From Mycobacterium sp. (GTDB lineage Bacteria > Actinomycetota > Actinomycetes > Mycobacteriales > Mycobacteriaceae): a stretch of DNA of 64,000 nt. The stretch spans positions 12,201-76,200 of the forward strand of contig JBBATG010000001.1 of assembly GCA_040398865.1 (NCBI GenBank), given 5' to 3'. The translations under genes were made by a program, and so were the position numbers. The notes under the pieces are model-generated. The model saw only the letters and a program-made list of their open reading frames with translations, did not search any database and was not told where the DNA came from. This document shows positions 1-64,000 of this stretch, piece by piece; positions within the stretch are counted from its first letter, which is position 1; the number at the start of each line of letters is the position of its first letter.

Positions 1-488
1 GCCGCCACCGCCAGCAGTCCGACGCTGCCACCGCCCACCACCAGCACCCGCTCACCGGGCGCGGCAGCGACCTTGCGCAGTGCGTGCCAGCTCACCGCCA
101 ATGGCTCGACCAGTGAGGCGTCCCGGACATCGAGGCTCTCGGGCAATGCCACCAGGCAGTCCGGCGGCACCGCCACCCGTTCGGCCAGTCCCCCGTCGAA
201 CGCCACCCCGATGATCCCGTGCGGCGTCTCGCCCCGGCAGCGCTGCGGGGCGCCGAGGAGGCACTGGTCGCACCGCCCGCAGCGCACCGTGGGCTCCACG
301 CAGTACGCGCGTCCGTCGAGCGTGCCGGCGATCTCGTGGCCGAGGGTGACCGGCAGGTTCCACCCCAGCAGGGTCAGATCGCTGCCGCAGATGCTGGCCG
401 AGGCGACCTCGAGCACCGGCCAGTCGCCGCCGGGTTCCCCGACATCGAGGACTATCGGATTTCCCTCGCGTGATCTCACGGCTCGCAT
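1..488 (-). CDS. Zn-dependent alcohol dehydrogenase (MDR family), 3' end runs off the window
   Basis: Not in ORF track; translated by hand from ATG at 488: MRAVRSREGNPIVLDV...ASICGSD...GHEIAG...CGRCDQC...C...LVEPLAV...VVGGGSVG (catalytic Zn C/H, 4-Cys structural Zn, GxGxxG-like motif). Confidence 0.9.
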   Translation of the reverse strand, partial: MRAVRSREGNPIVLDVGEPGGDWPVLEVASASICGSDLTLLGWNLPVTLGHEIAGTLDGRAYCVEPTVRCGRCDQCLLGAPQRCRGETPHGIIGVAFDGGLAERVAVPPDCLVALPESLDVRDASLVEPLAVSWHALRKVAAAPGERVLVVGGGSVGLLAVA

Positions 489-514
489 CGCCACATTGTG
501 CTGTACTGCGGCGC

Positions 515-2059
515 ATGCACTGTGATTACGTCGTCGTCGGGACCGGTTCGGCCGGATCGGTAGTCGCCAATCGGCTCAGCGCCGATCCCGGCGCGCAGGT
601 GGTGGTGCTCGAAGCCGGGCCGATGGACACCGAGAAGTTCGTCCACATCCCTGCCGCCTTCTCCAAGCTGTTCCGCAGCCCTTTGGACTGGAATTACCAG
701 ACCGAGCCGCAGAAGGAAGTCGGCGGACGCGAAATCTATTGGCCGCGAGGCAAAGTGCTCGGCGGCTCATCCTCGATGAACGCCATGATGTGGGTTCCCG
801 GCTTCCCCGAGGACTACGACGAGTGGGCGCAGCAGGCCGGTGAGCAGTGGGACTACGAGCACCTGCGGCCCTACCTCGACAAGATCGAGAACGGGTCACT
901 GGTGATCTCCCCGCAGCGCAGCCCGCGTTCGTCGACGTCTGCCTGGCTGCGGGCCGCCGAGCAGGCCGGATACCGGCTGACCTCGCCGGATCGGCCGGTG
1001 CTCGACGGATTCTGCGAGACCGCCGTCACCCAGCGCCGCGGCGCGCGGTGGAGTTGCGCCGACGCCTATCTCAAGCCGGTGCTCTACCGCAAGAACCTGA
1101 CCCTGGTGACCGAGGCCCAGGTGCGCCGGGTGATCTTCGAGGGCACCCGCGCGGTGGGCGTGGAGTTCGACGACGCCGCCGGCCGGCGTCAGACGGTGCG
1201 CGCCGCCCGCGAAGTGGTGCTGTGCGCCGGGGCGGTCAACACCCCGCAACTGCTGATGCTCTCCGGTATCGGCGAGCCCGCCGACCTTCGCGATCTCGGG
1301 ATCGACGTTCTCGCCGACTCCCCCGAGGTCGGGCGAAACATGCTCGACCACCTGATCACCCCACTGGGATTCGACGTTCCCGACGACAGCCTGTGGGCGG
1401 CGGAGAAACCCCTGCAACTGGCGAATTACCTTCTCCGCCGGCGCGGAATGCTGACCTCCAATGTCGGTGAGGCGTATGGGTTCGTGCGCAGCCGCCCGGA
1501 GTTGGATCTGCCTGATCTGGAGTTGATCTGGGCGCCGGCACCCTTCTTCGAGGAGGGTGTCGGTGAGGACTATGGCCGCCACGCCATCGCCACCGGCCCG
1601 GTGCTGCTCAAACCGCTCAGCACCGGCACCGTGACGCTGCGCTCGGCCGATCCCGCCACCAAGCCGATCATCGACCCCCGCTACCTCACCGACCCCGACG
1701 GGGTGGACCGGGCGGCCATCATGGCCGGCTTGCGGGCGACGGTGCGCATCGCGCACTCCCCCGCACTCAAGGACGTGATCGGCGGTATTGCCCGGCCACT
1801 GCACGCCACCGTCCTCGACGACGAGACCCTCGAGCGAGCCATCGACACCTGTTCGCACACCCTCTACCACCCGGTCGGGACTTGCCGGATGGGTCGCGAC
1901 GACCTCAGTGTCGTCGACCCGCAGTTGCGGGTGCGCGGAGTGCACGGTCTGCGGGTGGCCGACGCGTCGGTGATGCCCGCCATCGTCCGCGGCCACACCC
2001 ACGCACCCGCGGTGATCATCGGCGAAAAGGCCGCCGACCTGATCGTCGCCGGCGCCTAG
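515..2059 (+). CDS. GMC family oxidoreductase (choline dehydrogenase-like)
   Basis: FAD motif VVVGTGSAG, RGKVLGGSSSMN, C-terminal YHPVGTC and VADASVMP; start moved to ATG 515 (MHCDYVVVG). Confidence 0.92.
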   Translation: MHCDYVVVGTGSAGSVVANRLSADPGAQVVVLEAGPMDTEKFVHIPAAFSKLFRSPLDWNYQTEPQKEVGGREIYWPRGKVLGGSSSMNAMMWVPGFPEDYDEWAQQAGEQWDYEHLRPYLDKIENGSLVISPQRSPRSSTSAWLRAAEQAGYRLTSPDRPVLDGFCETAVTQRRGARWSCADAYLKPVLYRKNLTLVTEAQVRRVIFEGTRAVGVEFDDAAGRRQTVRAAREVVLCAGAVNTPQLLMLSGIGEPADLRDLGIDVLADSPEVGRNMLDHLITPLGFDVPDDSLWAAEKPLQLANYLLRRRGMLTSNVGEAYGFVRSRPELDLPDLELIWAPAPFFEEGVGEDYGRHAIATGPVLLKPLSTGTVTLRSADPATKPIIDPRYLTDPDGVDRAAIMAGLRATVRIAHSPALKDVIGGIARPLHATVLDDETLERAIDTCSHTLYHPVGTCRMGRDDLSVVDPQLRVRGVHGLRVADASVMPAIVRGHTHAPAVIIGEKAADLIVAGA

Positions 2060-2102
2060 GCAGGTGTCACTAGGCAGGTGCCACTAGGCAGGTGCCACTA
2101 GG
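2056..2102. repeat. 14-bp tandem repeat, 3 copies plus a partial (CTAGGCAGGTG[T/C]CA)
   Basis: Units at 2056, 2070, 2084, partial CTAGG at 2098, between two convergent genes. Confidence 0.95.
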
Positions 2103-2108
2103 TAGACG

Positions 2109-3032
2109 TCAGTAGTGGTAGGTGTCGCTCGGTGCCGGAACGTGCACGGCGTGATCGTCGAACTCCGACAACTCGATCCCGTACGCGCGTGCCAGTTCGA
2201 GGATCTTGTTGGCGCGAGCCAGACGGGGAACGTCAGATCCGTTGCGGATCTCGCCCCCGTCGTTTTCGAACTCGGCGAGGAATTCCTGGGCCCAGGTGAT
2301 CTCGTCCTGTGAGGGTGAGAGTCCCTCGTTGACCGTCCCACACTGATCAGGGGTCAGGCAGATCTTGCCGGTCATGCCGAACTCGGCAGAGACCGCCGTG
2401 GCCTCGCTGAGCTTCAGCGCGCTGGATCCCACGGTGGGGCCGTCGATGGCGCCGGGCAGGTGTGCGGCCTTGGCGGCGATGGTGAACCGCGATCGGGCAT
2501 ACGCCAGTGTGGTCGGGTGCTCCCCGAAGCCGGTGTCGCGCCGGAAGTCGCCGATACCGAAGGCCAATCGAAACGCGCCCTTGGTGGCGGCGATCTCGGT
2601 GATGCGCTCCAGTCCGCGTGCCGTCTCGACCAGGGCGACGATCTTCACTCCCGGCAGCAGCCGGGCGGTCTCGGTGACGTGGTCGACCGACTCCACCATG
2701 GCCAGCATCACCCCGCCCACCGACGTGCCTGCCAGCATCGCGAGGTCGTCGGCCCAGAATTGGGTGCCGAAACCGTTGATCCGCACCCAGTCGCCGGTGC
2801 CGGCGTCGAGCCAGCGCTTGACGTTATCGCGCGCGGCGGCCTTGCCGCCCGGGGCGACCGCGTCCTCGATGTCGAGGACCACGATGTCGGCCTTGGAGCG
2901 GGCGGCCGGGGCAAACTTGTCGAACTGTGCGCCGTTGACCAGCAGCCAGCTGCGCGCCAGTACCGGGTCGATGCGGTAGCCGGGCTCGTGGGTCTCGGCT
3001 TCCGAACCGTTGACGGTGGATTGGTCGTACAT
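2109..3032 (-). CDS. HpcH/HpaI aldolase / citrate lyase beta family protein (Rv3075c-like)
   Basis: RIDPVLARSWLLVNG, VLDIEDAV, LVETARG, FGIGDF, ends PAPSDTYHY; start at ATG 3032. Confidence 0.9.
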   Translation of the reverse strand: MYDQSTVNGSEAETHEPGYRIDPVLARSWLLVNGAQFDKFAPAARSKADIVVLDIEDAVAPGGKAAARDNVKRWLDAGTGDWVRINGFGTQFWADDLAMLAGTSVGGVMLAMVESVDHVTETARLLPGVKIVALVETARGLERITEIAATKGAFRLAFGIGDFRRDTGFGEHPTTLAYARSRFTIAAKAAHLPGAIDGPTVGSSALKLSEATAVSAEFGMTGKICLTPDQCGTVNEGLSPSQDEITWAQEFLAEFENDGGEIRNGSDVPRLARANKILELARAYGIELSEFDDHAVHVPAPSDTYHY

Positions 3033-3182
3033 TGCTGGCCCTGGTGCCTCTCGATGCTGAAACAGTGCGCCCCATCGTCCCATCTCCAGCAGGGAAGGCC
3101 AAACCGGGCGTGTGCTCAGTCGGCCGGCGCCGGGAGTCTGAGGCGCTGCGGAGGTGGGCCTGCCAGGTCGTAGGCTCTGGCA

Positions 3183-4160
3183 ATGATCGAAGCCGGCCGT
3201 ATCCTGTCGATCTGGCGCTATCCGGTCAAGTCGATGGCCGGTGAACGCCTCGACAGCGCCACGTTTTCGGACCTGGGACTTCACGCCGACCGCACCTGGG
3301 CGGTGCGCGACGTGGAACTCAACGCCACGACCAGCGCCAAGCGGCTACCCGGGCTGATGTTCTGCACGGCGCGCTACGCGCAACCGCCCGGGCCCGACGC
3401 CGGCCCAGGCCACGCCCCCGAGGTGATCATCGGGTTCCCCGACGGCCGGGAGTGCTCCAGTGCCGACCCCTCGATCCATCACGCACTGTCGGAGTACCTG
3501 GATCGCGACGTGGAACTGCGGCCGCTGCCCGCCATCGATGATCGCGACGACTACCGCGCGCCCGTGGCGACGAAGAATGATCTGCGCACGATCTTCGGAC
3601 TTGGCCCCGATGAGCCGCTGCCTGATCTGTCGATGTTCCCGGTGCGCAAACTCGCCGAGATCACCCGGTACACCACGCCGCTGGGCAGTTACGTCGACGC
3701 CTACCCGGTGCACCTTCTCACCGTGCAGTCACTGCAGGCGATGGCCACGCTGGCGCCGGGCTCGGACTTCGATGTGCGACGCTTCCGGCCCACGATCCTC
3801 ATCGACTCACCCGCGCAGACCGATCAGCCCGAATTGGACTGGTGCGGCGGGGTTCTGCACGCCGCCGAGGCCGACTTCGCACCGCTGATTCCCACCATCC
3901 GGTGTGTCATGCCGACCCATCCGCAACCCGACCTGGACCGCGATCCCGCCGTCACCCGCACCATCGCCGCCCACGCCCGCCGGTGCCTGGGGGTGTACGG
4001 CACGGTGCTCAAGGGCGGCCGTGTCAGTGTGGGAGAGACTCTGCGGGTCGATCTGCCGAACCGTTCGGCGGTGGCGGCCACCGCGGGTTCGGCGGCCGCG
4101 ACGGCCAAGCGGGTGCTGATGCGTGCCGTGTCGGTAGCGCTGCCCCGCGGCAAGCGCTGA
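3183..4160 (+). CDS. MOSC domain protein (MOSC_N beta-barrel + MOSC)
   Basis: IWRYPVKSMAGE, DRTWAV, RRFRPTILI, conserved Cys in PTIRCVMPT. Confidence 0.9.
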   Translation: MIEAGRILSIWRYPVKSMAGERLDSATFSDLGLHADRTWAVRDVELNATTSAKRLPGLMFCTARYAQPPGPDAGPGHAPEVIIGFPDGRECSSADPSIHHALSEYLDRDVELRPLPAIDDRDDYRAPVATKNDLRTIFGLGPDEPLPDLSMFPVRKLAEITRYTTPLGSYVDAYPVHLLTVQSLQAMATLAPGSDFDVRRFRPTILIDSPAQTDQPELDWCGGVLHAAEADFAPLIPTIRCVMPTHPQPDLDRDPAVTRTIAAHARRCLGVYGTVLKGGRVSVGETLRVDLPNRSAVAATAGSAAATAKRVLMRAVSVALPRGKR

Positions 4161-4182
4161 GCATCGCCTATGCCCAGGCGAT

Positions 4183-5142
4183 CTAGATATAGGGCGCAAC
4201 GGCCTGCACTCGCGCCCGCCACCAGCTGACCCGGGCGGGGTCGGCGGCGAATCGCTCCAGCAGTGCCGGGTCCGGTCCCGGGGGCATCGGAGCGACCGGG
4301 AGGTGTCCGTCCACCGGGATCAGTGACCGGCCCGAGCTGACCAGATCACCGCTGAGCAGGGCCACGCCGCCCAGTTGATGGGCGAACCCGGGGTCGGGCA
4401 GCACCCCGGCCAAAGCCAACCCGCCGGCAGAGCCGATGGTGCTTTCCCGCGCGCTGCTCACCACACACGGCAGACCGCAGTGGTCCGCGAACCGCAGCGC
4501 GCGGCGCACCCCCCCGAGTGCGGATACGGTCAGCACGGCGATATCGGCGGCCTCGGCCAGGTTCATATCCAGCGGGTGATCGGATTCGCAGACCAGTCGG
4601 CCGACCGCGACGGGAACGTCCAATCGCTTTCTGGCGGAGACGGTTTCGACCAGTGTCGTACAGGGGTGTTCGATGAACTCCAGTCCCCCGGCGGCGCGCG
4701 CCAGCACCGGCACCGCGGCCACGGCACCGTCGGCATCCCAGGCCCCGCCGGCATCACAGCGGATAGCACCATCGGGTCCGAGGGCGTCACGGACCGCTTC
4801 CAGGCGGGCGATGTCGTCGGCCAGCGAGCCTGCTCCCACCGTGACCGCCGCAGTCCGGCATCCGGAGGCGGTGACGATCTGATGGGCCCGATCGGCTCCC
4901 ACGGCCGGCACCGTCACCGCGACCGGCACCCGGCCGCGGACCGGGTCGGGCCAGCCGACGGTGCCGACCTCGATGGCGGCGGTCAGCCAGCGGGCGGCGC
5001 CGCGTTCATCGAGATGGCGCGGTGCGCTGAACTCCCCCCAGCCCTGCGGACCCTCAAGCAGCATGCCCTCGCAGACCTCCGGGCCATCGGTGAGCGGGAT
5101 GGCGAACACTGGTGCCGCATCGAAGTCGATCCAGGTCTTCAC
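4183..5142 (-). CDS. o-succinylbenzoate synthase (MenC)-like enolase superfamily protein with degenerate active site
   Basis: EGPQGWGEF, RVPVAVTVPAV, VVSSARES, WWRARV match mycobacterial MenC; catalytic KxK reads AVT and the third metal ligand (ADE) reads VGR. Confidence 0.8.
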   Translation of the reverse strand: MKTWIDFDAAPVFAIPLTDGPEVCEGMLLEGPQGWGEFSAPRHLDERGAARWLTAAIEVGTVGWPDPVRGRVPVAVTVPAVGADRAHQIVTASGCRTAAVTVGAGSLADDIARLEAVRDALGPDGAIRCDAGGAWDADGAVAAVPVLARAAGGLEFIEHPCTTLVETVSARKRLDVPVAVGRLVCESDHPLDMNLAEAADIAVLTVSALGGVRRALRFADHCGLPCVVSSARESTIGSAGGLALAGVLPDPGFAHQLGGVALLSGDLVSSGRSLIPVDGHLPVAPMPPGPDPALLERFAADPARVSWWRARVQAVAPYI

Positions 5143-5153
5143 TTCCGCCCCGA

Positions 5154-6038
5154 CTAGGCCGTCGGGGACCAGTAGCCGAGCAACTCGGCGAAGGTGTCGA
5201 ATGCCGCCGCGGAAGCGCCGTAGGTGGCTTCGAGGTGGATACTCAGCGGGTAGCCCAGGTCAGCGACATCGTCGATGATCCGCTTGTACAGATCGAGCAT
5301 CAGCGCGCGCTTGCGCTCCGGCTCGCTGCCGGCCAGGGTCCGCACGAATTCCTGTTCGGCGGCCACCGCCGCGTTTCCGGGATCCTGGATCAGCCAATTC
5401 ACCAGCCCCACAGTGCTTTCCATCTTCGGCACGAACCCGAAGGACAGCAGGATCTCCGGGCGGTGGTCGCTGGCCGCGGCGAAGTTGCGTAGGAACCCGA
5501 CGATCGCGTCGGAGTACAGCAGCTGGGTCAGCGCGTAGGTGGCGCCCTGGTCGCACTTGAACCCGAACCGGCCGATCTCCCCCTCGCGGGTCGGGATCAG
5601 CACCACACCGCGGTTGGCAACGAGATCGCGGTAGATGTTGAGGGCGTCGGTGGGTGGTACGCCGGTGCCCTCGCCGTCACTCATGGTGCGCGGCACGCCC
5701 ACGAACGCGATCCCCTCAACGCCGGCCGCCAGCAGATCGCCCAGACGCCGGCGCAGGACCGGTTCGCTCGAGAACGAGGTCACCTGGGTGCACAACCCGT
5801 GCACACCCGGCATCTCCGGGGCGATCAGCGACCAGTACTCGAGCACATCGAGTTTCGGCTTCATCTCGACCGGTCGACCTGAGTCCTCGTCGATCATCCC
5901 GGGGATCATCACGTGCCCGATGCGCACATCAGCCGCCGCCGAGAGGCGCATCACCTTTCGGGCTTCGCCGAGTCGCTGTTCGCGATCGCGCTCGACGTTG
6001 GGCGGCACAAGCTCGAAGGCCACCGTGTTGAAAGGCAC
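5154..6038 (-). CDS. Mycobacterial flavin-independent methylenetetrahydrofolate reductase (Rv2172c/MSMEG_6596 family)
   Basis: NTVAFELVPPN, HVMIPGMI, GLCTQVT, FVGVPR, TQLLYSD, LSFGFVPK, IHLEATYG match Rv2172c as recalled. Confidence 0.9.
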   Translation of the reverse strand: MPFNTVAFELVPPNVERDREQRLGEARKVMRLSAAADVRIGHVMIPGMIDEDSGRPVEMKPKLDVLEYWSLIAPEMPGVHGLCTQVTSFSSEPVLRRRLGDLLAAGVEGIAFVGVPRTMSDGEGTGVPPTDALNIYRDLVANRGVVLIPTREGEIGRFGFKCDQGATYALTQLLYSDAIVGFLRNFAAASDHRPEILLSFGFVPKMESTVGLVNWLIQDPGNAAVAAEQEFVRTLAGSEPERKRALMLDLYKRIIDDVADLGYPLSIHLEATYGASAAAFDTFAELLGYWSPTA

Positions 6039-6071
6039 GGTGACACACCCTACCGAGGGTGGTGCCCGGCC

Positions 6072-6093
6072 AGTCTTGACTGAGTCCAGAAAA
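6072..6093 (+). promoter_or_regulatory. FurA autoregulatory box overlapping the furA -35 (TTGACT)
   Basis: AGTCTTGACTGAGTCCAGAAAA, close to the AT-rich element conserved upstream of mycobacterial furA genes. Confidence 0.75.
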
Positions 6094-6138
6094 CAGCGGA
6101 GGATGTCGCCCGTGAGGGCCCAAACACCGGCGGGGGAC

Positions 6139-8816
<2,678 letters not shown>

Positions 8817-8825
8817 GCACCGTTC

Positions 8826-8870
8826 GAGTAAAGGGCCCCCCGCGGAACGTCCGCGGGGGGCCCTTTACTC
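8826..8870. terminator. Probable bidirectional intrinsic terminator
   Basis: Perfect 20-bp inverted repeat GAGTAAAGGGCCCCCCGCGG / CCGCGGGGGGCCCTTTACTC with a 5-nt loop, between convergent genes. Confidence 0.9.
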
Positions 8871-8881
8871 GGTCTGCCGGT

Positions 8882-9157
8882 CTACGTGCAGCCGCCGGCA
8901 CTGATCCAGCGGCCGTTCCAGCCCACGCACGCGCTGGCGTTGGGGGTGATCGGGGCATATGCGTCCGGCGGCACCACATAGGGCGCCATCACGTCGGCGA
9001 GGCTCGCGCAGCCGCTCACCGTCACCCGTCGTCCCGCACTGGCGCAGACGTCGGCCTGCGCCTCACCGCTCGGGCCGAATGTCAGGATCGCGACCGGCAC
9101 CGCGGTCAGGGTCAGTACGGCGGCCGCGATGGCCCCGCAGCGGCGCGAGGTAGTCAT
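8882..9157 (-). CDS. Small secreted 4-Cys protein (91 aa)
   Basis: MTTSRRCGAIAAAVLTLTAVPVAILTFGPSGEAQA-DVCASAGRRVTVSGC...NASACVGWNGRWISAGGCT; signal peptide; ATGA overlap with the ccdA stop. Confidence 0.75.
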   Translation of the reverse strand: MTTSRRCGAIAAAVLTLTAVPVAILTFGPSGEAQADVCASAGRRVTVSGCASLADVMAPYVVPPDAYAPITPNASACVGWNGRWISAGGCT

Positions 9158-10038
9158 ACCGGCGAGTCTAGGCGCGTTGGTGGATTGGGGACGGCACGGC
9201 GGCGGCGGCGCTGCAACGCCCACGCGGAGCCCGCCAGTGCCACGAGGGCGACCAGCGCCACCAGCCACGGCCATGCCCCACCCCGGTAGACCCAGCCCGC
9301 CACGGTTCCCTGCACCCGACCCGCCGCCGCAATCACCGGATCCTGCGCGCTTCCGCCGGCGAACAGCCGCAGTTCGAACCATCCGTAGTACGCGACGTAG
9401 GCCCCGACGACCGCAAGAATCGCCCCGCTGATCCGGTTGATGTAGGGCAGCACCGTCCGCATCCGCGCCACCACGGTGGTGCTGGCCAATGCGACGGCCA
9501 CCGCAAGTACTCCGACCACCAGCGCGATCCCGGCGGCATAGGCCGCGTACACCAGGAAGCCGGTGAGGGCGGAGCCGCTGCGCAGACTGCTGCCGGTCAC
9601 CGCCAGGAACGGGCCGACCGTGCACGACAGGGACGCGATCGCGTAGCTGACTCCGTAGCCGAACATGGATCCCAGTCGCGAGGTGGGCGCCCACCCCGGC
9701 CCCTTCCCGATCGAGGGGAACTTCAGTTCCCGACCGAGCAGCAACCAGATACCCAGTGCCACAAGCGATACGCCGACCACCAGCGTCACATACGGCATGT
9801 AGCGCTGCAGAGTGCTGGCCAGGGACACGGTCAACAGGCCGAAGGAGCCGAACACCGCGAGGAATCCCAGTGCCATCGCGGCGGTCGCACCCAGGGCGCG
9901 GCCCACTGCCGCGGCCTGGGTGCCGCCCTCGCGTTGCACCACGAACGTCAGGTAGGCGGGCAACATGGCGAACCCGCACGGGTTGAACGCCGCCACCATT
10001 CCGGCGGCGAACGCCAATCCGACCAGGTCGGAGTTCAC
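9154..10038 (-). CDS. ccdA: Cytochrome c biogenesis CcdA/DsbD-type membrane thiol-disulfide transporter
   Basis: AFNPCGFAMLPAY and SLSCTVGPFL paired Cys motifs; multiple TM helices. Confidence 0.9.
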   Translation of the reverse strand: MNSDLVGLAFAAGMVAAFNPCGFAMLPAYLTFVVQREGGTQAAAVGRALGATAAMALGFLAVFGSFGLLTVSLASTLQRYMPYVTLVVGVSLVALGIWLLLGRELKFPSIGKGPGWAPTSRLGSMFGYGVSYAIASLSCTVGPFLAVTGSSLRSGSALTGFLVYAAYAAGIALVVGVLAVAVALASTTVVARMRTVLPYINRISGAILAVVGAYVAYYGWFELRLFAGGSAQDPVIAAAGRVQGTVAGWVYRGGAWPWLVALVALVALAGSAWALQRRRRRAVPNPPTRLDSPV

Positions 10039-10045
10039 GGCGCGC

Positions 10046-10540
10046 TCAGGACGTCAATGCGCGCACCCGGTCGGTGAGCTCCTGCTGTGACATCGCCGAA
10101 GTCGGGTTGTTCACGAACGAGGAGGTCCCGTCGGGACGCAGGAAGACATACGCCGGCTGCCACGGCACATTGAACTTCGCCCAAATCGAGCCGTCGGCGT
10201 CATTGATATTGGTGAAGTTCAGGTTGTACTTCGCGACGAAGCCCTGCATCGACCCGACGTCCGCACGGGTGGATACCCCCACGAACGTCACCGCCGGGTT
10301 CGCTGCGGCGACCGCGCTCACGCTGGGTGCCTCGGCGTTGCAGAACGGGCACCACGGCGTCCAGAACCACAGCACCGCGGGCTTGCCCTGCAGGCTGGCG
10401 CCGTTGAACGTTCCCCCGCTCAGGGTGGTACCGGTGAAGTTGAGGTCCTCGGCCTGCGCGGTCGCCGGCTTGGCGATCCCGAAGGTCAGGGAGGCCACCG
10501 CGAGCACGAGCGTGAGCATTCTGATCACATGGGTTTTCAT
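10046..10540 (-). CDS. dsbE: Secreted thioredoxin-fold disulfide oxidoreductase DsbE/Mpt53
   Basis: Signal peptide, VLWFWTPWCPFCNAEAP, VPWQPAY (cis-Pro); start ATG 10540 preceded by TAGAGT -10 (leaderless). Confidence 0.9.
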   Translation of the reverse strand: MKTHVIRMLTLVLAVASLTFGIAKPATAQAEDLNFTGTTLSGGTFNGASLQGKPAVLWFWTPWCPFCNAEAPSVSAVAAANPAVTFVGVSTRADVGSMQGFVAKYNLNFTNINDADGSIWAKFNVPWQPAYVFLRPDGTSSFVNNPTSAMSQQELTDRVRALTS

Positions 10541-10638
10541 AGAAACGACTCTAGGTCCGGATCGCCCGAGTTTGCCAGCTGTGCCGCGACCGGTCAGAAA
10601 CGCGTAAGACCGAGTCGCCCGCGTCATACCGTAGGCGG

Positions 10639-11712
10639 ATGAGCACCGACGATGACCTCTCCCGGGCCTTTCACGAACTGCTCGACGAGCTCAAGTCGGT
10701 GGAGCGCAAGTTCCTCGCCGCCGACCCGCCGCTGACCGAACCCGACGTCCTCGACTCCTACCGGCTGTTGCTGAGCCTGCTGCACGTCGCGGTGAACGCC
10801 TACGTGTGGGGCGATACCGACAATCCGCGTTTCGTCGACGTCATCGGCCCCTACCTCAAGTGGGGCGGGGACAACTCGGATGCGTTCTACCAGCTCGCGC
10901 CGATCGCACCCGGCCGGACCTACCGGGTGTGGGGAAACCGCGGCGACTCGGTGTATCTCTCGCTCACCGTCTACGGCGGACCCGATGACGGCCACTACAG
11001 CACCCGGATCGTCGGGACCGTCAACCACCAGTCGCTGGAGTTCGATGACGACGGCAATTTCGAGCTGTTCCTCTCCCCTGACGAGCACCCGGGGACCTGG
11101 CTGCAACTCGAGGCCGACGCGGTGGTCGCCCTGACCCGCGACTACCTCGACGACCCCGGCACCGACCGCCGGGCCACCTGGAGTATCGAATCGGTTGACC
11201 GCCCCGAGCGGCGCCACGACAACCGAGCCGACCTCACCCGACGGCTGCGGGCCGCGCGGACCTGGATCAGTGAGCAGTGCTCGTTCATTCCGGTCCGGAT
11301 CTCCCCGCCCAACGAGATCGCCGAGCCCTACCCCGTCCCGCAGAACGCCTACGGCTGGTCGGCCGCGGACGCCGCCTACGCCATGGGCGCCTACGAACTG
11401 GCCCCCGATGAGGCGCTGGTCATCGACGGCACCTCACCGGAGTGCGTGTTCTGGAACATCTGCCTGTGGAACCCGTTCCTGCACACGTTCAACTACGACT
11501 ACGAGCGGGTCACCCTCAACGGCGCGCATGTGACCTATCGGCGCGACGGCTCCTGGCAGATCGTGGTCAGTGACGCCGACCCGGGGCATCCGAACTGGGT
11601 GTCCACCGCCGGCCGGCGCACCGGTCTGATCTGGCTGCGATGGTTCCTGCCCGCCCAGACCCCGCACCGGCCCGCCTGCCGGGTCGTGAACATCAGCGAG
11701 ATCCCGGCGTGA
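10639..11712 (+). CDS. DUF1214 domain protein (Rv3531c-like)
   Basis: KWGGDNSDAFY, YRVWGNRG, FWNICLWN, PNWVSTAG, WLRW; precedes a sulfotransferase; leaderless (TACCGT 6 nt before ATG). Confidence 0.85.
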   Translation: MSTDDDLSRAFHELLDELKSVERKFLAADPPLTEPDVLDSYRLLLSLLHVAVNAYVWGDTDNPRFVDVIGPYLKWGGDNSDAFYQLAPIAPGRTYRVWGNRGDSVYLSLTVYGGPDDGHYSTRIVGTVNHQSLEFDDDGNFELFLSPDEHPGTWLQLEADAVVALTRDYLDDPGTDRRATWSIESVDRPERRHDNRADLTRRLRAARTWISEQCSFIPVRISPPNEIAEPYPVPQNAYGWSAADAAYAMGAYELAPDEALVIDGTSPECVFWNICLWNPFLHTFNYDYERVTLNGAHVTYRRDGSWQIVVSDADPGHPNWVSTAGRRTGLIWLRWFLPAQTPHRPACRVVNISEIPA

Positions 11713-12956
11713 GCACCGCGCGCCCGGAGCCGGTGCGGATCGACGATCTGGCCCACCCTGTCTATCCGGAGGCCGCGCTGCCGATCCGGGACGGCCTGGC
11801 CGCCTACGGTGCCACCGTGGAGCTGACGCCGGACGCACTGATGGCAGCCGCAGCGGAGCGCACCGGACTGAGCGGCTGGGGCGCACCGGACTTCCGCGAC
11901 CGCCTGGAGTTGCTATGCGGCGCGCTGTGCACGGAAGCGGAACTGTCCGACACCGGAGTCGGCGTCGCGTTCGAGCAACTGGTGGGCAATCTGGTCAACC
12001 GACTGCGGCTGGAGGCACTGATCGCCGCGCATCCGGAGATCGACACCATCCCGATCGAACGGCCGATCATCATCTGCGGGCTTCCGCGCAGCGGCACCAC
12101 GCACCTGCACAACCTGATCGCCGCCGACCCGGCGATGCGCCACCTGCCGTACTGGGAGAGCCTCGAGCCGTTCCCCGCGCCCGATGAAGCGGGCGAGCAG
12201 GCCCGCCGGGAACGCTGCGCCATGGGCCTGGACATGGTCGACGCCTCGATGCCGTATTTCAAGCGGATGCACGAGATGACCGTCGACCACGCGCACGAGG
12301 AGATCCAGCTGCTGGCCAACGACATCTCCGGGATGTTGTTCGAGACCACCTACTACGTGCCCAGCTTCGCCGCCGACTACAAGGCACACGATCAGCGGCC
12401 GTCGTATGCGTACCTCAAACGCCAACTGCGGGCCCTGCAGTGGCTGAGCGGTCGGCAGCGCCGGTGGGTGCTGAAGTCACCGCAGCATCTCGAGCAGTTC
12501 GGTCCGCTTTGCGACACCTTTCCCGACGCCACATTCGTTGTGACACATCGTGATCCGGTCGAGATCATCCGATCTATGGTGACCATGGTGGCCTACAGCG
12601 CCCGGATGGCGTGCGAGCATCCCGACCCGGCGGCGATCGGCCGGTACTGGCTCGGCCGCGCCGAAGATCTGCTCAATGGATGTCTGCGCGACCGCGACGT
12701 GCTGCCCGCCGAGCAGTCCATCGACGTCCGGTTCGACGATTTCGTGGCCGACGAGGACGCCACCCTGGCCGCCATCTACGAGCTGGCCGGCCAGCCCCAC
12801 GATGAGAAGGCACGCACGGCGATGGCGGCGTTCACCGCGCAACACCCGCGCGGCCGGCACGGCGAGGTGCGCTACGACATGGCGAGTCTGGGTCTGGATA
12901 CCGAGGATGTCGCGCGGCGGTTGCGCGCCTACCGGGACCGGTTCATCACCGCTTAG
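11709..12956 (+). CDS. Sulfotransferase family 3 protein (Rv3529c/Rv1691-like), copy 1
   Basis: 5'-PSB loop GLPRSGTTHLH, WVLKSPQH, 3'-PB HRDPVEIIRS; GTGA overlap with DUF1214. Confidence 0.92.
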   Translation: MSTARPEPVRIDDLAHPVYPEAALPIRDGLAAYGATVELTPDALMAAAAERTGLSGWGAPDFRDRLELLCGALCTEAELSDTGVGVAFEQLVGNLVNRLRLEALIAAHPEIDTIPIERPIIICGLPRSGTTHLHNLIAADPAMRHLPYWESLEPFPAPDEAGEQARRERCAMGLDMVDASMPYFKRMHEMTVDHAHEEIQLLANDISGMLFETTYYVPSFAADYKAHDQRPSYAYLKRQLRALQWLSGRQRRWVLKSPQHLEQFGPLCDTFPDATFVVTHRDPVEIIRSMVTMVAYSARMACEHPDPAAIGRYWLGRAEDLLNGCLRDRDVLPAEQSIDVRFDDFVADEDATLAAIYELAGQPHDEKARTAMAAFTAQHPRGRHGEVRYDMASLGLDTEDVARRLRAYRDRFITA

Positions 12957-13978
12957 GCATCTCGACCTGCGCGGACGTCGATCAGTACCTTTCCGCATTC
13001 GCGGCTCTCGCCGAGCAAATCCAGCGCGGCATCGACCGCGTGGAGTGGGAACCGATCGGTGATGAGGCCGGACAGGTCGCGGCGGGTCAGCAGGTCGATG
13101 GCGTCGGCGAAGCGGGCCGGATACTCCATCGACCCGCGAATGGTGATTTCCTTCATCAAGACGTTGATGAAGTTCACCGCCACCGGGTTGTAGTGCAGCG
13201 CCACCACGCTGATCCGTGCGCCGCGGCGAGCGCGGTCGATGATGCCGGTGAGGACTTTGTCCGATCCGGACGCCTCGATGAACGCGTTGGTGGCCGGTGC
13301 CGTGCCATAGGTCAGCGCGACCTCGCCGTGGATTCGCGTCAGTTCCCGCCAGACGCTGCCCGCGGCCGGGTCGATCGTGGTCGCGGCGCCGAGTTGCTCG
13401 GCCAATCCGCGGCGGGTGGCGGACAGGTCGATACCGACGATATCGGTCAGCCCGCGGTCGGCCAGACTGGCAATGGCGGCCAGACCGATCGGGCCGCAGC
13501 CGAACACCGCCACCAGCTCGCCCGGACGCACATCGGCCTGCTCGGCGGCGTGCATCCCGACCGCGACGGGCTCGGCGAGGGCGGCGACATCGAGCGGCAT
13601 ATCGTCGGGAACCGGATACAGGCGTCCGCCGCGGGCGGCGTCGCGAACCAGGACAGCCTCGGCCAGCCCTCCTTCCGGGGACCCGCTCCCGATCCGGCCC
13701 AGGTCATCGTCGCCGGGATGAACCACTACCCGGTCACCCACCTTGGTCCCGGCCACCTCGGCGCCGACCTCCCGCACCACCCCGGCGAACTCGTGGCCCA
13801 GCGGCATCGGCTCGCCGTTGGGGCCGGCCAGCCCGCCCATCGAGATGTAACTCAGGTCGCTGCCGCAGATGCCGCAGGCGTGTACATCGACGATCGCGTC
13901 GCGGGGTCCGCACACCGGAGAGGGCACCGAGTCCACCGAAACCACCCCAGGTGACAGTATGCGAGCCTGTTGAATCAT
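12953..13978 (-). CDS. Zn-dependent alcohol dehydrogenase (MDR), lacking the structural-Zn lobe
   Basis: CGICGSD, GHEFAG, LAEPVAV, FGCGPIG; no 4-Cys cluster. Confidence 0.9.
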   Translation of the reverse strand: MIQQARILSPGVVSVDSVPSPVCGPRDAIVDVHACGICGSDLSYISMGGLAGPNGEPMPLGHEFAGVVREVGAEVAGTKVGDRVVVHPGDDDLGRIGSGSPEGGLAEAVLVRDAARGGRLYPVPDDMPLDVAALAEPVAVGMHAAEQADVRPGELVAVFGCGPIGLAAIASLADRGLTDIVGIDLSATRRGLAEQLGAATTIDPAAGSVWRELTRIHGEVALTYGTAPATNAFIEASGSDKVLTGIIDRARRGARISVVALHYNPVAVNFINVLMKEITIRGSMEYPARFADAIDLLTRRDLSGLITDRFPLHAVDAALDLLGESRECGKVLIDVRAGRDA

Positions 13979-14012
13979 GGGCGCAGACACTATCGGCACG
14001 GAAGGCGGCGTG

Positions 14013-15257
14013 GTGATCAATCTCGATGACCTCACCGACCCGGTGCTGACCGACGTCCAGCGGAAGATCCTCGACTACACCGAGTCGCACCAGGTCGAGT
14101 TCGACCTGGACGCGATGCGCGCCGAGGCGGTGATCGCGGCAGGAGTCGATGACCTCGACGACGACGGCGGTTTCACCACCCGATTGGCCGCGCAGATCAC
14201 CGCCATCGACGCCGATACCGGGTTGCGGCAACTCAGCCGGCGCACCCTGCGCTCCCGGCTGGTCCGGCTCATGCGTAACCGCCTGTCGCTGACCGATCTG
14301 ATCAGGCGCTACCCCGAGATCACCGATATCGAGATCCCCCGGCCGCTGATCGTGGTTGGCATGCCGCGATCGGGCACCACCCATCTGGTCAACCTGCTGG
14401 CCTGCGATCCGCGCCGCCGCGCCCTGCCGTACTGGGAGAGCCAGGAGCCGATCCCGGCCCGCGGACAGGGCCCGGCCCGCTCGGGTGTGGACCCACGGTT
14501 CGCCCGCGCGGCCGCCGAACACGAGGCGATGATGGCCAGCACCCCTCTCGTCGCGGCGATGCACGACCAGTACCCCGAAGCCATCGAGGAGGAGGTCGAA
14601 CTGCTCGACCTCGATCTCGCGTCCTATGTCCTGGAATGGCTTGCCCGGGTACCCGGATGGCGCGACGTCTACTTACGCCTCGACCAGCACCGCCACTACG
14701 CATACCTCAAGACGGTGCTGCAGGCGCTGACATTCCTGCGCGGCCCGCAGACCTGGGTGCTCAAATCCCCACAGCACGCCGAGCAACTCGGTCCGCTGAT
14801 GGCCACCTTCCCGGATGCGACGGTGGCGTTCACCCACCGGGATCCGGTGGCGGTGATCCGTTCGGCGGCCACGATGATGGCCTACTCCGACCGGATGCGG
14901 CGCACCAGCATCGAGCCGGGGTGGCTGATCCGGTACTGGAGCGACCGCATCCACCGACTGCTCAGCGCCTGTGTGCGTGACCGCGACCTGGTGGCGGCCG
15001 AGGCCAGCATCGACATCGGGTTCCATCACCTCAACGGGGGCGAGATGCCGGTCCTCGAGGAGTACTACCGCCGGGCCGGCATCGACATTCCACCGGCCGT
15101 GCAACGGCGGTTCAGCGACTACATCGACTCCAACCGGCGCGGCACCAAGGGGTCTATCCCCTATGACCTGCAGCGCCACTTCGGCGTCACCGCCGAGGAG
15201 GTGCGCGAGCCGTTCGCGTTCTACTTCGACCGCTTCGACGTTCGCCCGGAGAGTTGA
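14013..15257 (+). CDS. Sulfotransferase family 3 protein, copy 2
   Basis: GMPRSGTTHLV, WVLKSPQH, HRDPVAVIRS; RBS GGAAGG 7 nt before GTG 14013. Confidence 0.92.
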   Translation: MINLDDLTDPVLTDVQRKILDYTESHQVEFDLDAMRAEAVIAAGVDDLDDDGGFTTRLAAQITAIDADTGLRQLSRRTLRSRLVRLMRNRLSLTDLIRRYPEITDIEIPRPLIVVGMPRSGTTHLVNLLACDPRRRALPYWESQEPIPARGQGPARSGVDPRFARAAAEHEAMMASTPLVAAMHDQYPEAIEEEVELLDLDLASYVLEWLARVPGWRDVYLRLDQHRHYAYLKTVLQALTFLRGPQTWVLKSPQHAEQLGPLMATFPDATVAFTHRDPVAVIRSAATMMAYSDRMRRTSIEPGWLIRYWSDRIHRLLSACVRDRDLVAAEASIDIGFHHLNGGEMPVLEEYYRRAGIDIPPAVQRRFSDYIDSNRRGTKGSIPYDLQRHFGVTAEEVREPFAFYFDRFDVRPES

Positions 15258-15265
15258 GGATCTGA

Positions 15266-16510
15266 GTGACCGAACCGATCTGGAGAAGCCGCCCCGGCGC
15301 CGACGCCATGGCCCCGGCGTCCGCTGAGCACGCCGAGGAGGTGGCGCCGGGTATCTGGTGCTCCCCCGGCCTCACCAACTCCTACCTGCTGACCACTGCC
15401 GACGGCAGGATCGTCGTCAACACCGGCATGGGATTCGAGTCCGTGGTGCACCGGGCCAACTTCGATGCCGTCAGCACCGACCCGGTGCGCTACATCATCA
15501 TCACCCAGGGCCACTACGACCACGTCGGCGGCATCGACACGCTGCGCGACGAGAAGACCGCGGTTGTGGCGCAGGCGAACTGGCAATCCTGGCGCGACGA
15601 CAACGAACGCCTCCTGCAGTACCGGATCGCCCGCAGCGCCTTCGCCTTCAGCGGCCGGCTCTCCGAGGGCATCGCCGCCATCGCCCGACGGTTCGGCAAG
15701 AAGCTGCCCGCGCAGAGCGTCGCGACAGCCGACATCACCGTTGAGGACACCCTGACTCTCGAACTCGGCGGCCGCCGGCTGGAACTGATCGCCACCCCGG
15801 GTGGCGAGACCACCGACTCGATGGTGGTATGGCTGCCCGATGAGCGAATCTGTCTGTGCAGCAACACCTTCGGTCCGGCGTTCGGCCACATCCCCAACCT
15901 CGTCACCATGCGGGGTGACCGGTACCGGGACGCACTCAGCGTGATCGACACCATTGAGCGTGTCCGCGCATTGGCGCCGCAGATCCTGCTCACCGGGCAC
16001 TTCGAGCCGATCATCGGCGCCGAGCTCATCGACGCCGAGCTGACCCGGCTCCGTGACGCCGTGGCCTTTATCCACGACCAGACCGTCGCTGGAATGAACG
16101 CCGGCACCGACGTCCGCACGCTGATGGCGGAGATCTCGCTGCCCGAGCACCTGCAGGTCGGCGAGGGTTACGGCAAGGTCTCCTGGGACGTGCGCGCGAT
16201 CTGGGAGAACTACTCCGGCTGGTTTCACCACCGCTCCACCACCGAGCTCTACCCGGTAGGCGCCGATGCCGTCAGCGCCGACCTGGTGGAACTGGCCGGC
16301 GCCGACGCCATCACCGCGCGCGCCCGGCGGCATCTGACCGCCGGGCGGACCCTGCACGCCATTCACTTGGCCGAGACCGTCACCCATGCGCAGGACGGGC
16401 ACGCCGAGGCACGCGCCATACTCCACGAGGCACACCAGCAGCTGCTTGCCGCCAGCGTCAACTTCTGGGAACGGGCGTGGCTCACCGCACAGATCGAGAG
16501 GTACTCATGA
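15266..16510 (+). CDS. Metallo-beta-lactamase fold alkyl/aryl sulfatase-like protein (SdsA/BDS1 type) with dimerisation domain
   Basis: TQGHYDHVGG, TPGGET, NLVTMRGDRYRD, LLTGHFEP, YGKVSWDVRAIWENYSGWF. Confidence 0.8.
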   Translation: MTEPIWRSRPGADAMAPASAEHAEEVAPGIWCSPGLTNSYLLTTADGRIVVNTGMGFESVVHRANFDAVSTDPVRYIIITQGHYDHVGGIDTLRDEKTAVVAQANWQSWRDDNERLLQYRIARSAFAFSGRLSEGIAAIARRFGKKLPAQSVATADITVEDTLTLELGGRRLELIATPGGETTDSMVVWLPDERICLCSNTFGPAFGHIPNLVTMRGDRYRDALSVIDTIERVRALAPQILLTGHFEPIIGAELIDAELTRLRDAVAFIHDQTVAGMNAGTDVRTLMAEISLPEHLQVGEGYGKVSWDVRAIWENYSGWFHHRSTTELYPVGADAVSADLVELAGADAITARARRHLTAGRTLHAIHLAETVTHAQDGHAEARAILHEAHQQLLAASVNFWERAWLTAQIERYS

Positions 16511-17256
16511 CCGCGCGCGCCCAGTTCGACTTCACCGGCACCCAAGCCCTGATCACCGGCGGAACCAGCGGGATCGGCCACGCCATCGCGCTGATCTTCC
16601 GCGACGGCGGCGCCGATGTGACAATCACCGGCACCAAACCGGCCGCTGCCGACTACACCGCCGACCTGTCCGGGATGACCTACCGGCAGCTGGTACTCAC
16701 CGAGCCGGAGTCGGTCGCTGCGCTGGCGGCCGGTATCAGCACGCTCGATGTCCTGGTGAACAACGCCGGCGCCAACTTCCCCGGCGGGCTCGACGAGTCG
16801 GATCCAGACGGCTTCGACGCATCGGTGGCGCTGAACCTGACGGCCCCCTACCGGTTGACCGTCGCGCTGCGTCGAGCGCTCAAGGCCAGCACCGCAGCGG
16901 GTGGGGCGAGCGTGGTGAACCTGGCGTCTATGTCGGCGCTGCGGGCCGTCACTGTCGTCCCCGGCTACAGCGCGGCCAAGGCGGGCATCATCAACCTCAC
17001 CCGCAACCTCGCGGTCAAATGGGCCAAGGACGGTATTCGCGTCAATGCCATCGCCCCCGGCGTCATCGCAACGCCGATGACCGAACCGATGATGGGTATC
17101 CCGTCGATCCTGCAGGCTGAACTGGCGCATGTACCGCTGGGCCGGTTCGGGACCGCGCCGGAAGTGGCATCGGCGGTTGCCTTCCTGTGCACCGAGCAGG
17201 CCAGCTACATCAGCGGAACGACTGTGCTGGTGGACGGCGGCTCGGATTGCGTCTAG
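16507..17256 (+). CDS. Short-chain dehydrogenase/reductase
   Basis: TGGTSGIG, VNNAG, YSAAK; ATGA overlap with the sulfatase-like gene. Confidence 0.92.
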   Translation: MTARAQFDFTGTQALITGGTSGIGHAIALIFRDGGADVTITGTKPAAADYTADLSGMTYRQLVLTEPESVAALAAGISTLDVLVNNAGANFPGGLDESDPDGFDASVALNLTAPYRLTVALRRALKASTAAGGASVVNLASMSALRAVTVVPGYSAAKAGIINLTRNLAVKWAKDGIRVNAIAPGVIATPMTEPMMGIPSILQAELAHVPLGRFGTAPEVASAVAFLCTEQASYISGTTVLVDGGSDCV

Positions 17257-17278
17257 AGATTGGCTACCCTCGGGAGCT

Positions 17279-17743
17279 GTGAGTCACATCAGCCGCATCG
17301 CCGCAGCAGTGGTTCTCAGCGCCGCCGCGGTCTTGCCGTCGGCCGGACTCGCGGCCGCCGAACCCGCTCCCACTCCCCCCGAACCGATCCTTCCCGGCCC
17401 ACCGGTCGTCGACCAGGACGGCACCTACGTGGTGGGCACCGACATCATCGCAGGTGTCTACGCCTCCGGCGGCCCGGTGGACGGCGGCACCTGCTACTGG
17501 CGGCGCATCGGCGCCGACGACGCCACCCTCGGCAACGCCCTGACCAAGCAGCCGCAGCTGGTGGTGATCGAGGCGACAGACGTCGCGTTCAAGACCAACG
17601 GCTGCCAGCCCTGGCAGCCCACCGACGCCGCACCCCCCGCGCAGACCCCGCCGTGGCTGTCGCAGCTGCAGTTGCAGCACAACCTGAACATCCTCAACGG
17701 CCTGGCCGGTCAGTCCGGCAACGGCCAGCTGCCGGCCTACTGA
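17279..17743 (+). CDS. Secreted protein, Rv1906c-like
   Basis: Signal peptide; DGTYVVGTDI, GTCYWRR, AFKTNGCQPWQ. Confidence 0.8.
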   Translation: MSHISRIAAAVVLSAAAVLPSAGLAAAEPAPTPPEPILPGPPVVDQDGTYVVGTDIIAGVYASGGPVDGGTCYWRRIGADDATLGNALTKQPQLVVIEATDVAFKTNGCQPWQPTDAAPPAQTPPWLSQLQLQHNLNILNGLAGQSGNGQLPAY

Positions 17744-17755
17744 GCCGGCCCAACC

Positions 17756-18490
17756 GTGAGGCGTCTGCCGGTAGCGCTGACGCTGGTCCTGCTGATCGCC
17801 GGCTGCGCCGCGGTGCCACCGGATCCGCACCGGATCGCGGTCTTCGCGGCTGCATCGCTGCGAGATGCCTTCACCGATCTGGACACGGCTTTCCGCGCTG
17901 CTGATCCCGACGCCGCGGTGGAGTTCTCCTTCGCTGGATCCGCAGACCTGCTGGCCCAGCTCACCGGCGGTGCCCGCGCCGATGTGTTCGCCTCGGCCGA
18001 CACCGACACCATGGACAGGGCCCTCGAGGCGGGGCTGGTGAAGGAGCCTAGGGCGTTCGCGACCAACACCCTCACCATCGTCGTAGCACCCGGAAATCCC
18101 AAGGGGATCAACACCTTCGCTGACTTACGCCGGGTGAGCGTGGTGGCCTGCGCGCCGCAAGTGCCGTGTGGTGCGGCACTGACCCGGATCGAGGCTGCCA
18201 CAGGTGTCGACCTTGCTCCGGTCAGTGAAGAGAACTCGGTCGCCGATGTCCTCAATAAGGTCATCAGCGGGCAGGCCGACGCTGGACTGGCGTACGTGAC
18301 CGACGCACGCGCAGCCGCCGGCAGGGTCACCGCGATAGCCATCCGGGAGTCGGTCGCCGCGGTCAACACCTACCGCATCGCCCTGACCCGTGATGCGGCG
18401 AACCCGGCCGACGGCCGGCGATTCATCGAGTTGGTGACCGGCCCGACCGGCCGCGAGATCCTGCGCCGGGCCGGATTCGGCCCGGCCTGA
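17756..18490 (+). CDS. modA: Molybdate ABC transporter substrate-binding lipoprotein
   Basis: Lipobox LIAGC, FAAASL, DVFASAD, QVPCG, ADAGLAYVTD. Confidence 0.88.
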   Translation: MRRLPVALTLVLLIAGCAAVPPDPHRIAVFAAASLRDAFTDLDTAFRAADPDAAVEFSFAGSADLLAQLTGGARADVFASADTDTMDRALEAGLVKEPRAFATNTLTIVVAPGNPKGINTFADLRRVSVVACAPQVPCGAALTRIEAATGVDLAPVSEENSVADVLNKVISGQADAGLAYVTDARAAAGRVTAIAIRESVAAVNTYRIALTRDAANPADGRRFIELVTGPTGREILRRAGFGPA

Positions 18491-18516
18491 CCTACCGCGC
18501 CGGTTACCGTCTGCTG

Positions 18517-19263
18517 GTGATCGTGCTGCTCCCCCCGTCGGAGACCAAACGCGCCGGCGGTGACGGCCCCCCACTGCGGCTCGACCGGCTCGGCCATCCC
18601 CGGTGCAACCCGCTGCGCGACGAACTGGTCGACGAGCTGATCACCCTCGCCGCCGACCCGCCTGCCTGCCGGCAGGCGCTGGGCATCTCCGCGGCCAAGG
18701 ATGCCGACATCGAACACAACGCCGCGCTGCGCACAGCGCCGACGTGCCCGGCAATACACCGCTACACCGGGGTGCTCTACGACGCCCTCGACATCGAATC
18801 GCTCACCGGTGCCGCCGCCACCCGGGCCCGCGCCCGGCTCGCAGTCGGCTCGGCGCTGTTCGGGCTGCTGCGTGCCGAGGATCCGATACCCGCGTACCGG
18901 CTCTCCGCCGGATCGAAGCTGCCCGGCCGTCCCACCCTGGCCAGCCGGTGGCGGCCGGTTCTCGAACCCGTGCTTGCTGAGCTGGCTTCTCGCGAACTCG
19001 TGGTCGACCTGCGCTCCGGCGCGTATGTGGGGCTGGGCCGGCTGCCCACCGCCGTGCAGGTCGACGTGCTGACCGAGGACCCCGATGGCCGCCGGACGGT
19101 GGTCAGCCACTTCAACAAAGCACACAAGGGTCGGCTGGCCCGGGCACTGGCGCGCTGTAGCGGTGAACCCGGTGACGCGTCGGCGGTGGCAACCGTCGCC
19201 CGTCGGGCGGGCCTGCGGGTGGAACGCGACGGCAACACACTCACCGTCGTCGTCTCCGCGTGA
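18517..19263 (+). CDS. yaaA: Peroxide stress protein YaaA (DUF328)
   Basis: LLPPSETK, RYTGVLYDAL, IPAYRL, VSHFNKAHKGRLAR; leaderless (TACCGT 6 nt before GTG). Confidence 0.9.
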   Translation: MIVLLPPSETKRAGGDGPPLRLDRLGHPRCNPLRDELVDELITLAADPPACRQALGISAAKDADIEHNAALRTAPTCPAIHRYTGVLYDALDIESLTGAAATRARARLAVGSALFGLLRAEDPIPAYRLSAGSKLPGRPTLASRWRPVLEPVLAELASRELVVDLRSGAYVGLGRLPTAVQVDVLTEDPDGRRTVVSHFNKAHKGRLARALARCSGEPGDASAVATVARRAGLRVERDGNTLTVVVSA

Positions 19264-19275
19264 TGGGATAGAGCG

Positions 19276-19866
19276 GTGACGACCCGGTGGCAGGATGCGG
19301 AGGTGTCGCGCGGCGCCGAGTACGACGCCCGCTGGGAGGAGATGGCGGCCTCCGGCGACAACATCCACGGCGAAGCCGACCTTGTCGGTTTCCTGCTCGC
19401 GGGGAGCGGCGGACACCGCGTGCTCGACGCCGGTTGCGGTACCGGACGGGTCGCCATCGAACTGTCCCGGCGCGGATTTGCGGTGGCGGCCGTGGACGCC
19501 GATCCGGAGATGCTCGCCGCAGCGCGGGAGAAGGCACCGCAATTATCCTGGGCGCGTTGTGATCTGGCTGATGGAAAGGGCCTCGCCCGCGCCTCGCCCG
19601 GACCCTTCGATCTGATCCTGCTCGCCGGCAACGTGATGATCTTCCTCGCCCCGGACACCGAGCCGAAGGTGCTGGCGAATCTGGCTCGCCGGCTGGCACC
19701 CGGCGGGCTGCTGGTAGCCGGCTTCAGCCTGAACGATGATCTGAGCGTCACGCGGTACGACGCGCTGGCCGCCGGCGCCGGACTGCAGCTTGAGCATCGG
19801 TGGGCGACATGGGACCGCCAGCCGTTCGCCGATGGTGACTACGCGGTGTCGGTGCATCGCCGATGA
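19276..19866 (+). CDS. Class I SAM-dependent methyltransferase
   Basis: VLDAGCGTGR, VDAD, AGNVMIFL. Confidence 0.9.
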   Translation: MTTRWQDAEVSRGAEYDARWEEMAASGDNIHGEADLVGFLLAGSGGHRVLDAGCGTGRVAIELSRRGFAVAAVDADPEMLAAAREKAPQLSWARCDLADGKGLARASPGPFDLILLAGNVMIFLAPDTEPKVLANLARRLAPGGLLVAGFSLNDDLSVTRYDALAAGAGLQLEHRWATWDRQPFADGDYAVSVHRR

Positions 19867-20960
19867 GGCTGCGTACCAGCGCCGGGCCGGATCAGTACCA
19901 CGCCTTCACCACCCGGCTGACGGTCGGCGGCTATCAGGCTCTCACCATGCGGGTGGTGGCCGGCTGCATCCTGGCGCTGGCGCTGCCGTCCATCCTCGCC
20001 GGACTGGCGCCCAGCGTGACGCCGTGGCCGGGTTTCCGGATCGTCTACACGGTGATCGCGGTGGCCTGCCTGGGGCTCGCGGTTCCGTGGCTGCGGTACC
20101 GATGGCCCACGCGCCGGGAGTCCGTGACGATTGTGATCGTGGGCACCCTCGCCCTCGCGGTGGGATGCCTGGCGACCGTCGACCCGCTGGCCGGCATGGT
20201 GACCGCTTCGGCCTTCTCCTTCGTCCTCGGCTTCGCCGCGCTGTTTCACAGCGCCAAGCTGCTGGCATTCACCATCGCCGTCGCCGCGGTCACGGTCGTG
20301 GTGACGACGGTGCGCATCGCCGTCGACGAAGTGAACACGGCCATCGCCGTGGCGACTCCGGTGATCCTGCTTTACGTCGTGGTCACGTTCGCCTGCCGGA
20401 CCGTCGCCCGGGTGAGTACCGCCGGGGAGGTCCAGTACGACATCGACTCGCTGACCGGCCTGCTGATGCGCGAGGCGTTCTACGAAAGAACGTCCACCCT
20501 GATCGGCGCCCGCCATCGCGATGAAGATCGCTACCTCGTCATCGCGGTCGTCGACATCGACGGGTTCGCGGCGATCAGCAGCGTGCAGGGCGGCCGCGGC
20601 ACCAACGATGCGCAGGTGGCGGTGAGCCAGGCGCTGCGCGAGACCGCCCGCCGGGAAGCGGTGCTCGCCCACGTGGGCTCCGGCGAGTTCCTGATCGCCG
20701 ATGTGTTCACGATCGCCGACCCCGCCCCGCTCATCGAGCGGGTGCGCGGCGCCATCGCGGCGACCCCGGCGGGAATCACCGCCAGTATCGGAGTGGTCAG
20801 CACCCAGTTGCAGCCGCTGGTCACTCGCCCACCACATGACGTGCTCGATGAGCTGATCGCGCTGGGCTCCGCGGCGATGGCCGATGCCCGCCGCCGAGGC
20901 GGGAACCAGTCGCGCTACCTGCTGGACCCGAAGCTGGAATCAGGCGAATCAGCCGAGTGA
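19863..20960 (+). CDS. Membrane protein with degenerate GGDEF domain
   Basis: Several TM helices, then DSLTGLL, DIDGF, signature GSGEF, TASIG. Confidence 0.85.
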
Positions 20961-22246
20961 GGTAACGAGCGCGCCGTAACCCCGCCGCCGTCGAGCAGCG
21001 CTCGACGCAGCATGTGCATCGCCACGGTGGTCGACCGGTCGCGGACATCTGCGCGTTCTCCCGGGATCTGCACGCGCCGTGTCACGGTCGGGCCACCACG
21101 CAGCATGACGCAGAACCACACCGTGCCCACCGGCTTGTCCGGCGTACCGCCCCCCGGGCCGGCCACGCCCGTGATCGCCACCGCCGTGTCGGCATCGAAG
21201 CGCTCGATCGCACCGGACGCCATCGCCTCGGCCACCTCGGCCGACACCGCCCCGTGCTCGGCGATCAGCGCCGGATCCACGCCCAGCACAGCGGACTTGG
21301 CTTCGTTGGCGTAGGCCACCGCGCCGCCGGCGACGTACGCCGAGGAGCCGGGCCGGTCGGTCAGGCGTGCAGCCACCAGACCGGATGTGCACGATTCCGC
21401 GGTCGCGATGCGACGGCCGGTGAGCAGCGCGGCCACCTGATCGTCCACCGAGGCGCCATCCTCGGAGAAGATCGCCTCGCCGTGGCGTTCGCGGACGAGC
21501 TCCAGTAGTACGCGGTAGGCATCGGCGCCGTGCGGTTCGTACCGGGTGACCATCTCCAGTTCGCCGCGCCGCAGACAGGTGGTGATCTCCAGCGCGTCGA
21601 AATCCGGGATGCGCTGGGCCTCCCGCAGGGTATCGGCAAGACCGGACTCGGCCACGCCGAACATCAGCACGGTGTCCTGCCGGTACACCGTCCGTCCGGC
21701 GATTGCGCGGGCCACCTCCTCAGTGGCCAAGGCCGCCGGCCACATACCCTGCAATTCCTTGGGCGGTCCCGGCAGAACCACCACCGTCGGGGTGCCCCCA
21801 ATCACCGCCCCGGGTGCGGTGCCCACCGGATCCAGTACGGCAGCCCCCTCGGGAACCATGGCCTGTTTGCGGTTGGCTTCGCGCACGGCGGTGGTGTCGA
21901 TGTCGGGGAACCGCGCCATCCACTTCGCCACAATGGCCGCGATCCGATCCTCCATCGCCTCATCGAGGCGCAACCCGCGACCGCAGAACCGGGCTACGCA
22001 GGACAGCGTCATATCGTCGGCGGTCGGGCCCAGCCCGCCGGTGGTGACGATCAGGTCCACGCCCTCGTCGCGAAGGAAGCGCAACTGCGCTTCGATATCG
22101 GCTTCCCGGTCACCGCAGATCGTGATGTGGGCCAGTTCCACCCCGAGTTCGAGCAGTCGGTCGGCCACCCACGGACCGTTGCGGTCAGCGACCCGCCCGG
22201 TCAGCACCTCGGTTCCGGTGACCAGGATCCCTGCGCGGGCGCTCAT
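20915..22246 (-). CDS. cinA: Competence/damage-inducible protein A (MoCF/pyrophosphatase + NMN amidohydrolase PncC)
   Basis: [44 protein letters not shown]. Confidence 0.95.
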
Positions 22247-22911
22247 CGTGTGACGGTGGCGCCGGGAGCGCGCACCACCAGCGGCACAGCCGGGAACTGG
22301 GCGGCCATCTCCGAACGCGAGCGCCGCAGCGCGGCGGTCCCATAGCCCTTCTTGCGATGCGCGGGGTGTATCCAGATCCGCAGGTTCACCTCGCCGCCGG
22401 ACAGCTCACCGAAGACCATGCCGACTTTGTCCTCACCGTCCACGGCGACGAACCAGGCTGCCTCCTCGGCGCGCAAACGGGCGATGGCCGAACGGATTTC
22501 GTCATCGAGATCCCCCGCCGGGGAGCCGGACCCGTCCCCTGCCGCGCCGATCTCCTCGGTTCGTGCTGAGAAGATGTCGCGATCTGCCTCATGGGAGAAC
22601 GGCCGCAGTCGCAGGCTGTCATCGGCGCTGGCGGGCCGCTCACCGACCGCGAAGCTCAACTGGCTGTTCAGATCCTCCAGTTCGGCGGCGATGCGCCGGC
22701 GCGACTCAGAGGTCAACTGGTCGAAGGACATGTTCATGACGGCTTCGGCACCGATCCGCGGTGTGCCGAGCAGGGCCGTGATGGAGTCGATCGCGGCTGC
22801 CCGGTCAGGGGCGTCGACGATCGTGTCGAGCACCTCGTGGCGGCGTTCGAGTGCGGTCATCAGGGCATCGGCGATGGCGCGCCGGCTGACGGCACGGTCC
22901 TGTTCGGTCAT
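22243..22911 (-). CDS. GyrA C-gate-like helical domain fused to a GNAT acetyltransferase domain
   Basis: Residues ~9-82 align gap-free with the recalled GyrA segment [19 protein letters not shown]...[11 protein letters not shown]...; C-terminal [11 protein letters not shown] acetyl-CoA motif; ATGA overlap with cinA. Confidence 0.8.
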
Positions 22912-23000
22912 GGGGTAAGCCTAAGCCGACCGCACCGCCGGCGTGACGACGAGCCACGTCACGCCCGGTGGCCTCGGTCCGCTCTGCCAAGATGTAGCCC

Positions 23001-25790
23001 GTGGCGAAGCGGATGCTGGCGATCTTCGCCATCATCGCGCTGGTGCTGTGCGCCGCGGATTTTCGCGCGCTGCCCCCGGCCCCGTCATCGCCCGCCGCCA
23101 CGGATACCGTGCTGGCCGACGGCTGGCGGCTGAGTTCGGCGCGCACGGTGACCGCCGGCGGGGCGGCGGTCTCCGCGGCCGGCTACGACGATTCGAGCTG
23201 GGTGCCGGTGCGCCGCATGCCGGGTACGGTGCTGGGCATCCTGCAGGACGCCGGGGTGTATCCGAACCTCTACTACGGCAAAAATCTGCTGACCGAGGTT
23301 CCCCAGGATCTGTACAAACAGGACTGGTGGTACCGCACCACGTTCAACGCGCCCGCGGGCCTGCGCACCTACCGGCTGGACTTCCCCGGTATCAACTACC
23401 GAGCCGACATCTGGCTCAACGGCCACCGCATCGCCGACAGCCGGGAGATCGTCGGCATGTACAACGCCCACGATCTCGACGTCACCGGACGGATCATCGC
23501 AGGAGGGCGAAACACCCTGGCGGTCAAGGTCACCCCGGAGCGCTCGATCCAGGACGTCGATGGTGTGGAACTCGCCGACAGTTGGTTCGACTGGATCAAC
23601 TGGCGTTACCTGGGATACCAGGCCGCCGGCACTCCCCCGGGATACCGGGCCACCGGCGCGACTCCCGGCAGTGGCATCTCCTTTGTGTCCGACCGTAACG
23701 CGGGCATCTTCAAGCCCGTGCGGTTGAGGGCCTTCGGCGCGGTGGATATCGGTCCGTCCGCGGTCAACACCGAACTACCGCTGCCCGATCTCGTCCATGC
23801 CCGGCTGACCGTGCACTCTCAGGTGCGCAACGAGACCGACGAACCGGTGCGCGGGGTGCTGACCGCCACCATCACTCGCCCGGCCAGACCCACCGTCACC
23901 GTTGCGGCACCGGTCTCGCTGGGCCCCCGCGAGCGTCGCGAGATCTCCCTGCGCCCATCCGATTTCGAACAGCTCACCATCGCGGATCCGGACCTCTGGT
24001 GGCCCCACACCATGGGTGATCCGGCCCTGTATGGCCTTCGCCTTGATTTCAGCCAGGGCCGCACCGTCACCACTTCGCGATCCCTACGCTTCGGGATCCG
24101 CACCGTCTCCGCCGGCCGCGACACGGACGGCCCGGGTGCCGGGGATGACGGTGGCGACTTCTACCTGCTGGTCAACGGTCGTGACTTTCCGGTCCGCGGC
24201 GCCACCTACACCCCGGATCTGCTGTATACCTACGACCCCGACCGCGACGCGGCGATCCTGCGCTACGTCAAAGACCTCGGCCTCAACATGCTGCGCCTGG
24301 AGTCCAAGATCGCCTCGGAACGGTTCGTCGAGATGGCCGACGAGATGGGCATCCCGCTGATGTACGGCTGGATGTGCTGCAATCAATGGGAACGCTGGCA
24401 GCAGTGGGATGCCGAGGACCGCCGCGTGGCTCAGGAGAGCCTGCGTTCACAGATCGACATGCTGGCCCCGCACGCCTCGGTCTTCCTCTGGGCCAACGGC
24501 AGCGACGGCCGCCCGCCTGATGAGGTGCTCGCCACCTACCGCCGGGTCCTGGCGGATGCGCATTGGCAGAACGCCGTCGTCGACACGGTGTCCGCGTTCT
24601 CCCGCGGCCCTGACGGCAAGCCGCTGTGGGATGGCATTCAGATGGCCGGGCCGTACAGCTGGCGTCCGCCCACCTACTGGTTCTCCGGACGCTATCCGGC
24701 CGCCCGCGGCGCGTCGGCCGAACAGGGCGACAACGAACACATCCCGCCGTACGCCAGCCTGCGCACGTTCATCCCGCCGGAGAAGCTGTGGCCGATCAAC
24801 GACACCTGGTACTTCCACGCCGGCTCCAACCAGCAGAACTCCACCCTCACCAACATCCGTCGGGTGATCGACCGGCGCTACGGTTTGTCGACCAACGCCC
24901 AGATGTTCGCTGACAAAGCCCAACTGGCGCATTACGAGTCCACCCGGGCCCAGTTCGAGTCCTTCGCCGCCGGCGGGTGGGACACGCACAAGATGACCGT
25001 CTACTGGATGCTCAACAGCCACTGGCCGTCGTTCTTCGGCAATATCTTCGACTACTACCTGCGGCCCGGCGGCGCCTACTACGGCGCTAAGAAGGGACTC
25101 CGCCCGTTATCGGTGGTGTTCGACTCCTACGCAACCGGCGACCGCCGCGAGGGCAAGGTGACCGTGGTCAACCAGGGCCCGGAGGCGAAAAGCGATCTGC
25201 GCGTGCGGGTCCGGGTCTACGACCTCGGCGGCAGGTTGCGTGAAGACCGCGCTGCCGACGGCATCGACGTCGATTCCGGCGCCGCGGCACCGGCGCTGAC
25301 GCTGGCACCGGGGCCCGCCGACTCCCCGGTGTTCTTCGTCCGCTGCGAACTGCTCGACAGTGCCGGCGCGGTGCTGGCCGAGAACGTCTACTGGCAGTCG
25401 CAGCGACCCGATGACCTCGGTCCGCGGTCCAATGACGCGGCGTTCGACACCAGACAGGTCAGTTGGGCCGATATGACCGCCCTGGCGGTCATGCCCAGGG
25501 CAGCCCTCGATGTCACGGCACGTCCCGGCGAGAACGGTGCGGTGAGCATCCGGCTGCACAACCCGACATCCCGGGTCGCTTTTTTCCAGCGGGCCGAGCT
25601 GCTCGCCGCATCCGGGAGGCCCGAGACAGCTGATGAGATCCTGCCCATCGAGTACGACGACAACTACGTCACCGTGTTTCCCGGTGAGACGGTCGAGGTG
25701 CGGGGCCGCGTGCCGGCGGGCGGCCCCGCACCGGTATGGGTGCGGGTCACCGGACACAACAGCGCGCCAGTGGTGGTTCCGGTGGGCTGA
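23001..25790 (+). CDS. Secreted glycoside hydrolase family 2, exo-beta-D-glucosaminidase (CsxA)-like
   Basis: Signal peptide; FPGINYRADIWLNG, NMLRLE, GWMCCNQWE, NGSD (Asp acid/base as in CsxA), SAEQG (nucleophile), YWMLN. Confidence 0.85.
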   Translation: MAKRMLAIFAIIALVLCAADFRALPPAPSSPAATDTVLADGWRLSSARTVTAGGAAVSAAGYDDSSWVPVRRMPGTVLGILQDAGVYPNLYYGKNLLTEVPQDLYKQDWWYRTTFNAPAGLRTYRLDFPGINYRADIWLNGHRIADSREIVGMYNAHDLDVTGRIIAGGRNTLAVKVTPERSIQDVDGVELADSWFDWINWRYLGYQAAGTPPGYRATGATPGSGISFVSDRNAGIFKPVRLRAFGAVDIGPSAVNTELPLPDLVHARLTVHSQVRNETDEPVRGVLTATITRPARPTVTVAAPVSLGPRERREISLRPSDFEQLTIADPDLWWPHTMGDPALYGLRLDFSQGRTVTTSRSLRFGIRTVSAGRDTDGPGAGDDGGDFYLLVNGRDFPVRGATYTPDLLYTYDPDRDAAILRYVKDLGLNMLRLESKIASERFVEMADEMGIPLMYGWMCCNQWERWQQWDAEDRRVAQESLRSQIDMLAPHASVFLWANGSDGRPPDEVLATYRRVLADAHWQNAVVDTVSAFSRGPDGKPLWDGIQMAGPYSWRPPTYWFSGRYPAARGASAEQGDNEHIPPYASLRTFIPPEKLWPINDTWYFHAGSNQQNSTLTNIRRVIDRRYGLSTNAQMFADKAQLAHYESTRAQFESFAAGGWDTHKMTVYWMLNSHWPSFFGNIFDYYLRPGGAYYGAKKGLRPLSVVFDSYATGDRREGKVTVVNQGPEAKSDLRVRVRVYDLGGRLREDRAADGIDVDSGAAAPALTLAPGPADSPVFFVRCELLDSAGAVLAENVYWQSQRPDDLGPRSNDAAFDTRQVSWADMTALAVMPRAALDVTARPGENGAVSIRLHNPTSRVAFFQRAELLAASGRPETADEILPIEYDDNYVTVFPGETVEVRGRVPAGGPAPVWVRVTGHNSAPVVVPVG

Positions 25791-25825
25791 CGCCTACCCT
25801 CGAGGCGCAGGCGGAAGGACGGATA

Positions 25826-26725
25826 GTGCTTGAGAAGGCCCTCGTGGTGGCTGCTGCTCTGGCTGGCTCGGTGTTCACCGCGATCGGGATCGTGGTGCGT
25901 CAGCGGGCGACGATGGACGTGCCGCCGGATCGCGGTGTCAGCGCGCTGATGCTCAAGACACTGCTGCGCCGGCCAGTGTGGTGGGCCGGCACCGGCGCCG
26001 CGGTCATCGGGTATCTGTTCTACGCCCTGGCGCTGGCCTACGGCTCGTTGCTGCTCGTCGCCCCGCTCCTGGTGGCGGCCCTGCTGTTCGCCCTGCCGCT
26101 GAGCGCGTGGGTGTCGCGCCGGCGGGTCACGCGCGCGGAGTGGGGCTGGGCCTGCATGCTCACCGCGGCACTGGCGGCGTTCGTCTCGCTGGCACGCACC
26201 GCACCGGGTGACTACGAGGGCACCGTGGTCCCCGCCGTCGCGGTCGCCGGCCTGAGCATCGTCTTCGTAGCGGTATGTCTGGTCGCCGCCGGGCGGTTCT
26301 CGGACTGGCGCCGTGCCATCCTGCTGGCCCTGCCGGTTGGCGTGCTGTTTGGCGTGGTCGCGGTGCTGACCAAGATCGGCACGCACATCCTCACCACCGA
26401 CGGGGTCGGCCGCGTCATCGGCTCGCCGGTCACCTACGCCCTGATCGCGACCGGCGTCGCGGCGACCCTGCTGCAGCAGTCGGCGTTCCATGCCGGTTCG
26501 CTGAGCGCATCGGTACCGGCCATGTTGGTGCTGGAACCGGTTGTCGCGGTCGCTCTCGGGCAGGTGGTGCTCGGAGAGCATCTGGTGGTGAGCACCCCGA
26601 GCGCAGTGGCACTGGGAGCGGCGCTGGCCGCCATGGCCGCGGCCACCATCGCACTGGGCCGCGACGAGGGTGCCTACGAGGATGAACTCGAGTCCGCAGG
26701 CCGGGGGGCCCGTGTCGGCGGGTGA
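25826..26725 (+). CDS. DMT superfamily membrane transporter
   Basis: Two hydrophobic repeats; GIVVRQRA, LRRPVWWAG, LLQQSAFHAG, LEPVVAV. Confidence 0.85.
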   Translation: MLEKALVVAAALAGSVFTAIGIVVRQRATMDVPPDRGVSALMLKTLLRRPVWWAGTGAAVIGYLFYALALAYGSLLLVAPLLVAALLFALPLSAWVSRRRVTRAEWGWACMLTAALAAFVSLARTAPGDYEGTVVPAVAVAGLSIVFVAVCLVAAGRFSDWRRAILLALPVGVLFGVVAVLTKIGTHILTTDGVGRVIGSPVTYALIATGVAATLLQQSAFHAGSLSASVPAMLVLEPVVAVALGQVVLGEHLVVSTPSAVALGAALAAMAAATIALGRDEGAYEDELESAGRGARVGG

Positions 26726-27434
26726 TCCGCTGGCCCAGATCGCCGCGGGCCCCGGCGGGCCGGAGGTCGGGGCGTTCTTCGACCTCGACGGCACCTTGGT
26801 CGCCGGGTTCACCGCCGTCTCGCACGCCGGCGATCGGATCCGCCGGCGGCAGGCCAGCCCCGGTGAGATCCTCGGCGTGATCGAGGCCACGGTGCGCTAC
26901 CGGCTGGGCCGTATGCAGTTCGACCGGCTGCTGACCAGGGGCGCGACCTACCTGCGCGGTGACTCGCTGGCCGAACTCGACGAGGCCGGTCGGCGCATCT
27001 TCGCCGACCGGGTGGTGCACAAGGTCTATCCGCTGATGCGGCGCGTCGTCGACGCGCACCGGGACCGCGGCCACACCCTGTTGATGAGCTCGTCGGCGTT
27101 GTCCATCCACGCCGAACCGGTGGCCCGCGCGCTCGGCATCGGCGAGGTCGTCTGCAACACATTCGAGCTCGACGACCGCGGGATGCTCACCGGCCGGGTG
27201 AACCGGCCGATCGTCTGGGGTGTGCGCAAAGCGTCCGCGGTGCAGGACTTCTGCCGCAGCCGCGGGGTCGAACTCTCGCGCAGTTACTTCTACGCCGACG
27301 GCAACGAGGACGCCCCGCTGATGGAACTGGTGGGCCACCCGCGGCCGGTCAACCCCCGCCCCGGACTGGCCGCATTGGCCGCCGCGAACGGCTGGCCGGT
27401 GCTGCGCATCGCCGCACCCCGCCGCGCGCGATGA
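26712..27434 (+). CDS. HAD-IB family hydrolase (SerB/PlsC-associated type)
   Basis: FFDLDGTL, MSSSA, YFYADGNED, PRPVNP. Confidence 0.9.
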   Translation: MSAGDPLAQIAAGPGGPEVGAFFDLDGTLVAGFTAVSHAGDRIRRRQASPGEILGVIEATVRYRLGRMQFDRLLTRGATYLRGDSLAELDEAGRRIFADRVVHKVYPLMRRVVDAHRDRGHTLLMSSSALSIHAEPVARALGIGEVVCNTFELDDRGMLTGRVNRPIVWGVRKASAVQDFCRSRGVELSRSYFYADGNEDAPLMELVGHPRPVNPRPGLAALAAANGWPVLRIAAPRRAR

Positions 27435-27470
27435 GCGGGCTATTTGACTGGGGCCCGCGATGAGCGGGCC
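27427..27470. repeat. 14-bp direct repeat with an embedded hairpin (REP-like) at a convergent junction
   Basis: CGCGATGAGCGGGC at 27427 and 27456; GGCCCGC-GATGA-GCGGGCC stem at 27452-27470. Confidence 0.6.
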
Positions 27471-27474
27471 GCTG

Positions 27475-28236
27475 CTACATCGCGCGGTGCGGCACGTCGG
27501 TGATCAGACCGCCGTCGACGACGTATTCGGAGCCGGTGGAGAACGACGACTCATCGCTGGCGAGGAACACCACGAAGGTGGCCACCTCTTCGGGAGTGCC
27601 GGCCCGGCCCATCGGAGCGGTCACCATGTCATCGGGCAGGTGCTTGGTCATGGGGGTGCGGATGAATCCGGGGTGGATGGAGTTCACCCGGATCTTCTCC
27701 GACGCCAGTTCCAGGGCGGCCGACTTGGTCAGGCCGCGCAGACCCCATTTGGAGGACACGTAGCTGTGCACCCAGGCCGCGCCGCGCATCCCCTCGATCG
27801 AGGAGATGTTGATGATGGACCCGCCGCCGGCGGCGATCATCGGCTCGATGACCGCTTTGATTCCGAGCATCGGCCCGGTGAGATTGACGTCGAGGACCTT
27901 CTGCCACTTCGACACATCGAGGGTCTTCAGCGGGCCCACCTGAACGATCCCCGCGTTGTTGACTAGGACGTTGAGTTTGCCGAAGGCCCCCACCGCGGTG
28001 TCGACGGCAGCCTTCCAGTCATCGGGACTGGTGACGTCGAGGTGCACGTAGCGGACGTCGTCGCCGAGTTCGGCGGCCAGGGCCGCACCCTCGTCGTCGA
28101 GGATGTCGCCGATCACCACCTTGGCGCCCTGCTCCACCAGCATCTTGGCGCTGGCTCCGCCCATGCCGCGCGCGTGCGCGCCGCCGGTGATCAGTGCAAC
28201 TTTGTCTTTGACTCGTCCGTCGTCTGCGCGTCCCAT
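27475..28236 (-). CDS. SDR, 3-alpha,20-beta-hydroxysteroid dehydrogenase-like
   Basis: LITGGAHARGMG, VHLDVT, VNNAG, NISSIEG, YVSSKWG, SIHPG. Confidence 0.88.
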   Translation of the reverse strand: MGRADDGRVKDKVALITGGAHARGMGGASAKMLVEQGAKVVIGDILDDEGAALAAELGDDVRYVHLDVTSPDDWKAAVDTAVGAFGKLNVLVNNAGIVQVGPLKTLDVSKWQKVLDVNLTGPMLGIKAVIEPMIAAGGGSIINISSIEGMRGAAWVHSYVSSKWGLRGLTKSAALELASEKIRVNSIHPGFIRTPMTKHLPDDMVTAPMGRAGTPEEVATFVVFLASDESSFSTGSEYVVDGGLITDVPHRAM

Positions 28237-28251
28237 GGGGCGTCAGGTTAC

Positions 28252-28265
28252 TAGAACCTGTTCCA
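28252..28265. promoter_or_regulatory. KstR operator
   Basis: TAGAACCTGTTCCA matches TnnAACnnGTTnnA at all fixed positions; lies between divergent genes. Confidence 0.75.
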
Positions 28266-28296
28266 GTTTCAGGCCGCAGTGCGCATACTGACCGTC

Positions 28297-29373
28297 ATGG
28301 CCATTCGCGTCGTTCACATCGGAACTGGAAACGTCGGTCGACTCGCGCTCGGAGAGCTCATCAGCAATCCGGCCTTCGAATTGGTCGGGTTGTGTGTGTC
28401 GACGCCGGAGAAGGTCGGCCGGGACGCCGGTGAGCTCGCCGGGCTCGACGTGACGACGGGTGTGAAAGCCGTCGGCGACCTGCAGGCCGTGCTGGCCGCT
28501 CAACCGGAGTGCGCGGTCTACTGCGCGATGGGCGACACTCGGATGCCTGAGGCGATGGCCGATGTGCGCACGATCCTGGCCGCCGGCGTCAATGTCGTCG
28601 GCTCGGCCCCGGGCATCTTGCAGTTCCCGTGGCAGGTGATGCCCGATAAGTACATCGACGCCGTCCAAACCGCTGGGCGCCAGGGTAATTCGAGCGTGTA
28701 CATCAACGGCGTCGACCCGGGCTTCGTGACCGATCTCATCCCGCTGGCGTTCGCCAGCACCTGCCGCAGCATCGAACAGGTCAGGTGTATGGAGATCGCC
28801 GACTACGCCACCTATGACGGCGCCATCGTGATGTTCGACGTGATGGGCTTCGGCAAACCGCTCGATGAGACGCCGCTGCTCTTTCAGCCGGGAGTGCTCA
28901 GCATCGCCTGGGGGTGCGCCATCCGCCAACTCGCGGCCGGGCTCAACATCGACGTGGATGCGATCACGGAGAGTCATGAGAGTGAGCCGGCGCCGGATGA
29001 TTTCGAGATCGCCGCCGGGCACGTCGCCAAGGGCACGGTGGCCGCCGTGCGGTTCGAGATCAAGGGCATGGTGGCCGGTCGTGAGGTGATCGTGGTCGAG
29101 CACGTCACCCGGCTCTCCGGTGATCTGCGACCGGACTGGGCACAGCCCGCCCAGCCCGGCGGCTCCTACCGGGTGGAGATCACCGGAGAGCCGTCCTTTG
29201 CCGTCGACATCTGCCCGACCAGTCGCTACGGCGATCACAACCATGCCGCCATCTCCGCCGCCGCGGGCCGGATCGTCAACGCCATCCCCGCGGTGATCGC
29301 CGCCGAACCGGGCATCCGCACCACCTTGGATCTGCCGCTGACGAGCAGCGTCAATCTGTTCAGCGGTGGGTGA
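28297..29373 (+). CDS. NAD(P)H-dependent amine dehydrogenase / DapB-like family protein
   Basis: HIGTGNVG, YINGVDPGF, VNAIPAV, PGIRTTLDLP. Confidence 0.8.
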   Translation: MAIRVVHIGTGNVGRLALGELISNPAFELVGLCVSTPEKVGRDAGELAGLDVTTGVKAVGDLQAVLAAQPECAVYCAMGDTRMPEAMADVRTILAAGVNVVGSAPGILQFPWQVMPDKYIDAVQTAGRQGNSSVYINGVDPGFVTDLIPLAFASTCRSIEQVRCMEIADYATYDGAIVMFDVMGFGKPLDETPLLFQPGVLSIAWGCAIRQLAAGLNIDVDAITESHESEPAPDDFEIAAGHVAKGTVAAVRFEIKGMVAGREVIVVEHVTRLSGDLRPDWAQPAQPGGSYRVEITGEPSFAVDICPTSRYGDHNHAAISAAAGRIVNAIPAVIAAEPGIRTTLDLPLTSSVNLFSGG

Positions 29374-29390
29374 CCCGATGTTCTCGCCGG

Positions 29391-29708
29391 CTACCCGAAG
29401 CCCACTACGAACCCGGGATACGTGCCGCCGTTGACATACTGCGACAAACACACCGCCCGCAGCACTTTGCTCCCGACACTGCAGTTGAGAAGCGCCGTCT
29501 GATCCGGTGCCGATCCGAGAACCCGCGACGGACGCTGTGGGATCGCGCAGTTGTCGATGTACGGATTGAACGGGGCGATGCCGTTGTAGCAGGGGGCGGT
29601 CGGCCTCGGATCCGGGGCGGCCGACGCTACCGTTGACGCACCGAGAAGGCCTATCGACGCCGAAGCGATAGCGATCGATGCCAGGATTGCGCCGCGGATA
29701 GCGTTCAT
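29391..29708 (-). CDS. Small secreted 4-Cys hypothetical protein
   Basis: Signal peptide ending VASA; PCYNG, DNC, LLNC, VCLSQY. Confidence 0.7.
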   Translation of the reverse strand: MNAIRGAILASIAIASASIGLLGASTVASAAPDPRPTAPCYNGIAPFNPYIDNCAIPQRPSRVLGSAPDQTALLNCSVGSKVLRAVCLSQYVNGGTYPGFVVGFG

Positions 29709-29783
29709 AGCGAACACCTGACCCTTCACGCGTCCTACGTTGGACGCAATGCCTATTCTACTCCGCGTTGCGGCGCGGCATCG

Positions 29784-30239
29784 ATGACGACGGGTGCGGT
29801 GGCCGCGGCCGCCGGGTTCCTGCTGGGCGTGCTCTGGATCGACCTCATGTTCGACAGCCAGGTCCGCTCCGGACGCGGTGTGCTCGACGAGTCCGTACTG
29901 GAGTCAATCGCCGGCTATTACCGCCGCGCGACGACCACCAGCCAGCCCCGGGGCGCGCTCATCGCGGTGGTGATGGTGGCCCTGCTCGCACTGCTGGGTG
30001 CCGAAGCGGTGACCGGTGACCGTCCCGGCTGGCTGCTGGTGCTCTCGGCGGGGTTGGCCGGCGGCCCGATCCTGCTGGCGTGGGTGCGGACGGTCGGCAA
30101 TGCGGTGCGGTTGGGCACCCGCCGGGACGACGCCGACGAACAGAGCCGCCTGGCCCGGGCGATCTACCGTGACCACCTGGTGTGCCTGGCCGCCATTGCG
30201 GCATTCCTCGCGCTGTGGCTGATCCCGGTACTAGGCTGA
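29784..30239 (+). CDS. Hypothetical membrane protein
   Basis: Four hydrophobic segments; LWIDLMFDSQV, IAGYYRR, IYRDHLVC. Confidence 0.75.
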   Translation: MTTGAVAAAAGFLLGVLWIDLMFDSQVRSGRGVLDESVLESIAGYYRRATTTSQPRGALIAVVMVALLALLGAEAVTGDRPGWLLVLSAGLAGGPILLAWVRTVGNAVRLGTRRDDADEQSRLARAIYRDHLVCLAAIAAFLALWLIPVLG

Positions 30240-30245
30240 GGAAAC

Positions 30246-30259
30246 TAGAACACGTTTCA
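30246..30259. promoter_or_regulatory. KstR operator
   Basis: TAGAACACGTTTCA matches TnnAACnnGTTnnA, 27 bp upstream of the Rv1894c-like gene. Confidence 0.8.
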
Positions 30260-30286
30260 GTCGGCAGCATCCCGGAGGAGCCGCTC

Positions 30287-31420
30287 ATGCACACCCCACT
30301 CTGCGATGAACTCGGCATTGAGTTCCCGATCTTCGCCTTTACCCACTGCCGCGACGTGGTCGTCGCGGTCAGCAGGGCCGGCGGATTCGGCGTACTCGGC
30401 GCCGTCGGCTTCACCCCCGAACAGCTCGAGATCGAGTGCGCCTGGATCGACGAGCACATCGGCGATCATCCCTATGGCGTCGACATCGTGATCCCGAACA
30501 AGTACGAGGGCATGAACGCCGACATGTCCGGTGACGAACTCGCCGAGATGCTCAAGAAGATGGTTCCCCAACAGCACCTGGACTTCGCCAAGAAGATCCT
30601 CGCCGACCACGGCGTGCCCACCGCCGACGCGGACTCCAACGCCCTGCAGCTGCTCGGCTGGACCGAGGCGACCGCGACACCCCAGGTCGAGGTCGCGTTG
30701 CAGCATCCGAAGGTCACCCTGATCGCCAACGCGCTGGGCACCCCGCCGGTGGAGATGATCAAGCACATCCACGCGGCGGGCCGCAAGGTGGCCGCGCTGT
30801 GCGGGTCGCCGGCCCAGGCCCTCAAACATGCCGAGGCCGACGTCGACATCATCATCGCCCAGGGTGGCGAAGGCGGTGGCCACTGTGGTGACGTCGGCTC
30901 GATCGTGCTGTGGCCGCAGGCGGTCAAGGCGGTGGCGCCCCGACCGGTGCTCGCCGCCGGCGGCATCGGCAGCGGTGAGCAGATCGCGGCCGCGCTGGCG
31001 CTGGGTTGCCAGGGCACCTGGTCGGGCTCGCAGTGGCTGATGGTCGAGGAGGCCCACAACACCCCCGTGCAGCAGGCCGCCTACGTCAAGGCCAGCAGCC
31101 GCGACACCGTGCGCAGCCGGTCCTTCACCGGTAAGCCGTGCCGCATGCTGCGCAACGAATGGACCCAGGCCTGGGAAACCGCGGGCAACCCCGAACCGCT
31201 GGGGATGCCGCTGCAGTACATGGTGTCCGGGATGGCCGTCGCCGCCACGAACAAATACCCCAACGAGACCGTCGATGTGGCGTTCAACCCGGTCGGTCAG
31301 GTCGTCGGCCAGTTCACCAGGGTCGAGAAGAGCGCCGCCGTGATCGAACGCTGGGTCAAGGAGTACCTCGACGCCACCGGTCGTCTCGAGCAGATCAACG
31401 AGGCCGCTGCGGCCGTATGA
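30287..31420 (+). CDS. Nitronate monooxygenase family FMN protein (Rv1894c-like)
   Basis: MHTPLCDELGIEFPIFAF, QGGEGGGH, AAGGIG, WSGSQWL. Confidence 0.9.
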   Translation: MHTPLCDELGIEFPIFAFTHCRDVVVAVSRAGGFGVLGAVGFTPEQLEIECAWIDEHIGDHPYGVDIVIPNKYEGMNADMSGDELAEMLKKMVPQQHLDFAKKILADHGVPTADADSNALQLLGWTEATATPQVEVALQHPKVTLIANALGTPPVEMIKHIHAAGRKVAALCGSPAQALKHAEADVDIIIAQGGEGGGHCGDVGSIVLWPQAVKAVAPRPVLAAGGIGSGEQIAAALALGCQGTWSGSQWLMVEEAHNTPVQQAAYVKASSRDTVRSRSFTGKPCRMLRNEWTQAWETAGNPEPLGMPLQYMVSGMAVAATNKYPNETVDVAFNPVGQVVGQFTRVEKSAAVIERWVKEYLDATGRLEQINEAAAAV

Positions 31421-31423
31421 GCC

Positions 31424-31888
31424 CTACGGCGTCTGCGGCGGGGTGACGACCCGGCCGTTCGCGCCGAAGCCCGAACGGAACACGCCTTCCTGCCAGCCCT
31501 GGGCGCCCATGCAGACCATCGGCAGTCCGTCCGGGGACTGCGCCGCGGCCTGCGAGCCGGGACACGGCGCGCCGGCGGTCTGGACGCCGTAGAGCTTCGG
31601 CGAGATCACCCAGAAACCGGTGAACGGCGGCGAGGGCGAATCCCAGCCGAGGTAGCCCTGGTTCGGGATCCAATGGCAGGCCATCGCCTGGCCGTCCGGC
31701 CCGCGGCCGAAGATGAACCGGTCCCACTGGAAGCACGGTGCGCTGAGGTAGGCCTCATAGTTGATCCCCGGAACGTCGCCGTTATAGGTAGGTTGCGGCT
31801 GCTCCCCGTCCGCGGCGGCCGACGGCGCGAACGCGAACACGCTGGCAGCCAGCGCTGCTGAGGCTGCTAGGACGAATCGGCGCACCAT
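31424..31888 (-). CDS. Secreted protein, Rv1891-like
   Basis: GDVPGINY, APC..WDRFIFGRGP, GAPCP, AAAQSPDGLPMVC. Confidence 0.85.
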   Translation of the reverse strand: MVRRFVLAASAALAASVFAFAPSAAADGEQPQPTYNGDVPGINYEAYLSAPCFQWDRFIFGRGPDGQAMACHWIPNQGYLGWDSPSPPFTGFWVISPKLYGVQTAGAPCPGSQAAAQSPDGLPMVCMGAQGWQEGVFRSGFGANGRVVTPPQTP

Positions 31889-32127
31889 TTCCACCTCGGG
31901 TCGAGTATCCGGACTCCGCTGAGCCTAACCGCTCGCCGGTCGCAGTCGAGGGTGAACCGGCCAGGAAACTCCCTTGATAGGCCGCCTGGCCGACTCGGGC
32001 ATGCGACCAAGCCGGAATCGCCGCCGGTGGCCGAGCCCGGCCGACTGATCGGCCGAAACGCCGTCGCGGCAACGCCGGATTCGCCGCGACGGGTGGTTGG
32101 CTTGGCTCACCACCACCTGCGGAGGAA

Positions 32128-32730
32128 GTGATGACCAGACACCGCGTCACCGCCGCTGTCGCGATGTGCACCGCCGCGGCGGCAGCCCTGGCTGTTCTCG
32201 GCGAAGCGGGTGCCGAACCGTCGACCACCACGTCGAGTTCGGCCCACCCCAGCGACGGGCGGGGCTACCTCGACTCGTCGGCGCGCTGTGACACCGATCA
32301 GGTCCTGATGGCGTACGGGCGTACCGCGCGCGCGCTGGTCGCGATCTGCGTCGGCAGCGATGGCGACCTGGAGTACCGCGGCGTCCGCCTCAGCGACGAG
32401 GCGTCGGTGACGCTGCCGGCCGGGCGAGGCTCCGACGGGTCGATCGTCGCCGCCAATGACGGCGTCACCTACTCGGTATCCTCGGCGGCGTTCCTGGTCT
32501 CCGAGGGCGACACCGTCCTTTACCGCGACCCGTGGGTGGAGTTCCGCGAGCCGCGCTTTGATGGCGGAGCCACGTCCACGACGGCGGCGTCCACGACGGC
32601 GGCGTCCACGACGGCGACATCCGCCACGACGACATCCGCCCCGACGACATCCGCCCCGACGATGGTCACCGCGCCGACGGTCAGCACCACGACGGTCACG
32701 CCCACCGCCACGTCGACGACGAGCGGTTGA
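32128..32730 (+). CDS. Secreted protein with a 2-Cys globular domain and Thr/Ser-rich tail
   Basis: Signal peptide; GYLDSSARC...ICVG..YRGVRLSD; C-terminal Thr/Ser/Pro repeats. Confidence 0.8.
   Translation: MMTRHRVTAAVAMCTAAAAALAVLGEAGAEPSTTTSSSAHPSDGRGYLDSSARCDTDQVLMAYGRTARALVAICVGSDGDLEYRGVRLSDEASVTLPAGRGSDGSIVAANDGVTYSVSSAAFLVSEGDTVLYRDPWVEFREPRFDGGATSTTAASTTAASTTATSATTTSAPTTSAPTMVTAPTVSTTTVTPTATSTTSG
32575..32664 (+). repeat. Six degenerate 15-bp in-frame repeats (STTAA to SAPTT)
   Basis: TCCACGACGGCGGCG x2, TCCACGACGGCGACA, TCCGCCACGACGACA, TCCGCCCCGACGACA, TCCGCCCCGACGATG. Confidence 0.9.
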
Positions 32731-32791
32731 CCGCGAGTGCCAGTTCAGCCAAGCAGCAGCGGCGGCCGGGTTTGCGGTGTAGGTATGAAGT

Positions 32792-34066
32792 ATGTCTGAT
32801 CCGGACCTGCCCCCGGGGTTCGACTTCACCGACCCCGATCTCAACGCCGAGCGTCTGCCCGTCGAGGAGCTCGCCACTCTGCGCCGCACCGCCCCGATCT
32901 GGTGGAATGCCCAACCCGTCGGGGTGGGCGGTTTCGACGACGGCGGTTACTGGGTGGTCACCAAACACAAAGACGTCAAGGAGATCTCGCGGCGCAGCGA
33001 CGTGTTCTCCAGCCTGGAGAAGACCGCCATCCCGAGGTATAAGGACGGCACCGCCGGTCAGCACATAGAACAGGGCAAGTTCGTCCTGCTCAACATGGAC
33101 GCCCCGCATCACACACATCTGCGCAAGATCATCTCTCGCGCCTTCACGCCGCGGGCTATCGAGCAGCTGCGCGAGGAACTGCGCCAGCGCGCCGATGAGA
33201 TCGTCCGGGCCGCCGTGCGCAACGGCTCCGGCGACTTCGTCGAGCAGGTCTCCTGCGAGCTGCCGTTGCAGGCGATCGCCGGGCTGATGGGTGTGCCGCA
33301 GGACGAGCGTAAAAAGCTGTTCGACTGGTCGAACCAGATGGTCGGCGATCAGGACCCGGAGTTCGAAGGCAATGACGCTCTCACCGCCTCGGTCGAGCTG
33401 ATCATGTACGGCATGGCGATGGCCGCAGACCGCGCCGCCAATCCGGGCGACGATCTCGTGACGAAGCTGGTGCAGGCCGACGTCGACGGCCACAAACTCT
33501 CCGACGACGAGTTCGGCTTCTTCGTGATCCTGCTCGCGGTGGCCGGCAACGAGACCACCCGCAATTCCATCACCCACGGCATGGTGGCCTTCACCGAATT
33601 CCCCGAGCAGTGGGAGTTGTACAAGAAACTGCGGCCCGTCACCGCCGTGGACGAGATCGTGCGCTGGGCCACGCCGGTCACCTCCTTCCAGCGAACGGCC
33701 CTGGTCGACACGGAACTGGGGGGTGTCACGATCAAGAAGGGCCAGCGGGTGGTGATGGTCTACCGGTCGGCCAATTTCGACGAAGAGGTGTTTGACGACC
33801 CGTTCGCCTTCAACGTCCTGCGTGACCCCAACCCGCATGTCGGCTTCGGCGGGACCGGCGCGCACTACTGCATCGGGGCCAACCTGGCCCGCATGACCAT
33901 CGACCTGATGTTCAACGCCATCGCGGACCACATGCCCGACCTCACCCCGGTGACGGCGCCGCAGCGGCTGCGGTCCGGCTGGCTCAACGGCATCAAGCAC
34001 TGGGATGTGGACTACACCGGCACCGGCAAATCCACTGTGGCCCATGCCGACACCATCACCGGGTGA
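32792..34066 (+). CDS. cyp125: Cytochrome P450, CYP125 family (steroid C26 monooxygenase-like)
   Basis: LPPGFDFTDPD, LLNMDAPHH, VAGNETT, EIVRW, FGGTGAHYCIG. Confidence 0.85.
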   Translation: MSDPDLPPGFDFTDPDLNAERLPVEELATLRRTAPIWWNAQPVGVGGFDDGGYWVVTKHKDVKEISRRSDVFSSLEKTAIPRYKDGTAGQHIEQGKFVLLNMDAPHHTHLRKIISRAFTPRAIEQLREELRQRADEIVRAAVRNGSGDFVEQVSCELPLQAIAGLMGVPQDERKKLFDWSNQMVGDQDPEFEGNDALTASVELIMYGMAMAADRAANPGDDLVTKLVQADVDGHKLSDDEFGFFVILLAVAGNETTRNSITHGMVAFTEFPEQWELYKKLRPVTAVDEIVRWATPVTSFQRTALVDTELGGVTIKKGQRVVMVYRSANFDEEVFDDPFAFNVLRDPNPHVGFGGTGAHYCIGANLARMTIDLMFNAIADHMPDLTPVTAPQRLRSGWLNGIKHWDVDYTGTGKSTVAHADTITG

Positions 34067-34608
34067 GTGCGAAAAGCTGGTCGCTGGACCCCAGTTGCGG
34101 TGAACTCCGCGTGCTGACAGGTGTAGCGGGTCCGGCCGCCGCAATGGGGCACCGGCTCACCATCGGCGTCCGCTCCTGGCAGGCCAGTGTCAGCTGGCGC
34201 GGCACCATGCCGACCGCCGCAGAGTTGAGTGTGGACACCGATTCGCTCACAGTGGTCAAAGGTGAGGGCGGCGTCACCCCGCTGACCCCGCCCGAGCGTG
34301 CGCTGGCCCGGTCCAATGCGCTGAAGTCCCTGGACGCGAAGAAGTACCCGCTCATCACCTTCAGCACCGAGAAGATCAGCAAGACCCCCGAGGGATACCA
34401 ACTGGCCGGCACGCTGGAGATCCACGGCACGAGTCGGCCACACACCGTCGATCTGCGCGTCGAGGATCTCGGTGACCGCTGGTCGATGACGGCCCGGGTT
34501 GCGGTGACGCAAAGCGATTTCGGCGTCAAGCCGTACTCGCTGATGATGGGAGCCTTGAAGGTGGCCGATGAGGTGATCATCGACTTCGCGGGTACCCATC
34601 CGGCATGA
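34063..34608 (+). CDS. YceI family protein (Rv1890c-like)
   Basis: GHRLTI, YPLITF, GTLEIHG, QSDFGVKPYS; GTGA overlap with the P450. Confidence 0.88.
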   Translation: MSAKSWSLDPSCGELRVLTGVAGPAAAMGHRLTIGVRSWQASVSWRGTMPTAAELSVDTDSLTVVKGEGGVTPLTPPERALARSNALKSLDAKKYPLITFSTEKISKTPEGYQLAGTLEIHGTSRPHTVDLRVEDLGDRWSMTARVAVTQSDFGVKPYSLMMGALKVADEVIIDFAGTHPA

Positions 34609-34646
34609 CGCGCGGCGCGCCCCTGGCGGCGACCCGTTCGCCGCGT

Positions 34647-35402
34647 CTAACCCTTGACGACGACCGGATCGCCGATGCCGACCTGGTTGAAGTACCAGGC
34701 CGCGTTGTCGGGACTCAGATTGATGCAGCCGTGGCTGACGTTGGCGTAGCCCTGAGAGCCGACAGACCAGGGCGCGGAGTGGATGTAGACCCCGCCCCAG
34801 GTGATTCGCACGGCATCGTTCACGGTGATCTTGTAGCCCTCCGGGTCGGTCAGCGGAATCCCGATGGTGCGGGAGTCCATCACCACGACCTTCTCCTTGC
34901 CGAGCACGGTGAACGATCCGATCGGTGTGGCGAACCTGGGCTTGCCCATTGACGCCGGCATCTGACGCATCACCACGCCGTCGATGCTCACGGTGAAGGT
35001 GTGCGCGGAGATACTTGCGACGCCCAGCACGTTGGCACCGGTCTCGAAGTTGCGTTTGACCCCACCCGCCATCAGCGAGATCTGCGAGTGCGCCGGCCAG
35101 AACCGGTCCGGCAGCCACTGCAGCACGGTGTCGCCGCGCCACTGGAACCGGCCAGTCATCGGCACCGAGGCGGTCACGAAGACGCTGCGCTCTGCGGCCC
35201 CCCGATCGCGCACCGGCTTGGTGAACGTGACGATGATCGGATGCGCGACGCCGACCCGCTGGCCGTTGACCGGCTGTACGGATGCCACGGCGGGTGACGA
35301 CATCGCGGGCGCAACGGCAGCCAGGCTGCTGGGTGCGGTGGCCGCCATCGCGACGATTGCCAATCCCGCGGCGGCGAGCGCGCGTCGAACTGCTCCTGCC
35401 AT
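34647..35402 (-). CDS. L,D-transpeptidase (Ig-like + YkuD domains)
   Basis: VGVAHPIIVTF, MPASMGKP, YIHSAPWS, SHGCINLS. Confidence 0.93.
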   Translation of the reverse strand: MAGAVRRALAAAGLAIVAMAATAPSSLAAVAPAMSSPAVASVQPVNGQRVGVAHPIIVTFTKPVRDRGAAERSVFVTASVPMTGRFQWRGDTVLQWLPDRFWPAHSQISLMAGGVKRNFETGANVLGVASISAHTFTVSIDGVVMRQMPASMGKPRFATPIGSFTVLGKEKVVVMDSRTIGIPLTDPEGYKITVNDAVRITWGGVYIHSAPWSVGSQGYANVSHGCINLSPDNAAWYFNQVGIGDPVVVKG

Positions 35403-35605
35403 GACGTCCTGTCCTCGTGTGCTGATACAGCAAAGCCCCAGTGTAATTGCTGGCCGAACATCACCGCGCACTCTGTGCCACCGACGCTCCGAGGCAAAAC
35501 TCCGACGTTGGGGTCCGGCCACGGTCTACGGCGTCGCGCCTATGAGGCGTCCTGCGAGTTCACCGACGCCGCGTTCCCGTCGCCGTAAACCACCTGTCGT
35601 CGGTG

Positions 35606-35944
35606 TTACCGAGGAGGAAGGGCGCTCACCATCGGGGTGTCCACGCCGACCGGTCCGAGATCAGCCGAGCCGCCGGGCGTGCCCAGCGGCGCGTCGCGGC
35701 CCGGGAGGACGTCGGTGAAGAAGGCCGCATTGTCGGCCCGGAACCTGCGCTCCCCCTCGGGCAGGTCGTCGTCGTAATAGATGGCGTCGGCCTCGCACAG
35801 CAGCCGGCAGGCTCCGCAGTCGACGCATTCCTCGGGATTGATGTACATGGTCCGGTCGCCCTCATAGATGCAGTCGACCGGGCATTCGGCGGCGCACGCC
35901 TTGTGCTTGACGTCCACGCATGCACTGGTGATCACATAAGCCAT
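35606..35944 (-). CDS. 7Fe ferredoxin (FdxA/FdxC type)
   Basis: YVITSACVDVKHKACAAECPVDCIYEG, CVDCGACRLLC. Confidence 0.92.
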   Translation of the reverse strand: MAYVITSACVDVKHKACAAECPVDCIYEGDRTMYINPEECVDCGACRLLCEADAIYYDDDLPEGERRFRADNAAFFTDVLPGRDAPLGTPGGSADLGPVGVDTPMVSALPPR

Positions 35945-36042
35945 GTCGGCGATTCTATCTGTTACCCGCCGTATCAGACACGCCAGAAGGCCCGCCGCGC
36001 CGGGGACCAAAGTCCCTGAAATTCAGCGTCGTGAGGTGTCGT

Positions 36043-36609
36043 TCAGCGCCGCAGCCGGTCGGTGATCTCGACGAAGCCGGTCTTGTCGGCCCGATGGTCG
36101 GTCATGTTGCGGCACTCTCCGTAGATCTGCAGCACGCCCCGGCCCGCCACGTCGGGATTGCGGTAGACCAGCGCGCTCACTCCGTCCTTGACCATGACTT
36201 TGCCGCCGGGGTGATTGTTGGGCGTGAGGCCCTCGGTCCATCCCCGTGCCCGCAACGCCGCAGTGATCGTCCGGAAGTAGGCCGGCGTCGCAGTGATCGA
36301 CGGCACGTCGAAGTCGATGTAGGCGCTGCCCTGATAGGGCGGCTCATCACTGTTCTCGCATGATTGCAGCAGGTAGGTCCCGGCGACGTTGCGCAGCCGC
36401 CCGACCGCGACGAACTGTCGTGCGGTACCGAGTACCTGTGCCATCGTCTGCTCGTCGCTGAGCGGCACCTCCGGCGATTCCACGGCCTCACCGCGCAGAT
36501 CCTTGACGTGGTGCAGCGTGATGAAGACAGCACTGAGGACGAGCGATGTCAGCAAAGCGGCCGCGGTGAGCCACAGCACCGCCCGGGAGCGCAGAAAGGT
36601 GCCGTTCAT
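36043..36609 (-). CDS. LppJ-like membrane-anchored protein
   Basis: LSDEQTMAQV, SC...PPYQG, GW.EG, GECRNMTDH; N-terminal TM helix without a lipobox Cys. Confidence 0.7.
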   Translation of the reverse strand: MNGTFLRSRAVLWLTAAALLTSLVLSAVFITLHHVKDLRGEAVESPEVPLSDEQTMAQVLGTARQFVAVGRLRNVAGTYLLQSCENSDEPPYQGSAYIDFDVPSITATPAYFRTITAALRARGWTEGLTPNNHPGGKVMVKDGVSALVYRNPDVAGRGVLQIYGECRNMTDHRADKTGFVEITDRLRR

Positions 36610-36812
36610 GGCGATGTGGGCGAATCTACACCCGCGTCGGTTCCGGCGCGGGGCGGCCTCGGCTCACCACGGCGGGGCCCCCGGTCGTGCGAGAGTCACG
36701 CGCCGCGGCCGGGATACCCGAACCCGACAACCGCGCACCGTTTTGCACTCCAGCAACGTGTCGCGGAGTGCCTAGATGCCCAAATCCAGGATTTTCGGGC
36801 ACCCTTAGGGGT

Positions 36813-37868
36813 ATGCACGCAACGCATCGCGTCTTTTTGCGGCGACTCGCCGGACTGCTGGCACCGCTGTGGCTGCTCGCCGGCCTGGTAGCGGCCCCCG
36901 CCCCGGCCGCCCCGGCCACCCTTGACCAGTCGGTTCTGCTCGGTCAGGTGGTTCCCGGACTCGTCGACATCAGCACCAACCTCAGCTATCAGGGCGCCGT
37001 CGGCGCCGGTGCCGGAATCGTGCTCAATCCCAACGGCGAGGTGCTGACCAACAACCACGTGATCGAAGGAGCGACCGAGATCACGGCGGTGAGCCTGGCG
37101 AACAGTCGCAGCTACGCCGTGGACGTCATCGGCTTCGACCGCGCCAGCGATATCGCGTTGATCCGCCTGCGGGGTGCCGAAGGCCTGCCGATGGCGGCCC
37201 TGGGCACCTCCTCCTCGCTGGCCGTCGGTGACCCGATCGCCGCTATCGGCAACTCCGACGGCGTGGGCGGCAATCCCAGCTTCGCGCCGGGGAACATCAC
37301 TCAGATCGGAGCGTCGGTGCGGGCGGCCGACGAATCCGGTGGCGGCGCGCGCCAACTCGACGACCTGATCCGGGTGGCCGCCGACATCCGCCCCGGCGAT
37401 TCCGGGGGCCCCCTGGTGAACACCGCCGGGCAGGTGGTCGGTGTGACGGTCGCTGCCACCTTGAACTACCGCATGGGTGGAGTGACCGGCGGTGAGGGGT
37501 TCGCCATTCCGATCGACCGGGCGGTGGGCATCGCCAACCAGATCCGCGCTGGGGTGCCCTCGCCGTCGATTCATCTCGGCGACAGCGCGTTCATCGGCGT
37601 CGGTATCGCCGACCCGGTGCCTTTTGCCGGCGGCCCGGCCGGGGCTGTGGTCCGGCAGGTGCTGCCCGGGACGCCGGCCGCCGGTGTCGGACTGGTCAGC
37701 GGCGACGTGATCACCGCGGTCGACGGCATCCCGGTCAACGCGGCGGCGGATTTGTCCAACATCATGGATCAACGCCGTCCCGGCAATGTCGTCACGCTGA
37801 CCTGGATCGACCGCGGCGGCATACTGCGCAGCGCGCCGCTGGTGCTCGCCAAGGGACCGGTCGGCTGA
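36813..37868 (+). CDS. Secreted trypsin-like (S1C) serine protease with PDZ domain, PepA-like
   Basis: TNNHV, SDIAL, PGDSGGPL triad; C-terminal PDZ GDVITAVDG. Confidence 0.92.
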   Translation: MHATHRVFLRRLAGLLAPLWLLAGLVAAPAPAAPATLDQSVLLGQVVPGLVDISTNLSYQGAVGAGAGIVLNPNGEVLTNNHVIEGATEITAVSLANSRSYAVDVIGFDRASDIALIRLRGAEGLPMAALGTSSSLAVGDPIAAIGNSDGVGGNPSFAPGNITQIGASVRAADESGGGARQLDDLIRVAADIRPGDSGGPLVNTAGQVVGVTVAATLNYRMGGVTGGEGFAIPIDRAVGIANQIRAGVPSPSIHLGDSAFIGVGIADPVPFAGGPAGAVVRQVLPGTPAAGVGLVSGDVITAVDGIPVNAAADLSNIMDQRRPGNVVTLTWIDRGGILRSAPLVLAKGPVG

Positions 37869-38425
37869 GCGGCCTGCGCGCCACGCTGGCCGTCCTCGTC
37901 GCACTTGCCGGCATGGCCGCCGCGGCGCCGGCCCGGGCCGATGACGGGCAGTTGTTCGGACTGGTCGACGCTGCCGCACAGCGTCTGCAGACGGCGGACC
38001 CGGTCGCGGCCAGCAAGTGGCTGGGCGGCGGGCCGATCACCGACCCCGCCCGGGTCGCGCAGGTTCTGACCGCGGTCACACAGCAGGCCGAATCCGTCGG
38101 TGTTCCCGCGGACTACGTCACCGCCGTCTTCACCGATCAGATCGACGCCACCGAGGCGATCCAATACAGCCGCTTCTCGTGGTGGAAGTTCGATCCCTCC
38201 GCGGCACCGGCCACCGCGCCGGACCTGTCGGCCTCACGCGCACTGATCGACGACCTCAACCGCCGCATGGTGGCCGAGATCGCCGAGGACTGGCCGGTTC
38301 TGCGGGCGCCGGACTGCGTCGCCGCATTGAGCACGGCCAAATCAACCGTGGCCCAACTGCGTTCGCTGGATCCGCTCTACCGGCAGGCGCTCGACGTCGC
38401 CACCCGCTCCTACTGCGGTGGCTGA
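37865..38425 (+). CDS. Secreted AroQ-gamma chorismate mutase (Rv1885c-like)
   Basis: LVDAAAQRL..ADPVAASKW, DPARV, DQIDATE.IQY, DLSASR; a full signal peptide needs the CTG start at 37865 (first ATG is 37913). Confidence 0.88.
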   Translation: MSGLRATLAVLVALAGMAAAAPARADDGQLFGLVDAAAQRLQTADPVAASKWLGGGPITDPARVAQVLTAVTQQAESVGVPADYVTAVFTDQIDATEAIQYSRFSWWKFDPSAAPATAPDLSASRALIDDLNRRMVAEIAEDWPVLRAPDCVAALSTAKSTVAQLRSLDPLYRQALDVATRSYCGG

Positions 38426-38799
38426 CCCGCCGCCAGCAGCGCGTCGATCCTGCCCAGCGCCACCGAGCACACCGCCGTGTAGGCGCCGGCCCACCAGGGG
38501 ACTTCGAATGCCACCCGGCAGCCCTGCGGCGCGTCGATGACCTCGTGCCCGGTGGCGGGCACGCCGGCGACCCGCCAGGACCATCGCCGGCCGGGCTCGA
38601 ATTCGGTGATCGTGAAGCCCATCCGCACTCCGGCGACCGTCCACACCGTGCCGCGGGCACCGGCGGTCAGCTCAGTGCCGCCGTCGTCGAGCGCCGCACG
38701 CCGGACCGACGGCCCCCATTGCGGCCAGGCCCGCACATCGGTCAACAGCTGCCACGCCGCCTCGGCCGGTGCGCTGACGTGCCGGTCGACGCGGATCAT
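38410..38799 (-). CDS. SRPBCC / polyketide cyclase 2 family protein
   Basis: AWQLLTDVRAWPQWGPSV, FEPGRRWSW. Confidence 0.8.
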   Translation of the reverse strand: MIRVDRHVSAPAEAAWQLLTDVRAWPQWGPSVRRAALDDGGTELTAGARGTVWTVAGVRMGFTITEFEPGRRWSWRVAGVPATGHEVIDAPQGCRVAFEVPWWAGAYTAVCSVALGRIDALLAAGQPPQ

Positions 38800-38918
38800 C
38801 CTCGGTCGTAGTGCTATCCCCATGACTCACCCATGAATTGCCACGCTACGGGGTCGATCACCGCCGTGCTGACTCCCGACACCCTCCACGCAGTCCGGCC
38901 CGCCTAGGATCAGCGGCT

Positions 38919-39377
38919 ATGGATGGTTCCGTGACTGTGCACATGGCGGCACCGGCCGACAAGATCTGGGATCTGGTCGCCAACATCGAGAACACCGGAC
39001 GATTCTCCCCCGAGGTCTTCGAGGCCGAATGGCTCGACGGGGCCACCGGACCGGCTCTGGGCGCGAAGTTCCGCGGCCACGTGCGGCGTAACGAGATCGG
39101 GCCGGTGTACTGGACGGTCTGCCGCGTCACCGCCTGCGAACCGGGCCGGGAATTCGGGTTCGCCGTGTTGGGACCGGGCGATCAGGCGGTCAACAACTGG
39201 CACTACCGGATGACCCCCAGCGGCGACGGCACTGACGTCACCGAATCCTTCCGGCTCAACTCCTCGCCGCTGATCAAGGTGTTCTGGATGTTCGCCGGCC
39301 CCCTTCGCGGACGGCGCAATGTCCGGGACATGCGAACCACCCTGGAGCGGATCAAGAAGGTCGTCGAAGAAAACTAG
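38919..39377 (+). CDS. SRPBCC family protein (Rv1883c-like)
   Basis: IWDLVANI..TGRFSPE, GAKFRGHV, EPGREF, DMRTTLERIK. Confidence 0.88.
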   Translation: MDGSVTVHMAAPADKIWDLVANIENTGRFSPEVFEAEWLDGATGPALGAKFRGHVRRNEIGPVYWTVCRVTACEPGREFGFAVLGPGDQAVNNWHYRMTPSGDGTDVTESFRLNSSPLIKVFWMFAGPLRGRRNVRDMRTTLERIKKVVEEN

Positions 39378-39420
39378 AATTCCATGCAACCGCAACGGCG
39401 CGACTGACAGGACTGATCAC

Positions 39421-40713
39421 ATGGGCATCAAGGCCATCGCAACCCACGTCAACGGCCAAGCACCCCCGCATGTCCCGCTCGCGGACATCAATCTGGGCAC
39501 GCTGGAGTTTTGGGCCCGCGACGATGAGTTCCGCGACGGCGCCTTCGCGACATTGCGCAAAGAGGCGCCGATCAAGTTCTTCCGGGAGATCGAGTTCGAG
39601 GGTTTCGAGGCCGGCGCCGGTCACTGGGCCCTGACGAAGTTCGACGATGTCCATTTCGCCAGTCGGCACCCCGAGATCTTCAGCTCGTACCCCAACATCA
39701 CCATCGCCGACCAGCAGCCCGAGGTCGCCGAATACTTCGGCTCCATGATCGCCCTCGACGATCCCCGCCACGCGCGGCTGCGCAATATCGTCTCGCGCGC
39801 GTTCACACCCAGGGTCGTAGCCCGCACCGAGGAGTACGTCCGCGACCGTGCCCGCCGGTTGGTCTCGGACCTGATCGCCAACCACCCCGACGGCGTCGGT
39901 GAACTGGTGACCGAATTGTCCGGACCGCTGCCATTGCAGGTGATCTGCGACATGATGGGCATCCCCGAGGCCGACCACAAGCAGATCTTCCACTGGACCA
40001 ACGTCATCCTCGGATTCGGCGACCCCGACATCACCACCGATTACGAGGAATTCCTCAAAGTCGCCATGGATATCGGCGCGTACGCCACCGCGCTCGCCGA
40101 GGACCGCCGGTCCAACCCGGGCGACGACCTCACCACCTCGCTGGTCGCCGCTGAGGTGGACGGTGAGCGGCTCACCTCGGCGGAGATCGCCTCTTTCTTC
40201 ATCCTGCTCGCCGTGGCAGGCAACGAGACCACCCGCAACGCGATCAGCCATGGTGTGCTGGCGCTGACCCGCTACCCCGAGCAGCGGGAGATCTGGTGGA
40301 ACGACTTCGAGACCCATACCGCCGGCGCCGTCGAGGAGATCGTGCGGTGGTCGTCGCCGGTGGTCTACATGCGCCGCACCACCACCCGCGACGTCGAGGT
40401 CTCCGGGGTGACGATCCCTGCCGGAGACAAGGTCACCATGTGGTACTGCTCGGCCAACCGCGACGAGGACCGGTTCGTCAACCCGTGGCTCTTCGACGTG
40501 ACCCGCGCGCCGAACGCGCATGTCGGCTTCGGCGGCGGCGGTGTGCACTTCTGTCTCGGCGCCAACCTCGCCCGTCGCGAGATCGCGATCATGTTCGAGG
40601 AACTACGCAACCGGATTCCCGACATCGCCGTGGTGGAGGAGCCGGCCATGCTGTGGTCGGCGTTCATCCATGGCATCAAGAGGCTTCCGGTCAGTTGGAC
40701 GCCGCCCGCCTAG
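39421..40713 (+). CDS. cyp124: Cytochrome P450 CYP124 (methyl-branched lipid omega-hydroxylase)
   Basis: ATHVNG.APP.VPLADI.LG, FSSYPNITI, EYFGSMI.LDDPRH, FGGGGVHFCLG. Confidence 0.9.
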   Translation: MGIKAIATHVNGQAPPHVPLADINLGTLEFWARDDEFRDGAFATLRKEAPIKFFREIEFEGFEAGAGHWALTKFDDVHFASRHPEIFSSYPNITIADQQPEVAEYFGSMIALDDPRHARLRNIVSRAFTPRVVARTEEYVRDRARRLVSDLIANHPDGVGELVTELSGPLPLQVICDMMGIPEADHKQIFHWTNVILGFGDPDITTDYEEFLKVAMDIGAYATALAEDRRSNPGDDLTTSLVAAEVDGERLTSAEIASFFILLAVAGNETTRNAISHGVLALTRYPEQREIWWNDFETHTAGAVEEIVRWSSPVVYMRRTTTRDVEVSGVTIPAGDKVTMWYCSANRDEDRFVNPWLFDVTRAPNAHVGFGGGGVHFCLGANLARREIAIMFEELRNRIPDIAVVEEPAMLWSAFIHGIKRLPVSWTPPA

Positions 40714-40715
40714 CC

Positions 40716-42029
40716 ATGGCAGCGATCAAGGAGCGGCTGCACTGGCTCGCCATGCACGGTGTGGTGCGGTCGGCGGCCACCTGGTCAGCGCGCCGCGGCG
40801 ATCCGCAAGCGCGTCTGCTCATCGACCCCGCGCTGCGCGCCGATCCGATGGCGTTCTATGAAGACCTTCGCCGGCAGGGGCCGCTGGTGCGGGCCCGGGT
40901 CAGCTACCTGACCGTCGACCACGCGGTCGCACACGAACTGCTGCGCTCAGATGATTTCCGGGTGATCTCGATGGGCGCCAGCCTGCCCGGGCCGCTGCGG
41001 CGACTGGAACGGCGCACCCGGACCGATCTGCTGCACCCACTGCTACCGCCGTCCCTGCTGGCCGTCGAACCCCCCGAGCACACCCGCTACCGCAAGACGG
41101 TTTCCTCGGTATTCACCAGTCGCCGGGTCGATACCCTTCGCGACCGCGTAGAGGACACCGCCGATACGCTTCTCGACGGGCTCTCGGGCGAAGAGGGCGT
41201 GCTCGACATCATCGAGCGCTACTGCGCGCAACTGCCGGTCACCGTCATCAGTGAGATCCTCGGCGTACCGGACGCCGATCGCCCGAAGATACTCGAATAC
41301 GGTGAACTCGCCGCTCCCAGTTTGGAGTTCGGGCTCAGCTGGCGTGAGTACCGTAAGGTTCAGCGCGGGCTGGCGGGCTTCAACGACTGGCTGGTTGAGC
41401 ATCTGCAGCGGCTGCGGGACCATCCCGGTGACGATCTGATGAGTCAGCTGATCGCCGCATCAGAGGATGGCGTACGTCTCAACGACATGGAACTGCGCGC
41501 GATCGCGGGCCTAGTTCTCGCCGCCGGTTTCGAGACCACGGTCAACCTGCTCGGCAATGGGATCACCCTTCTGCTGAATCATCCCGAGCAACTCGCCGCG
41601 CTGGTCGCCGATCCGTCACTGTGGCCGAACGCCGTCGAGGAGATCCTCAGGTACGACTCACCGGTACAGCTCACCGCGCGGGTGGCCCGCACCGACACCA
41701 CCGTCGCCCGAACCCCGATCCGGGCCGGGGAACTGGTGGTGATCTACCTCGCCGCAGCCAACCGCGACCCTGCAGTGTTCGAAAATCCGGACCGCTTTGA
41801 TGTGTCCCGGGCCGGGGCCGGCCGGCACCTCGCGTTTTCCGGGGGACGGCACTTCTGCCTCGGTGCGGCGCTCGCCCGCGCGGAGGGCGAGGCCGGGCTG
41901 CGCCGGTTCTTCGACCGCTATCCCGACGTACGGTCCGCCGGGGGCGGCACCCGGCGAACCACCCGGGTGCTGCGGGGCTGGGCGCAACTACCCGTCCGGC
42001 TGGGTTCGGGGTCTCGCCTTCTGCACTGA
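40716..42029 (+). CDS. cyp140: Cytochrome P450 CYP140
   Basis: LHWLAMHGV, LLRSDDFRV, EPPEHTRYRKTV, AAGFETT, FSGGRHFCLG. Confidence 0.88.
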   Translation: MAAIKERLHWLAMHGVVRSAATWSARRGDPQARLLIDPALRADPMAFYEDLRRQGPLVRARVSYLTVDHAVAHELLRSDDFRVISMGASLPGPLRRLERRTRTDLLHPLLPPSLLAVEPPEHTRYRKTVSSVFTSRRVDTLRDRVEDTADTLLDGLSGEEGVLDIIERYCAQLPVTVISEILGVPDADRPKILEYGELAAPSLEFGLSWREYRKVQRGLAGFNDWLVEHLQRLRDHPGDDLMSQLIAASEDGVRLNDMELRAIAGLVLAAGFETTVNLLGNGITLLLNHPEQLAALVADPSLWPNAVEEILRYDSPVQLTARVARTDTTVARTPIRAGELVVIYLAAANRDPAVFENPDRFDVSRAGAGRHLAFSGGRHFCLGAALARAEGEAGLRRFFDRYPDVRSAGGGTRRTTRVLRGWAQLPVRLGSGSRLLH

Positions 42030-42165
42030 TCGACGCCGACAGGGTGCTTGACCGGCCCGTCGCTGAGCGCCCCGATCACTTTTCCCGCCGCCAGCGACCT
42101 CGAACCAGGCCACGAAGCCGGGGTGCGTCGTTGACACCGGGCTGACCTGCCGGTTCGATGGGGTC

Positions 42166-43965
42166 GTGAACTTCGACACGATCATTCGACAGGGCCGATG
42201 GTTCGACGGCACGGGGGCGCCCGCGGCGATCCGCAACATCGGCATCAAAGACGGTCGCGTGGTCGCGGTGACCCCGCACGAACTCGACGAGGCAGAGTGC
42301 CCGCAGGTGGTCGACGCCACCGGTAAGTGGGTGCTGCCCGGGTTCGTCGACATCCACACCCACTACGACGTCGAAGTTCTCGACGGACCCGGGTTGCCCG
42401 AGTCGGTGCGCCACGGGGTGACGACGGTCCTCATCGGATCGTGCTCGCTGTCGACCATCCACATCGGCGGGGTCGACGCAGGTGACCTCTTCGGCCGGGT
42501 CGAGGCCATCCCCCGCGAGCACGTCATCTCCGCTGTCGACAACGCCAAGAACTGGAGTACCGCGCAGGAGTATGTCGCCGCTCTCGAGTCGCGCCCACTG
42601 GGGCCCAACCTTGCGGCGTTCATCGGCCACTCCGATATGCGCGCGGCGACCATGGGATTGGACCGCGCCACCCGTAAGGAGATGGTGCCCACCTCCAGTG
42701 AGCTGGCGGAAATGGAGCGGATGCTCACCGAGGCCCTCGACGCGGGATTCCTCGGGCTGTCGTCGCAGCAGTTGTTGTTCGACAAGATCGACGGCGACAT
42801 CTGCCGATCGCGCACTCTGCCGTCCACCTATGCCAAGCCCCGCGAGTTGCGCCGGCTCAAGTCGCAGTTGCGGCGACGCGGACGGGTGCTGCAGTCCGGC
42901 CCGGACATCCAGAACCCGCTGAACCTGGTATCCCAACTGGCGCAGTCCCTCCCGGTTTTGCGCCGCAAACTCAAGACGAGCCTGCTCTCTGCTGCAGACG
43001 TGAAGTCGAATCCGTTCGCCATCGCCGTTCTGGGTCCGCTGGCCCGGGTGATCAACCGGTTCGGCGGCGACTTCCGCTGGCAGCATCTGCCGGTTCCCTT
43101 CGAGGTCTACGCCGACGGTATCGACCTGGTGGTGTTCGAGGAGTTCGGTTCCGGTGCAGCGGCGTTGCATCTTCGCGATGAGGTGGAGCGCAACGCACTG
43201 CTGGCCGATGAGGACTACCGTCGCCGGTTCCGCAAGGACTACGACGCGAGATTCGGCATGCGGGTCTGGCACCGGGACTTCTTCGACGCCGAGATCGTCG
43301 ACTGCCCCGACGAGTCGGTGATCGGCAAGTCCTTCGGCGAGGTCGGACTCGACCGCGGCGGCCTGCATCCCGTCGACGCCTTCCTGGATCTGGTTCTCGA
43401 GCACGGCCGCGAACTGCGCTGGCGGACCACCATCTCCAATCACCGGCCCGAGGTGCTCAAGAAGCTCGCCCGCGACGACGGCATCCAGATGGGTTTCTCC
43501 GATGCCGGCGCTCACCTGCGCAACATGGCGTTCTACAACTTCGGGTTGCGCCTGCTGCGCCACGTCCGCGACGCTGAGAAGGCAGGCACACCGTTCATGT
43601 CAGTCGAGCGTGCCGTCCACCGGCTCACCGGCGAACTGGCCGATTGGTACGGCATCGACGCCGGGCACCTGCGCCTGGGCGACCGCGCAGACCTGGTGGT
43701 GCTCGATCCCAATCGCCTCGACTCCAGCCTGGATGGCTACGCCGAATCGCCGGTGCCCCAGTACGCCGGCCTGCCCCGGATGGTCAACCGCAACGACGAG
43801 GCGGTGAATCTGGTGCTCATCGGCGGCCAGACCGTGGTCCGCGACGGCCAACCCACCGAGGTGCTGGGAGTCCGGCGCACCGGCAGCTTCCTGCGCGCCG
43901 GTCAGTCACCGGTCGCGCCGCAGACATCCACCCCACAAGTGCAGGAGCTGACCCATGCCATCTGA
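42166..43965 (+). CDS. N-acyl-D-amino-acid deacylase family amidohydrolase (Rv2913c-like)
   Basis: PGFVDIHTHYD, GFSDAGAH, ADLVVLDP. Confidence 0.88.
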   Translation: MNFDTIIRQGRWFDGTGAPAAIRNIGIKDGRVVAVTPHELDEAECPQVVDATGKWVLPGFVDIHTHYDVEVLDGPGLPESVRHGVTTVLIGSCSLSTIHIGGVDAGDLFGRVEAIPREHVISAVDNAKNWSTAQEYVAALESRPLGPNLAAFIGHSDMRAATMGLDRATRKEMVPTSSELAEMERMLTEALDAGFLGLSSQQLLFDKIDGDICRSRTLPSTYAKPRELRRLKSQLRRRGRVLQSGPDIQNPLNLVSQLAQSLPVLRRKLKTSLLSAADVKSNPFAIAVLGPLARVINRFGGDFRWQHLPVPFEVYADGIDLVVFEEFGSGAAALHLRDEVERNALLADEDYRRRFRKDYDARFGMRVWHRDFFDAEIVDCPDESVIGKSFGEVGLDRGGLHPVDAFLDLVLEHGRELRWRTTISNHRPEVLKKLARDDGIQMGFSDAGAHLRNMAFYNFGLRLLRHVRDAEKAGTPFMSVERAVHRLTGELADWYGIDAGHLRLGDRADLVVLDPNRLDSSLDGYAESPVPQYAGLPRMVNRNDEAVNLVLIGGQTVVRDGQPTEVLGVRRTGSFLRAGQSPVAPQTSTPQVQELTHAI

Positions 43966-44422
43966 GATCGCGGTATCGGACACCGTGCTGGGTATGTGGG
44001 CGGCGCTGTCGCGTCGCGACTGGGAGGCCATGAAGCCGTTCCTGGCCGACGACTGCATCTACGTGGATATGCCGATCGGCCCGACGGCTGCCGCGCGCGG
44101 GCCCGAGGACATCGTCAAGCGGCTCAAGGTCGGACTCGCACCGCTGTCGGGCTACGAGAACCACGACGGTGTTCTGGTGAGCAACGGCATCGATGCCCTC
44201 TACGAGCATTCCGAGACGTGGCAGTGGCGCAGTGGCGAGTCAGCGGTGCTGCAATTCGTCACGGTCCACAAAGTCGAGGACCGCGACGGGGTCCCGAAAA
44301 TCACTTTGTGGAAGGACTATTGGGACTTCGGCGGGCTGGCGAATCATGCCCCGGCGGACTGGATGGAAACGCTCATGACAGCCGATATGAGCTGGCAATT
44401 TGATGCCACCGGGATGATCTGA
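43955..44422 (+). CDS. NTF2-like protein (SnoaL / limonene-1,2-epoxide hydrolase-like)
   Basis: LADDCIYVD, LYEHSETW, WKDYWD; overlaps the amidohydrolase stop. Confidence 0.8.
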   Translation: MPSEIAVSDTVLGMWAALSRRDWEAMKPFLADDCIYVDMPIGPTAAARGPEDIVKRLKVGLAPLSGYENHDGVLVSNGIDALYEHSETWQWRSGESAVLQFVTVHKVEDRDGVPKITLWKDYWDFGGLANHAPADWMETLMTADMSWQFDATGMI

Positions 44423-44474
44423 GCCCAGCCTGTCATGGTGACGCGTACCTACCTGCGTGACAGGAGGTACTGGT

Positions 44475-44852
44475 TCAGAAGTTGTGGCAAGCGTTGACAG
44501 CTCTGCCGATCGGACCGCCGGAGGCGTTGATGACGTCATCGCTGATATCAGACAACTGATCTTTGCCGAGGGCTTGCTCCAGCGTATTCGCTTCCTGCTC
44601 ACGCTGACCCGGAGGAACGACCAGAAGCACGTCAAGCGCCGCCCGCAACTTTTGCTCCGTTTGTGGATCGCTACTGATCTTCCCCCAGATCATGGGGGCG
44701 TTCTGCTGCAGCGACGACATGATCTGCTGCTGAGAGCATGTCGTGGTGTTGAGAGTGTCAGCAGACGCCGGTGCTGCTACCGCTATGGCAAGGCAGGCGA
44801 TGCCAGCCGCCGTACCCAGATGCCGAACCAGACGCTTATTCACGACGCTCAT
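44475..44852 (-). CDS. Secreted hemophore-related protein (Rv0203/Rv1174c TB8.4 family)
   Basis: Signal peptide; LNTTTCS..Q, PPGQREQ, VNACHNF; lower GC than flanks. Confidence 0.7.
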   Translation of the reverse strand: MSVVNKRLVRHLGTAAGIACLAIAVAAPASADTLNTTTCSQQQIMSSLQQNAPMIWGKISSDPQTEQKLRAALDVLLVVPPGQREQEANTLEQALGKDQLSDISDDVINASGGPIGRAVNACHNF

Positions 44853-44919
44853 GGCGGGTAACTTAGCAGGAGTTGGTTAGCCGGGCAGTGTGACGCCACC
44901 GGGGTGATCGAGATGATCT

Positions 44920-45414
44920 TCACGCCCGGCTGGGCAGGGTGATCGAGCAGGCCTGGCCCATGTCCAGGGTGCGCAGCATCCGGCCCATGCCCAGCCACAT
45001 GGCGCAGGACATGGTCAGGTCGGCGATGAGTTCGTCGGAGAAGTGCTCACGCAGCCTCGCCCAGAAGGCATCGTCGGCGCGCAGACCGGCGTGGTCGGTG
45101 GCGAACCGGTGGGCGAACTCGGCGGCAAGGCGTTCGGCGTCGGAGTAGCCGGGCCAGGTCCGCCACTTCGCCGCGTTCGCGTAGAGGTCCTCATCCACAC
45201 CGGCAGCCGGGCCGTCGGCGTCGCGGGTGTTGAGGCACACGACGCATTCATTGTCTTCGGCGATGACGACGCGGGCGATCTCACGCACCCGCATCGGCAG
45301 CCGGTTGCGGTTGTAGACCGCCTGGGAGAAAGCGGCCAGGGCCGGCGCGATGCCCGGCGACAGTGCCATCCATCCCGCGACGTCGTCGTCGGTGAAATCT
45401 CCGATTCGGCTCAT
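44920..45414 (-). CDS. Carboxymuconolactone decarboxylase / AhpD-like protein
   Basis: REIARVVIAEDNECVVC, RLAAEFA, LREHFSDE. Confidence 0.85.
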   Translation of the reverse strand: MSRIGDFTDDDVAGWMALSPGIAPALAAFSQAVYNRNRLPMRVREIARVVIAEDNECVVCLNTRDADGPAAGVDEDLYANAAKWRTWPGYSDAERLAAEFAHRFATDHAGLRADDAFWARLREHFSDELIADLTMSCAMWLGMGRMLRTLDMGQACSITLPSRA

Positions 45415-45543
45415 GTTTGACGATGCTAGTGCTCCGGGGTCGGCCGCAGCGACCACCCACCGGGACGGCGTCGCCCATGTGGCAAACCTCATGTCACTGA
45501 CATGCACCTTTGAGAATCCAAAGGGGAACCTGAGATTATTCCT

Positions 45544-45571
45544 TTGACAGGCGTTGATGCAGTGCTATCTT
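45544..45571 (+). promoter_or_regulatory. SigA-type promoter upstream of the beta-propeller gene
   Basis: TTGACA (45544), 16-bp spacer, TGC-TATCTT (extended -10, TANNNT). Confidence 0.55.
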
Positions 45572-45637
45572 CGTCTCTGACCCGGCAGTTGACAGGTGTG
45601 CCAGTAAACTCTGCCGCTGAGTGATGGAGGGGCCCCG

Positions 45638-48220
45638 ATGGCCAGACGCCGCAGACGCGTGGGCGCTGCGGCCGTGGCGCTGGGTCTCTCCCTCGCCGCG
45701 CCGCAGGCCGCCGGGGTCGCCGCCGCCGCTGATGCTCCGGACTCCGACGCCGGACCGGTGTCTGCCGGCGCGGCCACACCGGCGAAGTCCCAAGCCGACC
45801 GATCCGCCGATGATGCCGGTGGCCGCCTCCGCACCCGCGGACCGCGCCCGGCCGACACCGCGACCGACACCGACGGGGCCGGGCTGCCCATTGCGGATGA
45901 ACCACGGCAATCCACCTCGCTGTCCGGGGCGGCACGCCCGCACCGGCACCGGCCGGGCGGTGACCAGCCCCGGAGTCCGCTCTCCGGTGCCACTGTCCCC
46001 GCGTTCGGGGTGCCCTCGGCCACGGCCCTGGAGCCGGACCTCTCCGCACCCTTGCCCGTCGCCGGCGCGTCGGCCGCCGCAACGGGACTGACGCCCGCTC
46101 TCCCCCTGTTCCCAGTCGCGACCGTGCCCGCGGCAACCGCAGGCCCGGTCGCGATGATGGGCGCTGCGGTCACCCGGTTCCTCGACTCGGCGACCATGTG
46201 GATGTCGCAGTTCCCCCGCAACCCGGTCACCGAATTCCTCCAGGGTGCGTTGCTTCTGGTCCGCCGCAGTCTGCTCGGCTTCATCGCGGCCGTCGGCTCC
46301 TCGGCGACCGGCGCCCAGACCTCATCGACGGCCCCCTACCTCAGCGAGGCCGAGCTCCGCGACTACCTGCTCGCCCTGGCGCAGCAGCGGTACGGCTCGC
46401 TGTTCGGCCAAACCGTGCCGCAGTACGACTACGGGTACAAGTGGCTCGACGGCGCGCTGGTACCCGCCTCCACACCCAGCGGCCGCGATGGGATCACGTC
46501 GGACACCAACAACCAGGTCGACGGTGTCGACGAGGCCGACTTCGTCGAGACCGACGGTGATTTCGTCTACGTCTCCCGCGACGGCGCCCTGACGATCATC
46601 GCCGCGGACTCCTCCTTGAGTTCGCAGACGCCGCTATCGGGCTACGTCGTCGGGCAGTTCCTCTCCGGTGACCGGCTTACGGTGATCACCCAGTCCGGCG
46701 GTGGCTGGTACGGGCCGACGGTGCGGATGGCCTACGGCCCGTGGTGGGACTGGAACCCGCAGACCACCGTCACCGTTTTCGACATCTCCGATCGAACGGC
46801 CCCGACCGTCGCTAGCCAGACCGTCTTCGACGGCTCATACCGGGATGCGCGCGCGGTGGACGGCATGGTCTACCTGGTGCTCGAGGGCAACCTCGACCTC
46901 CCGCAGCCGCTGTACACCGAAGTGGCCGCCGGCAAGCCGGCCACCGTGACCGGCGACCAGTGGCCCGGCCCCACGGTGGTGGGCTACCGGACCTACGAAA
47001 CCTGGGACGCCTACGTAGCCCGGGTGGGCGATCAGATCACCACGCTGTCGGTGCCGCATGCCTACGCGGTCGGGGCCGACGGCGCACTGGTCGATCTCGG
47101 TGTCATCGCCGGTGGCGATCAGATCGTTCGGCCGCCGTCGCTGGATCAGCAGTCACTGGTGACGGTGGTGTCGGTCGACTCGGTGAACGCCTTGGCCGGG
47201 TCGGGATTCACCTCCAGCGTGGCCAGTCTGGTGGGGTCCAGCGGCACCACCGTCTATATGACATCCAGCGCGCTCTACCTGGGCACCGCGCAGGATCACT
47301 ACACAGGCACCGGCTCATCTACCGCTACCCGCATTGATCGCTTCGGTATCAACGGTGCCCAAGTCGTCTGGGAGGCAAGTGGATTCGTTCCAGGAACCCT
47401 GATCAACCAGTTCGCGATGGATGAGCAGAACGGCTATTTGCGGGTCGCGACACACACCTGGAGCTCGGATTGGGCCGGCGGCACCTGGGCAACCGTCAAC
47501 GACAGCGGTGTGTACGTTCTCGACACCTCCGGTAACACCCTGGACGTGGTGGGCAGCGTCACCGGACTCGCGCCGGGTGAGCAGCTCTACGCCGTCCGCT
47601 TCGACTCCGACACCGCATACCTGGTCACGTTCCTGCAGACTGATCCGTTGTTCGCCATCGACCTTTCCGACCCCGCCTCGCCCACCGTGCAGGGTGAATT
47701 GGTGATTCCGGGCTTCTCGAACTATCTGCAGACCGTGGGCGAGGGCTTGCTGCTCGGGATCGGGCAGGAGCGCGAGCCGGGAACGTGGAACACCCGCATG
47801 CACGTCTCGCTGTTCGACGTGAGCGACGGCGGAGACCTCAGGCTGATCGAACGGCAATTCCTCTCCGAGACCGCGCAGTGGTCGTCATCGGAGGCGCAGT
47901 TCGACCACCACGCGCTGCTGTATTCACCGCAGGACGGCCTTCTGGTGGTGCCCGTGAGCGCCAGCGGCTACGACCCCGGCACCGGCACGTACTTCTACGA
48001 CCAAACGCTGCAGGTGTTGCGCGTCGGCACCGACGGCGTGGACGTCCTCGGCGAGATCCACAGCGACTCGACCGTGCTGCGGACGGTCCGGATCGGTGAC
48101 GTGCTCTACGCCGTCAGCGACGACCACGTCACCGCCTACAGCCTCACCGATTTCTCCGAGATCGGCCGCACCCCGCTGGGCGCCGGACAGGAGCCGCGCC
48201 CGCTACCGCTGCTGCTCTGA
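45638..48220 (+). CDS. Secreted beta-propeller domain protein (Beta_propel family) with a low-complexity mycobacterial N-terminal leader
   Basis: TNNQVDGVDEADFVETDG, PGTLINQFAMDEQNGYLRVAT, YAVRF, VTFLQTDPLFAIDLSDP, GELVIPGFSNYL, VLRTVRIGDVLY. Confidence 0.88.
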   Translation: MARRRRRVGAAAVALGLSLAAPQAAGVAAAADAPDSDAGPVSAGAATPAKSQADRSADDAGGRLRTRGPRPADTATDTDGAGLPIADEPRQSTSLSGAARPHRHRPGGDQPRSPLSGATVPAFGVPSATALEPDLSAPLPVAGASAAATGLTPALPLFPVATVPAATAGPVAMMGAAVTRFLDSATMWMSQFPRNPVTEFLQGALLLVRRSLLGFIAAVGSSATGAQTSSTAPYLSEAELRDYLLALAQQRYGSLFGQTVPQYDYGYKWLDGALVPASTPSGRDGITSDTNNQVDGVDEADFVETDGDFVYVSRDGALTIIAADSSLSSQTPLSGYVVGQFLSGDRLTVITQSGGGWYGPTVRMAYGPWWDWNPQTTVTVFDISDRTAPTVASQTVFDGSYRDARAVDGMVYLVLEGNLDLPQPLYTEVAAGKPATVTGDQWPGPTVVGYRTYETWDAYVARVGDQITTLSVPHAYAVGADGALVDLGVIAGGDQIVRPPSLDQQSLVTVVSVDSVNALAGSGFTSSVASLVGSSGTTVYMTSSALYLGTAQDHYTGTGSSTATRIDRFGINGAQVVWEASGFVPGTLINQFAMDEQNGYLRVATHTWSSDWAGGTWATVNDSGVYVLDTSGNTLDVVGSVTGLAPGEQLYAVRFDSDTAYLVTFLQTDPLFAIDLSDPASPTVQGELVIPGFSNYLQTVGEGLLLGIGQEREPGTWNTRMHVSLFDVSDGGDLRLIERQFLSETAQWSSSEAQFDHHALLYSPQDGLLVVPVSASGYDPGTGTYFYDQTLQVLRVGTDGVDVLGEIHSDSTVLRTVRIGDVLYAVSDDHVTAYSLTDFSEIGRTPLGAGQEPRPLPLLL

Positions 48221-48242
48221 TCGTCTTGGCTGGTGCCCGCGC

Positions 48243-49001
48243 TCAGCCAGACCGGCCGCGGTTGAATTCGGCGAGCGCCTCGGCGTTGGCCGCAGCACCC
48301 ATCATTTCGGCGAAACACGCGTCCTCACGCGACCGCGCGGCGGCGATCTCGGCTCGCGCAGGCTCGGTCATCGTCCGCTTGACCGCCAGCAGACTCGAGA
48401 TCGGACGGGAGGCGAGGATTTCGGCGTGCCGGCGCGTCTCCTCCAGCAGTTCAGTGGGTTCGCACAGCTTCCACACCAGGCCCATGCGCAGCGCCTCGGC
48501 GCCGTCGACCCACTCGCTCGACATCAGCATCCACGCGGCGTTCTGCCTGCCCACCAGTTGGGGCAGCAGGTAGGACGACGCCGCCTCCGGTGCCACCCCG
48601 AGGCTGGTGAACGGACATTTCAGCTTCGCCGTCGCGGACATGAAGGCAAGATCGGCAAAGCCCAGGATCGTCGTGCCCAGACCCACTCCCACGCCGTTGA
48701 CCGCGCAGATCAGCGGTTTTCCGAAGTCGCTGAGCGCGTCGATGAGTCCCGGGAAGCCGTGAGTTCCCGCGGTGAAACCGGGATCGCTGATGCGGGCCGC
48801 CATCTCCGTGAGGTCCTGGCCGGCGCAGAAGGCGCGGCCCGCGCCGGTGATGACCACCACCGCCACGTTGGGATCATCGTCGGCGGCGGCCAGCGCCTCG
48901 GCGGTGGCGTCATAAAGCTCTTCGTTGAAGGCGTTGAGCGCGTCGGGGCGGTTGAGGGTCAGCGTCCGCACCCGGTTGGCATCGTCGATCAGCAGCGTCA
49001 C
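48243..49001 (-). CDS. Enoyl-CoA hydratase/isomerase
   Basis: TLTLNRPDALNAF, AFCAGQDL, AVNGVGVGLG, GVAPEAAS. Confidence 0.92.
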   Translation of the reverse strand: MTLLIDDANRVRTLTLNRPDALNAFNEELYDATAEALAAADDDPNVAVVVITGAGRAFCAGQDLTEMAARISDPGFTAGTHGFPGLIDALSDFGKPLICAVNGVGVGLGTTILGFADLAFMSATAKLKCPFTSLGVAPEAASSYLLPQLVGRQNAAWMLMSSEWVDGAEALRMGLVWKLCEPTELLEETRRHAEILASRPISSLLAVKRTMTEPARAEIAAARSREDACFAEMMGAAANAEALAEFNRGRSG

Positions 49002-49010
49002 AGCGACAGC

Positions 49011-49712
49011 CTAGGACCCGAACGGGTTTCGGAACACGTACCGCCCCGTGGGCACGGTATCGACATCGACGTTGGCGCCGAAGGCCGCGGTGCTGGCCAC
49101 CATCTTGTTCAGCCGGTCGGTGAGGTCGGCGTCGTCGGAGGCGCCGAAGAAGGCGTGCAGGCTGCCCACCGCCTCGATCGGGAACATCTCCTCGACGATC
49201 GCCGACAGCGGCGGCGCCCCCGCTGTCAGCGGACGGACCACGAAATTCTGCACGTAGCCGAAGGTGGACTGGGTGGCGATCGCCACCGGGGTGTGGTCGT
49301 GATGCCAGCGCCGCAGCCAGGTCTGTTCGTCCAACTCCGCAGGCCTGCGCAACAGCGCCATATTGGCCATACCCGACGCGCGCTCACCCGGGAGCGAGCC
49401 CGGCGGCGGCATCGGCACCGACTCGGTCACCAGGTAGGCGGCCACGTCGTCGGCTTCGGCGCGCAGCATGCGCAGCGCCTCGTCGATTTCGGTGCCGTAG
49501 TACTGCTGCGTCCACAGGCTGACGAAGCCCTGCACCGGTGGGTCGAGTGTGGTCAGTGTCATCAGTGAGTCCCGGACTGCGCCGTCGCGGAGGTTGAGCG
49601 TCACCCCGGGCAGGTCGAGATCGAGCAGGGCGGCGGCTATCGGACCGCGCAGCCGCGCGATCCACTCGTCATCTGAATCCGGACGCCGAAGGGCGACGAT
49701 GACTTTCTCCAT
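49011..49712 (-). CDS. EthD domain protein
   Basis: LLRRPAELD...W.RRWHHDH, GYVQN, IVEEMF. Confidence 0.8.
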   Translation of the reverse strand: MEKVIVALRRPDSDDEWIARLRGPIAAALLDLDLPGVTLNLRDGAVRDSLMTLTTLDPPVQGFVSLWTQQYYGTEIDEALRMLRAEADDVAAYLVTESVPMPPPGSLPGERASGMANMALLRRPAELDEQTWLRRWHHDHTPVAIATQSTFGYVQNFVVRPLTAGAPPLSAIVEEMFPIEAVGSLHAFFGASDDADLTDRLNKMVASTAAFGANVDVDTVPTGRYVFRNPFGS

Positions 49713-49722
49713 TGCGATCTCC

Positions 49723-50346
49723 TCAGTCCCGCAGCCAACGTGGGGTGATGAACACGCCCTCGGCTTCCACCGTGATGCCCTTGGCGTCGCTGATCTGTCC
49801 CGAGCAGAAGGTCTTGACCCCTTCGGTCCTGGTCCGCCACGCCGCCACCCGCAACGCACCCAACGGGGTGGCGCGCAGGTAGCGGACAGTGATGGTGCCG
49901 GTGAAGCGTGGCGTGCGGTCCGGGCTGGCGGCCTCTCCCAGTACATGGTCGAGGATCAGCGCCGAAACCCCGCCGTGGACATGGCCCGGCGGTCCCTCGT
50001 AGGCCGCGCCAAGATGGAAGTCGGCCGCCACGGTGCCGGTCTCGTCGCGGTGGGTGACGACCGGCGGGGCCAAGGCATTGCGGATGCCGATCACGGCGTT
50101 GCCCCATCCGACGCTCTCGCCGGCGGTGGTGTGGCGCACGCCGAAGGCGCCCTCGATCTGACGGCTGCGTAGGCGTGCGACGGCTGCGTTGATGTCCCGG
50201 GTGACCTCGGCGACGGTGTCGGCGTCGGCCTCGGTGCGGATTGTCGCGTCGACCAGGTCTCGCACCGACTCGGCCAGCGGCTCGTAGATACCGCGCAGCC
50301 TGGCGAGTTCCTCGGGCGACCAGTCCTCGACGGTGAACTCCAGCAC
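49723..50346 (-). CDS. PaaI family (hotdog) thioesterase
   Basis: YEGPPGHVHGGVSALILDHVLG, TVRYLRATPL. Confidence 0.88.
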   Translation of the reverse strand: MLEFTVEDWSPEELARLRGIYEPLAESVRDLVDATIRTEADADTVAEVTRDINAAVARLRSRQIEGAFGVRHTTAGESVGWGNAVIGIRNALAPPVVTHRDETGTVAADFHLGAAYEGPPGHVHGGVSALILDHVLGEAASPDRTPRFTGTITVRYLRATPLGALRVAAWRTRTEGVKTFCSGQISDAKGITVEAEGVFITPRWLRD

Positions 50347-50404
50347 ACCTGCACTAGAACACGCCCGCGTCCGGGAGGCGACGGTGGGTCTACAGTTTGC
50401 AGCC

Positions 50405-51724
50405 ATGGCCGACCGTGGCCCGGATTGGGTGCGACACGCGATCTGGTGGCAGGTCTACCCCTTGGGTTTCGCCGGCGCTTTCCCGTCGCGGACTCCCCCG
50501 GACGTCGCCGAGCACCGACTCGGGCGCATCACCGAGTGGCTGGATCATGCGGTCGCCCTCGGTGCCTCGGGGATCGCACTGGGTCCGGTGTTCGCTTCCC
50601 GCACGCACGGCTATGACACCACCGATCACTACCGTCTCGACCCGCGACTGGGGGATGACGCCGACTTCGACCGGCTGATCGCGCACGCCCGCGCCCGCGG
50701 TCTGCGGGTACTGCTCGACGGGGTTTTCAACCACGTGGGCACCGACTTCCCCCGCTACCGCCGCGCCGTCGACAACGGCGACGCCGAGGCCGCGGGATGG
50801 TTCGGCGGCCGGCCCGGCCGATTCCACACCTTCGAGGGTCACGGCGAGCTCATCGCCCTCAACCACGCCAACCCCGCAGTCGCCGACTACACCGTCGCAG
50901 TGATGAAGCACTGGCTGGAGCGCGGTGCCGACGGCTGGCGCCTCGACGCCGCCTACGCGGTGCCGGCTTCGTTCTGGGCGCAGGTGCTGCCGCGGGTGCG
51001 GGCAGCCCACCCCGATGCGTGGTTCCTCGCCGAGGTCATCCACGGCGACTACGTGGCTTTCGTGGATGATTCCAGTGTCGACTCCGTGACCCAGTACGAA
51101 CTGTGGAAGGCGATTTGGAGCAGCCTCAACGACGGGAACTTCCACGAACTGGATTGGGCTCTGCAGCGCCACAACGGATTTCTGGACACCTTCGCCCCGC
51201 TGACCTTCATCGGCAATCACGATGTGACCCGCATCGCGAGCCGTCTGGAGAACTCGGCCCACCTCGCGCATGCCCTGGTGCTGCAGTTCACCACCGGCGG
51301 CGTTCCCTCGGTGTATGCCGGCGACGAATTCGGATATCGGGGCGTCAAGGAGGATCGCATCGGTGGCGACGATGCCGTGCGCCCCGAATTCGGCTCCCCC
51401 GATGCGGATCTCGATCCTGGGGCGCGCGAGATCCTCACCCTGCACCAGTTCCTCATCGGGTTGCGCCGCCGTAACCCCTGGTTGCACGAGGCCAGGACCA
51501 CCGCCGTGAAGGTTGAGAACCGGCAGTACGTCTACCAGAGCCGGTCCGGCGACGACGCGCTGCTGGTGGCGCTCAACATCGGGGACACCCCTTGTGCGCT
51601 GCCGGTGCAGGAACTCACCGGCCGGGTCGCCGAGGTGATCGCCGGTACCGCGGCCCCGCCGCGGGAAGTCCTCGGCCACACGACCGTCGCGCCGCACGGC
51701 TGGCTGGTGCTCAAGCTTGATTGA
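50405..51724 (+). CDS. GH13 alpha-amylase family protein (cyclomaltodextrinase-like)
   Basis: HGYDT, LDGVFNH, WRLDAA (Asp), LAEVIH (Glu), GNHDV (Asp), YAGDE. Confidence 0.92.
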   Translation: MADRGPDWVRHAIWWQVYPLGFAGAFPSRTPPDVAEHRLGRITEWLDHAVALGASGIALGPVFASRTHGYDTTDHYRLDPRLGDDADFDRLIAHARARGLRVLLDGVFNHVGTDFPRYRRAVDNGDAEAAGWFGGRPGRFHTFEGHGELIALNHANPAVADYTVAVMKHWLERGADGWRLDAAYAVPASFWAQVLPRVRAAHPDAWFLAEVIHGDYVAFVDDSSVDSVTQYELWKAIWSSLNDGNFHELDWALQRHNGFLDTFAPLTFIGNHDVTRIASRLENSAHLAHALVLQFTTGGVPSVYAGDEFGYRGVKEDRIGGDDAVRPEFGSPDADLDPGAREILTLHQFLIGLRRRNPWLHEARTTAVKVENRQYVYQSRSGDDALLVALNIGDTPCALPVQELTGRVAEVIAGTAAPPREVLGHTTVAPHGWLVLKLD

Positions 51725-51985
51725 GCAGGTCCAGCGTTCGTGAGTCCGCTTGCCCCTCGTAGAACCTGTCCAGCACCGCCTGGAAGTCCACGCGGGCTGC
51801 GTCGTCGGCGGCGGCTCCGGCGAACAGAGTCATCGACGAGCGCACCATCAGCGCGTCGATCTGCCCGACAATCAGATCCACTGGCCCTGTTTGCGGCCCT
51901 CGCCCAGCTCGCGCAGCACCTGGGGATACGAGCATTCCCGGGCCTGCGCGTTGGCGAAGCGCTGCAGATTGAAGGGATCCCCCAC
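51711..51985 (-). pseudogene. DUF1810 family gene with internal deletion and frameshift
   Basis: Frame A gives VGDPFNLQRFANAQ...VLRELGEGRKQGQWI*; frame B gives IDALMVRSSMTLF...VLDRFYEGQADSRTLDLL*; the central WMWFIFPQ...LGPRL block is missing. Confidence 0.8.
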
Positions 51986-52031
51986 CTGCAGACAAGTTAC
52001 CCTCGCGGTGACCAACCGAAAGGCAAACCCG

Positions 52032-54218
52032 ATGTCGGCACCGCACGAGACCGCCGCAGACGCGACCGCGCCAGAGAAGCGGTCCGTCCTGGCCGATCGG
52101 CTGCGCCGGCGTAAGACCAAGAGCGGCGTCTTCGAGCGGGTGAGCATCCAGTCGAAACTGCTGCTCATGCTCCTGACGATGAGCGTGCTGGCCACCGCAG
52201 TCGCTGGGGCCGTGGGATTCGAATCGGGGCGGAGCTCACTGCGCGCCTCGGTGTTCGAGCGGCTGACCGGGATCCTTGAATCGCAGACCCGCGTGCTGGA
52301 ACTCGGAATCGCCGACCTCAGCAGTTCGCTGTTGATCTTCTCCCGCGGCGAGACGGTGGCCGGTGCTCTCAACGCCTTCAGCGCCGCTTTCGACCAACTC
52401 GGCACCGCGACCGTCGAGCCGGCCCAGAGCAAGGCTCTCGTCGACTACTACAACGCCCGATTCGCCGGTGCCGACGACGGCCGCCTCGACGTCAACGCCC
52501 TGATCCCCTCCTCCATTGCGACGCGTTACCTGCAGTCCCGCTACACCGTGCCATTCGCCGATCGAGATAAAGCCGTCCGCGTCGATGACGCCCGGGACGG
52601 CAGCCGGTGGTCGGCCGCCAATGCGCGCTACAACGGCTACTTTCGGGAGATCGCCACCCGGATGGGGTTTCGGGACGCATTTTTGATCAATGCCCGTGGT
52701 GATGTGGTGTACAGCGCCTACAAGGGTGTCGAGTTGGGCACCAACGTTCTGACCGGGCCGTATCGCGGTGAGGGCAATCTACCCGATGCCTTCCGGAAAG
52801 CTATGGCGTCCAACGACATCGACTATGTCGACATCACCGACTTCGCCGAGTATCTGCCCGCGGGACAACCTACCGCATGGATGCTGGTGCCGGTCGGCGA
52901 TCCGGGGCGTGCCGTCGGCGTGATGGCCGTGGAGTATCCGGCGTCGGTCATCAACAACCTGATGACTGCCGATAGGCAGTGGGAACGGGCCGGGATGGGT
53001 AGGACCGGCGAGTCCTTCCTGGTCGGCAGCGACGACCTGATGCGCTCCGATTCCCGTCTGTTCATTGAGGACCAGGAGGCCTACCGGCGCGATGTGATCG
53101 ACGCCGGCACCCCGCCCGAAGTGGCTGATCGGGCCATCAAGCAGGGCACCACCGTGCTGGTGCAACCGGTCGGTACCAAGGCCGGTGAGGCCGCGCAACG
53201 CGGCGAGACGGGAACCGTGATCGCCACCGACTACCTCGGCCACCGCGCCCTGCAGGCCTACGGGCCACTGAAACTCAAAGGGCTGGATTGGGTGATGGTG
53301 GCCTCGATCGACTCCGTCGAGGCATTCGCCCCGGAGCGCGACTTCGCCCACCGACTGGTCAGGTCGACCGCAATGATCATCTTCATCGCGGTCATCGCCG
53401 CGATGCTGTGGGCTCGTTTCTTCGTCCGTCCCATCAAACGACTCGAGGAGGGCGCCGAGCAGATCAGCACCGGGGACTACAACGTCTCGCTCCCGGTGAA
53501 CTCGCGCGATGAATTCGGTGATCTCACCGTGGCCTTCAACGAGATGAGCCGCAGCCTCGCCATCAAGGACCAGTTACTCACCGAGCAACGCGACGAGAAC
53601 GAACGTCTGCTGCTGTCGCTGATGCCCGAATCGGTGGTGCAGCGTTATCGCGGGGGCGAGGAGACGATCGCCGAGGAGCACCAGGACGTCACCGTCATCT
53701 TCGCTGACCTCGTCGGCCTCGATGAATTGACCAGTGATCTCGGTCCCGAGGAGTCCCTGGAGATCATCAACAAACTGGCGCGGCAGTTCGATGCTGCCGC
53801 CGAGAGCCACGGCGTCGAGCGGGTGCGCAGTACTCACAACGGCTATCTGGCCAGCTGCGGGCTCACCGTCCCACGCCTGGACAACATTCACCGAACCGTC
53901 GATTTCGCGATCGACCTGCAGAAGATCGTCGACCGGCTCAACACCGAGACGGGCCACGAACTGAAGCTGCGGGCCGGGATCGATACCGGCGCGGTGACCA
54001 GCGGCCTGGTCGGTCGGGCCGGACTGGTGTACGACCTGTGGGGCGGGGCGGTGCACCTGGCGTCTGCCCTGCGGCGCGGCCCGGCGCAACCGGGGATCTA
54101 TGTCACCGCCGATGTCTACGAGGCAACCCGCGACACCCGCAACTACGCACCGGCGGGCACCGTGGTCGTGGGCGACCACGAGGAATCGACGTGGCGGCTC
54201 ACCCAGGACCGCGGATGA
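52032..54218 (+). CDS. Membrane Cache-HAMP-class III nucleotidyl cyclase-like protein (Rv2435c-like), catalytically degenerate
   Basis: Two TM helices flanking a periplasmic sensor, HAMP RDEFGDLTVAFNEM, cyclase IFADLVG, LRAGIDTG, YDLWG. Confidence 0.88.
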   Translation: MSAPHETAADATAPEKRSVLADRLRRRKTKSGVFERVSIQSKLLLMLLTMSVLATAVAGAVGFESGRSSLRASVFERLTGILESQTRVLELGIADLSSSLLIFSRGETVAGALNAFSAAFDQLGTATVEPAQSKALVDYYNARFAGADDGRLDVNALIPSSIATRYLQSRYTVPFADRDKAVRVDDARDGSRWSAANARYNGYFREIATRMGFRDAFLINARGDVVYSAYKGVELGTNVLTGPYRGEGNLPDAFRKAMASNDIDYVDITDFAEYLPAGQPTAWMLVPVGDPGRAVGVMAVEYPASVINNLMTADRQWERAGMGRTGESFLVGSDDLMRSDSRLFIEDQEAYRRDVIDAGTPPEVADRAIKQGTTVLVQPVGTKAGEAAQRGETGTVIATDYLGHRALQAYGPLKLKGLDWVMVASIDSVEAFAPERDFAHRLVRSTAMIIFIAVIAAMLWARFFVRPIKRLEEGAEQISTGDYNVSLPVNSRDEFGDLTVAFNEMSRSLAIKDQLLTEQRDENERLLLSLMPESVVQRYRGGEETIAEEHQDVTVIFADLVGLDELTSDLGPEESLEIINKLARQFDAAAESHGVERVRSTHNGYLASCGLTVPRLDNIHRTVDFAIDLQKIVDRLNTETGHELKLRAGIDTGAVTSGLVGRAGLVYDLWGGAVHLASALRRGPAQPGIYVTADVYEATRDTRNYAPAGTVVVGDHEESTWRLTQDRG

Positions 54219-55642
54219 GCATCCTCAGCGCGCCGTGGTTCTACTGGGCTGTGATCGTCGCGGTCGGACTGCCGCTGAGCGTGCTGCTGCTGACTGAACT
54301 GCAACACGCTCTGGACCGCCGCGGCAGCGCACTGGCCCGGCCGGTCGGCCTGCTGCGTACGTTCATCGTTCCGCTGGGCGCGTTCCTGCTACTGCTGGTC
54401 AACACCACCGCCGTCTCCGCTGACGCGACGGGTATCCGCATCATCTCGACAGTGCTGGGCTTCTTCGTGCTCGTAATGGCGCTGTCGGGTGTCAATGGCA
54501 CGGTCTTCGCCTCCGCCCCATCGGGCAGCTGGCGCCGGCGCATGCCGACGATCTTCATCGACGTTGCACGGTTCGCGATCATCGCCGTGGGCCTGGCGAT
54601 GATCCTCGCCTACGTATGGGGGGCCAACGTCGGCGGTTTGTTCACCGCGCTGGGCATCAGCTCGATCGTGCTGGGCCTCACGCTGCAGAACTCTGTCGGC
54701 CAGATCATCTCCGGACTGCTGCTGTTGTTCGAACAGCCCTTCCAGATCGGCGACTGGGTGGAAACCTCCTCGGCGCGCGGCCGCGTGGTAGAGGTGAATT
54801 GGCGCGCCACCCACATCAACACCGGCAGCGGGCTGGAGATCATCCCGAATTCGGTGCTGGCCGGTCAGGCCTTCGCGAACCTGAGTCGTCCGCCCGGCGG
54901 CCACACCATCACGGTGAGCGCGAAGTTCGCCGGTGCGGATGCCCCCGACCGGGTCTGCGCGCTCCTCGTCGATGTCGCCGATGATCTGCCGCAGCTGCAC
55001 CCCGACGGTCGGCCCATCGCCACCGCCACTTCCAGCACCGACTACACCGTCACCATTCCGGTGCGATCCCCCGCCGACGACGTCGCCGCACGATCGACCT
55101 TTCAGCGCTGGCTCTGGTATGCATCGCGGCGAGCCGGAGTATCACTGGACGGTATCGAGGACGACTTCTCATCAACCAGTCGCCGCATCGAGGCGCTGCG
55201 GACTCTCGCTCCGGTGTTGCGTATCAGTCCCACCGATATGGAGGCCCTGTTGCCGCATGTCGAAGTTTTCCGCTACGGCAGCGACGAAGTGATGCAGAAA
55301 AGCGGTGACGTGCCGGCTTCGATGTCCTTCATCGTCAAGGGACGCGTACGCCTCGTCGTCATCGGCAACGACGGCGCTGTCATCCCGATCTCCACCATGC
55401 TCCAGGGTGATTTCATCGGGCAGACGGCCCTGACCCGCGAGCCCGTCACCGGCAACGCCTATGCGGTAGGCGAAGTAACAGTCTTGCAAATGGACCGGGA
55501 TACTCTGGAGCGCTTAGTCTTTCGCAAACCGGAGTTGCTCCAGGACCTCAGCCGAGCGATTGATGAGCGGCGCGAGCGCGCGCGGAACGCTGCTGCCGGC
55601 GGCAGTGTGCGCACGATTGCGACCAGACCCGAAGCGTCCTGA
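54215..55642 (+). CDS. MscS mechanosensitive channel with C-terminal cNMP-binding-like domain (Rv2434c-like)
   Basis: GLTLQNSVGQIISG, PFQIGDWV, VVEVNWRAT, IIPNS; C-terminal FIVKG, GDFIG; ATGA overlap with the cyclase-like gene. Confidence 0.9.
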   Translation: MSILSAPWFYWAVIVAVGLPLSVLLLTELQHALDRRGSALARPVGLLRTFIVPLGAFLLLLVNTTAVSADATGIRIISTVLGFFVLVMALSGVNGTVFASAPSGSWRRRMPTIFIDVARFAIIAVGLAMILAYVWGANVGGLFTALGISSIVLGLTLQNSVGQIISGLLLLFEQPFQIGDWVETSSARGRVVEVNWRATHINTGSGLEIIPNSVLAGQAFANLSRPPGGHTITVSAKFAGADAPDRVCALLVDVADDLPQLHPDGRPIATATSSTDYTVTIPVRSPADDVAARSTFQRWLWYASRRAGVSLDGIEDDFSSTSRRIEALRTLAPVLRISPTDMEALLPHVEVFRYGSDEVMQKSGDVPASMSFIVKGRVRLVVIGNDGAVIPISTMLQGDFIGQTALTREPVTGNAYAVGEVTVLQMDRDTLERLVFRKPELLQDLSRAIDERRERARNAAAGGSVRTIATRPEAS

Positions 55643-55798
55643 ACAGCCACGTTGTCCGATCGCGGGGAGCGCGTCCCCGGCGTGTGACCTGATCGTTGCC
55701 CAACTGCGACTTGGCGCACCGTGTCGCGTCACTGCCTCAATCTCTGGCCGGTGCTTGACTACCCACACAGCAATTGACTGCTGAAAGAACGTGTTTGA

Positions 55799-56815
<1,017 letters not shown>

Positions 56816-56826
56816 GATTCCGTATT

Positions 56827-56862
56827 CAGCAGGCCTGTCGCCCCCGGGCGGCAGGCCTGCTG
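56827..56862. terminator. Probable intrinsic terminator between convergent genes
   Basis: CAGCAGGCCTGTCGCC...GGCGGCAGGCCTGCTG, ~16-bp stem with one G:U pair. Confidence 0.8.
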
Positions 56863-56872
56863 TCATATCTGC

Positions 56873-57697
56873 TCACCGACGGGCTGTCGAGTCGAGGAAC
56901 TCGCGGATGAGGCCGGTGACGGTCTCGGGTTGTTCGACCGTGGCGCTGTGACCGCAGTGGCTCACCTGCTCGAGCCGGGCCCCGGGAACCAGTTCGGCGA
57001 TACGTCGGGCCTTGGCCGGCGGAGTGGCCGCGTCATCGGCGCCGACGATCACCAGTGTCGGGATGGTGATGGACCCGATCTCGGATTCCACCGATGCCCT
57101 GTCGGCAACGCCTTTGACCGCGCGCGCGATCCCCGCCCGACGGCAATCGCGCAGACGCTGCTCCCAATCTCCCAGCAGGGGGGCATTGGCAGGATCGGCC
57201 AGAAAATCCGGACCGAACATCAACGGCAGCACCGCCTTGCGCAGCGGCCCGATACCCACGAACCGGTAGGCCGCGCCCATGAGTTTGTACTGGCGTACCT
57301 TATCTGGATCCTCCGGTCCTGCACTGGTATCGAGAAGCGTCAGTGAGCGCACCAGTTCGGAGTGACGGGCGGCGATCCGCTGGCCGATGAAACCACCCAT
57401 CGACAGGCCGACGTAGTGCACCGGTCCCACACCGAGTTCGCCGATGAGCGCGATCGCATCCTCGGCGAGGGTGTCCATGTCGTACCCGCCGGCGGGGGCT
57501 GAGCTGGCGCCCTGACCGCGCCAGTCGATCGCCACGCAGCGGTAGTCGTTCTTGAGCGAGGCGATCTGCGGTCCGAACATCCATCCGCCGAACAGCAGCC
57601 CGTGACCGAAGAAGATGGTGGCGGCACCGGGTCTGTCACGCGGGATTCCGGTATCGGTGTAGTGGATCGTCGCGCCGTCGCGGGTGAATTCGGCCAT
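56873..57697 (-). CDS. Alpha/beta hydrolase (PcaD enol-lactone hydrolase-like)
   Basis: HGLL, DWRGQG, GLSMGG, GADD, CGHSATVEQP. Confidence 0.9.
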   Translation of the reverse strand: MAEFTRDGATIHYTDTGIPRDRPGAATIFFGHGLLFGGWMFGPQIASLKNDYRCVAIDWRGQGASSAPAGGYDMDTLAEDAIALIGELGVGPVHYVGLSMGGFIGQRIAARHSELVRSLTLLDTSAGPEDPDKVRQYKLMGAAYRFVGIGPLRKAVLPLMFGPDFLADPANAPLLGDWEQRLRDCRRAGIARAVKGVADRASVESEIGSITIPTLVIVGADDAATPPAKARRIAELVPGARLEQVSHCGHSATVEQPETVTGLIREFLDSTARR

Positions 57698-57708
57698 ACG
57701 CGCAGAGC

Positions 57709-59202
57709 CTAGGTGGTGGGCCTACGGGCGCCTGCGGACACCACCTCTGCCCGGCCGTCGGCGCTCACCCGCACCTCAGCCCCGGCGATATCCTCAGCCA
57801 CGGTCGCTGCCGCCGCATCGGCATCGTCGATCAGTGCCAGGGCGCGGCCACCATCGGGCGTTCGCACGGCCACGAAGGCCTTCTCCGGTGTGCCGTCCCG
57901 GTCAAATGGCACCGTCCAGGCTTCCACCGATCCGACACCTTCCCACTCCACGTGGGCAGTCCGGGTGGGTTCGCGATCCACCTCGGCCTGGACATCCTCC
58001 CAGCGGAAGGGCGTTGCCGGCGGTGTGGTGCTGTAGACGCCGAAACTGTGTTTGGTCAGATACCCGCCGTTAGCGGTGATCAGCCCCCGCGTCCCGGGCT
58101 GGGCACGCAGCACCTCGGCCATGGTGGCGATGGAGTGCATGACGTAGTTGTTCCACGGGCCGCCGGCGAAGGTCAGTCCGCCGGTGACGGTGAGCGGACG
58201 CCCGGCGGGCAGACCGAGTTCGCCGGCTGCCACCTGAACCGCCGACGGGAAACACGAATAGAGGTCGACGTGGTCGAGATCGTCAACGCCGAGGCCGGAC
58301 AACTCCAGTACCCGCCGCCCGCCGATACGGATGGCCGGGGAGCGATGCAACTCGGCGCGTTCACCGATGAGATAGGTGTCGTGCGAGTCCGTCCCGGCGT
58401 GCGGGAAAACCCAACTGTCGCGGGGGATCTGCAGATATTCCGCCATCTGCGCCGAACACAGTATTAGCGCCGCGGCCTGATCCACCATGTTGTTGGAGTT
58501 CATCAGCTTGGGATAGGGCCAGGAGATCATCCGGTTCTCCGCGCCGACTGCAGCGATCTGTTCGGCCGACAAAGCTTGGCGTACCCAGGCGTGTGGATTG
58601 TCCGCGGCGACCGCGCTGAATCCGGCCCACAGTTCGCCGATCCGGCGCTGATGCTCTGCACTGGACTCCCCCGCGGAGATTCGCAGGGACTGCTCGAAGA
58701 GCGGATAGACGAACGACGGGCGGTCGAGGCCGATGCGTTCCTCGGCGGGACCGGCCATCGGCACGTCGGCTCCCGATCCCGGCGGTACCGCCACGGAATC
58801 GTCCTGGCGGGTCCAGTTCGGCCGGATGCCTCTGGCACGCAAACGCATCCGTGTGCGCCAGGTCTCTCCGCCGGCGAGCAGAACCACCCCGGCCCTTCCC
58901 TGCTGGATATCCAGGCACGTCTGGTTGACCAATGACTGGGGGGTGTTGCCGCCGATACCGGTGTACTGCGTGGCGGCATCGGGAGCTCCGATGAGCCGGC
59001 CGAGTAACAGACCTGGGTCGCGGTAACGCCAGGACAGTAGGTTGACCACCCGGACGGAATCGACAGCGGCGAGGACTCGGGGATCGGCCGCCTCGCGGGC
59101 CGCGGCGGCCATCAGGTCGACGGGCTCAGTGTCTGGGCTCTCGTCGCGCTGATTGACCTGTCCGACGCCGACGATCACCGGTGTGCGCGGGTCCAGGCCC
59201 AT
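57709..59202 (-). CDS. Thiolase-like protein type 1 (Rv1867-like)
   Basis: DPRTPVIVGVGQ, GGNTPQSLV, YPKLMNS, DLYSCFP, TGGLTFAGGPWNNY, C-terminal extra domain. Confidence 0.88.
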   Translation of the reverse strand: MGLDPRTPVIVGVGQVNQRDESPDTEPVDLMAAAAREAADPRVLAAVDSVRVVNLLSWRYRDPGLLLGRLIGAPDAATQYTGIGGNTPQSLVNQTCLDIQQGRAGVVLLAGGETWRTRMRLRARGIRPNWTRQDDSVAVPPGSGADVPMAGPAEERIGLDRPSFVYPLFEQSLRISAGESSAEHQRRIGELWAGFSAVAADNPHAWVRQALSAEQIAAVGAENRMISWPYPKLMNSNNMVDQAAALILCSAQMAEYLQIPRDSWVFPHAGTDSHDTYLIGERAELHRSPAIRIGGRRVLELSGLGVDDLDHVDLYSCFPSAVQVAAGELGLPAGRPLTVTGGLTFAGGPWNNYVMHSIATMAEVLRAQPGTRGLITANGGYLTKHSFGVYSTTPPATPFRWEDVQAEVDREPTRTAHVEWEGVGSVEAWTVPFDRDGTPEKAFVAVRTPDGGRALALIDDADAAAATVAEDIAGAEVRVSADGRAEVVSAGARRPTT

Positions 59203-59215
59203 GCCATCCCCTCTC

Positions 59216-59231
59216 GTTGACGGCTGTCAAC
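59216..59231. promoter_or_regulatory. Palindromic operator overlapping the thiolase-like gene promoter
   Basis: GTTGAC-GGCT-GTCAAC; overlaps a minus-strand extended -10 (TGt-TAAGTT, 59229-59234). Confidence 0.6.
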
Positions 59232-59418
59232 TTAACACCGTGGCGTATCGCGGCATGCGCGACAAACGTCTGACCCGGGCTTCCCGTTCTACCCGGCGGG
59301 GGGCGACGTTGGCGAGGAGCAGTACCCCGATCTCGAACGGGAGGCGGCCGCCGCGTTCGCGCGGGACCAGCCGATCACCGGTACGACTCCGCCCGCCCGC
59401 AAGGAATGAAAGCCGGTT

Positions 59419-60870
59419 TCACTCTCGCGGGTCGGCGGGCGGGCCGACCCGGTAGATCGACTTGAGGCTGAAGAACTCATCGAGGCCCTCCGGTCCGAGT
59501 TCGCGGCCGATGCCGCTGGCCTTGACTCCGCCGAACGGCGCGTTGATGTCCAGTTGGTAGTCGTTGACGCCGACTGTCCCCGTCCGTATCTCGCGGGCGA
59601 CCTCGGTGGCTCGCTCGACGTCGGCCGACCAGACGGTGCCGGCCAGGCCGAACTCGCTGTCGTTGGCGAGGTCGATCGCGTGGCGATCATCGTCGTAGGC
59701 GATGACGGCGAGAACCGGGCCGAAGATCTCTTCCTGGGCGATGCGGTCGGCATTGTCGACGTCGGCGAAGACGGTGGGTGCGACGAACCAGCCATGCTGC
59801 TGATTGCGCGGAATCCCGCCGCCGGTCACCAGACGGGCGCCACTGCTCCTGCCGGCCTCGATGTAGCCGAGCACACGTTCACGCTGCCGTTCGGTCACCA
59901 CCGGGCCGATATCGGTCTCGCTGTCCAGTGGGTTCCCCACGTTCAAACCCTTGACCAGGTCGGCCAGCGCCTCGATCACTTCGGCGTACCGGGACCGCGG
60001 GGCCAGGATGCGTGAGCCGAGGAAGCAGGTTTGGCCGTTGTTGATGAACGAGACGTTGCGCAGGCCCGCCATGGTGAGGGCTAGGTCGGCATCATCGAGG
60101 ATGATCGCCGCCGACTTCCCTCCGAGTTCGAGGGTGACCGGCCGCAGTAGCCTGCCGCACGTCTCGCCGATGATGCGGCCGACCGCTGTCGACCCGGTGA
60201 AGCTCACCTTGTCCACACCGGGATGCGAGACAAGGTGAGCGCCCGCCTCGACGCCGCCGGGCACCACATTGAGGACGCCGTGCGGCAGTCCGGCTTCCTT
60301 GGCGGCTTCAGCGAAAACCATTGCGTCCAGTGCGGTTTCCGGTGAGGCCTTGAGCACCACCGTGCAGCCGGCAGCGAGCGCTGGTGCAAGTTTGAATGCG
60401 GCCAGCGCCTGGGGGTAATTCCACGGGACGATCGCCGCCACCACTCCTACTGCCTCCCGGCGCACGATGGTGTGCCCGGTCGGACTGGGACGGACCTCCT
60501 CAATTGGAGTGGCGGTGATGAGTTTGGCGTAATAGCCGAGCAACGCGGCCGGGAACAGTCCGTTGGCACCGCCGGATAACGACATCGGCATACCGTTTTC
60601 GCGACTGACCAGTTCGCTGGTCGACGCAGCACGTTGATGCAGTGCACCAGCGAACGCCTTGAGGACTCCTGCGCGGTGGTCCGGGGAGGCGCCACTCCAG
60701 TCCGGCAGTGCGGCGCGCGCCGCCGCCACCGCGGCGTCGATATCGGTCTCAGTGGCGCTGGCGCCGTCGCCGAGCAACTCACCGGTTGCGGCTTCGAGCA
60801 CGGGCTGCGACTTGGCGGCAGCGCGGAACTCACCGCCGATGAACAGTCGTGGACTCGCGGTGGCGGTCAT
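59419..60870 (-). CDS. Aldehyde dehydrogenase
   Basis: IVPWNYP, SFTGST, LELGGKS, NGQTC, EEIFGP, FGGVKASG. Confidence 0.95.
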   Translation of the reverse strand: MTATASPRLFIGGEFRAAAKSQPVLEAATGELLGDGASATETDIDAAVAAARAALPDWSGASPDHRAGVLKAFAGALHQRAASTSELVSRENGMPMSLSGGANGLFPAALLGYYAKLITATPIEEVRPSPTGHTIVRREAVGVVAAIVPWNYPQALAAFKLAPALAAGCTVVLKASPETALDAMVFAEAAKEAGLPHGVLNVVPGGVEAGAHLVSHPGVDKVSFTGSTAVGRIIGETCGRLLRPVTLELGGKSAAIILDDADLALTMAGLRNVSFINNGQTCFLGSRILAPRSRYAEVIEALADLVKGLNVGNPLDSETDIGPVVTERQRERVLGYIEAGRSSGARLVTGGGIPRNQQHGWFVAPTVFADVDNADRIAQEEIFGPVLAVIAYDDDRHAIDLANDSEFGLAGTVWSADVERATEVAREIRTGTVGVNDYQLDINAPFGGVKASGIGRELGPEGLDEFFSLKSIYRVGPPADPRE

Positions 60871-63224
60871 GGTTGAACTCCTTCCCGTTGGGCGTGCGCG
60901 AACAGGACGCCGGCGTCGATCAGGCGCTCGGTGTCCGTGTCGCCGAGGCCGAGGATGTCGCGGCAGACCCGCCGGGTGTCCGCCCCGGGCAGCGGGGCCG
61001 GCCGCAGCGGTGCGGGCGCAATGTTGCGGAACCCGGCGGGTCCCGATTCGCTGGGCAGCGTCACTTCGAAGTCCGGGTGCGCCATCTCGGTGAACACGTG
61101 GCGGCACCGCAGTTGCGGATCATTGAGCACGTCGTCGGCGCGTTGCATCGGTCCTGCGGCCACGCCGGCGGCCTGTAGTCGCTGCGCCACCTCCGTCGGA
61201 GTGTGGCCGGCGGCCCACTCGGTGAGTCCGATGTCGCCGACGATCCCGGCGAGCGCGCGGCGGTCCCGATCGGAACGCACCGACACCACACACCACTCGT
61301 CGTCGCCGGCGCATGCCACCAGGTGGTGTTCGATGTCGCCCTCCCCTACGTCGGCGGCACGCGCCTCAGCGGCGAGAACGACGTAGCGGGTGTCGAGTTG
61401 ATTGACACCGGCCTCCGCCTGGGAGACGTGCACGTGTGCGCCCACCCCGCAGCGCAGACGTCGGATCAGGGCGGCCAGCGCGCCGATGGCGGTGATACGC
61501 CCGACTACGTGGTCGGGGAACACCGTCGTCGCGTCGTAGAACGAGTGCCGGGCACCGGTGTCGGTGTGCTGCGCCGAAGTCCACAGACTGGTGACCCCGG
61601 TGGTGGCTCGCACCAGCGGGCCGTAACCCATGCGGGTGCTCCACGGTCCGCTGTCGCCGAACGCGCTGCTCTCGGCGAGTACGAGATGCGGATTGATCTG
61701 GCGCAGCCGATCGTAGGAGAAGCCAAGCGCGGCAAGTGTTCCCGGTTTGAAGTTGGCGAAGACGGCATCGGAGGCCGCCACCAGGCGCTCGAAGATGTCA
61801 GCGCCGTGCTCGGTGCGCAACTCCAGGCCCAACCCGAGATTGTTGCGGTGAGCCCGGGCGAAGGCTTCGCTGATCGCCTGGCCCTCGCGCTTCTGGCGCA
61901 GTCCGTCGGGGTAGGCGTGGCTCTCCACTTTGATGACCTCGGCCCCGAGGTCGCCGAACAGCCGGCTCAGTTCGCCGCCGGCGACGATGATCCCCAGATC
62001 GGCGACCCGGACGCCCGTCAGCGGAAGTTCCCCGGCGGCGCTGTTCGGTTCGGGGCGAAACTGCGGGTGCAGCCATCCGGGTTCATCGGAGCCCGGTGCC
62101 GGTGCCGGCGTCCGCCAGCCGGCCCGATGGCCGTCGATGACCCAGTAGCCCACCGGGACCCGGGCCCGCACCCCCGGCGCCAGGTCGGTGTCGGTGAAGG
62201 TTCCGACCTCAGCGAAGTGGTCTGAGTCCAGCGCGGCCGACGGCGGCAGCACCGCGGCGATCGGCACGCCGTGAGCCTGGCCGTCGGCGACGAGCTGTGC
62301 CATCGTCTGATCGGCGAAGAGCGCCGCAATCAGAGCGCCGAGCTCGCCGAACGACTGAACCCGGGCGGCGATGGTGTCGTAGCGGGGATCGCTGAACTGC
62401 TCCGGCTCCCCCAGCCAGGCGCGCATGCCGTGCCACTGCCGCGGCGAGAGCACACAGATCCGCACGTGACCGTCGCGGCATCCGAAGATCGGATACAGGT
62501 CCTGATTCTTGGGCCGTCCCCGCCACCGCTCACCGCGGGTGCGGGCGGTGGCCGCCTGCCCCTGCGTGCCGAACGGCGGGTCGAGGGCAAGGACCACCGC
62601 GTCGAACCGGGCGAAGTCGATGTAATCGCCAGTGCCGCAGCGCAACCGGTTGTAGTACGCCGCCAACAGCGCCCAGGCGGCCTGGGCGGCGGCGGTCGCC
62701 GAGGCGATCCCGTCAGGCGGAAGCACCGGCGTTCCGACTGTCGGGCCCGATCGCGACAGCGCGGTGGACATCGCGTACAGCACCGGATCGGTAGCCGTCC
62801 AGGAGGCCCGCGGGCCGCTCGCCCCGAAGTCGGTCACCGACATCGTGACCAGATGCCCGAACTGGTCGGCGAGCTGCTCGGCTGAGGTGCCGAATGCATG
62901 CGCCAGGCCCGGTCGGCCGCTGTCGACGACGATGTCGGCCTCGCCGGCCAACTCAATCAGCCGGCGCCGGTCGATCTCGCTGCCGGGGTCCAGGATCGTC
63001 GAGCGTTTGTTCGCGTTGTGCAGGGCGAAAGGGATGCTGATGCCGTCCAGGGTGGGTGGCACCGAGCGGGCCGCACTGCCCCCGGGTGGTTCCACTTTGA
63101 GGACGTCCGCACCGAGGTCGGCCAGCAGACGGGTGGCCGCTTCGGCGTCGGAGTCGCACAGGTCGAGCACCCGAAGTGACGCCAACAGCGGCTGCGTAGG
63201 CGAAGCGGCCCCGGCCTTGGACAA
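60867..63224 (-). CDS. Two-domain family III CoA-transferase (CaiB/BaiF; Rv1866-like)
   Basis: Two repeats of RV.DL...LLADLGA.VIKVE; C-terminal PDHVVG; TTG start; ATGA overlap with the ALDH. Confidence 0.9.
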   Translation of the reverse strand: MSKAGAASPTQPLLASLRVLDLCDSDAEAATRLLADLGADVLKVEPPGGSAARSVPPTLDGISIPFALHNANKRSTILDPGSEIDRRRLIELAGEADIVVDSGRPGLAHAFGTSAEQLADQFGHLVTMSVTDFGASGPRASWTATDPVLYAMSTALSRSGPTVGTPVLPPDGIASATAAAQAAWALLAAYYNRLRCGTGDYIDFARFDAVVLALDPPFGTQGQAATARTRGERWRGRPKNQDLYPIFGCRDGHVRICVLSPRQWHGMRAWLGEPEQFSDPRYDTIAARVQSFGELGALIAALFADQTMAQLVADGQAHGVPIAAVLPPSAALDSDHFAEVGTFTDTDLAPGVRARVPVGYWVIDGHRAGWRTPAPAPGSDEPGWLHPQFRPEPNSAAGELPLTGVRVADLGIIVAGGELSRLFGDLGAEVIKVESHAYPDGLRQKREGQAISEAFARAHRNNLGLGLELRTEHGADIFERLVAASDAVFANFKPGTLAALGFSYDRLRQINPHLVLAESSAFGDSGPWSTRMGYGPLVRATTGVTSLWTSAQHTDTGARHSFYDATTVFPDHVVGRITAIGALAALIRRLRCGVGAHVHVSQAEAGVNQLDTRYVVLAAEARAADVGEGDIEHHLVACAGDDEWCVVSVRSDRDRRALAGIVGDIGLTEWAAGHTPTEVAQRLQAAGVAAGPMQRADDVLNDPQLRCRHVFTEMAHPDFEVTLPSESGPAGFRNIAPAPLRPAPLPGADTRRVCRDILGLGDTDTERLIDAGVLFAHAQREGVQP

Positions 63225-63333
63225 GACACGACCCGCCTTTCGTTATTCCCGTTCTGAGAGCCCTGATGTGAGAGCTTAGTGACACTCTCGCGCCGTGAGC
63301 CGGGCCCCGACCACCGGTATGATGAGTGCGGTC

Positions 63334-64000
63334 ATGTCTGATCAGAGCGCGGTGGCCGCGCAGGCCCACCCCGCGCTGGCACAACTGGCGGCTCTGAACC
63401 ATTTCCGGGTCTACGTCGATATCGGCGTGGTCGTGGTGGTGCTGGCGTTCACCAACCTGATCGCCCACTTCAGCACACCGTTGGCGAATATCGCGATCGT
63501 TCCGGTGGCCGCGGCCGTCCTGCTGGTGCTGGTGCGGGCACGGGGCCTGGGTTGGGCCGAGCTGGGCCTGGGCCGCGAGCACTGGCGCTCCGGGGCGCGC
63601 TACGCGCTGGCGGCGGTCGCCCTGGTGGTGACCGTGGTGGCGGTGGGCGCCCTGCTGCCGTGGACCCGTCCGATGTTCCTCAACGACCGCTATGCGACGG
63701 TGTCCGGTGCGCTGATCGCCTCGATGGTGATCATTCCGCTGCAAACCGTCATCCCCGAAGAACTCGCATTCCGCGGTGTCCTGCACGGCGCGCTGGACCG
63801 GGCCTGGGGTTTTCGCGGGGTGGCCGCCGCGGGCTCGCTGCTGTTCGGTCTGTGGCATATCGCGTCGTCTTTCGGGCTGACCAGCGGGAACGTCGGGTTC
63901 AGCCGCATCCTCGGCGGTGGTGTGGCGGGGATGCTGGCCGGGATCGTGCTGGCAGTGCTGGCCACCGCGGCCGCAGGATTCGTCTTCACGTGGCTTCGCC
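63334..64000 (+). CDS. CPBP family intramembrane glutamic endopeptidase (Rv1863c-like), runs off the window
   Basis: Not in ORF track; MSDQSAVAAQAHP...FRVYVDI...PEELAFRG...LFGLWH; TATGAT -10 at 63318. Confidence 0.9.
   Translation, partial: MSDQSAVAAQAHPALAQLAALNHFRVYVDIGVVVVVLAFTNLIAHFSTPLANIAIVPVAAAVLLVLVRARGLGWAELGLGREHWRSGARYALAAVALVVTVVAVGALLPWTRPMFLNDRYATVSGALIASMVIIPLQTVIPEELAFRGVLHGALDRAWGFRGVAAAGSLLFGLWHIASSFGLTSGNVGFSRILGGGVAGMLAGIVLAVLATAAAGFVFTWLR

Follow-up and report, generated by a model that had tools for sequence, protein, structure and literature searches.

Closest described systems

The type III sulfatases are established as C-O-cleaving, inverting enzymes (PMC3920027). 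Their characterised alkylsulfatase members, SdsA1 of P. aeruginosa, Pisa1, SdsAP and YjcS, combine an MBL catalytic domain with a helical dimerisation domain, an architecture that recurs in the MBL-fold protein considered here, and no coupling or fusion of these enzymes to a sulfotransferase has been reported. Sulfation making a leaving group in biosynthesis is known from the curacin and olefin synthases, in the form of the CurM ST-TE. Plant sulfotransferase-driven scaffold remodelling is a further instance of sulfation as a maker of leaving groups (PMC12929733). The locus described below may be likened to both in that sulfation from PAPS would precede the departure of sulfate from carbon, the sulfotransferase being fused to or clustered with the downstream catalyst; by the same analogy it differs in the partner, which is a thioesterase or a spontaneous step in those systems and an MBL-fold sulfatase homologue here.

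The nearest described sulfotransferases are Stf1 (Rv3529c; PDB 2zq5) and M. avium Stf9 (2z6v), which resemble the two enzymes of the present locus (ST1 and ST2) in length, in belonging to the Sulfotransfer_3 fold family and in carrying the PAPS motifs PR(S/T)GTT and RDP..S. The E-values, 1e-28 to 1e-39, mark the two as paralogues, not orthologues, of Stf1 and Stf9: ST1 falls in a group linked to DUF1214 and ST2 in one linked to the MBL. We know of no acceptor for any of these enzymes. In the cholesterol catabolic region of M. tuberculosis, the neighbourhood Rv3529c-Rv3530c-Rv3531c comprises a sulfotransferase homologue with genes for an oxidoreductase and for a hypothetical protein beside it (PMC6429209), and an SDR-DUF1214-sulfotransferase order is seen in the Mycolicibacterium loci L088 and L089.

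Two neighbouring modules

The window analysed is a stretch of 64,000 nucleotides from a freshwater mycobacterium, in which an earlier note, made from the sequence alone, had described a self-contained six-gene cluster for sulfation and desulfation. All six open reading frames were found at the positions it gave, with domains assigned by Pfam and with the GTGA overlap, 8-bp gap and ATGA overlap that it had read, but the genes form two neighbouring, separable modules rather than one cluster. Module A (10639-12956, forward strand) consists of a gene for a DUF1214-family protein of 357 aa (10639-11712; PF06742, 41.5 bits against a cutoff of 25, E 2e-10) followed by ST1, a Stf-type PAPS sulfotransferase of 415 aa (11709-12956; Sulfotransfer_3, E 3e-39), which starts with a GTG that overlaps, in GTGA (11709-11712), with the stop codon of the DUF1214 gene. 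Module B (12953-17256) includes a Zn-dependent MDR alcohol dehydrogenase (Zn-ADH) on the reverse strand (12953-13978; 341 aa from the ATG at 13978; ADH_N and ADH_zinc_N) and a forward-strand core of three genes: ST2, also a Stf-type PAPS sulfotransferase, of 426 aa (13977-15257; Sulfotransfer_3, E 2e-34); the MBL-fold protein with alkylsulfatase dimerisation domain, of 414 aa (15266-16510; Lactamase_B and Alkyl_sulf_dimr); and a classical SDR oxidoreductase of 249 aa with TGGTSGIG and YSAAK motifs (16507-17256; adh_short_C2, E 3e-50). The gap of 8 bp (15258-15265) lies between ST2 and the MBL gene, and the SDR ATG overlaps the MBL stop codon in ATGA (16507-16510). Two junctions can be added from the sequence: the stop codons of the convergent ST1 and ADH genes overlap (12953-12956), and the start codons of the divergent ADH and ST2 genes overlap in CATG (13976-13979). 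In this start region a promoter-like site on the forward strand (13951-13978; GTGACA, a 16-nt spacer and AATCAT) matches the consensus weakly, and the scan returned two such sites against 0.7 expected by chance.

Module A is an independent, translationally coupled pair, and only in this lineage does it appear to have been inserted alongside module B. Residues 13-354 of the DUF1214 protein match PDB 6ans (E 1.8e-35), and the protein appears cytoplasmic, since inspection revealed no N-terminal signal-like segment. Its orthologues (65-95% identity) are widespread in Mycolicibacterium, and in every context examined a sulfotransferase gene follows directly with a 4-bp overlap. ST1 matches 2zq5 (E 2.6e-39) and 2z6v (E 7.6e-35), clusters in alignment with the DUF1214-linked sulfotransferases and is a paralogue of ST2 at 40% identity; the PRSGTT and HRDPV..IRS PAPS motifs are kept in both, as had been claimed. 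The co-occurrence analysis that the earlier note proposed found ST2-MBL-SDR(-ADH) co-conserved, but DUF1214-ST1 joins it in only two of 82 loci and is absent from the other 80, the full six-gene juxtaposition being confined to the closest relatives of the window (L001 and L012). The pair also occurs elsewhere without any MBL, and the sister lineages L023 and L026 carry Trx-ADH-ST2-MBL-SDR without it, a sign that a separate module has been inserted or lost. In the window it is flanked by katG, Trx/DsbD, an Rv1906c-like gene and modA. The suggested parallel with Rv3529c-Rv3531c is supported by the Mycolicibacterium arrangement and by the homology of ST1 to Stf1, but the window pair lacks a neighbouring SDR that belongs to it and stands outside any steroid catabolic region.

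Conservation and fusion of the ST2-MBL pair

In module B of the Mycobacteriaceae, the gene directly upstream of that for the MBL is ST2 in 77 of 79 loci, and the one directly downstream is the SDR in 67 of 80; the recurrence of ST2-MBL-SDR(-ADH) across about 80 genomes of this family and in distant metagenomic lineages indicates more than a chance arrangement. In 14 distant relatives from soil and peat metagenomes (40-57% identity, at least 5 kb of flank), the gene order is shuffled; within 5 kb of the MBL gene, 10 have a sulfotransferase, 11 a homologous Zn-ADH and 12 an SDR. The grouping of sulfotransferase, sulfatase, MDR and SDR thus stands. Divergent IclR or TetR regulators adjoin the operon in many genomes, VOC and luciferase-like genes co-occur with it along with dehydrogenases, and the Zn-ADH is a variable partner, its place as second oxidoreductase being taken in most slow-growing mycobacteria by a luciferase-like enzyme.

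Furthermore, at least 28 protein clusters unite the two activities in one polypeptide, 12 as MBL-ST (about 781-853 aa) and 16 as MBL-SCP2-ST (about 945-1032 aa). Their sources are independent assemblies from JGI, NCBI, ENA and Logan, and some are from Myxococcota, including Polyangiales, Myxococcales and Sandaracinaceae MAGs. ST2, which matches 2zq5 (E 2.5e-32), groups in alignment with the sulfotransferase domains of these fusions and shares with them a C-terminal FYFDRF motif. The near-constant adjacency and the fusions mark ST2 and the MBL sulfatase-like gene, on sequence grounds, as a genuine functional unit. A literature search found no paper on such a pairing of sulfotransferase and MBL sulfatase-like protein, and ST2-MBL represents a widely conserved, uncharacterised gene pair.

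Fold and active site of the MBL protein

The MBL protein matches SdsA1 (2cfu) with E 9e-20 and is only 20-25% identical to the characterised alkylsulfatases. Its AF2 model (pLDDT 92.9) has SdsA1, Pisa1, SdsAP and YjcS as top Foldseek matches (TMq 0.79-0.83), and the predicted fold is that of SdsA1/Pisa1 (TM about 0.8). Unlike these enzymes it has no C-terminal SCP2-like domain, and some 85 N-terminal residues are missing, among them the secretion signal region; it shows no evident signal peptide. Residue mapping reveals the replacement of two of the seven zinc ligands, His169 by Gln81 and the bridging Glu299/Asp310 by Asn200, and of the general-acid His317 of Pisa1 by Pro210. The ligands H83, D85, H86, E181 and H245 (equivalent to H171, D173, H174, E280 and H344) are retained, as are the predicted sulfate binders N211, T214, R216 and R221 (N318, T321, R323 and R328 of Pisa1/SdsA1), with both arginines invariant in 127 of 127 sequences. 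The Gln/Asn and His/Asp pairs covary perfectly over 125 family members (70 Q/N, 53 H/D, none mixed, two odd). Among the type III sulfatase-like proteins, the window protein thus belongs to a divergent "Q/N" clade, as does every one of the fusions with a sulfotransferase. These replacements suggest that the site may be mononuclear, may support other chemistry or, conceivably, may only bind a ligand. Hence, the description of the protein as an SdsA-type sulfatase is borne out by fold and sulfate-binding residues but not by the SCP2 domain, the two ligands or the general acid, and inverting hydrolysis cannot be assumed.

Sulfate as a possible leaving group

We give about even odds (roughly 0.5) to module B being a cytoplasmic sulfate activation unit beside the separable module A. 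ST2 would use PAPS to sulfate a hydroxyl on a small or hydrophobic alcohol, and the MBL protein would hold the sulfate ester in its retained Asn/Thr/Arg/Arg pocket and cut the C-O bond, expelling sulfate. The outcome would be set by the nucleophile: water would give stereoinversion of a secondary alcohol, elimination an alkene, and otherwise a substituted or cyclised product might form. The SDR would supply or consume the alcohol or ketone around these steps, a role that the Zn-ADH or luciferase-like enzyme might share. That the pair is expected to add and then remove sulfate suggests such a temporary leaving group, and the lack of a visible signal peptide on the MBL protein is in keeping with a substrate sulfated from PAPS in the cytoplasm. 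The fusions are consistent with sulfation followed by C-O cleavage; to this extent the proposal of a sulfotransferase acting together with a sulfatase is supported. A fused enzyme that only restored the starting alcohol would be a futile cycle burning PAPS, which favours the leaving-group reading. Antagonistic enzymes are also found fused in other systems, however, and a fusion by itself is therefore no proof that the two steps are sequential. Against this reading, two dehydrogenases alone could achieve stereoinversion more cheaply, the machinery established for inverting hydrolysis is not intact, and some Q/N-clade genes (L172 and one or two of the distant metagenomic loci) have no ST, ADH or SDR neighbour.

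It is unlikely that ST2 and the MBL protein are instead antagonists, the latter regenerating the alcohol so that together they set the steady-state amount of one metabolite, a sulfated signalling molecule or envelope lipid, with the fusions as bifunctional switches. Bifunctional enzymes of opposing activity are known, e.g., the RelA/SpoT-type synthetase-hydrolases, and the tight linkage, the fusions and the adjoining regulators would agree with such a system; however, the fusions contain no regulatory or sensor domain, the steady presence of dehydrogenases and of VOC and luciferase-like genes looks metabolic rather than regulatory, and, as type III sulfatases cleave C-O, the product from a chiral carbinol would differ from its substrate. 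Less likely again is the catabolism or scavenging of exogenous organosulfates, wherein the MBL protein would hydrolyse an imported (sec-)alkyl sulfate and the SDR and ADH oxidise the alcohol, the sulfotransferase being unrelated or accessory. The nearest characterised relatives, SdsA1, SdsAP and Pisa1, are indeed catabolic, IclR and TetR regulators typically accompany catabolic operons, genes of the TauD family occur close to two related loci, and one relative (P0255) is fused to a GMC alcohol oxidase. Yet P0255 falls in the canonical H/D clade, whereas the MBLs fused or linked to sulfotransferases are of the Q/N clade with altered metal ligands; moreover, there is neither a visible signal peptide nor a conserved transporter nearby, and a PAPS-type sulfotransferase as the most constant neighbour, even a fused one, is left unexplained. 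The least probable reading, that of the earlier note, has all six genes working in one pathway on a shared hydroxylated lipid or steroid, which DUF1214 would present. The adjacency in the window, L001 and L012, the kinship of ST1 and ST2, the SCP2 domains within the myxobacterial fusions and the existence of SDR-DUF1214-ST arrangements speak for it, but the two modules mostly occur apart.

As to the substrate class, the SCP2 domains of the myxobacterial fusions and lipid-type neighbours in two loci hint faintly at a lipid or steroid, and the claim of such a substrate was overstated. The Zn-ADH has as its closest solved structures sorbitol dehydrogenase (1pl6, E 1.5e-35) and (R,R)-butanediol dehydrogenase (6ie0) and belongs to the polyol/secondary-alcohol dehydrogenase branch; every NCBIfam equivalog match fell under its cutoff. 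In locus L086, an ADH 61% identical to it shares an operon with ST-MBL-SDR.

Organization of the locus

The window has a GC content of about 68%, as befits high-GC mycobacterial DNA, and its sequence was found in 20 of 23 DNA runs from freshwater, estuary and drinking-water metagenomes (24 runs listed). The nearest public locus, L001, comes from a Mycobacterium sp. MAG and shares 91–96% protein identity over the six cluster genes. All six open reading frames lie where the earlier note had placed them, and Pfam confirmed each of its domain calls: a DUF1214 gene (10639–11712, + strand), the sulfotransferase ST1 (11709–12956, +), a Zn-dependent alcohol dehydrogenase (Zn-ADH; 12953–13978, −), a second sulfotransferase, ST2 (13977–15257, +), a metallo-beta-lactamase-fold protein with an alkylsulfatase dimerization domain (MBL; 15266–16510, +) and a short-chain dehydrogenase (SDR; 16507–17256, +). 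None of the six proteins has an equivalog-level NCBIfam name, and the flanks are made up of housekeeping genes, namely katG, a DsbD/thioredoxin-like gene, a gene for an Rv1906c-like secreted protein, modA, yaaA and cinA.

The GTGA overlap, 8-bp gap and ATGA overlap that had been described can all be read directly at the junctions; additionally, the stop codons of ST1 and the ADH overlap, and the start codons of the ADH and ST2 overlap back-to-back as CATG (13976–13979). Together with a promoter-like hexamer pair at 13951–13978, the end of which falls on the ST2 ATG, the overlapping starts suggest leaderless or tightly interlocked divergent transcription. As the one RNA run among the 24 listed held none of the window sequence, and hence no evidence of co-expression, operon structure is argued here from overlaps and synteny.

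Two modules with distinct distributions

A scan with the MBL protein, using one genome per species, recovered at least 524 relatives, of which the best 80 loci were kept; all 80 are from Mycobacteriaceae and include both fast and slow growers. These, along with two loci fetched by protein look-up, gave 82 loci that were compared by tblastn with the window proteins. Of the 79 loci with enough sequence, 77 have ST2 as the gene just before the MBL (median gap 18 nt), and of 80 loci, 67 have the SDR as the gene just after it. The remaining 13 cleanly lack the SDR; there a VOC (Glyoxalase_4) or luciferase-like gene directly follows the MBL, with both found in 11 of them. VOC and luciferase-like oxidoreductase genes come after the operon in 48 of the 82 loci (e.g., at 12029–12427 and 12496–13437 in L067, with 47 other mycobacterial loci alike), most slow-growing mycobacteria having the order ST2-MBL-SDR-VOC(Glyoxalase_4)-luciferase-like oxidoreductase; both genes are absent from the window. 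A Zn-ADH adjoins the module in 13 of the 82 loci, it and the luciferase-like enzyme being almost mutually exclusive, and a divergent IclR regulator adjoins the operon in about 23.

The DUF1214-ST1 pair has a different distribution, being found beside ST2-MBL in just two of the 82 loci (L001 and L012), while the sister lineages L023 and L026 display the order Trx-ADH-ST2-MBL-SDR without it. Orthologues of the DUF1214 protein (65–95% identity) are common in Mycolicibacterium, and in every context examined an ST1-like sulfotransferase gene comes next, overlapping by 4 bp, while no MBL lies in the vicinity. This overlapping adjacency was seen in the window, L001, L012 and L088–L091; an SDR, as would be expected in an Rv3529c–Rv3531c-type neighborhood of sulfotransferase, oxidoreductase and putative DUF1214 genes, directly precedes the pair solely in L088 and L089 (SDR-DUF1214-ST), and L090 has TetR-DUF1214-ST. 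Around the pair in the window, a search for insertion scars or flanking repeats yielded only short matches consistent with chance. Thus, the self-contained six-gene cluster envisaged by the earlier note gives way to two modules, and the co-occurrence it expected was borne out for ST2 with the MBL and largely for the SDR, but not for DUF1214-ST1.

The DUF1214 protein itself is a clear family member (PF06742, 41.5 bits; cutoff 25) and matches the structure 6ans with an E-value of 1.8e-35 across residues 13–354. In the literature searched, just three papers mentioned the family, without a function for it, and no paper linked it with sulfotransferases; Rv3529c and Rv3531c figured there in gene lists only.

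The sulfotransferases and oxidoreductases

Both sulfotransferases are recovered by the Sulfotransfer_3 model (135.9 bits for ST1 and 120.4 bits for ST2; cutoff 27) and match the solved enzymes Stf1/Rv3529c (2zq5) and Stf9 (2z6v) with E-values of 1e-28 to 3e-39; we know of no acceptor for these closest solved homologues. PR(S/T)GTT, the 5′-phosphosulfate loop, and RDP..S, the 3′-phosphate motif, are the PAPS-binding motifs of sulfotransferases. As had been noticed earlier, ST1 and ST2 each possess them, as PRSGTT and HRDPV..IRS, and they are conserved in the orthologues and in the sulfotransferase domains of the fusions discussed below. The two proteins are 40% identical to each other, and in the alignment ST1 goes with the DUF1214-linked enzymes and ST2 with the MBL-linked ones.

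The Zn-ADH (ADH_N and ADH_zinc_N) has sorbitol, butanediol and threonine dehydrogenases as its nearest relatives, but all its NCBIfam equivalog matches are far below cutoff, and hence no specific substrate can be assigned. The SDR (adh_short_C2, E 3e-50) contains the TGGTSGIG cofactor motif and the YSAAK catalytic motif. Given an ADH from the sorbitol/butanediol/threonine branch on one hand and SCP2 domains in the fusions on the other, the polarity of the substrate could go either way.

An alkylsulfatase fold with a remodelled metal site

The MBL protein, with its Lactamase_B and Alkyl_sulf_dimr domains, had been called an SdsA-type sulfatase. Its AF2 model (pLDDT 92.9) retrieves type III sulfatases as all of the top 13 Foldseek matches (TMq 0.79–0.83, 20–25% identity), and the protein aligns with SdsA1 (E 9e-20) up to SdsA1 residue 515 of 658. 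It thus resembles the characterized alkylsulfatases SdsA1, Pisa1, SdsAP and YjcS in the catalytic and dimerization domains; however, it lacks about 85 N-terminal residues of SdsA1, with no visible signal-like segment, as well as the C-terminal SCP2-like substrate-recruitment domain, since the chain stops at residue 414, past the dimerization domain, with no Pfam match to SCP2 or Alkyl_sulf_C. SCP2 is present in the related MBL-SCP2-ST fusions. A separate observation concerns relatives of the H/D clade (see below), among which proteins of about 680–735 aa (P0192, P0205, P0209, P0214–P0217 and similar) combine the MBL and dimerization domains with about 340 N-terminal residues that have no Pfam match.

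The zinc ligands of type III alkylsulfatases comprise HxHxDH, Glu280, the bridging Glu299 (Asp in Pisa1) and His344 (PMC5426288). In the window protein the motif reads QGHYDH: the equivalent of H169 is Gln81 and that of the bridging Glu299 (Asp310 in Pisa1) is Asn200, whereas the five other ligands of the seven are kept. His317 of Pisa1 serves as the general acid protonating the leaving sulfate (PMC3920027); its counterpart is Pro210, with proline in 122 of 127 family sequences, and a clade-specific histidine, His208, lies two residues upstream. In contrast, the Pisa1 sulfate binders Asn318, Thr321, Arg323 and Arg328 are kept as N211, T214, R216 and R221, and this Asn/Thr/Arg/Arg motif is retained throughout the family, with both arginines invariant in all 127 sequences. 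Among 125 members the two altered ligand positions covary perfectly: 70 have Q/N and 53 H/D, mixed pairs do not occur, and the other two sequences are odd; every sulfotransferase fusion has Q/N.

The earlier designation therefore stands for the fold, the dimerization domain and the sulfate-binding residues, but not for SCP2, a complete binuclear zinc site or the general-acid histidine. Judging from the aligned residues, the capacity to bind a sulfate ester has very probably been retained, and the metal site is remodelled; we infer that it contains one metal, at Asp85/His86/His245. Action on PAP or PAPS was considered and set aside in view of the retained alkylsulfatase sulfate pocket and dimerization domain, and of SCP2 in the fusions.

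Fusions and distant relatives

An exhaustive, profile-free search with the MBL against 1.8 billion representatives returned 306 clusters at E ≤ 1e-30, several of them far longer than 414 aa. Pfam resolved one representative (P0121) as MBL-dimerization-Sulfotransfer_3 and two (P0128, P0134) as MBL-dimerization-SCP2-Sulfotransfer_3, and a follow-up search raised these to 12 MBL-ST and 16 MBL-SCP2-ST clusters. Their contigs, of up to 254 kb, belong to assemblies from JGI, NCBI, ENA and Logan, some of them labelled as MAGs of Polyangiales, Myxococcales or Sandaracinaceae. The sequences are clean across both domains, and the MBL precedes the ST; because the mycobacterial genes run in the opposite order, read-through of that operon cannot have produced the fusions. 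Another protein, P0296 (1374 aa, from a single ENA contig), joins a partial alkylsulfatase dimerization domain and Sulfotransfer_3 to a type I (formylglycine-type) sulfatase domain, and may be a further ST-sulfatase fusion or an assembly artefact.

Apparent MBL-SDR and ST-MBL-SDR fusions (P0305, P0318, P0298), all from one ENA project, were rejected: P0318 and P0298 have out-of-frame stretches, the contigs contain many split genes, and these proteins are probably indel/frameshift artefacts of long-read assembly. From their loci the gene order alone was used, TetR-ST-MBL-SDR-VOC-ADH, in which the ADH is 61% identical to that of the window.

A metagenome scan seeded with a four-sequence alignment of distant family members found MBLs 39–57% identical to the window protein, surrounded by ST, Zn-ADH and SDR homologues in shuffled orders. 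Where the flank extended for 5 kb or more (n = 14), an ST was present in 10 loci, an ADH in 11 and an SDR in 12; for flanks of 1.5 kb or more (n = 26) the counts were 15, 17 and 19, and 2 loci had no ST, ADH or SDR. The linkage has exceptions, in that one myxobacterial standalone MBL likewise has none of these neighbors. The only recurring neighbors are VOC (Glyoxalase_4), luciferase-like oxidoreductase, Zn-ADH and SDR; TauD, P450, FA_hydroxylase and SDR-GFO genes beside the fusions do not recur elsewhere and furnish no clue to the substrate. TauD-family (type II alkylsulfatase-like) dioxygenase genes occur near an MBL-ST fusion in L084 (6859–7974) and near an ST-MBL operon in L086 (1394–2230); the latter has relatives in three mycobacterial and three metagenome loci, the former none.

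A proposed two-step reaction and its rivals

The most economical reading of the above is a cytoplasmic sequential unit, in which ST2 would use PAPS to sulfate an alcohol, and the MBL would then expel the sulfate by C-O cleavage, a chemistry established for its fold. The outcome would be set by the nucleophile: water would give inversion, as in the epimerization proposed earlier, an internal nucleophile a cyclized product, and proton loss an alkene. The SDR and a second oxidoreductase, either Zn-ADH or the luciferase-like enzyme, could perform an adjacent alcohol/ketone step. More specifically, ST2 and the Q/N-clade MBL may constitute a previously undescribed PAPS-spending catalyst, of two enzymes here and a single polypeptide elsewhere, that esterifies an unactivated alcohol with sulfate and then displaces the sulfate at carbon ("Mitsunobu-type" stereoinversion, or elimination/substitution) at a remodelled, probably mononuclear metal site, and that is widespread in Mycobacteriaceae, Myxococcota and soil bacteria. 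We hold this tentatively, with a probability of about 0.4.

Its rivals, each judged less likely, are writer/eraser homeostasis, with sulfate put on by one enzyme and taken off by the other, organosulfate catabolism and a single six-gene pathway. The six-gene pathway would account for the contiguity of the genes in the window, L001 and L012, but it has to contend with DUF1214-ST1 residing elsewhere without an MBL. The obligate pairing or fusion of ST and sulfatase fold across phyla, with the concerted change of two metal ligands, points to sulfate serving briefly as a leaving group in everyday metabolism of bacteria, as the sequential ST2-MBL unit would have it.

To our knowledge, the Stf-type sulfotransferases of bacteria and their type III sulfatases are both familiar groups, most of whose members have no known substrate. 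They have so far been handled apart, one under sulfated-metabolite biosynthesis and the other under alkyl sulfate scavenging, and we found no description of their coupling in the literature searched. The component families are already known; what seems to be new is that they are coupled and fused, and that the metal site has a Q/N variant. If the proposal is true, it would define a new reaction type for unactivated alcohols, provide a function for several hundred mycobacterial genes annotated as "MBL fold metallo-hydrolase" or "sulfotransferase", and make a self-contained module for stereoinversion or dehydration available to biocatalysis. From the comparisons, ST2-MBL emerges as the minimal unit, the natural fusions are handy single-protein constructs, and the adjacent IclR and TetR regulators might serve as bait for finding the substrate.

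Other features of the window and compared loci

Many split and frameshifted genes were observed in L083, L086 and L087 (ENA ERZ250395xx contigs), the source of the rejected MBL-SDR and ST-MBL-SDR fusions. A 19-nt motif, GGTCAGAAACGCGTAAGAC, at 10603–10621 of the window, also occurs in L001, L012 and L023, with a variant in L026, either just upstream of the thioredoxin-like gene or inside its 5′ end, and is kept at the DNA level even where the neighboring gene differs between genomes. Translation of the thioredoxin-like gene probably starts further downstream, at the Met of MKTHVIRML..., in which case the motif could be a 5′-UTR or regulatory element. The katG frame as listed (6534–8816) opens at a TTG with a Cys/Arg/Ser-rich N-terminal extension of about 30–50 residues, and its true start probably lies downstream. 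Finally, tblastn with a P450 query from L086 picked out three cytochrome P450-like coding regions in the window, at 32825–33940, 39544–40623 and 41067–42005.

Follow-up and report, generated by a model that had tools for sequence, protein, structure and literature searches.

The 64,000-nucleotide stretch of Mycobacterium sp. DNA analysed here (contig JBBATG010000001.1; hereafter the window) encodes a two-domain protein of 222 amino acids, in which a helical module homologous to the C-gate, or exit gate, of GyrA is followed by a truncated GNAT domain. This architecture, the product of an open reading frame on the minus strand (22243..22911) that we call gene X, is real and conserved, and we found no paper on it or on the module family to which its N-terminal part belongs. 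Our preferred reading, to which we give a probability of roughly 45%, is that gene X encodes an autonomous protein composed of a dimerisation module borrowed from the GyrA C-gate and a minimal, acyl-CoA-binding GNAT. Gyrase is the only type IIA topoisomerase of M. tuberculosis and the target of the fluoroquinolones, and a regulatory role for its exit gate is only beginning to come to light. Homologues of gene X fall into approximately 3000 protein clusters, and the fusion protein occurs in at least 169 species of Mycobacteriales, with a length of 217 to 225 amino acids kept in all relatives and a mean column identity of 78% in an alignment of 81 sequences. The dN/dS of the gene is about 0.2 to 0.25, and purifying selection is shown to act on both of its parts. 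The gene X sequence also occurs in freshwater metagenome runs and in one coded organism; none of it was present in the single RNA run listed, which is the metatranscriptome of one sample.

The N-terminal module spans residues 3-86 (22654..22905, minus strand) and is homologous to residues ~379-462 of M. tuberculosis GyrA, that is, to the C-gate together with stubs of both flanking helices. Using the domain limits of PMC2923608 and the register in which residue n corresponds to GyrA n+376, residues 25-68 (22708..22839, minus strand) are equivalent to the C-gate proper (GyrA 401-444), which forms the primary dimer interface. Single-sequence searches gave weak matches to GyrA, yet consistent and gapless ones: the NCBIfam GyrA equivalog models align residues 5-85 with model positions 364-444 without a gap (E=2.5e-5), Pfam PF00521 matches at positions 335-411 of 432 (E=0.022; 14 bits against a gathering cut-off of 31 bits), and the S. 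aureus GyrA sequence in the PDB is found at E ~0.09. Since BLASTP of residues 1-95 against the M. tuberculosis GyrA segment returned no alignment, homology had to be established by profiles and a shuffle test. A profile built from 60 module sequences retrieved M. tuberculosis GyrA (3ILW, 5BS8) without gaps at E=1.2e-16, making mycobacterial GyrA the closest among solved structures. In the gapless register that pairs residues 5-87 with GyrA 381-463, 21 of the 83 positions are identical (25%), and the BLOSUM62 score of 63 is the best of all offsets and was reached by none of 2000 shuffles (z=7.7). The AlphaFold2 model, built on a 44-sequence alignment, places helices at residues 3-22, 24-33, 37-48, 52-59, 63-66 and 68-90, with pLDDT block means of 93-97 over residues 11-60 and lower values at both module ends, and superimposes on S. 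aureus GyrA with an rmsd of 1.1 Å over 83-87 residues. These results settle the homology and confirm that residues ~3-86 share the fold of the GyrA C-gate, as the initial annotation had proposed on the strength of a gapless alignment when it named a profile or structure match to GyrA as the check. That the likeness reflects chance, or the composition of alanine- and arginine-rich helices, might be suggested by the blank BLASTP comparison and the Pfam score below the gathering threshold, but the GyrA profile match, the hhalign match to a stand-alone protein family described below, the structural superposition and the shuffles together rule this out, and we regard its probability as negligible. 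The conserved RRL motif of GyrA reads DQL in the window protein. Of the features of a type IIA topoisomerase A subunit (GyrA/ParC, PF00521), the protein carries the C-gate helical subdomain and, in its 222 residues, has no winged-helix DNA-gate with catalytic tyrosine, no tower and no full coiled-coil; it is not a topoisomerase.

The module is not confined to gene X. In Actinobacteria we observed related stand-alone proteins of ~90 amino acids as well as fusions to DUF3710, Clp_N and unknown domains, a family for which neither Pfam nor NCBIfam has a dedicated model. Dozens of proteins of 85-110 amino acids are matched by the module in phmmer (35-42% identity), and hhalign fits it end to end and without gaps to the profile of the stand-alone family (probability 99.6%, E=7e-25, 86 columns), so that the closest relatives of the gene X module are these small proteins and not GyrA itself; one of them passes the PF00521 gathering threshold at 48 bits. 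The module stands N-terminal to the GNAT, C-terminal to DUF3710, Clp_N and an unknown domain, and also in tandem pairs, a portable placement that is as expected of a self-associating unit. For one tandem-module protein (P0172), in which an intramolecular pseudo-dimer was sought, a single-sequence AlphaFold model reached a low pLDDT of 52.6. The contexts of three stand-alone modules contained no gyrase or toxin neighbour. PADLOC returned no match for any protein tested, and PHROGs gave a match to a generic acetyltransferase family for gene X (E=2.7e-4), weak matches to "DNA topoisomerase II" families for two stand-alone modules and nothing else, so that neither search suggests a part in defence or in phage biology. 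Since it is hard to see what a dimerisation domain alone would do in the many stand-alone copies, the module probably has a binding partner other than itself.

A flexible linker (residues 87-99; 22615..22653, minus strand), with pLDDT below 50 over residues 87-96 and a dN/dS of 0.32, connects the module to the GNAT domain (residues 100-215; 22267..22614, minus strand; dN/dS 0.19), which was identified by Pfam, AlphaFold2 and Foldseek. Three Pfam GNAT families (PF13508, PF13302 and PF00583) match above their gathering cut-offs, and all three matches are cut off at their C-terminal ends (109 of 138 positions, starting from 2; 84 of 116; 54 of 84). The predicted order is β1-α1-α2-β2-β3-β4-α3-β5 (strand 100-104, helices 111-121 and 135-147, strands 151-158, 161-171 and 174-181, with β5 at residues 211-213), after which the chain stops; in all relatives it ends 7-10 residues past β5, and the truncation is common to Mycobacteriaceae, Rhodococcus, Gordonia and Tomitella. 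The initial annotation had read this part as a GNAT that lacks motif B, and the early end of the Pfam matches and of the model agrees with it: the N-terminal arm and central sheet (β1-α1-α2-β2-β3-β4) and motif A (the Q/R-x-x-G-x-G/A loop) are present, and motif B with the remainder of the C-terminal arm (β5-α4-β6-β7) is not completed, α4, β6 and β7 being absent. Apparent family members of 234-533 amino acids in the representative library proved to be frameshifted or chimeric assemblies and not full-length GNATs. Motif A, R186-K-K-G-Y-G-T192 (22336..22356, minus strand), forms the acyl-CoA pyrophosphate-binding loop between β4 and α3, and its residues R186, G189, G191 and T192 are invariant in the alignments of both 81 and 44 sequences. 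The loop between α1 and α2 (residues 122-134; 22510..22548, minus strand) has low pLDDT and is strongly conserved (dN/dS 0.14), with an invariant D126 and almost invariant G127 and S128. Among PDB sequences, a profile made from the GNAT part matched none, so that fold comparison alone was informative here; Foldseek matched the domain to RibT, AAC(6′)-Ig, SpeG and many other GNATs.

An in-frame stop lies three codons upstream of the ATG of gene X, and the −10-like hexamer TAGGCT (22918..22923, minus strand), 6 nt 5′ of the ATG, is predicted to provide a leaderless promoter. Across 80 mycobacterial loci, TA[GC]GCT occupies the position 6 nt 5′ of the ATG in 58 and lies at 7 nt in most others, and a TAnnnT hexamer at 6-7 nt is found at nearly all of them and in every mycobacterial context. 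It often reads TACGCT, a variant that argues against interpreting the hexamer as an AGG Shine-Dalgarno sequence. Gene X thus has the pattern of a leaderless gene, a TANNNT −10 hexamer ending 6-7 nt before the start and no Shine-Dalgarno sequence, and the conservation of this hexamer supports the leaderless transcript that had been suggested for it. Scans with Rfam and for promoters and terminators found nothing.

The initial annotation had further coupled gene X to the adjacent cinA and envisaged a topoisomerase-modulating arm of the cinA operon. In the window the coupling is as described: the TGA of gene X and the start codon of a full-length cinA (20915..22246, minus strand; MoCF_biosynth and CinA/PncC domains; 473 bits on NF001813, where the cut-off is 379) overlap in an ATGA at 22243..22246 (minus strand; TCAT on the plus strand). 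Beyond the window the linkage holds for only part of the family. cinA lies 3′ of gene X in 39 of 80 Mycobacteriaceae loci, many of them with an inserted 416-amino-acid ORF or a small membrane-protein gene between the two; at two loci (L001 and L002) cinA directly abuts gene X, the tblastn matches sharing one base. The other 41 loci represent at least five unrelated contexts, giving six or more neighbourhoods in the Mycobacteriaceae, each with the gene's own −10 hexamer. In one, the dxr-ispG context (13 of 80 loci), a GNAT of the Rv2867c/MAB_3168c type lies upstream; the candidate identification of gene X with MAB_3168c (PMC3695912) was rejected, as that gene is this Rv2867c-like neighbour. Outside the Mycobacteriaceae, none of six sampled loci has cinA beside gene X. 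All six (from Rhodococcus, Gordonia and Tomitella) lie in the cyp125/fadA5 steroid-catabolism cluster, and in five of them gene X is directly downstream of the steroid thiolase gene fadA5 on the same strand, the thiolase passing the NF005889 equivalog cut-off. The adjacency and co-orientation expected of a cinA operon are therefore local: the coupling belongs to the operon layout of a single Mycolicibacterium-like lineage and is no defining trait of the family, and a cinA-specific function is rejected. In none of the contexts examined was gene X or a stand-alone module adjacent to gyrA, gyrB or a topoisomerase gene, which, together with the variability of cinA, leaves the proposed topoisomerase-modulating arm of the operon unsupported. 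The only arrangement shared across genera is that downstream of fadA5 in the steroid cluster, which, on six loci from three genera, suggests a connection with acyl-CoA metabolism rather than with DNA topology. A toxin of the TacT/AtaT type, which combines a complete GNAT with an adjacent RHH/DUF1778 antitoxin gene, was also considered and rejected, given the truncated GNAT, the absence of a conserved small partner gene and the blank PADLOC search.

How might the two domains work together? The matched segment covers the whole C-gate, and GyrA14, an isolated E. coli GyrA fragment, is dimeric in solution. GyrA14 (132-156 amino acids) spans the matched region and has been crystallised (1X75, 4ELY, 4ELZ). 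In gyrase the C-gate is the primary dimer interface, burying about 1030-1120 Å2 (PMC2923608), and C-gates are highly stable (PMC12041858). Among the Foldseek matches are small GNATs, including the 123-amino-acid RibT. We therefore consider that the exit-gate subdomain, with ~20 residues of each flanking helix, may have been exapted as a strong homodimerisation module, and that the GNAT may have been reduced to β1-β5, losing α4, β6 and β7 while keeping the acyl-CoA pyrophosphate loop and the conserved α1-α2 substrate loop. The C-gate dimer would then hold two half-GNAT domains together, and the pair could bind acetyl- or another acyl-CoA, either for acyl transfer to some acceptor or for sensing. 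Homodimerisation, acyl-CoA binding and catalysis are thus inferred for this protein, and of the two alternatives originally offered, the first, a borrowed dimerisation module, is the one that sequence and model appear to favour.

The step to catalysis can be questioned. Without α4, β6 and β7, the site at which a GNAT usually binds CoA and the acceptor is incomplete, so that the domain may have no activity, and it is possible, though we find it doubtful, that the domain is a non-catalytic pseudo-GNAT that binds acyl-CoA or nothing, the dimer serving as a sensor or scaffold that, for example, regulates a partner enzyme according to the acetyl- or propionyl-CoA released by FadA5-type thiolysis. 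The loss of the same three elements in every member, the nonetheless invariant pyrophosphate loop and the proximity of gene X to CoA-thioester enzymes in three genera would all be in keeping with this; however, the conserved α1-α2 loop and the acidic residues E169 and E174 of the β3-β4 region fit a working active site equally well, and very small GNATs such as RibT exist.

Another set of explanations places the module at gyrase itself. As in the second of the two original alternatives, the module could pair with the GyrA C-gate, either by forming a heterodimer with GyrA that is nascent or transiently open or by acting as a wedge, and thereby recruit the GNAT to gyrase or a gyrase partner, or slow strand passage directly. 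The GyrA surface to which it is homologous has just one well-established partner, a second copy of that surface; among solved structures, mycobacterial GyrA is its nearest relative, and the abundance of stand-alone 90-residue copies suggests a function in trans. Regulators are, moreover, known or predicted to act at the C-gate: CcdB is bound to the GyrA14 fragment in 1X75, 4ELY and 4ELZ, and DUF3046 (Rv2738c) is predicted to bind the mycobacterial C-gate (2026 preprint, bioRxiv 10.64898/2026.07.15.738315). Against this stand the lack of any gyrase or topoisomerase gene in the contexts examined, an identity to M. tuberculosis GyrA of only 25% with DQL in place of RRL, the stability of gyrase C-gates (PMC12041858), which would put an outside competitor at a disadvantage, the truncation of the GNAT, and a sole cross-genus synteny that leads to steroid and acyl-CoA catabolism, so that we think a gyrase-directed gene X protein unlikely. 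The same low expectation applies to the broader proposal that the GyrA-derived module, in gene X, in the stand-alone proteins and in the fusions, is a trans-acting ligand of the exit gate; if it were true, Actinobacteria would hold an unrecognised class of endogenous gyrase modulators copied from gyrase's own dimer interface, with gene X as the form in which an acyl-CoA-binding domain is delivered to gyrase. Yet more remote is a decoy function, in which the dimeric module mimics the exit gate and titrates CcdB-like toxins, DUF3046-type proteins or natural products, protecting or tuning gyrase. Its fold is that of the surface engaged by CcdB-type toxins and the predicted DUF3046 ligand, and stand-alone copies are common; but the module ends ~20 residues into each flanking helix, is shorter than GyrA14 and probably lacks most of the CcdB pocket near R462 of E. 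coli GyrA. The absence of toxin-like neighbours around three stand-alone modules and of PADLOC or PHROGs defence matches also speaks against a decoy, which we judge very improbable.

If these copies of the gate do no more than dimerise, they would clearly exemplify how an interface of a topoisomerase can be put to general use for dimerisation, alongside a minimal GNAT fold that is conserved. If they engage gyrase, they would open a new way to approach the control of supercoiling and drug tolerance. In addition, the fadA5 synteny is a concrete lead toward steroid and acyl-CoA metabolism.

Compared with known systems, the module is closest in fold to the GyrA C-gate and GyrA14 (PF00521 ~335-411; 1X75), with the same helical arrangement (rmsd 1.1 Å) and all of the primary dimer interface, along with the beginning of each flanking helix. 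GyrA, however, exceeds 800 residues, whereas the module has ~85, is only 25% identical, lacks the winged-helix domain, catalytic tyrosine, tower and C-terminal domain, and is fused to a GNAT. With RimJ/RimL-type GNATs (PF13302 Acetyltransf_3; PF00583, PF13508) gene X has in common the β1 "LRLRPF" start, β2-β4, the R-x-x-G-x-G-T loop and α3; unlike them, it stops after β5, without motif B (α4), β6 and β7, and has a long, conserved Gly/Asp-rich α1-α2 loop and an N-terminal topoisomerase-derived domain. The best Foldseek match, the 123-residue minimal GNAT RibT of Bacillus subtilis (5XXR/5XXS; E=1.9e-5, TM 0.62-0.64 normalised to RibT), demonstrates that a GNAT can be very short and still fold into a stable protein; it is 18% identical and has no fused dimerisation module. 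The Rv2867c/MAB_3168c-type GNAT (DUF4081 + FR47-like) is, like gene X, a mycobacterial protein of the GNAT superfamily, but its family is another one, in which the C-terminal GNAT is complete and the GyrA-like module is lacking, and the M. abscessus phenotypes published for MAB_3168c (PMC3695912) belong to it and not to gene X. Finally, CcdB and DUF3046/Rv2738c concern the same gyrase surface and would be functional analogues should gene X or a stand-alone module prove to act on gyrase; their folds are unrelated to the module, and whereas they bind the gate, gene X is a copy of it.

The 222-aa ORF X, which occupies 22243–22911 on the minus strand and joins a GyrA C-gate-like module to a truncated GNAT domain, is a real gene: about 3,000 protein clusters match it (E≤1e-3), 169 species-level genomes encode a relative, and in an alignment of 81 sequences the mean column identity is 78% and the length is kept at 217–225 aa. 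Pairwise Nei-Gojobori dN/dS, rough because dS is near saturation, is ~0.25 for residues 3–86 and ~0.19 for the GNAT core. A Mycobacterium sp. MAG is ~97% identical to the window at the protein level, and the window DNA is present in freshwater and estuarine metagenomes. From the 169 genomes, we fetched and compared 80 loci. The ATGA overlap between the X stop and the start of cinA (20915–22246, minus strand; full-length, with MoCF_biosynth and CinA/PncC domains, above the NF001813 equivalog cut-off) was confirmed, and reads TCAT at 22243–22246 on the plus strand. At the 5' end of X, an in-frame stop lies three codons before the ATG, and a −10-like hexamer, TAGGCT, is read at 22918–22923 on the minus strand (−12 to −7). 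The form TA[GC]GCT precedes the conserved MT[DE] start by 6 nt in 58 of the 80 loci and by 7 nt in most others, independently of the neighboring genes; a Shine-Dalgarno (AGG) reading is ruled out by the frequent TACGCT form. Hexamer and spacing fit the architecture that leaderless mycobacterial genes reportedly share, and the leaderless start put forward in the initial annotation thus holds as a prediction. Gordonia retains the hexamer as TACTAT, and Rhodococcus and Tomitella carry Shine-Dalgarno-like sequences in its place.

The N-terminus of X had been proposed to line up with GyrA without gaps. Single-sequence comparisons gave weak but consistent evidence: positions 364–444 of the NCBIfam GyrA equivalogs match X residues 5–85 (E=2.5e-5), PF00521 positions 335–411 match below the gathering score (E=0.022), and S. 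aureus GyrA from the PDB matches at E ~0.09, all gapless. BLASTP alone found no match between X and the M. tuberculosis GyrA segment, and the register in which X residue n pairs with M. tuberculosis GyrA n+376 (21/83 identities, BLOSUM62 score 63) outscores every other gapless offset, and 0 of 2,000 shuffles reach its score. A 60-sequence module profile matches M. tuberculosis GyrA (3ILW, 5BS8, and others) at 381–463 with E=1.2e-16, ahead of GyrA from S. aureus and S. pneumoniae, with ParC ranking after these; it also matches the isolated E. coli GyrA14 fragment crystallized with CcdB (1X75, 4ELY, 4ELZ). AlphaFold2 predicts six helices across residues 3–90 (block-mean pLDDT 93–97 for 11–60), and Foldseek places the X model on S. 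aureus GyrA with an rmsd of 1.1 Å over 83–87 residues at 25–27% identity. We regard profile and predicted structure together as decisive for homology, and the gapless line-up is upheld. In M. tuberculosis GyrA, residues 401–444 form the C-gate, which serves as primary dimer interface (1029–1120 Å2), and residues 356–400 and 445–490 form the helix bundle (Piton et al., PMC2923608); X residues 25–68 therefore correspond to the entire C-gate, with ~20-residue stubs of each long helix.

The module is not confined to X. Searching residues 1–95 against 1.84 billion representative proteins returned 177 matches, which include, besides X orthologues, dozens of stand-alone proteins of 85–110 aa with 35–42% identity (P0167, P0174, P0188, P0190, P0257, P0314 from Nocardioides pantholopis, and others). 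Further proteins (P0158/P0185/P0212, P0159, P0200/P0222, and P0172) are fusions or tandems: DUF3710 plus module, a ~210-aa unknown domain plus module, tandem modules, and, in Nocardia iowensis, two Clp_N repeats plus two modules. The module can sit N- or C-terminal to unrelated domains and can also be doubled in tandem. The top 150 of the 177 matches include no full-length GyrA; X therefore derives from this small-protein family rather than straight from gyrA. The Clp_N fusion passes the PF00521 gathering score (48 bits), stand-alone members match GyrA equivalog models with E down to 5e-16 and are labeled “DNA gyrase subunit A” in IMG, and hhalign joins the X and stand-alone families over 86 gapless columns (probability 99.6%, E=7e-25). 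We found neither a Pfam or NCBIfam model of the module's own nor a paper on it.

Three Pfam GNAT families exceed their gathering cut-offs on the remainder of X, each match ending before the profile does (2–109 of 138, 24–84 of 116, and 3–54 of 84). The AlphaFold2 model runs through β1 (100–104), α1, α2, β2, β3, β4, α3 (190–205), and β5 (211–213), the chain stopping shortly afterwards at residue 222; its best Foldseek matches are small GNATs (RibT, AAC(6')-Ig, SpeG, and DpA). The suspected lack of motif B is thus borne out, and the truncation is ancient and conserved rather than an assembly artefact. Longer database “relatives” were rejected as full-length forms, being frameshifted assemblies. 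Across Mycobacteriaceae, Rhodococcus, Gordonia, and Tomitella, the motif A residues R186, G189, G191, and T192 are invariant, as are L102, R103, F105, D110, R117, E120, D126, R145, E149, W153, G168-E169-L170, W180, E201, F206-P207, and R214. In GNATs, the α1–α2 loop lines the acceptor site. In X, this Gly/Asp-rich loop (residues 122–134, 22510–22548) has a pLDDT <50, yet despite its predicted disorder shows the lowest dN/dS in the protein (0.14) and contains the invariant D126; its probable role is to bind a ligand or a partner.

We examined six loci outside the Mycobacteriaceae: three Rhodococcus species (L087, L090, L091), Gordonia (L088), and two Tomitella (L089, L092). In all six, X lies at ~5001–5660 in one conserved steroid-catabolism cluster, with a divergent CYP125-like P450, then a thiolase, then X. 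With 729 bits, the thiolase clears the cut-off of 515 set for the NCBIfam equivalog “steroid 3-ketoacyl-CoA thiolase”, and X follows it on the same strand in five loci; in Gordonia, an opposite-strand ferredoxin and AMP-binding ligase separate the two. Four loci also encode a ddn-like deazaflavin nitroreductase, whose gene precedes X in three of them and comes after it in one, and the genes that follow X in L089–L092 encode an SDR, an enoyl-CoA hydratase, two CoA-transferase subunits, and an NMO-family enzyme. This locus is the segment of the actinobacterial steroid-catabolism cluster denoted, in M. tuberculosis gene names, cyp125-fadA5-ddn ... echA20-ipdABC, and it is the sole X neighborhood kept across genera among the contexts examined. 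In the window, a gene for a P450 (30182–31420) that shares 64% identity with the cyp125-like gene of Rhodococcus lies, together with an NMO-family gene (32792–34066), ~7–10 kb from X; in the mycobacterial locus L068, the two lie 1.5–4 kb away (81–1511 and 3052–4179), in the order P450, further genes, NMO, epoxide hydrolase, X, cinA. Both arrangements may be remnants of the steroid-cluster neighborhood.

Within the Mycobacteriaceae, cinA lies downstream of X in 39 of 80 loci. It overlaps X in the window, directly abuts it in L001 and L002, and elsewhere lies 10–120 nt away or past an inserted same-strand gene, either a small membrane-protein gene (~0.5 kb, ~155 aa; L020, 6680–7144) or a 416-aa ORF (~6670–7930 in L007–L009, L011, L013, L015–L017, L026, and others) with no Pfam, PHROGs, or PADLOC match. 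The other 41 loci show at least five contexts: dxr-rip1-ispG-Rv2867c-like GNAT-X-PBP-lipo-DUF1707 (13 loci); NlpC/P60, X, and MarR-furA-katG (Mycobacteroides); M24 peptidase-X-SDR (M. celatum, M. kyorinense); FGGY kinase-X next to LCM methyltransferases (M. triplex, M. montefiorense); and unknown-X-inositol monophosphatase-mshC-like (M. llatzerense group). The linkage to cinA thus stands locally but not across the family, and the cinA-operon framing should be dropped, save as a local feature of the window lineage. X sits between the Rv2867c-like GNAT (DUF4081) and PBP-lipo in L037, L040, L047, L063, L064, L071, L073, L074, L078, and others; in M. tuberculosis, this slot presumably holds the relFG toxin-antitoxin pair, which suggests a variable insertion site in the dxr-rip1-ispG region. 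In the window, cinA and a convergent membrane GGDEF-domain gene (19863–20960, plus strand) share 46 nt at their 3' ends (20915–20960); upstream of the GGDEF-domain gene, translationally coupled plus-strand genes encode a YaaA-type peroxide-stress protein and a SAM methyltransferase. Divergent from X, 89 nt away, a gene at 23001–25790 encodes a 929-aa GH2 exo-β-D-glucosaminidase-like protein whose N-terminus carries a signal-like hydrophobic segment; it occurs alongside X in most cinA-context loci, sometimes in reversed orientation.

The surface of the C-gate associates with itself, and a GyrA fragment that includes it was crystallized in isolation (1X75). In the simplest reading, X would dimerize through the module, which would bring together two minimal GNAT domains that still bind acyl-CoA; the only synteny shared across genera points to the metabolism of acyl-CoA and steroids. 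We give this whole statement, from C-gate dimerization through paired acyl-CoA-binding GNATs to the acyl-CoA/steroid link, a probability of roughly 0.45; its dimerization part alone is more likely. The truncated GNAT may be catalytic or may serve only as a sensor; we hold the sensor-only rival to be fairly unlikely. The initial annotation had also raised a topoisomerase-modulating role, and a stand-alone protein of 90 aa that copies a dimer interface must have some binding partner, GyrA being the obvious candidate; moreover, the small protein DUF3046/Rv2738c has been proposed to act at the mycobacterial C-gate (2026 preprint, bioRxiv 10.64898/2026.07.15.738315). However, no genomic context supports a gyrase-directed X, neither a topoisomerase gene nor a toxin-like partner occurs in the X contexts or the three stand-alone-module contexts examined, and the gyrase C-gate is very stable (PMC12041858), which speaks against an easy competitor; we hold this role to be improbable. 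That X is a decoy is a minor, very improbable alternative, and a chance likeness to GyrA a minor and practically negligible one.

Public databases name X “GNAT family N-acetyltransferase” or “RimJ/RimL”. Compared with the GNAT definition, X has the N-terminal two-thirds but lacks the C-terminal third, and it is not a topoisomerase. Taken together, X is a GNAT that carries an exapted topoisomerase interface, backed by an undescribed domain family.
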